IMG/VR virus record: IMGVR_UViG_2778261344_000014
DNA length: 4,749 bases
Direction: 5' to 3' (one strand)
From: a virus
Lineage: Duplodnaviria; Heunggongvirae; Uroviricota; Caudoviricetes
Shown piece after piece: positions 1 through 4,749 of this stretch. The position numbers and the translations under genes were made by a program. Below the pieces are notes generated by a model, which saw nothing but the letters and a program-made list of their open reading frames with translations, was not told the DNA's origin and made no database searches. How positions within the stretch are numbered: the first letter of the stretch is position 1; every line of letters begins with the position of its first letter.

Positions 1-22
1 AAAAACGAGTATTTTTAGTCAT
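1..22 (-). CDS. Possible 5' end of a minus-strand gene continuing beyond the window (ATG at 22-20, reads M-T-K-N-T-R-F...)
   Basis: ATG at 22-20 lies 5 nt past the stop of the 28..222 ORF in a different frame, with GAGG (31-34, minus strand) 8 nt upstream. Only 7 codons are visible. Confidence 0.25.
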
Positions 23-27
23 CCTGT

Positions 28-222
28 TTACCTCTTTCTCAGGGAGTTTAGTCTCCAGGATTTCCGGGGCGGTTCAATAAATCGAGATTTATTTTCATGG
101 TGATTCTGCTGTATACGGATTGCTTCTGTTCCGTAAAGGCGGGCGAGTAACTCAGTTGTGATTACAGGAATCTGGTTATAAGTGACAGGGGAAAGGTTTT
201 TGACAGTAACTTGAGTCGTCAT
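28..222 (-). CDS. Small 64-aa protein with an ORF6N/antirepressor-N-like motif (hypothetical)
   Basis: Complete ORF with ATG at 222-220 and SD-like AGAGGG (229-234, minus strand) about 6 nt upstream. The segment YNQIPVITTELLARLYGTEAIRIQQNHHENKSRF matches the ORF6N/Ant N-terminal pattern (..V..LD.DLA.LYGV.T..LNQAV.RN..RF) from memory. The ORF is shorter than a typical ORF6N domain and may be truncated. Confidence 0.5.
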   Translation of the reverse strand: MTTQVTVKNLSPVTYNQIPVITTELLARLYGTEAIRIQQNHHENKSRFIEPPRKSWRLNSLRKR

Positions 223-243
223 GATAACGCCCTCTGGTTGATG

Positions 244-273
244 AATTTAACTATCACCACCTTCAGGTCTCAA
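244..273 (-). promoter_or_regulatory. Putative sigma70 promoter for the 28..222 gene
   Basis: Minus-strand reading gives -35 TTGAGA (273-268), a 17-18 bp spacer, and -10 TTAAAT/TAAATT (250-244), then SD AGAGGG and ATG at 222. It lies downstream of the minus-strand terminator at 384-408. Confidence 0.3.
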
Positions 274-383
274 TCATCAGGTGGCGAGACGTACAGGGTT
301 GAGACTACCGGATCAACCAACCGGCCAGCCTTTCGGCTGCCCCATACGCCTCACCATAATTCAGATGTGCGTGCGCATACGAC

Positions 384-408
384 AATAAAAAACACGCTCG
401 CGGCGTGT
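384..408 (-). terminator. Rho-independent terminator on the minus strand
   Basis: Minus-strand RNA reads ACACGC-cgcga-GCGUGU (6-bp stem, 5-nt loop; 408-392) followed by UUUUUAUU (391-384). It sits in a ~350-bp stretch with no minus-strand ORF, between the leftward operon (ending 574) and the 28..222 gene. Confidence 0.5.
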
Positions 409-573
409 GTCTGTCGCGGTTGAATATCCGGGGTCTCAATCCCGACGGTCAACTCGACCGTGCGGTGAATATAGCCCCGGATTAGTAATTACGTCAACCC
501 CAGCGGCAAATCGAATAAACCACCAGCGCTACCGCCATTGCAACTCCTGCCGTTACGAATGCCTCAGGCCAGG

Positions 574-759
574 TCATCGTAAACTATCCTCAGCGCCAAT
601 CAGTCCGTTTCGCTTCAGGCAGTCCATCGCTTTATACGGTAATTTGGCTGACAGGCGAAAATCACCCTGCAGCATCAGGCTTATTCCCTTATCCCGGGCT
701 TTCGCTCTGACCGCTGCCTCGCTACGACCAATCAGACTGCCGATACTTTCGACAGTCAT
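574..759 (-). CDS. Small 61-aa hypothetical protein with a possible HTH motif
   Basis: Internal ATG at 759-757 of the 574..909 ORF was chosen because the longer form overlaps the upstream gene by 90 nt. The segment SIGSLIGRSEAAVRAKARDKGIS fits a generic helix-turn-helix pattern. The SD is weak (GGGAA), so this call is uncertain. Confidence 0.35.
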   Translation of the reverse strand: MTVESIGSLIGRSEAAVRAKARDKGISLMLQGDFRLSAKLPYKAMDCLKRNGLIGAEDSLR

Positions 760-818
760 CGTTCCCGCGCACTGCCGGAGTATCAGAATTTCAGCCCGGC
801 ACCACGTCTTCCACCCAC

Positions 819-1580
819 TCACCGCTGCTGTTCTCTGGTGGCGGTAATATCCCGGAGAATATCCCGGCACTTGTTCAGCTCCCGCAGCGCGGCGCAGACT
901 CGCTCCCACTTCTGAACCTGACCTTTTGCCCGGCGCAGCTCGCGGTTAGCCACATGCAGCGATGGTAAAATCAGACCATCCGGATGCTTTCTGGTGAACG
1001 ACGGCTGTGACTGCACTGTGACCGCCACACTTTCCGTTTTTATTTCTTCCTGTGTTTCCGCTTCCCGGACTGGTAACGCAACACATGCTGGCTGAGGAAA
1101 GGCCTTACCATCATTTTCCGTTACCAGCGCGGCTTTCGGCTCTGCTGGTAAATTATCGCCCGGCATGCAGTAACGAAATCTACCGTTCTGATTAACGCGT
1201 GCCAGCCGCCCCGTTGCGGTTACCACCGCCAGCGTGGAAGCAACCTTGCGAGTACTGACACTGAACTTACCCGCTATTTCTTCACAGGTTTTAGCCCCCT
1301 CCTGAGCGATAAACTCAATCATCATGTTAGCGCTAACTTTTGGAGCGACCTCTTCGGTCAGCATATCCTGTGTTTCAGATTTTACTGGCCGCTCTTCGGT
1401 TACCCGGGATTCACCTTCGACAGCCAGAAACCAGGTGTGACCCGTTTTATCAACAACGCCATTTTTTTTGAGCTCCCACAGTTCGTTGAGAACTTCTTCA
1501 CGGCTGATATCAATTCGTGCCGCCAGTTCAACAGAATTGGCTTTACCCATCGCTTTCAGTGCATGCAATACGGTTTCCAT
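819..1580 (-). CDS. 253-aa protein with two tandem FaeA/PapI-like winged-helix domains, an acidic linker and a basic C-terminal helix (function unknown)
   Basis: ATG at 1580-1578 is preceded by a strong SD GGAGGAAG (1593-1586, minus strand) and lies 34 nt after the P-like stop. Residues 1-50 (METVLHALKAMGKANSVELAARIDISREEVLNELWELKKNGVV) and ~100-145 (MMIEFIAQEGAKTCEEIAGKFSVSTRKVASTLAVVTATGRLARV) both fit the FaeA/PapI winged-helix pattern. The ORF-track start at 1646 has no SD and overlaps the P-like gene. Confidence 0.7.
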   Translation of the reverse strand: METVLHALKAMGKANSVELAARIDISREEVLNELWELKKNGVVDKTGHTWFLAVEGESRVTEERPVKSETQDMLTEEVAPKVSANMMIEFIAQEGAKTCEEIAGKFSVSTRKVASTLAVVTATGRLARVNQNGRFRYCMPGDNLPAEPKAALVTENDGKAFPQPACVALPVREAETQEEIKTESVAVTVQSQPSFTRKHPDGLILPSLHVANRELRRAKGQVQKWERVCAALRELNKCRDILRDITATREQQR

Positions 1581-1614
1581 TAAAACTTCCTCCGGATAAA
1601 AATTACTTCTCAAA

Positions 1615-2280
1615 TCAGACAAAACCAGCCGCTTTCCGGCGTTCATACTCCTGTTTCAGCAACTCAATTGGCGTTGGTCCCAACGGGCGTTTTGGTGCCG
1701 CCAGTTGTCGCCGTACTGGCGGAACGCTCAGGCCGTTACTAACATGCTTTGCCCATTTCGTCAGCTGCCGTTCTGCAAGCCGTTTTAATTCCCCTTCGGT
1801 CATCTGGCGTTCAATCCCCTTTGAACGCATCTCGAGGCAAATGTGATACAGCACAGGCTGAGGCCACGGATATTTGTCGCTTCCGTTATATCGCCAGGAC
1901 TCATTACGCCAGCGGCGATACTCCTCCATCACAGCATCCACCGTCAGGCCAAATGGATTGGCCCCGCTTTCCGAAATCAGCGCCACAAACTCAGCCAGGT
2001 CCGGAGGCCATGTTTCACCCGCCCGGCAGCGGTCCATGCACTGGCGGCAGACCTGCCGGATTTGCTGCTCAGTCATCGCGCCAATCTGTGCAATCCAGAG
2101 CTTCGAAGGTGCGGCCCCGTTCTTCTGGGTCCAGCGGTTCGAATAAACCTCCCCCATGAGTTCCCACAGCTTCCAGGCCGTTTCCGTCGCTGATAAATCC
2201 GTTTTCACGTTCCCACTGCTCACGTGCTGCCCGAATTTCCTGAACTGCCCGTGATGCGGTGCCACCTGGTGCTGCTGCAT
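1615..2280 (-). CDS. Replication protein P-like DnaB helicase loader
   Basis: The 221-aa ORF has ATG at 2280-2278 with a strong SD AAGGGGG (2293-2287, minus strand). Its C-terminal half (DLAEFVALISE..., YPWPQPVLY, ELKRLAERQL, PPVRRQL, LKQEYERRKAAGFV) parallels lambda P as recalled (FVAWCREE..., YPWKSNAHY, AELRRKAADEL, PEPVKQLP, KIAEIKAKFGL). Alternative starts are at 2157 and at 2076, the latter in an ATGACTGA overlap with the initiator stop. Confidence 0.6.
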   Translation of the reverse strand: MQQHQVAPHHGQFRKFGQHVSSGNVKTDLSATETAWKLWELMGEVYSNRWTQKNGAAPSKLWIAQIGAMTEQQIRQVCRQCMDRCRAGETWPPDLAEFVALISESGANPFGLTVDAVMEEYRRWRNESWRYNGSDKYPWPQPVLYHICLEMRSKGIERQMTEGELKRLAERQLTKWAKHVSNGLSVPPVRRQLAAPKRPLGPTPIELLKQEYERRKAAGFV

Positions 2281-3109
2281 GGTTTACCCCCTTGCTGACT
2301 GGTTTAACCTGCGCCCTGACGTGATTTACGTGACGGGCGAATTTCTGCTCCCACTGAATCTGCGTAAACACTTTCCCCTCCGCTGCCCAGTAGTCCCGGA
2401 ATGCGGTAAGTTCAGCAGGTGTAAATTCTGTCTCCGGCAAAGCCATCCCCCACAACGCAGCCCGTCGTCGAAAATCCCGTGACGGATACCAGCTATCGGT
2501 CATCGGAAATTTTCCGATGGGTTCGCTCAGGCCATCCAGGAATACATGGGGGGCTGCCTGTAACGACAAAACTTCCTGCTCACTGATCGGAGCACTCTCG
2601 CGTGCGTTATGTGTGGGGTTTAGATCTTTGGGTTCCTTTGGGTTCCGTGATCCGTTTTTGGGTGTCTTTGATGGAAAATTTGGGTGTCTTTGGTTATTTT
2701 CCATGCAACAAAGAGTTCCGTTTTTGGGGCTCTTTTGTGCTGAAACATAACCGTTTTCGGTACTGTTTTTATTAACAGCACCAATTTTACCCACCTTTAA
2801 AGACACCCGTTTTTGGGTGTATTCAGGCTCGGCAACACTTTCTTCTACACCGATAAGTCGGTACACCACAATTTGCTTTGTTCTGCCTTTTCTCTCACCG
2901 GTATCAACAATTAACCCAATCTCCATCAGGTGTCGTAAGCTGTCCTGCACAGTCTTTTTGTTCAGTTCCGTTACTTCTGCCAGTGCAGATACAGACGGGT
3001 ATGCACACAAATCGGCACCGCACATATCAGCAAGCCAGGTCAATACAGACTTACTGGATGAACTGCCGGTTTTCACCTTTTTAGCCCATCGTAGTGCATC
3101 GATACTCAT
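2069..3109 (-). CDS. Phage replication initiator (lambda O analogue): N-terminal HTH domain plus C-terminal DnaT-like domain
   Basis: ATG at 3109-3107 with SD AGGGG (3119-3115, minus strand) gives 346 aa. The N-terminus MSIDALRWAKKVKTGSSSSKSVLTWLADM...LNKKTVQDSLRHLMEIGLI is HTH_36-like. The C-terminal region WYPSRDF...ELTAFRDYWAAEGKVFTQIQWEQKFARHV resembles the DnaT-type DNA-binding domain of phage initiators. The central linker is low-complexity and encodes the iterons. Gene order is initiator then helicase loader. Confidence 0.75.
   Translation of the reverse strand: MSIDALRWAKKVKTGSSSSKSVLTWLADMCGADLCAYPSVSALAEVTELNKKTVQDSLRHLMEIGLIVDTGERKGRTKQIVVYRLIGVEESVAEPEYTQKRVSLKVGKIGAVNKNSTENGYVSAQKSPKNGTLCCMENNQRHPNFPSKTPKNGSRNPKEPKDLNPTHNARESAPISEQEVLSLQAAPHVFLDGLSEPIGKFPMTDSWYPSRDFRRRAALWGMALPETEFTPAELTAFRDYWAAEGKVFTQIQWEQKFARHVNHVRAQVKPVSKGVNHAAAPGGTASRAVQEIRAAREQWERENGFISDGNGLEAVGTHGGGLFEPLDPEERGRTFEALDCTDWRDD
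2626..2824. repeat. Iteron array, candidate origin of replication inside the initiator gene
   Basis: A ~19-bp element CCGTTTTTGGGTGTCTTTG recurs at 2652-2670, 2679-2693, 2718-2736 and 2806-2820. The last copy is preceded by its inverted half AAAGACACCC (2799-2808), giving dyad symmetry. There is a degenerate copy at 2751-2770 and a tandem TTTGGGTTCC x2 at 2627-2646. The array falls in initiator codons ~96-161, as lambda ori does in O. Confidence 0.6.
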
Positions 3110-3632
3110 ACGAACCCCTGGCAGATATTTGTTTATCTGCAAAGTAATATTGATACTGCTGACGATACGCATGCTTGAAAGCAATAGCTTTTTCTATAAG
3201 CTCGTCAGTCTCACGTTCCACAACAGATGGATCCGCAAAAAGCAGTCCGGACTCCACCACATCGCCATATTCTTTGTTTAACCCGGCGATCATGTACGTG
3301 ATGCTTTTTCCGTCACTAATTTCACGATACAACCTGAAATCATTAATCCGGATAGCCTCCATAATTGCAGGCACTAGCGCCGTGAACTTTTCACGCTTAT
3401 CCCTGGTGTCGATAGCCTTCCAGCGTTCGAATATCTTCACTCGATTAACGCCAAGCGCTCGCTGATCAACCGCGCCACCTTCATCTGTGACACGCTGAAC
3501 ATCGATGTTCGGGCGCTCTTTCAAAACCCAGAATGCTTCAGTGATTAATATCGTCGCCTGCTCCTGTGTCATTCCTGGTCGACATATCCAGGCATCCAGA
3601 GCCTCACGAGCCTGTTCAGGAGTGATTTTCAT
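3081..3632 (-). CDS. 183-aa hypothetical protein in the cII/YdaT position, possibly a YdaT-like regulator
   Basis: ATG at 3632-3630 overlaps the last codons of the Cro-like gene by 17 nt, and the stop overlaps the initiator start by 29 nt, so the three genes are translationally coupled. The segment KIFERWKAIDTRDKREKFTALVPAIMEAI resembles the YdaT-family motif as I recall it; that recall is not verified. Confidence 0.65.
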   Translation of the reverse strand: MKITPEQAREALDAWICRPGMTQEQATILITEAFWVLKERPNIDVQRVTDEGGAVDQRALGVNRVKIFERWKAIDTRDKREKFTALVPAIMEAIRINDFRLYREISDGKSITYMIAGLNKEYGDVVESGLLFADPSVVERETDELIEKAIAFKHAYRQQYQYYFADKQISARGSYEYRCTTMG

Positions 3633-3843
3633 TGTTCAACCGCCCCGCCCGCTTTGCCTTACGATATTCGTCATAAACTTTGGGGTCGTACTGAAGTTCC
3701 CCGCCGGATGCCTCTTGCAGGCGCATCGCGCGACCTTCAGGAACTAGCTCTTGCCATTGAGAAACAGCAGATGGGTCAACGCCAGCAGCTTTCGCTACTT
3801 TGGCTTTCGTACCGTAAAAATTAATTACGTCTGATTTAAACAT
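3616..3843 (-). CDS. dicC: Cro-like HTH regulator of the DicC/YdaS family
   Basis: ATG at 3843-3841 with SD GGAGGTG (3853-3847, minus strand) gives 75 aa; E. coli DicC is 76 aa. The motif AKAAGVDPSAVSQWQELVPEGRAMRLQEASGGEL is YdaS/Cro-like. It is transcribed divergently from the dicA-like repressor. The ORF-track start at 3870 would leave no room for promoters. Confidence 0.7.
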   Translation of the reverse strand: MFKSDVINFYGTKAKVAKAAGVDPSAVSQWQELVPEGRAMRLQEASGGELQYDPKVYDEYRKAKRAGRLNNENHS

Positions 3844-3920
3844 CGCACCTCCAATATTGAGTTTTCTCAATGCTAATCACTCAAGGAATCTCAAGTCAAG
3901 GGTTATTAAGATATCTAAAT
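3844..3920. promoter_or_regulatory. Divergent promoter/operator region between the dicC-like and dicA-like genes
   Basis: A perfect palindrome TTGAGttttCTCAA (3857-3870) overlaps the predicted leftward promoter (-35 TTGACT at 3899-3894, 18-bp spacer, -10 TAGCAT at 3875-3870, minus strand). Direct repeats CTCAAG occur at 3880-3885 and 3890-3895, and TCAAGG at 3896-3901. The rightward promoter is not confidently placed. Confidence 0.6.
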
Positions 3921-4328
3921 ATGAACGAGAAAACTTTAGGTCAACGCATTAGAGAAAGACGTAAGCAGGTAGGCTTAAGTCAAAACGGTTTAAGCAAAGC
4001 TGCTGGCGTATCTGGCTCATCAATTTCATTATGGGAAAGTGACCATACAGCCCCGCGCGGGCAAAATTTGCATCGCCTCGCCGAGGTATTGCAATGTTCA
4101 CCAACCTGGATACTGTTTGGCGACGAGGACAAAACACCAGCTCCCCCTGTTTCACTCGATAGTACCCTAGACTTATCGGAAGATGAGTTAGAGATGCTGC
4201 GTTTGTATCGCGCACTTCCTAAATCAGAGCAACAAGCACAACTCAGCGAACTCCGCGCCCGCGTTGAGAATTTTAATCGCCTGTTCACCGAGCTATTAGA
4301 GGCTCGCAAACGCAACAAGCATCAATAA
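3921..4328 (+). CDS. dicA: DicA-like HTH (XRE family) prophage repressor, the cI analogue
   Basis: Starting at the internal ATG 3921 gives 135 aa, the length of E. coli DicA. The N-terminal HTH is LGQRIRERRKQVGLSQNGLSKAAGVSGSSISLWE. The segment LQCSPTWILFGDEDK and the C-terminal ...RARVENFNRLFTELLEARKRNKHQ match my recollection of DicA. It is divergent from a Cro-like gene and followed by a ydfA-like gene. No SD precedes 3921, so the mRNA may be leaderless. Confidence 0.85.
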   Translation: MNEKTLGQRIRERRKQVGLSQNGLSKAAGVSGSSISLWESDHTAPRGQNLHRLAEVLQCSPTWILFGDEDKTPAPPVSLDSTLDLSEDELEMLRLYRALPKSEQQAQLSELRARVENFNRLFTELLEARKRNKHQ

Positions 4329-4385
4329 TCATCCCTTCACAAAATTTTAAAGCCTTACATTTCAATGTATTGGCTTTATCTTGCG

Positions 4386-4444
4386 CCAATACTTGAGTTT
4401 TCTCATCAAAAAACCTTGACGAAAAATAATGAGAAAACTAAATT
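4386..4444 (+). promoter_or_regulatory. Operator-like motif plus putative promoter of the ydfA/dicB-type operon
   Basis: CCAATAcTTGAGTTTTCTCA (4386-4405) matches the intergenic operator region 3851-3869 at 19/20 with a 1-nt indel. An inverted partial copy TGAGAAAAC lies at 4430-4438. Candidate -35 TTGACG (4416-4421), 17-bp spacer, -10 TAAATT (4439-4444). Confidence 0.45.
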
Positions 4445-4520
4445 ATCTCCATCAACACACCGCACGGTGTTCTCCGCAAACAGTTCCGCTACCCCGGCGT
4501 TAAGGGGAAATGAGGTCAAC

Positions 4521-4673
4521 ATGGATACGCTCAATCTTGGCAACAACGAATCTCTGGTATGCGGAGTATTCTCCAACCTGGACGGCACGTTTACCGCGAT
4601 GACGTATACCAGAAGCAAAACGTTTAAAACGGAAGCTGGCGCGCGTCGCTGGTTAGCAAGAAACTCTGACTGA
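4521..4673 (+). CDS. ydfA: YdfA-like small protein (50 aa), first gene of the dicB-type operon
   Basis: Internal ATG at 4521 with GAGG at 4513-4516 gives MDTLNLGNNESLVCGVFSNLDGTFTAMTYTRSKTFKTEAGARRWLARNSD. Size and position downstream of dicA match E. coli ydfA as recalled. The 102-aa ORF-track form would include the operator and promoter and is rejected. Confidence 0.6.
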   Translation: MDTLNLGNNESLVCGVFSNLDGTFTAMTYTRSKTFKTEAGARRWLARNSD

Positions 4674-4684
4674 TGAGGTTGACG

Positions 4685-4749
4685 ATGGAATTTAAAGATT
4701 TACCTCCTTCAATCCAGGAGATTGCAGCACACACACTTCGTCATCGTCT
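4685..4749 (+). CDS. 5' end of the next small gene in the operon (possibly ydfB-like), truncated by the window edge
   Basis: ATG at 4685 with GAGG at 4675-4678 and a 6-nt spacer, 11 nt after the ydfA-like stop. It reads MEFKDLPPSIQEIAAHTLRHR... with no stop before the window ends. Confidence 0.45.
   Translation, partial: MEFKDLPPSIQEIAAHTLRHR

Follow-up and report, generated by a model that had tools for sequence, protein, structure and literature searches.

In bacteriophage lambda, the iterons of the replication origin are located inside the gene of the initiator O, directly after the part coding for its N-terminal DNA-binding domain, and the gene of the helicase loader P comes next, overlapping the initiator stop codon. 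The four annotated iterons lie 20-24 bp apart, and each consists of a C-rich arm, an A4-5C centre and a G-rich arm. A domesticated lambda O/P-like pair, DopC/DopE, has been described in Cellvibrionales and Oceanospirillales (Brezellec et al., 2017, PMC5509034); the chromosomal DopC was reported to have no detectable iterons and to be an origin no longer, and the N-terminus of lambda O itself was assigned to HTH_36 by HHpred (PMC5509034). A further point of comparison is given by the iteron plasmids (Rep_3/RepA, pi and TrfA origins), in which a winged-helix initiator is combined with phased direct repeats beside the rep gene.

In this study, we analysed a stretch of 4,749 nucleotides from a Caudoviricetes virus (IMG/VR record IMGVR_UViG_2778261344_000014), referred to below as the window. 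With a probability of roughly 0.8, judged from sequence comparison, positions 2627-2825 serve a lambdoid prophage as replication origin, which follows the lambda plan and is situated inside the gene of its presumed binding protein. The sequence-only reading that preceded this analysis had proposed a lambda-like layout, and this was borne out: the array lies in the initiator gene, between the domain-coding parts and directly after the N-terminal DNA-binding domain, and a P-family helicase-loader gene follows and overlaps the initiator stop codon. Both systems have several iterons in the same orientation, ~18-26 bp long, with internal dyad symmetry and an A-tract centre, and the arm-centre-arm layout of the lambda iteron (TCCCTCAAAACGAGGGA) is matched by that of the window (ACACCCAAAAACGGGTGT). 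The same reading had considered the iteron to be unlike that of lambda, which needs correction, because the design is related (ACACCC-AAAAAC-GGGTGT in the window and TCCCTC-AAAAC-GAGGGA in lambda); since the arm sequence differs, the binding specificity should differ. In both, the N-domain and origin act as one exchange unit and the C-domain and its partner as another. Beyond the arms, the window differs from lambda in having five iterons at roughly 11n spacing (22-56 bp) and an initiator C-terminus that is DnaT-like, unlike the C-terminal domain of lambda O. The window array is very probably a further example of the known lambda-type design rather than a new kind of element.

DopC and the window gene have an identical architecture, with an HTH_36 N-terminus and a DnaT C-terminal motif followed by a P-family gene (PMC5509034); the window gene is the phage form that still carries iterons, whereas DopC was reported to be iteron-free. 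The likeness to iteron plasmids extends to a winged-helix initiator, presumed to bind here as well, to phased direct repeats and to weak Pfam similarity of the window protein to RepC and HTH families. However, the window iterons lie within the gene instead of next to it, and the helicase would be expected to be loaded via the phage P-like protein, unlike in iteron plasmids. A Rep_3-type iteron-plasmid origin was rejected, as the protein has no Rep_3 match, the array is intragenic and the window lacks a DnaA box (TTWTNCACA).

In the literature outside subscription journals, we found no prior description of this iteron, of phiV10/epsilon15 iterons or of HTH_36 proteins with iterons. The terms DnaT, primosomal, ydaU and "origin of replication" are all absent from the text of the paper on the "Eru" replication units of EHEC (PMC8044961), and no origin is annotated in the inspected records of the window cassette or of its phiV10/epsilon15-, Edno5/GF-2- and AB1/AP22-type relatives.

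The iteron array and its initiator gene

Between positions 2627 and 2825, a dyad element with the core CCCAAAAACGG(G) occurs five times in one orientation on the minus strand, which is the coding strand; all copies have the A-tract on the coding strand, and a tandem 10-mer accompanies them. Iteron 1 (2799-2824) is the palindrome AAAGACACCC-GTTTTT-GGGTGTATTC with the core CCCAAAAACGGG at 2806-2817, iteron 2 (2743-2769) is a degenerate dyad with the core ACCGAAAACGGT at 2750-2761, and iteron 3 (2710-2736) is the dyad AAAGAGTTCC-GTTTTT-GGGGCTCTTT with the core CCCAAAAACGGA at 2717-2728. The second arm is absent from iterons 4 (2673-2692) and 5 (2651-2670), which share the arm CAAAGACA; the former has the variant core CCCAAATTTTCC at 2673-2684 and the latter the core CCCAAAAACGGA at 2651-2662. 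The flanking arm of the window iterons is AAAGACA. The tandem 10-mer GGAACCCAAA is present twice on the same strand (CTTTGGGTTC/TTTGGGTTCC; 2626-2646; TRF score 42), and it takes the position at which relatives have (A/G)GAAYC repeats of 10-12 bp, after the last iteron.

All of the repeat elements listed in the sequence-only reading were present, although some of them in a refined form. Its 19-mers lie at 2652-2670, 2718-2736, 2751-2769 and 2807-2825, so the last copy exists as claimed but in the register 2807-2825 instead of 2806-2820. The shorter copy is the 14-mer TTTGGGTGTCTTTG at 2679-2692, the inverted half-site AAAGACACCC at 2799-2808 proved to be the second arm of the palindromic iteron 1, and the tandem 10-mer was recovered by TRF at about 2627-2646. 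The repeat spacing, which that reading had proposed to count, is 56, 33, 44 and 22 bp from core to core, near multiples of 11. As it had also stated, the copies fall in the linker-coding part of the 346-aa ORF at 2069-3109: the array occupies codons 95-153, or up to codon 161 with the tandem 10-mers, between the HTH (aa 1-90) and DnaT (aa 194-278) domains.

The initiator gene (2069-3109, minus strand) codes for an N-terminal winged helix, the iteron-coded linker and a DnaT-like C-terminal domain; it is annotated as "phage replication protein" in PPompW prophages and by RefSeq as "DnaT-like ssDNA-binding domain-containing protein". The N-terminal domain (2840-3109, minus strand), the presumed iteron reader, is of HTH_36 type, with a match here of E 3e-4, which is under the Pfam cutoff, and of 1e-7 to 1e-13 in relatives. 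It also matches the PHROG O-like families 391, 678, 345 and 8540, of which 678 and 345 are matched by the N-terminus of lambda O as well. An alignment of this domain has 20 invariant positions over 7 lineages, and the window protein has the invariant DTGE-x2-G-x-T wing motif; tblastn gave E values of 1e-8 to 1e-45. The Pfam lambda O model PF04492 did not match the initiator protein, and direct similarity to lambda O was rejected by BLASTP, leaving only profile-level links. Homology to lambda O is accordingly a distant one, resting on the PHROG profiles and the published HHpred assignment, and the initiator N-domain appears to be distantly related to the N-terminus of lambda O. The earlier claim of an O-like initiator is thus upheld by the HTH_36-type winged helix, the PHROG "replication initiation O-like" families and the P-family gene downstream.

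The DnaT-like ssDNA-binding domain (2276-2530, minus strand) was recognised by Pfam PF17948 (E 1.4e-16) and by the NCBIfam DnaT model (E 3e-26, below the equivalog cutoff), and it matches the PDB DnaT chains 6aep, 4ou6 and 2ru8 (E 1e-15 to 5e-19); it stands in place of the C-terminal, P-interacting domain of lambda O, which is absent from the window protein. The lambda-P-family helicase-loader gene (1615-2076, minus strand; Pfam PF06992, E 4e-16; PHROG 109, "P-like helicase loader") has its ATG at 2076, overlapping the initiator stop codon (ATGACTGA), although the longest ORF extends to 2280; its 462-nt homologue carries the RefSeq label replication protein P. There was no sign of an internal transcript or attenuator, because no promoter- or terminator-like sites were found in 2400-3300. 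Rfam gave no match in the array, its sole matches in the window being at 277-474.

The repeats are far more frequent than expected by chance. The 19-mer (up to 3 mismatches) has 3 matches against 0.01 expected, and the strict core CCCRAAWWYGG has 3, all in the array, against 0.07 expected; neither count was reached in any of 200 shuffles. TTTGGGT occurs five times in the window, every copy on a single strand within 2627-2818. The reading phases of the cores are 1, 0, 0, 2 and 0, and one arm is inverted. When synonymous codons were permuted with the protein kept fixed (n = 2000), the three occurrences of AAAGACACCC (up to 1 mismatch; mean 0.29) and the top 7-mer count of 5 (mean 2.3) were reached in none of the permutations. 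As the copies are found in all three frames and this synonymous null is exceeded, the array is repeated at the level of the DNA, not of the peptide. The idea of a double constraint, as protein code and as candidate binding sites, stands with it, since the repeats are frame-independent, beat the synonymous null and keep their position in relatives.

Relatives, exchange of the cassette and alleles

An intragenic iteron array, starting ~270-330 nt into the gene, was found in 16 of the 17 lineages sampled that have this N-terminal domain: the window, EPP-1, Klebsiella L091, Pantoea L15 and Lij88, Providencia, phiV10, Edno5, Vibrio Her, AB1, Ab105-2phi, Bcep176, the EBPR podovirus, Bordetella pA, Arsenophonus and Mcat8. 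BS46 was the sole lineage of the 17 without one. The arrays span E. coli, Klebsiella, Pantoea, Edwardsiella, Providencia, Vibrio, Acinetobacter, Burkholderia, Bordetella, Arsenophonus and Moraxella. Homologues with the linker but without the repeats had been named beforehand as evidence that would speak against an origin; the reverse was found, with the array kept in 16 of 17 lineages and its copies in different frames. The core of CCC, an A/T-rich centre and GGG is common to about 15 of the 17 lineages, and in nearly all fetched loci having any strict-core match (2-9 kb each) such matches are confined to the array, a Bordetella locus (L101) with a match outside the array being the one checked exception. 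The window fits a group defined here for practical use, the HTH_36-type O-like initiators with an intragenic CCC-AAAAN-GGG iteron array: it has at least three cores from ~270-330 nt into the gene and none elsewhere in the locus. Its iteron 1 lies at gene nt 293, which is also the first-iteron position in EPP-1, Klebsiella L091 and Pantoea L15; the variant iteron 4 recurs at the same rank in EPP-1 (CCCAATTTTGG), where Klebsiella and Pantoea L15 have CCCGTTTTTTCC.

The phiV10/epsilon15-, Edno5/GF-2- and Acinetobacter AB1/AP22-type proteins (PHROG 1032, 6643 and 391), annotated as "replication initiation" or "primosomal", share the N-terminal HTH_36 domain with the window (39-58% identity), and their genes carry arrays of their own at the same position with the core CCC(A/G)AA(A/T)(A/T)YGGG. 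phiV10 further resembles the window in its DnaT-like C-terminus and P-like partner. In contrast, these phages have GAATGAT arms where the window has AAAGACA, their spacing of 18 or 24 bp is unlike that of the window, and the 12-bp (A/G)GAACC repeats after their arrays are clearer.

A mosaic junction was located at 2620-2630, below which (coordinates up to ~2629) the window is 91-92% identical to Rac-type ydaU genes; the N-terminal half of the latter (DUF1376) and the DNA upstream of them are unrelated to the window gene, and the junction coincides with the edge of the array. Rac-type YdaU, with its DUF1376 N-terminus, lacks comparable iterons and has just an unrelated inverted repeat of 9 bp. 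Because it has the DnaT domain without these iterons, the iterons do not go with the DnaT domain. The N-domain and iterons are combined with a DnaT-like C-terminus in the window, phiV10, Klebsiella and Pantoea L15, with Phg_2220_C in EPP-1 and with a lambda-O C-terminus in Edno5, and the genes downstream vary between P-like, DnaB-like helicase and primase-helicase genes. By these comparisons, the N-domain and its iterons are one exchange unit that has been joined to different C-terminal domains.

Of 5426 complete E. coli genomes, 907 carried the cassette; it occurs in O157:H7 and in the PPompW prophages of Stx2a-carrying EHEC strains, among others. A scan of IMG/VR returned only near-identical alleles and so serves for polymorphism, not diversity. 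Over 70 alleles, the fraction of variable sites was 0.149 in the iteron stretch, against 0.109 and, for the C-terminal domain, 0.222. This polymorphism gives a mild overall signal of purifying selection, which is distinct only in gene nt 404-487, where iterons 4-5 and the 10-mers are almost invariant among the 70 alleles. Iteron 5 is nearly invariant, and iteron 3 is the most polymorphic, with a G-to-A change in its core in 9 of 70 alleles. Compensatory arm changes across the dyads were not seen among these 70 close alleles, the common iteron 3 allele altering one arm only. In PPompW_132418 a putative exonuclease gene is frameshifted; since at least some of these prophages carry defects, the origin could be a relic in a given strain. 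Circular records of 8.5 kb and 15.6 kb from the E. coli isolates Z1323HEC0067 and Z1322PEC0161 are made only of this prophage region.

A proposed initiation mechanism and its alternatives

Considering the above results, we infer that iteron binding, unwinding, helicase loading and the start of replication would take place at the array. The N-terminal winged-helix domain would bind to the iterons as dimers, and the phased A-tracts would help to wrap the DNA into an O-some-like complex, which may open a weak duplex nearby. The P-like protein with host DnaB would then be brought in by the DnaT-like C-terminal domain, which might also hold the unwound strand. Two candidates for the unwinding or loading element are the spacer at 2760-2789 between iterons 1 and 2, which in a nearest-neighbour profile has the lowest stability of any 30-bp stretch in the gene (73% A+T, z = +2.7), and the GGAACCCAAA repeats at 2627-2646. 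In lambda and most relatives, stability within the gene is lowest in the 30-mer directly behind the last iteron, and an AT-rich stretch is clear there in lambda, EPP-1, phiV10, Edno5, Bcep176, Klebsiella, Pantoea and Bordetella; in the window, by contrast, there is no clear AT-rich block, the corresponding stretch being not notably unstable at ~+0.7 sd.

This lack of a clear AT-rich unwinding element directly after the array is one argument for a different reading, in which the iterons bind the initiator or another protein mainly for control and the true origin is elsewhere. Plasmid iteron arrays are known to have control roles, which also counts in its favour, and possible roles here are autoregulation, a roadblock to transcription of the gene itself and of P, "handcuffing" of copy number, and incompatibility. 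We consider it quite unlikely, however, because the layout, position and partner genes match those of lambda, where such sites are the origin, and in relatives the last iteron is directly followed by a stretch of low stability. Moreover, the window contains neither a second core cluster nor a DnaA box; as there is no second cluster, a separate origin on the same sites is not indicated in the window, although other kinds of origin are possible.

It is still less probable, and in our view very improbable, that the dyads act as single-strand hairpins for primosome assembly or single-strand initiation, recognised by the DnaT-like domain or host PriA, instead of as duplex sites for a winged-helix dimer. 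The protein does have a DnaT-like ssDNA-binding domain, and 2620-2830 as ssDNA folds far better than shuffles (z -4.0 and -3.6 on the two strands). This strong single-strand folding is attributable to the palindromic sites, and the symmetry is equal on both strands, as duplex palindromes would give. In addition, iterons 4 and 5 have no second arm, and Edno5, EPP-1, AB1 and Bcep176 have iterons without a DnaT domain, while Rac-type YdaU shows the reverse. That the repeats are a by-product of a low-complexity PKNG-like linker repeat and have no function at the DNA level is hardly credible: iterons 2, 3 and 5 are all in phase 0, coding (S/T)(P/T)(K/E)NG, and the 11-nt core alone is weakly enriched with the protein fixed (3 against a mean of 1.4, p ~0.06), but all three frames are used, one arm is inverted, the arm and 7-mer counts exceed the synonymous null (0/2000), and the nucleotide core is kept in distant genera whose linkers otherwise differ and, in nearly all loci, does not occur outside the array, so that a peptide-repeat origin is largely refuted by the reading frames and the synonymous permutations.

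With the array taken as an origin of the lambda type, a broader reading can be drawn, which we regard as doubtful when its parts are held together. The window would belong to a very large group of intragenic phage origins, not found described, with a near-universal dyad core (CCC, A/T-rich centre, GGG) that is echoed by the lambda iterons. The cassette of origin and N-domain would be passed around among three or more unrelated C-terminal domains that recruit the helicase. In its DnaT-fused form, the initiator itself would cover the unwound strand of the origin, in the manner of DnaT during replication restart, which would make helicase loading mechanistically unlike that of lambda, and natural mini-circles of the lambda-dv kind in E. 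coli isolates may be sustained by the cassette.

The accepted view of lambdoid origin structure is left unchanged by the window array, which is a clear case of one DNA stretch under a double constraint, as protein code and as candidate binding sites. As a phage-borne counterpart of DopC/DopE, it could help to test how an origin-binding initiator lost its origin. CCCRAAWWYGG clustered ~300 nt into an HTH_36 gene provides a signature for finding origins in many proteobacterial phages and phage-plasmids, and marking the origin provides a concrete target for studies of prophage induction and escape replication in EHEC.

Iteron array within the initiator gene

Five iteron cores in one shared orientation are located in the initiator gene, with the unit CAAAGACA-CCCAAAAACGG(G) on the coding (minus) strand. 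The cores occupy 2806-2817, 2750-2761 (ACCGAAAACGGT), 2717-2728, 2673-2684 (variant CCCAAATTTTCC) and 2651-2662, all on the minus strand, at core spacings of 56, 33, 44 and 22 bp, and the array is followed by a tandem GGAACCCAAA x2 at 2627-2646 detected by TRF. The 19-mer matched three times with up to 3 mismatches against 0.01 expected; the three matches of the strict core CCCRAAWWYGG (0.07 expected) were all within the array; TTTGGGT occurred five times in the window, all on one strand and all in 2627-2818. Repeat finding, TRF and pattern searches recovered every element listed in the sequence-only reading, which had proposed origin iterons in the linker-coding part of this gene, placed as in lambda. 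The sequence described there as an inverted half-site is present, but is actually the second arm of the first iteron, which is palindromic (AAAGACACCC-GTTTTT-GGGTGTATTC, 2799-2824). Iterons 2 and 3 are likewise dyads, self-complementary at 8 of 10 arm positions, and the remaining two arm positions of iteron 3 form G-T pairs on the plus strand.

The array is a repeat at the DNA level, not a peptide repeat. The reading phases of its cores are 1, 0, 0, 2 and 0, so that the same nucleotides encode TQKR, PKNG or HPNF depending on the copy. Synonymous codons were permuted 2000 times with the protein and codon usage held fixed, giving means of 0.29 for the arm AAAGACACCC (up to 1 mismatch; 3 observed) and 2.3 for the top 7-mer count (5 observed), and none of the 2000 permutations equalled the observed value of either. 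The mixed reading phases together with this null model largely ruled out a peptide repeat.

An origin inside gene O is textbook knowledge for lambda-type phages. The annotated lambda iterons (TCCCTCAAAACGAGGGA, TCCCCTAAAACGAGGGA, TCCCTCAAATTGGGGGA and TCCCTCAAAACAGGGGGA) directly follow the part of gene O for the N-terminal domain and precede an A-rich block. They share with ACACCC-AAAAAC-GGGTGT of the window a plan of C-rich arm, A4-5C centre and G-rich arm, whereas the arms differ, and hence the specificity. The earlier suggestion that these iterons do not resemble those of lambda therefore holds for arms and specificity, but not for the type of site, which is the same.

Initiator protein, relatives and domain exchange

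The initiator product (346 aa) has an HTH_36-type winged helix in its N-terminal ~90 residues, for which the Pfam match is weak in the window and strong in relatives. Residues 194-278 match the C-terminal domain with which DnaT binds ssDNA (Pfam E 1e-16; E down to 5e-19 against solved DnaT structures), and the third part, a K/N/P/G-rich linker between these two, is encoded by the iterons. The N-terminus matches PHROG 391, 678, 345 and 8540, named 'replication initiation O-like', and PHROG 678 and 345 are also matched by the N-terminus of lambda O, to which a published HHpred analysis assigned HTH_36 (PMC5509034). Similarity of the window initiator to lambda O was negative in both pairwise BLASTP and Pfam PF04492, so their relation is distant. 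The architecture of HTH_36, DnaT_C and a P-like partner is known from the domesticated DopC/DopE pair, which was reported without iterons, unlike the window (PMC5509034).

A tblastn search with residues 1-90 yielded 73 phage and 23 plasmid records, and 16 distinct lineages were fetched in addition to the window. In 15 of the 16 an array is kept immediately behind the part for the N-terminal domain, starting about 270-330 nt into the gene. This is the opposite of the outcome named as counting against an origin, in which homologues keep the linker but lack the nucleotide repeats. Edwardsiella EPP-1, whose N-domain is 74% identical, carries the iteron of the window, AAAGACACCCAAAAACGG, six times at spacings of 26, 33, 33, 33 and 22. 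A Klebsiella contig and Pantoea L15 have CCC(A/G)AAAACGGG, with at least four and three strict cores, respectively, and their first copy is at nt 293, as in the window. The type GAATGATCCCAAAAACGGGAT recurs at 24-bp spacing in phiV10, Providencia and Pantoea Lij88; the unit is ATCCCAAAATTGGGAT in Edno5, CCCGAAAACGGTAC in Vibrio Her (at least five copies, the last four at 24 bp), CCCAAATTTGGG / GTACCGAAATTGGTAC in Acinetobacter AB1 and Ab105-2phi, AGTCCCAAA(A/T)(T/C)(T/C)GGGAC in Burkholderia Bcep176 and Bordetella pA, and similar in an EBPR podovirus and Arsenophonus. No array was found in the homologous gene of Acinetobacter BS46. Of the fetched loci that matched the strict core (2-9 kb each), nearly all had it only in the array, Bordetella pA being the sole exception among the loci checked, and in 80 of 80 IMG/VR alleles it occurred only at gene nt 293, 382 and/or 448.

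Moraxella phage Mcat8 has a repeat of a different kind: three tandem 84-bp units in the homologous gene (1801-2052 of the fetched locus), each with several copies of a different, GGGGGTACAATTTTGCA-type repeat. These units may be an expanded origin of different specificity at the same gene position.

One type of N-domain, together with its iterons, is joined to varied C-terminal domains, namely DnaT-like (window, phiV10, Klebsiella, Pantoea L15), Phg_2220_C (EPP-1) or lambda-O-type (Edno5), and no Pfam domain was assigned in the C-termini of Bcep176, AB1, Her and other lineages. The downstream gene also varies by lineage, encoding a P-like protein, a DnaB-like helicase or a primase-helicase. 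The C-terminal half of the window initiator is shared with Rac-type YdaU (91% DNA identity), whose DUF1376 N-terminus is unrelated, and homology with the Rac-type gene stops at a sharp mosaic junction at window ~2620-2630, the downstream edge of the array. The equivalent place in Rac-type ydaU (3600-3720 of the fetched locus) is without such iterons, containing only a 9-bp inverted repeat, GTTCAAACA-N13-TGTTTGAAC. Both the exchange pattern and the junction at the array edge agree with the classical lambdoid rule, by which O is divided between its N-terminal half, tied to the origin, and its C-terminal half, tied to the partner protein.

Single-stranded DNA folding was strong on both strands of the array (z -4.0 and -3.6). 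This is expected of palindromic sites, and folding alone cannot separate binding of the duplex from a hairpin signal read by the DnaT-like domain; the latter is argued against since the array accompanies the N-domain, not the DnaT domain. Rfam gave no match in the array, no promoter- or terminator-like sites were found in 2400-3300, and no DnaA box in the window.

Candidate unwinding elements and proposed mechanism

Duplex stability within the gene is lowest in the 30-mer directly after the last iteron in lambda, EPP-1, phiV10, Edno5, Bcep176, Klebsiella, Pantoea L15 and Lij88, and Bordetella, with a tie in Arsenophonus; in relatives this 30-mer usually overlaps short 10-12-bp (A/G)GAAYC repeats. 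Most lineages have this second, conserved tandem set, starting with (A/G)GAAYC, directly after the last iteron (L007 2810-2845, L005 2868-2891, L004 2942-2977 and L006 about 2970-3000 among the fetched loci; AACCAGTCATAT x3 in phiV10), which may be an unwinding or helicase-loading element. The counterpart by position in the window, GGAACCCAAA x2, has an instability of only about +0.7 sd, and the gene is least stable at 2760-2789, in the spacer from iteron 1 to iteron 2 (z +2.7), leaving two candidate places for duplex opening.

In a comparison of 70 full-length alleles, the fraction of variable sites was lowest in the N-domain (0.109), higher in the iteron stretch (0.149) and highest in the C-terminal part (0.222). 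Almost no variation was seen in iterons 4-5 and the 10-mers; iteron 3 was the most variable, and its arm changes were without compensation across the dyad. GATC (Dam) sites flank the 10-mer repeats at 2623-2626 and 2648-2651 and recur at the same places in EPP-1, the Klebsiella contig, locus L097 and phiV10, and GATC overlaps the right arm of the last iteron in several relatives (CGGGATCC / CGGATCAC); this recurrence hints at methylation or SeqA control.

We propose a plausible model in which winged-helix dimers would bind the iterons, phased A-tracts and roughly 11n spacing would favour a wrapped complex, and weak duplex nearby would open. The DnaT-like domain would recruit the P-like protein together with host DnaB and might bind single-stranded DNA as well, while transcription from the Cro-side promoter would pass through the origin, as in lambda.

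Prophage setting and circular relatives

The window comes from a lambdoid E. coli prophage, of which it is the immunity and replication region. Its stretch 2000-3200 is 98.3% identical to PPompW prophages of EHEC strains, and the array (2600-2850) occurs in 907 of 5426 complete E. coli genomes; an O157:H7 strain matches it at 100%. Most genes lie on the minus strand: a DicA-like repressor (ORF 3870-4328, plus strand; homologue annotated from about 3921), a P22-Cro/DicC-like gene (3616-3843), a YdaT-like gene (3081-3632), the initiator (2069-3109, minus strand), a lambda-P-family gene (1615-2076) and a DUF1627 gene (819-1646). At 2069-2076 the initiator stop codon overlaps what is probably the start codon of the P-like gene (ATGACTGA, minus strand), an arrangement suggestive of translational coupling. 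If taken to 2280, as in the mechanically longest ORF, the P-like gene would share 212 nt with the initiator, and 2280 is probably not its real start. Downstream of the replication genes, 277-474 has minus-strand Rfam matches (277-361, 387-461 and 425-474) to C4 antisense RNA (69 bits, E 1.5e-12) and isrK Hfq-binding RNA (51 bits, E 3e-9), both above gathering score, and a sub-threshold match to the C4 a1/b1 target; the stretch resembles an antisense module of the P1/P7 type for immunity or antirepressor control.

Two circular E. coli records deposited as complete plasmids, NZ_CP148379.1 (8,461 bp) and NZ_CP148543.1 (15,643 bp), contain only the prophage early region (repressor-cro-ydaT-initiator-P) and some cargo; neither has a replicon type in PLSDB, and the initiator frame of the latter is broken by a premature stop near aa 190. 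The two records could represent natural mini-replicons of the lambda-dv kind or else assembly artefacts. Arsenophonus paApi_AU2 (47 kb) and Bordetella pA (39 kb) are circular, non-mobilizable 'plasmids', likewise with no replicon type in PLSDB, and have the same N-domain-plus-iteron cassette beside a primase-helicase or DnaB-like helicase gene. Each is probably a phage-plasmid or a circular phage genome replicating from such an origin.

The iteron family or origin is marked in no paper or annotation found within an incomplete coverage of the literature. If the two E. coli records are true mini-replicons, they would support origin function. As a probable origin, the array is, while unsurprising to a specialist, solid, widespread and useful for annotation.

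Follow-up and report, generated by a model that had tools for sequence, protein, structure and literature searches.

The 183-aa open reading frame (ORF) described here, which lies in a 4,749-nt stretch of a Caudoviricetes virus record (the window), probably encodes a lysogeny-promoting transcription activator, equivalent to cII, in a lambdoid prophage whose immunity is of the DicA/DicC type, as judged from sequence comparison and from analogy with characterised systems. In the proposed mechanism, the protein would oligomerise via a C-terminal helical hairpin and bind a predicted box, and the bound activator, centred near -42, would switch on a promoter that is devoid of a -35 element (TACGAT, 3660-3665, plus strand). 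The plus-strand transcript from near 3672 would run antisense through dicC and into the dicA-like repressor gene, by which the repressor would go up and Cro would go down, and the phage would be pushed towards lysogeny or its maintenance, like lambda cII does at P_RE. Moreover, an occupied box could also impede rightward transcription towards the replication genes. The new elements presented here are the conserved start-codon box and the opposite-strand hexamer, while the family membership of the protein was already annotated. The features of the locus are listed in Table 1.

Table 1. Features of the 183-aa gene and its surroundings, in positions of the window.
Feature	Position	Strand	Remarks
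183-aa long-form YdaT-family (cII-analogue) gene	3081..3632	-	Stop codon included; ORF list, PGAP, Pfam, PHROG, codon pattern
Residues 1-106, predicted POU-like helix-turn-helix (HTH) DNA-binding domain	3315..3632	-	
Residues 107-161, predicted helical hairpin	3150..3314	-	Presumed oligomerisation module
Residues 162-183, variable tail (YYFADKQISARGSYEYRCTTMG)	3084..3149	-	Holds the ribosome-binding site and start codon of the initiator
Perfect 14-bp palindrome GAACATCGATGTTC	3497..3510	.	Within codons 41-45 of the ORF; 127 bp away from the box
Candidate YdaT-box TGAACA-ATGAAA-ATCA	3623..3638	-	Overlaps the ATG of the ORF (3632..3630)
G-rich Shine-Dalgarno-like run (CGGGCGGGGCGG)	3640..3651	-	Upstream of the ORF start, within the 3' end of the Cro-like gene
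TACGAT, predicted -10 of a reverse P_RE-like promoter	3660..3665	+	21 nt from the box; predicted start near 3672
DicC-type Cro-like gene	3616..3843	-	Upstream partner; NCBIfam DicC 5.6e-50, Pfam P22_Cro 6e-17, PGAP
DicA-type repressor gene	3921..4328	+	Predicted target of the reverse promoter; NCBIfam DicA 1.5e-71, boundaries from PGAP
Replication initiator, N-terminal winged HTH and DnaT-like domain	2069..3109	-	Starts inside the tail of the 183-aa ORF

Start-codon box and predicted reverse promoter

The candidate box TGAACA-N6-ATCA is invariant in 17/17 unrelated upstream-context clusters, and its spacing holds though the ATG moves by one codon (3 nt). Many subfamily members carry the perfect form TGAACA-N4-TGATCA (12/12), while the right half of the window's copy is degenerate (AAATCA; 10/12). 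Only one exact match to TGAACA-N6-ATCA is present in the window, at 3623..3638, and further boxes there were chance-level matches only, with the exception of the intragenic palindrome. The box emerged only through comparison with diverged loci, for which a profile of diverged members was used in a second scan of viral contigs, the first having returned near-identical E. coli copies only. A generic search of the junction for repeats, inverted or direct (seed 6), gave nothing useful, because the box is too imperfect in the window. According to a previous study, the Rac box ATGATT-CATGAA-AATCAA, which has the same register as TGAACA-N6-ATCA, was footprinted by DNase, and a reverse promoter needs it for its 29-fold activation (PMC11879457).

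The palindrome inside the ORF has the GAACA half-site in common with the box. Of 39 distinct E. coli-type alleles, 37 retain it, with variation in the spacer alone, and it was not found in diverged subfamily members. It is a weak candidate for an auxiliary operator, and in the E. coli lineage a hairpin oligomerisation module could conceivably bridge the box and this palindrome. As well, an inverted repeat CCTGG-N9-CCAGG (3574-3592), which is common to the window and a Citrobacter homolog, was considered as an operator and rejected, as it derives from conserved Ala-Trp and Pro-Gly codons and is absent in L010.

On the strand opposite to the box, a TANNNT hexamer is situated 21 or 22 nt away in 18 of the 19 junctions (16 sequence-independent groups), the background rate of TANNNT being 0.8% per position. 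Equal box-hexamer geometry was observed in six short-form YdaT loci, namely those of Rac, a CP-933P-like phage, two Klebsiella phages, Pectobacterium phage ZF40, and a Stenotrophomonas phage; in Rac the hexamer reads TATGAT (NC_000913.3, about 1420651-1420656). The predicted reverse promoter at 3660-3665 was not called in a generic promoter scan of the window, which is expected for a predicted promoter that has no -35 element, and no terminator-like sites were found between 3672 and 3921. Previous studies showed that the CP-933P YdaT activates P_RE933P, which is sited between ydaS and ydaT (PMC8630535), and placed the activated Rac promoter, PracR4, some 190 bp away from the box instead of 21 nt (PMC11879457).

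It is conceivable, and proposed here tentatively, that a box followed at 21-22 nt by TANNNT on the opposite strand represents one class-II-like P_RE type for the whole YdaT family, with the activator near -42, and that the long form is a specificity variant (TGAAC; Glu/Gln for His) with a hairpin oligomerisation module. If this family-wide rule is true, the geometry would be unlike that of lambda CII and, for Rac, unlike the published promoter assignment of ~190 bp.

Alternatively, the box-bound protein might act as a repressor or roadblock only, limiting rightward transcription or its own synthesis, with no reverse promoter being activated. This is regarded as unlikely, since a pure roadblock would not account for an opposite-strand TANNNT whose distance of 21-22 nt is constant over 16 independent contexts, and both characterised homologs (Rac and CP-933P) activate a leftward promoter. 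In favour of a pure roadblock, the box covers the start of the gene and has to be crossed by rightward transcription, published papers in places label YdaT and CII "repressors", and Rac YdaT also binds operators overlapping the ydaS promoter (PMC11879457). It is quite improbable that TGAACA-N6-ATCA instead works in RNA, e.g., as a translation initiation or coupling signal, with the DNA targets of the protein elsewhere. The motif indeed sits between the Shine-Dalgarno-like G-run and codon 3-4, the usual place of an initiation signal, and a stop/start overlap with the Cro-like gene is found at every junction; however, its internal spacing is constant while the ATG shifts, it is palindromic (perfectly so in many members), its register is that of the DNase-footprinted protein-binding site in Rac, and the opposite-strand hexamer has no RNA-level rationale.

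Family assignment and predicted structure

Profile comparisons, which also bear on the activator role preferred here, place the 183-aa protein in the known YdaT family, of which it is an intact and unusually long member. It matches Pfam PF06254 over residues 59-131 with 26.1 bits (cut-off 21) and PHROG 163, "CII-like transcriptional activator", over residues 1-170 (1.6e-40), while hhalign against Rac YdaT gave a probability of 97.4% (E = 1.4e-11), with the alignment stopping at residue 106. A PDB search with the single sequence gave borderline matches only (E about 0.1) and a profile search was therefore needed, in which the subfamily profile matched 8bt1 at 3.6e-6 and 3c4r at 8.1e-6. The comparison with YdaT by profile and structure, which the original prediction had proposed, thus led to YdaT-family homology, and its description of the protein as uncharacterized does not hold in the sense of unannotated, as RefSeq already names it a YdaT family protein and PHROGs a CII-like activator. 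No NCBIfam model matched the protein, and a Pfam scan with E up to 0.1 gave PF06254 only, Phage_CII being absent.

The AF2 model of the 183-aa protein has a mean pLDDT of 82.6. Five predicted helices in residues 1-106 (5-16, 23-35, 57-73, 77-97, and 99-106, the third being the recognition helix) make up the five-helix POU-like HTH that is a trait of the YdaT family, with an α2-α3 loop of 21 residues; this loop is unusually long in the family, ranging from 9 to 23 residues (PMC9986795). The DNA-contacting Arg-Trp pair is conserved as R70 and W71, which correspond to R57 and W58 of Rac YdaT in the alignment and are invariant in 33 subfamily sequences, while the counterpart of Rac H56 is E69 here and Q in most subfamily members. 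In Rac YdaT, His56 is needed for DNA binding together with R57, as was seen in a double mutant, and W58 is needed for the fold. The presence of E69 or Q in place of His56 fits a changed half-site, the specificity itself being a prediction. By alignment, residues 1-106 are homologous to the POU-like DNA-binding domain of YdaT, and their predicted structure is similar.

In the AF2 model, the hairpin consists of a helix at 111-130, a conserved L-x-G/A-x-P turn, and a long helix from 135, so that residues 107-161 have one helix more than the C-terminal part of YdaT. Subfamily conservation runs through ...AYRQQYQ, and the phage matches end at residue 161. No sequence similarity of the C-terminal half to YdaT α6 was found, as hhalign ends at residue 106, and the C-terminal segment alone (66 residues), searched against 1.84 billion representatives, returned its own family only and no other domain context. 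One odd, repetitive protein of 3299 aa was also matched by this 66-residue query.

The end of the protein is of a different kind, with pLDDT below 50 at residues 169-183 of the model and with a tail sequence that co-varies, together with the size of the 3' overlap, with the type of the downstream initiator. On these sequence patterns, residues 162-183 belong to the leader of the replication module, and the last 22 residues (a predicted disordered tail) and the 29-nt overlap are by-products of the mosaic junction with that module. The "added C-terminal domain" suggested by the original prediction therefore survives as the subfamily-conserved predicted hairpin of residues 107-161 and is lost for the aromatic-rich residues 162-183, which are of low confidence and swap with the replication module.

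"Toxin YdaT" is the Pfam/RefSeq family name, the pair of small overlapping genes looks like a toxin-antitoxin operon, and Rac YdaT is described as toxic when over-expressed (PMC5700377; PMC11879457), but the 183-aa protein is very improbable as a type II toxin with the upstream DicC-like protein as its antitoxin. Its predicted structure combines a DNA-binding HTH domain with further helices and shows nothing resembling a toxin domain, PADLOC gave no match for it, and its upstream partner comes from at least four unrelated families, unlike a cognate antitoxin. For the CP-933P homolog, no toxicity was observed and the toxin-antitoxin idea was rejected by experiment (PMC8630535; PMC9986795), and the toxicity of Rac YdaT is attributed to transcriptional activation of rcsA (PMC11879457).

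Gene boundaries, neighbours, and conservation

The ORF listing of the window gives an intact 183-aa ORF with an ATG start on the minus strand (3081..3632), and NZ_CP037943, which contains identical DNA, carries a PGAP CDS, WP_000705363.1, with exactly matching boundaries for this gene. The cII/YdaT slot is confirmed, with the Cro-like gene on one side and the initiator on the other, all on the same strand. This slot is kept in Citrobacter, Salmonella-type, metagenome, and other loci with unrelated neighbours, as well as in 19 junction types, and the loci with a long-form gene in the slot have at least four unrelated Cro families and at least six initiator types. The Cro-like dicC and the 183-aa gene are predicted to be one operon and co-transcribed.

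The reported size (183 aa vs. 140 aa for Rac YdaT) and both reported overlaps were reproduced, that is, 17 nt at the start of the ORF, where the Cro-like gene ends at 3616, and 29 nt at its end, where the initiator (MSIDALRW...) begins with the ATG at 3109, preceded by AGGGG. The proposed coupling on both sides stands for the 5' end, where the ORF overlaps the end of the Cro-like gene by 4 to 17 nt in 19/19 junction types as a family feature, and fails for the 3' end, where an overlap is found with two initiator types only and gaps of 26-49 nt are found with the other types. In the Shine-Dalgarno-like run upstream of the ORF, G occupies columns -17 and -14 in 15 of 17 upstream contexts in an anchored alignment.

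Among the 39 distinct E. coli-type alleles, variable sites at codon positions 1, 2, and 3 numbered 23, 10, and 78 of 161, respectively, and this concentration at third positions points to a real coding gene under purifying selection. About half of complete E. coli genomes carry the 183-aa gene, and full-length copies are present in more than 2100 of them as well as in phage records, which include HannyBb, PhiR42_1 (both with the isolation host in the record), and mEp460_ev081. It is annotated as cII in PhiR42_1 and as a CII-like activator in HannyBb. Many database copies are truncated or fused, the match of K-12 YdfX to the 183-aa protein ends after residue 93 of 96, and in Shigella the gene is broken. 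Still, it is hardly credible that the gene is a non-functional, decaying passenger of a cryptic prophage, since the window's copy is full length and both the third-position variation and the abundance of full-length copies in genomes and phage records speak against it.

Implications for lysogeny

DicA/DicC-type prophages, some of them from Shiga-toxin-producing strains, are among the commonest in E. coli. Effects of their Cro-like and CI-like regulators on host genes are under study, while the third regulator of the switch has, to our knowledge, been ignored so far, because K-12 has the truncated YdfX only. An intact gene acting as a cII analogue would open the establishment or upkeep of lysogeny in these prophages to direct experiment, and the predicted operator (3623-3638) and predicted promoter (3660-3665) make its role testable. 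The conserved spacing between box and hexamer would also be a cheap test of the contacts of YdaT-type activators with RNA polymerase. The basic picture is unchanged, as the 183-aa gene is an expected, ordinary component of a lambdoid immunity region.

Comparison with known systems

The YdaT proteins of Rac (E. coli K-12 b1358) and CP-933P (8bt1; related 3c4r) belong to the same Pfam family as the 183-aa protein and have the POU-like HTH, the long α2-α3 loop, and the R-W pair of the recognition helix in common with it, with an identity of about 25-30% over the DNA-binding domain. Their genes occupy an equal slot, in which a Cro-like gene is followed by ydaT and then by replication genes. Rac ydaT also has a 6-N6-6 inverted-repeat box over its ATG, and in the YdaT loci the opposite strand carries TANNNT at a distance of 21-22 nt, as in the window. 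However, these proteins have 140-141 aa instead of 183 aa, and a single tetramerising α6 (an antiparallel four-helix bundle) is found where the 183-aa protein has two predicted helices. Their half-site is TGATT (Rac site type TTGATT-N6-AATCAA) rather than TGAAC, and their partners are YdaS/RacR or PaaR2 rather than the DicC/DicA types.

YdfX of the Qin prophage (E. coli K-12 b1568), which has already been termed a YdaT homolog in the literature (PMC11879457), is 97% identical to the 183-aa protein over its first 93 residues and has the same 17-nt dicC overlap. Unlike the gene described here, it is a 96-aa truncation that comprises the DNA-binding domain only, and the downstream replication genes are missing too.

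The proteins annotated as CII in mEp237, HK639, and HK225 likewise occupy the cII slot and are YdaT-type proteins of the long kind (179-181 aa). Alignment with mEp237 CII by hhalign (probability 93%, E = 2.9e-7) covered residues 5-137, which include the first C-terminal helix and the turn, while these proteins differ from the 183-aa protein in an N-terminal extension of ~25 residues and in the last helix. Around the cII start codons of mEp237 and HK639, a search for TGAWY-N6-RWTCA gave no box, and the box rule thus does not cover every YdaT-like cII.

Finally, lambda CII (97 aa) has no detectable sequence homology to the 183-aa protein, but it resembles the proposed role of the latter in slot and regulatory logic, being an activator made from the rightward early transcript. 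According to the lambda sequence itself (NC_001416), from which the layout was taken, the CII site overlaps the 5' end of cII, and P_RE runs antisense through cro into the repressor gene, as is proposed here. The two differ in geometry, as the lambda CII site is a direct repeat, TTGC-N6-TTGC, which straddles the -35 with its centre at about -32.5 and lies 13 nt from AAGTAT, while the element here is an inverted repeat with its centre near -42 and its end 21-22 nt away from the predicted -10 hexamer.

Genomic context and family assignment

The region is a lambdoid immunity and replication region, in which the 183-aa ORF overlaps the stop of a DicC-type Cro gene by 17 nt at its start and takes in the first 29 nt of an initiator gene, whose ATG at 3109 is preceded by AGGGG. 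The original prediction had described this ORF with both overlaps, and the boundaries annotated by PGAP for identical DNA in NZ_CP037943 are the same as those in the window. Among 39 distinct E. coli-type alleles, the variable sites at codon positions 1, 2 and 3 number 23, 10 and 78 of 161, indicating a real gene under purifying selection; a decaying gene was ranked lower.

Features of the window. The ORF is on the minus strand.
Feature	Position	Strand	Remark
C4 antisense RNA (RF01695, 69.4 bits) and isrK (RF01394, 51.2 bits)	277-361 and 387-461	-	Rfam gathering-level matches
ORF with ORF6N domain	28-222	-	cut by window start
111-aa ORF	574-909	-	no Pfam match
PGAP pseudogene	643-822	-	overlaps the 111-aa ORF
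Initiator	2069-3109	-	N-terminal HTH + DnaT-like domain; after 183-aa ORF
Iteron-like direct repeats	2627-2824		TTTGGGTGTCTTTG starts 2627, 2657, 2679; TCCGTTTTTGGGTGTCTTT starts 2651, 2717, 2806
lambda-P-like loader + DUF1627 gene		-	after initiator
183-aa ORF	3081-3632	-	after DicC-type Cro gene
14-bp palindrome GAACATCGATGTTC	3497-3510		perfect; inside ORF, 127 bp from box
CCTGG-N9-CCAGG	3574-3592		inverted repeat
DicC-type Cro gene	3616-3843	-	NCBIfam DicC 5.6e-50; Pfam P22_Cro
Candidate YdaT box TGAACA-ATGA-AAATCA	3623-3638		sole exact motif match in window
Hexamer TACGAT	3660-3665	opposite to ORF	predicted -10
Palindrome ATTGAGTTTTCTCAAT	3856-3871		dicA-dicC intergenic
TTGACT-18-TAGCAT	3870-3899	-	only sigma-70-like promoter match
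DicA-type repressor gene	3921-4328	+	divergent; NCBIfam DicA 1.5e-71
DUF1391 gene		+	divergent, with DicA-type repressor gene

The product is assigned to the YdaT family by its sequence; the original prediction was right both in placing the gene in the cII/YdaT slot and in its guess of the family. PF06254 (YdaT_toxin) was the sole Pfam match (26.1 bits, cut-off 21, residues 59-131), and PHROGs returned phrog_163, "CII-like transcriptional activator" (1.6e-40, residues 1-170), while NCBIfam and PADLOC gave no match for the protein. A single-sequence search of the PDB was borderline, with two YdaT structures ranking top, and a profile of 33 subfamily members matched 8bt1 at 3.6e-6 and 3c4r at 8.1e-6. 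Against K-12 Rac YdaT, hhalign (probability 97.4%, E = 1.4e-11) aligned only residues 1-106 with residues 1-90. In the recognition helix, the Arg-Trp pair R70 and W71 (R57 and W58 in Rac) does not vary. H56 of Rac YdaT is Glu in the 183-aa protein and Gln in most relatives.

The gene DNA is present in 2528 of 5426 complete E. coli genomes and is also carried by phage records, of which HannyBb and PhiR42_1 label it as cII or CII-like activator. K-12 YdfX of the Qin prophage (b1568, 96 aa; NC_000913.3, locus 4347-4637 (-)) is a truncated remnant of this gene: its first 93 residues are 97% identical to the 183-aa protein, it overlaps dicC by the same 17 nt, and neither the remainder of the gene nor the replication genes are present. 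YdfX was called the "Qin prophage YdaT homolog" by Wons et al. 2025 (PMC11879457), and ydfX was listed as a gene of unknown function in a DicC study.

C-terminal half and tail

Long-form relatives of 160-165 aa (37-45% identity) were found in Citrobacter, Salmonella, Raoultella, Enterobacter and metagenomes, and their conservation, including a turn around L130-G/A-x-P, runs through ...AYRQQYQ (residue 161). Long proteins of the YdaT type also include the "CII" of mEp237, HK639 and HK225 (179-181 aa), whose alignment reaches residue 137. Residues 100-165, used as sole query against 1.84 billion representatives, retrieved only their own family apart from one library protein of 3299 aa (P0128). 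In this protein, 27 repeated stretches match these residues at 46% identity, which is unexplained; it may be a repetitive protein matching by chance.

Beyond residue 161 the sequence varies with the downstream gene: a 22-aa tail with a 29-nt overlap accompanies the MSIDALRWAKK initiator, a 12-aa tail with a 20-nt overlap the MSLLFAERPLV initiator, and a 4-aa tail with gaps of 26-49 nt four other initiator types. Phage matches likewise end at residue 161. The aromatic-rich end therefore arises by reading on into the replication module's leader, and the 29-nt overlap is a by-product of the junction with that module. Thus, of the added domain suspected in the C-terminal ~80 residues, the part up to residue 161 belongs to the subfamily and the aromatic-rich end does not. 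Coupling on both sides, also proposed, holds across the family at the 5' end only; the 3' overlap occurs with just two initiator types.

A conserved box at the start codon

From 160 collected loci, the junctions between the Cro-like gene and the ORF were aligned. The 5' overlap (4-17 nt) was found in 19/19 junctions, with at least four unrelated Cro-like families upstream (DicC/P22-Cro type, XRE type, YdaS type and a fourth type). Similarity ends about 13 nt upstream of the ORF start, and yet each of the 17 upstream-context clusters carries TGAACA-N6-ATCA without change despite the unrelated upstream genes; many members carry a perfect TGAACA-N4-TGATCA. Where the start lies one codon later, the spacing is unchanged (TGAACA-accatg-ATCA versus TGAACA-atgaaa-ATCA), so that it is the DNA motif that is constrained rather than the N-terminal peptide; an RNA-level element was ranked lower. 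In phage 640R1 and Klebsiella phage ST405-OXA48phi1.2, a DicC-type Cro is joined to a short-form 141-aa YdaT through the same 17-nt overlap (locus 589-605), so that Cro and YdaT modules recombine just upstream of the box.

The GAACATCGATGTTC palindrome shares the GAACA half-site with the box, and by our own rough estimate ~0.01 matches to TGAACA-N4-TGTTCA as good as this one would be expected by chance in the window. It is kept in 37/39 alleles, with the spacer alone varying. This palindrome is possibly a second site, for which the evidence is weak because it is confined to closely related E. coli-type genes and diverged relatives lack it. The inverted repeat CCTGG-N9-CCAGG recurs in a homolog from Citrobacter, where it spans the same Ala-Trp ... 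Pro-Gly codons, but is lost in another compared locus (L010); it probably just follows from the conservation of these residues.

A predicted reverse promoter

A TANNNT hexamer lies on the opposite strand 21 or 22 nt past the box in 18/19 junctions, which form 16 groups at ≤60% identity (background 0.8% per position). The same spacing was found in six short-form YdaT loci with a TGATT-N6-AATCA core, namely Rac K-12 and a CP-933P-like phage (TATGAT in both), two Klebsiella phages (TAGCAT, TATCAT), Pectobacterium phage ZF40 (TACGCT) and a Stenotrophomonas phage (TAAGCT). If the hexamer is numbered -12 to -7, the box (16 bp) extends from about -50 to -35, its centre lying at -41.5 to -42.5. A -35 hexamer is lacking at the predicted promoter, as in the layout of an activator-dependent, class-II-type promoter. 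Transcription would start near 3672, cross dicC in the antisense direction and enter the dicA-like gene; no terminator-like site was found between the predicted start and that gene.

The protein would bind the box as an oligomer and activate the reverse promoter, which would raise the repressor and interfere with Cro and rightward transcription, as cII does. A toxin, as in the RefSeq name "toxin YdaT family protein", was ranked lower than this activator reading, and so was a pure roadblock repressor at the box. The analysis itself shows the family membership and the conservation of slot, 5' overlap, box and hexamer.

Other elements in the window

The ATTGAGTTTTCTCAAT palindrome, which adjoins TTGACT-18-TAGCAT, fits the palindromic TTNG...CNAA motif reported in the DicC study and is therefore likely a DicA/DicC operator at the dicC promoter. 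The iteron-like repeats lie between the HTH and DnaT-like parts of the initiator gene and probably mark the origin of replication, much as in lambda O. The C4 and isrK matches are just upstream of the ORF6N-domain gene, an arrangement presumably like that of the antirepressor modules under small-RNA control in P1/P7 and Gifsy-type prophages. PGAP labels the pseudogene "DNA-binding protein, incomplete" on the genome segment of identical sequence.

Comparison with known systems

The 183-aa gene is an ordinary, experimentally unstudied long-form YdaT/cII analogue with a concrete, testable operator and promoter prediction. What the family does is known for two of its members, YdaT of CP-933P and YdaT of Rac (PMC9986795; PMC8630535; PMC11879457). 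The CP-933P protein binds DNA as a POU-like tetramer, recognises TTGATT-N6-AATCAA (PMC9986795) and activates P_RE933P (PMC8630535). The box bound by Rac YdaT, ATGATT-CATGAA-AATCAA, holds the gene's own ATG inside its spacer and is needed for 29-fold activation of the reverse promoter serving racR (PMC11879457); the box in the window has the same register, with ATG at spacer positions 2-4. In Rac (NC_000913.3, locus 3652-3657 and 3679-3694), TATGAT lies on the opposite strand exactly 21 nt past the core of the footprinted YdaT box. In the published model, PracR4, the promoter that YdaT activates, is some 190 bp distant (PMC11879457), and a promoter close to the box may have escaped notice. Lambda P_RE, as read from NC_001416, has TTGC-N6-TTGC in the first cII codons, 13 nt from AAGTAT and centred at about -32.5; its logic is the same as that of the box and hexamer in the window, whereas the geometry differs.

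Follow-up and report, generated by a model that had tools for sequence, protein, structure and literature searches.

The DicA/DicC switch of the Qin prophage in Escherichia coli K-12 and the C2 repressor of phage P22 are the described systems closest to the locus examined in this study. In K-12, the operator Oc (TTGTTAGTCATAACTAACAA) has been shown genetically to bind DicA in vivo, and this binding is lost upon a single base change (PMC3441716). DicA bound Oc only, and not the predicted Om or Oa (PMC3441716); these elements were originally defined by Bejar et al. (1986/1988) and are taken here as given in PMC3441716 and PMC10448788. The transcription start of the dicC promoter has been mapped (PMC3441716). 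DicA represses the dicB-operon promoter, dicBp, 22-fold (PMC10448788), and this promoter is derepressed 22-fold by deletion of dicA but not by deletion of dicC (PMC3441716; PMC10448788). Repression of the dicB-operon and dicC promoters in vivo has been reported for K-12 DicA only (PMC10448788, PMC3441716).

P22 C2 is a protein of 216 aa (PMC10448788) that binds an 18-bp symmetric site and contacts positions 2-7 and 12-17. The central 4 bp are uncontacted, and binding is tightest when the center is an A-tract (PMC4267663). DicA has been named among the non-cleavable, antirepressor-controlled repressors of the Gifsy-type GfoR/GtgR family (PMC3121763). The present locus resembles the Gifsy-type systems (PMC3121763) and the PaaR2/YdaS/YdaT switch of CP-933P (PMC8630535), which are bistable lambdoid switches whose hetero-immune members recognize different operators. 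CP-933P also has a leftward operon with YdaS/Cro-like and YdaT/CII-like genes, as found here. However, the repressor sequences and operators of these systems differ from those of our locus.

Organization of the immunity region

The window (the entire 4,749-nt stretch of DNA that was analyzed) represents the immunity region of an E. coli lambdoid prophage of the Qin/mEp460-like kind. Close copies of the region, defined as one match spanning at least 80% of the query, were present in at least 767 of the 5,426 complete E. coli genomes searched, and phages mEp460 and HannyBb carry one as well. A gene for a 75-aa Cro/DicC-like protein (3616..3843, minus strand; Pfam P22_Cro, E=6e-17; 70% identity to K-12 DicC) heads the leftward early operon and is followed by YdaT/CII-like, O-like, and P-like genes. 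Divergent from it is the gene for a 135-aa DicA-like immunity repressor (3921..4328, plus strand; Pfam HTH_3, E=2.5e-15). Downstream lies ydfA (4521..4673, plus strand; Pfam DUF1391, E=1.5e-28), the first gene of a rightward dicB-type operon, and dicB itself is annotated downstream of ydfA in the matching genome record. This gene order (dicC-like, dicA-like, ydfA, and then dicB) is that of K-12 Qin, and the two prophages share an insertion neighborhood beside rspB and ynfA.

The DicA-like repressor is 99.3% identical to that of the active phages mEp460 and HannyBb. The window belongs to the same immunity group as these phages, and its Oc, Oa, and OL sites (see below) are identical in loci L022 and L023. 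The protein is homologous both to K-12 DicA (57% identity across 127 aligned residues, residues 5-131) and to P22 C2, whose N-terminal domain is the closest solved structure (E=8e-16). Its N-terminal 72 residues, which include a P22-C2-like helix-turn-helix, align with P22 C2 without gaps (E=8e-16; PDB 2R1J, 3JXB), with the recognition-helix changes N32G, V33S, A34S, Q37L, and N46R. Unlike P22 C2, the protein has no LexA/S24-type C-terminal cleavage domain. Pfam matches of the 135-aa protein are to helix-turn-helix families only, and no S24/LexA-like autocleavage or peptidase domain was found. A candidate antirepressor in the window is an ORF6N/Ant-like gene that follows C4 and isrK RNAs.

A sigma-70 promoter scan of positions 3780-4560 returned only two predictions, and both are overlapped by copies of the motif described below. 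The predicted cro promoter (3870..3899, minus strand; 9/12 matches) has a -35 TTGACT (3899-3894), an 18-nt spacer, and a -10 TAGCAT (3875-3870), an architecture that resembles the K-12 dicC promoter. The predicted ydfA/dicB-type promoter, equivalent to dicBp or PL (4416..4444, plus strand; 9/12 matches), has a -35 TTGACG, a 17-nt spacer, a -10 TAAATT, and a predicted +1 at about 4451. Upstream of it, a hairpin followed by UUUAUCUU (4348..4378, plus strand) is likely the dicA intrinsic terminator and would part dicA from the ydfA promoter. This structure folds at -11.3 kcal/mol (z=-3.9), and 0 of 200 shuffles fold equally well. A simple terminator scan found nothing, and the hairpin, which carries an internal bulge, was detected by folding only. 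For the ydfA 5'UTR, a single-sequence fold was no better than shuffles (z=+0.67), and RNAalifold did not find a consensus structure across 8 diverse sequences.

Putative operators at the two early promoters

The initial annotation had described a 19-nt string shared by the two promoters. This string is present as CCAATATTGAGTTTTCTCA at 3851-3869 and as CCAATAcTTGAGTTTTCTCA at 4386-4405, but the second copy matches only via a 1-nt insertion, and the real repeated unit is a core of 13 to 16 nt. Exact matches to the 13-mer TTGAGTTTTCTCA lie at 3857 and 4393, and an inverted one with one mismatch lies at 4430-4442. At up to 2 mismatches it gives 3 matches versus 0.21 expected, and none of 200 shuffles reaches 3. 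A shorter 9-mer at up to 1 mismatch gives 5 matches versus 1.46 expected, with 3 of 200 shuffles reaching 5; alone, it is not significant. The motif string was not found in the searchable literature, and the mEp460 papers listed show no sign, in title or abstract, of an operator study.

We built a weight matrix from 15 sites in five lineages. The scan gave high scores for three main copies: 28.2 bits at 3856-3871, 26.7 bits at 4428-4443, and 23.7 bits at 4392-4407. The further copy proposed inside dicA scored just 8.7 bits. In shuffled windows, the best score has a mean of 6.4, a standard deviation of 3.1, and a maximum of 16.3. All three strong copies are inverted repeats of 16 bp with the consensus ATTGAG-TTTT-CTCAAT, in which half-site bases T4, A6, and G7 are invariant (T is at position 4 in all 15 reference sites). 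The palindrome recognized earlier in the first copy (TTGAG-TTTT-CTCAA at 3857-3870) is indeed present and extends to ATTGAG-TTTT-CTCAAT at 3856-3871.

Two other sequence features were rejected as operator components. The CCAATA flank of the 19-nt string differs among relatives. At the first copy, its CC is part of the GGAGG ribosome-binding site of the cro-like gene, and the bases that follow vary (CCAAAG, CCAGTA, CCAGGC, and others); at the second, CCAATAC is found in approximately one-third of 79 distinct sequences, and TTAAATA is as common. Likewise, an 8-nt inverted repeat, GTATTGGC/GCCAATAC (4367-4374, 4385-4392), is not kept in L003 or L004.

The strongest copy is the putative OR1-like operator Oc (3856..3871; 28.2 bits), a perfect 6-4-6 inverted repeat that overlaps the last 2 nt of the cro -10 and the predicted +1 (about 3863). 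Its core is invariant in all relatives, Buttiauxella included. As in K-12, Oc adjoins the cro/dicC -10, and its placement with respect to the cro ATG is also the same. Two further candidates, absent from the initial annotation, lie in the dicC-dicA spacer and could, with Oc, make up a three-operator OR layout. The OR3-like candidate Oa (3905..3920; ATTAAG-ATAT-CTAAAT; 9.5 bits) is the fourth-best weight-matrix match in the window; it adjoins the dicA ATG and shares bases with a -10-like TAAGAT (3907-3912). The element is kept in Buttiauxella and in 183 of the 185 related loci, whereas its flanks vary, and a type-matched counterpart occupies this position in other immunity types. The P22 operator consensus is ATTTAAG....CTTAAAT, and the Oa element ATTAAGATATCTAAAT comes close to being a P22 operator. 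The OR2-like candidate Om (3879..3896; ACTCAAG-GAAT-CTCAAGT), identified with a half-site table, is a weak operator candidate. It scores 1.1 bits, has one good half-site (ACTTGAG) and one poor, and is partly kept in Buttiauxella (CTCAGG). The center of Om is 24 bp from that of Oc and 25 bp from that of Oa, and the Oc-Oa center distance, computed by hand from coordinates, is 49 bp in both the window and K-12. By analogy with their K-12 counterparts, Oa and Om may have no role in repressor binding.

At the ydfA promoter, the putative operator OL-distal (4392..4407; CTTGAG-TTTT-CTCATC; 23.7 bits) spans approximately -59 to -44 and adjoins an A-tract and the -35 on their upstream side. Within it, TGAGTTTTCTCA forms an invariant block in an alignment whose mean column identity is 75%. 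The putative operator OL-proximal (4428..4443; AATGAG-AAAA-CTAAAT; 26.7 bits) is inverted relative to OL-distal and covers the promoter spacer and five of the six bases of the ydfA -10. An inverted partial copy had been reported here, and TGAGAAAAC is found at 4430-4438, with the 8-mer GAGAAAAC starting at 4431. The segment TGAGAAAACTAA of OL-proximal is invariant, and the 8 nt from the -35 to the site are rewritten by lineage (gaaaaata, caggcgcc, caacactc). Inverted-repeat sites thus overlap both divergent early promoters, with Oc at cro and OL-proximal at ydfA.

The centers of OL-distal and OL-proximal are 36 bp apart in 111 of 120 loci, and this is the only motif pair with conserved spacing. 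Likewise, the -35 of K-12 dicBp lies between two Oc-like copies spaced 35 bp apart, and the same two-site layout with a spacing of 35-36 bp is present at the dicB-type promoter in L005 and L006. At least four immunity types share it. A weight-matrix scan for a third operator 24 bp upstream, downstream, or between these sites gave nothing above background. In 4329-4520 only two sites rise above background; OL thus differs from the lambdoid three-operator arrangement and, being two sites 36 bp apart, from the adjacent operators of P22.

Conservation of the sites and co-variation with repressor type

The operator cores are invariant in E. coli lineages (about 90% identity) and in Buttiauxella, whose repressor is 74-76% identical and has the same SSISLWES helix, while the promoter spacer and flanks are rewritten. 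Among 120 viral contigs there are 40 distinct inter-site sequences, across which the T.GAC of the ydfA promoter -35 is kept. Sites and repressor predict one another. When contigs were retrieved by the motif pair, 110 of 111 encode a GVS.SS[IV]SLWE repressor just upstream, and the same 110 carry a third motif copy 533-536 nt upstream. When loci were instead retrieved by repressor protein, the sites were present in all 80 of them, exactly in 76 and with single-base variants in 4. Prophages with the same repressor but without the motif, which the initial annotation had named as evidence that would count against its proposal, were therefore looked for in these 80 protein-defined loci and not seen.

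Operator sequence also co-varies with repressor specificity. Hetero-immune relatives with other recognition helices have other palindromes at the same three positions. The matrix of identities between Oc and the ydfA-promoter region is block-diagonal by type, with 13-16/18 within types and 9-12/18 across types, and the hybrid L013 falls between. For example, K-12 Oc matches the ydfA-promoter region of the window at 10/18 positions versus 14/18 for K-12's own promoter. The L039 sites have an ATAT center and half-sites that are the same as in the ATTGAG type. Co-variation alone cannot tell which protein reads the sites, because the repressor and Cro genes are co-inherited with the operators.

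This evidence bears on several alternative explanations. That the similarity is due to chance, or is a non-functional leftover of duplication or recombination, has a negligible probability. Recombination is frequent in immunity regions, which are mosaic (L005 and L006 have half of the intergenic region in common), yet no shuffle gives 3 matches of the 13-mer, and the cores are kept in two genera and among 40 distinct inter-site sequences while adjacent DNA has diverged, a pattern that effectively refutes such an origin. The looser matches raise a different question, namely whether the copy in dicA codons 2-7 (3924..3939; the inverted partial copy GAGAAAAC reported at 3927-3934) is a fourth functional operator that pairs with Oc approximately 68 bp away for looping or autoregulation. 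It contains GAGAAAACT, which matches the 9-mer exactly, and with 8.7 bits it ranks fifth among the weight-matrix matches of the window and is situated in the control region, where 0.04 matches of at least 8.5 bits are expected in 309 nt of local base composition. It is also kept in most E. coli-lineage copies. However, it reads GAAATGACG in Buttiauxella and GAAATAACT in L039, relatives of the same specificity in which the changes include synonymous ones while neighboring Oa and the three main operators stay intact. The T at position 4, invariant in the 15 reference sites, is missing from both half-sites, other immunity types have no equivalent site, and an offset of 19 bp from Oa is out of step with the 24-25 bp periodicity of the operators. 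We consider a functional role for this copy unlikely; on sequence grounds it is probably coincidental.

Other alternatives accept the three main copies and assign them to another reader. The Cro/DicC-like protein could be the main or only reader, with the DicA-like repressor recognizing something else. The Cro recognition helix PSAVSQW is found together with ATTGAG-type operators across relatives, just like the repressor helix, and in lambdoid phages Cro generally binds the same operators as the repressor. Such sharing is expected and does not conflict with recognition by the repressor. Moreover, K-12 Oc binds DicA, and dicBp responds to deletion of dicA and not of dicC (PMC3441716; PMC10448788). 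Between L005 and L006, the Cro helix-turn-helix is near-identical whereas DicA helix 2 and the outer Oc bases differ (CCTTAG vs TGTTAG), which suggests that Oc tracks DicA. We therefore regard Cro as very unlikely to be the principal reader. It is extremely unlikely that the repeats are simply promoter architecture or sites for an A/T-preferring host nucleoid protein. The region is 61% A+T, the -10 hexamer forms part of OL-proximal, and H-NS/Cnu affects the K-12 dicA region (PMC3441716). However, all immunity types have the -35 and -10 hexamers and the layout as a whole in common, and the palindromes alone switch, together with the repressor and Cro helices; a host-factor site or promoter element would stay unchanged.

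Predicted reader and mode of repression

We conclude that the DicA-like protein encoded at 3921-4328, a short immunity repressor related to P22 C2 but non-cleavable, very probably uses the motif copies as its operators. All comparative tests run here support the initial proposal that one such repressor controls both promoters, as in Qin: the K-12 layout, the islands of conservation, the reciprocal prediction of sites and repressor, and the hetero-immune palindromes. A repressor dimer would bind each inverted repeat of 16-18 bp (consensus ATTGAG-TTTT-CTCAAT), possibly in a cooperative manner, with the helix-turn-helix of each monomer reading an outer TTGAG half-site. The half-site in P22 is TTAAG, and both operators are symmetric with four central A/T base pairs. 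The A/T-only central 4 bp probably act via DNA shape, and the invariant TTTT center can be understood because P22 C2, a relative of this repressor, binds A-tract centers most tightly.

Bound at Oc (3856-3871), over the cro -10 and +1, the repressor would block RNA polymerase and so silence the early genes cro, ydaT, O, and P. OL-proximal (4428-4443), in the spacer and -10, and OL-distal (4392-4407), upstream of the -35 and A-tract, would jointly shut down the toxic dicB-type operon. The Cro-like protein probably acts at these sites too, as well as at Oa and Om, with the opposite preference, which would yield a bistable switch in which activation of dicA may also take part.

Both the operator word (ATTGAG-TTTT-CTCAAT in the window and TTGTTAG-TCATAA-CTAACAA in K-12) and the recognition helix (GSSISLWES and SHVSVSQWER, respectively) differ from those of K-12 Qin, and we therefore rejected the possibility that the motif is the K-12 DicA operator. 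The window type and K-12 Qin should accordingly be hetero-immune, and a K-12 DicA weight matrix would miss the window sites. The putative operators constitute a new specificity within the known lambdoid repressor/operator system, and our understanding of how such switches work is unchanged by the finding. For a prophage immunity type that is common in E. coli and whose module controls a dicB/dicF-type operon for cell-division inhibitors, comparative evidence nonetheless defines the operator word and maps the sites. This map could serve to predict immunity groups and cross-repression between co-resident Qin-like prophages and to design induction reporters for them. The half-sites TTAG, TTAAG, and TTGAG, which go with Q or L in the recognition helix, also offer a natural specificity-swap series for P22-C2-like DNA recognition.

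The layout at the ydfA promoter invites a more tentative reading, which we consider possible but doubtful. Repression of the PL-type promoter in the DicA family may proceed unlike that in lambda or P22, by means of just two inverted operators, at a fixed spacing of 35-36 bp, that bracket the -35 and a UP-like A-tract. In the window type, an obligatory A-tract center would be read by shape, possibly by Arg46, which stands where the P22 repressor has the minor-groove-mouth Asn46. A spacing of 36 bp corresponds to about 3.4 helical turns, so that direct dimer-dimer contact is not obviously favored. If this reading is correct, the OL pair would act as one clamp, either a tetramer or a wrapped complex, rather than as independent or adjacent cooperative sites.

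The immunity region and its two predicted promoters

Bases 3600-4749 match, at 100% identity, a prophage of Escherichia coli CFSAN027343 that adjoins rspB and ynfA and continues downstream with dicB, an exonuclease gene, xis, and int. The genes include a P22-Cro/DicC-like gene on the minus strand (3843 to 3616), with YdaT/CII-like, O-like (DnaT domain), and lambda-P-like genes to its left, a plus-strand gene for a helix-turn-helix repressor of 135 amino acids (3921-4328, here called dicA), and ydfA (DUF1391; 4521-4673). The repressor shares 57% identity with DicA of E. coli K-12, and the Cro protein shares 70% with DicC. The sequenced phages mEp460 and HannyBb carry an immunity repressor that is 99% identical to that of the window. 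This gene set, the repressor and Cro homology, and the match to the two phages identify the region as the immunity module of a Qin/mEp460-like lambdoid prophage.

The initial annotation described a four-copy operator-like motif at the dicC- and ydfA-proximal promoters. Its string positions are correct save for a one-base slip (4430/4431), but the CCAATA flank proved to be lineage-specific. Exact copies of the 13-mer TTGAGTTTTCTCA are found at 3857 and 4393, with an inverted copy bearing a single mismatch at 4430-4442 (three matches versus 0.21 expected; three were reached in 0 of 200 shuffles). A shorter 9-mer on its own is not significantly enriched in the window. Each of the three sites is a 6-4-6 inverted repeat with the consensus ATTGAG-TTTT-CTCAAT. 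When scored with a weight matrix derived from 15 sites in five lineages, they reach 28.2, 26.7, and 23.7 bits, and the maximum in shuffled windows averages 6.4 (sd 3.1).

A promoter scan of positions 3780-4560 returned exactly two sigma-70-like promoters. The minus-strand promoter of the cro-like gene (-35 TTGACT, 3899-3894; 18-nt spacer; -10 TAGCAT, 3875-3870) has a predicted +1 at about 3863, and its predicted operator Oc (3856-3871) covers this position and the final two bases of the -10. The plus-strand promoter of the ydfA operon (-35 TTGACG, 4416-4421; 17-nt spacer; -10 TAAATT, 4439-4444; predicted +1 at about 4451) has two predicted operators. OL-proximal (4428-4443) occupies the spacer and most of the -10. 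The other, OL-distal (4392-4407), spans roughly -59 to -44 and is followed directly by an A-tract and then the -35. Transcription of dicA probably ends ahead of this promoter, at a stable hairpin with a trailing U-run (4348-4378; -11.3 kcal/mol, z=-3.9).

This layout is shared with the Qin prophage of K-12. There, a 20-bp Oc (TTGTTAGTCATAACTAACAA) abuts the dicC -10; an in vivo assay showed that DicA binds it and that one base change abolishes binding (PMC3441716). Bound there, DicA represses dicC and activates dicA (PMC3441716). DicA also represses dicBp 22-fold (PMC10448788). In the K-12 sequence, 16 nt separate Oc from the dicC ATG, and the dicBp -35 is flanked by two Oc-like copies 35 bp apart. 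However, the operator word and the recognition helix differ (GVSGSSISLWES in the window versus KISHVSVSQWER in K-12).

The K-12 layout, the footprint, the reciprocal search, and the co-variation described below agree with the proposal that one DicA-like repressor has predicted operators at both promoters. Judged from sequence, the motif copies very probably serve as the operators through which a hetero-immune repressor of the DicA/P22-C2-like family controls both early promoters. Although systems of this kind are well known, this operator specificity type was not found in the searchable literature.

Predicted operators among relatives

Two loci from E. coli lineages with about 90% identity (L003 and L004) retain TTGAGTTTTCTCAT and ATGAGAAAACTAAATTA exactly. 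In two Buttiauxella species, whose repressors are 74-76% identical with an unchanged SSISLWES helix, the core is held at both promoters amid otherwise diverged DNA. Alignment of the dicA-ydfA spacer shows its longest invariant stretches at TGAGTTTTCTCA, T.GAC (the -35), and TGAGAAAACTAA, and alignment of the dicC-dicA spacer shows TGAGTTTTCTCAAT and TATTAAGATATCTAAATATGAA to be invariant. The 8 nt from the -35 to OL-proximal are unrelated across three lineages (gaaaaata, caggcgcc, and caacactc). In a more distant member (L039), Oc reads ATTGAG-ATAT-CTCAAT, with unchanged half-sites but a different A/T centre.

Searching IMG/VR with the motif pair alone yielded 120 contigs with 40 distinct inter-site sequences. 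In 111 of these, the upstream DNA was long enough to assess; 110 of the 111 encode a GVS.SS[IV]SLWE repressor immediately upstream and carry a third motif copy 533-536 nt upstream. The motif might have been missing from prophages with the same repressor, but all 80 of the IMG/VR contigs found by the repressor protein carry the sites, one OL site being a single-base variant in 4 of them, and the proposal thus withstands this check. The spacing within the OL pair is fixed: 111 of 120 loci have 36 bp, and K-12 and two relatives (L005 and L006) have 35-36 bp.

Hetero-immune relatives have different palindromes at the identical three positions: CCTTAGATTTTCCTAAGG in L005 and L008, TGTTAGACTTTTCTAACA in L006 and L007, TGTTAGTCATAACTAACA in K-12 and L016, and TGTTGAGTTTATTTAACA in the hybrid type, L013 (helix SHATISLWES). 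For every type, Oc resembles the ydfA-type promoter region of that type far more closely than those of the other types. Best identities are 13-16 of 18 within the window type, 10-14 between window-type Oc and the hybrid promoter, and 9-12 between window-type Oc and all other types. The Cro helix likewise co-varies with operator type. L005 and L006 have nearly identical Cro helix-turn-helix regions but differ in DicA helix 2 and the outer Oc bases, which hints that Oc tracks DicA. Between the L005/L008 type and the L006/L007 type, Cro is almost unchanged and the right half of the dicC-dicA spacer is identical, including the candidate auxiliary operator Oa (ATTAGAATTACCTAA), but DicA helix 2 and Oc differ. 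The two types form a natural recombinant pair that could separate DicA from Cro specificity determinants.

Several further features of these loci were observed. The A-tract AAAAAA (4408-4413), immediately 5' of the ydfA -35, is kept as (T/C)(C/T)AAAA(A/G) in nearly all 40 inter-site variants. It lies where a proximal UP-element subsite is expected, and thus OL-distal may also hinder alpha-CTD contacts. Four IMG/VR prophages with an intact repressor (L158, L218, L219, and L221) have a single-base change in one OL operator (TTGAGcTTTCTCA, TTGAGTTTTaTCA, ATGAtAAAACTAA, and ATGAGAAAACcAAATcA). They may be naturally occurring operator-down variants, or the prophages may be cryptic and the sites drifting. 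This E. coli-type immunity region is also present in metagenome-assembled genomes assigned to Bacillota, Veillonella parvula, and Collinsella (L009, L010, and L014), with the window's repressor at 99% identity in L009 and L010 and a K-12-type DicA in L014. These assignments most likely reflect binning contamination by E. coli prophage contigs.

Repressor recognition and the dicA start

Among solved structures, the N-terminal domain of P22 C2 is the nearest relative of the repressor (E=8e-16, 72 residues ungapped). P22 repressor binds as a dimer to an 18-bp symmetric site, contacting positions 2-7 and 12-17 but not the 4 bp at the centre, and its binding is tightest where these form an A-tract (PMC4267663). 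In this numbering, the window half-site is A2-T3-T4-G5-A6-G7, with T4, A6, and G7 invariant and a TTTT centre; the P22 consensus half-site is TTTAAG. Residue 46, at the mouth of the minor groove, is Asn in P22 but Arg in the repressors of the window, Buttiauxella, and L039. Arg46 may contribute to reading the A-tract, although this correlation is not exclusive because a TTTT centre is also seen where residue 46 is Ala or Gly.

An element absent from the initial annotation, candidate Oa (3905-3920; ATTAAGATATCTAAAT; 9.5 bits), abuts the dicA ATG and is kept in 183 of 185 loci, and other immunity types have type-matched equivalents. Together with a weak candidate, Om (3879-3896), it gives centres for Oc, Om, and Oa that are 24 and 25 bp apart, a spacing like that of lambda OR. 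In K-12, Om and Oa did not bind DicA in vivo (PMC3441716). The window candidates may be low-affinity, cooperative, or Cro-preferred sites.

In the partial copy within dicA (3924-3939), which had been counted with the motif, the centre is intact but neither half has T4. This copy is not conserved in Buttiauxella or L039, where synonymous changes alter it and neighbouring sites are unchanged, and no counterpart was seen in other immunity types. We consider it unlikely to be an operator, and rate it no lower because the chance expectation is small (0.04 matches of at least 8.5 bits per 309 nt at local composition).

No Shine-Dalgarno sequence precedes dicA, a -10-like TAAGAT (3907-3912) ends 8 nt ahead of its ATG, and an upstream ATG at 3870, considered as an alternative start, is unconserved (ATT in the Buttiauxella locus L011). 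This combination suggests that the dicA mRNA is leaderless or nearly so, like those of lambda cI from PRM and paaR2 of CP-933P (PMC8630535).

The ydfA leader and an antirepressor-like cassette

The ydfA-operon leader (4451-4520) and its equivalents in six relatives (L011, L013, L016, L019, L020, and L039) begin with a conserved CATCAA, followed by a short hairpin (ACACCG-CA-CGGTGT in the window, AATCACT-CAGC-AGTGATT in Buttiauxella), then GTTC(C/T)G, which is also conserved, and a second, boxB-like hairpin. Folded as a single sequence, the leader does not reach significance, and no consensus structure emerged from RNAalifold applied to a MAFFT alignment. The leader could be a nutL-like site.

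At the other end of the window, all on the minus strand, a C4 antisense RNA (277-361; 69 bits in Rfam) and an isrK Hfq-binding RNA (387-461; 51 bits) immediately precede, in transcriptional order, an ORF6N-domain (Ant/KilAC-like) gene (28-222). This arrangement is reminiscent of antirepressor cassettes of the P1/P7 immI or Gifsy isrK type. Because the repressor has no cleavage domain, induction might proceed through this cassette, in a manner comparable to Rem in Qin. Bases 1-73 are wholly unlike the CFSAN027343 record, and the remainder is identical save for one SNP at 975. The junction falls within the ORF6N gene, leaving an ORF of 64 amino acids in the window versus 183 in CFSAN027343; either the junction is a mosaic breakpoint or the antirepressor-like gene has been truncated.
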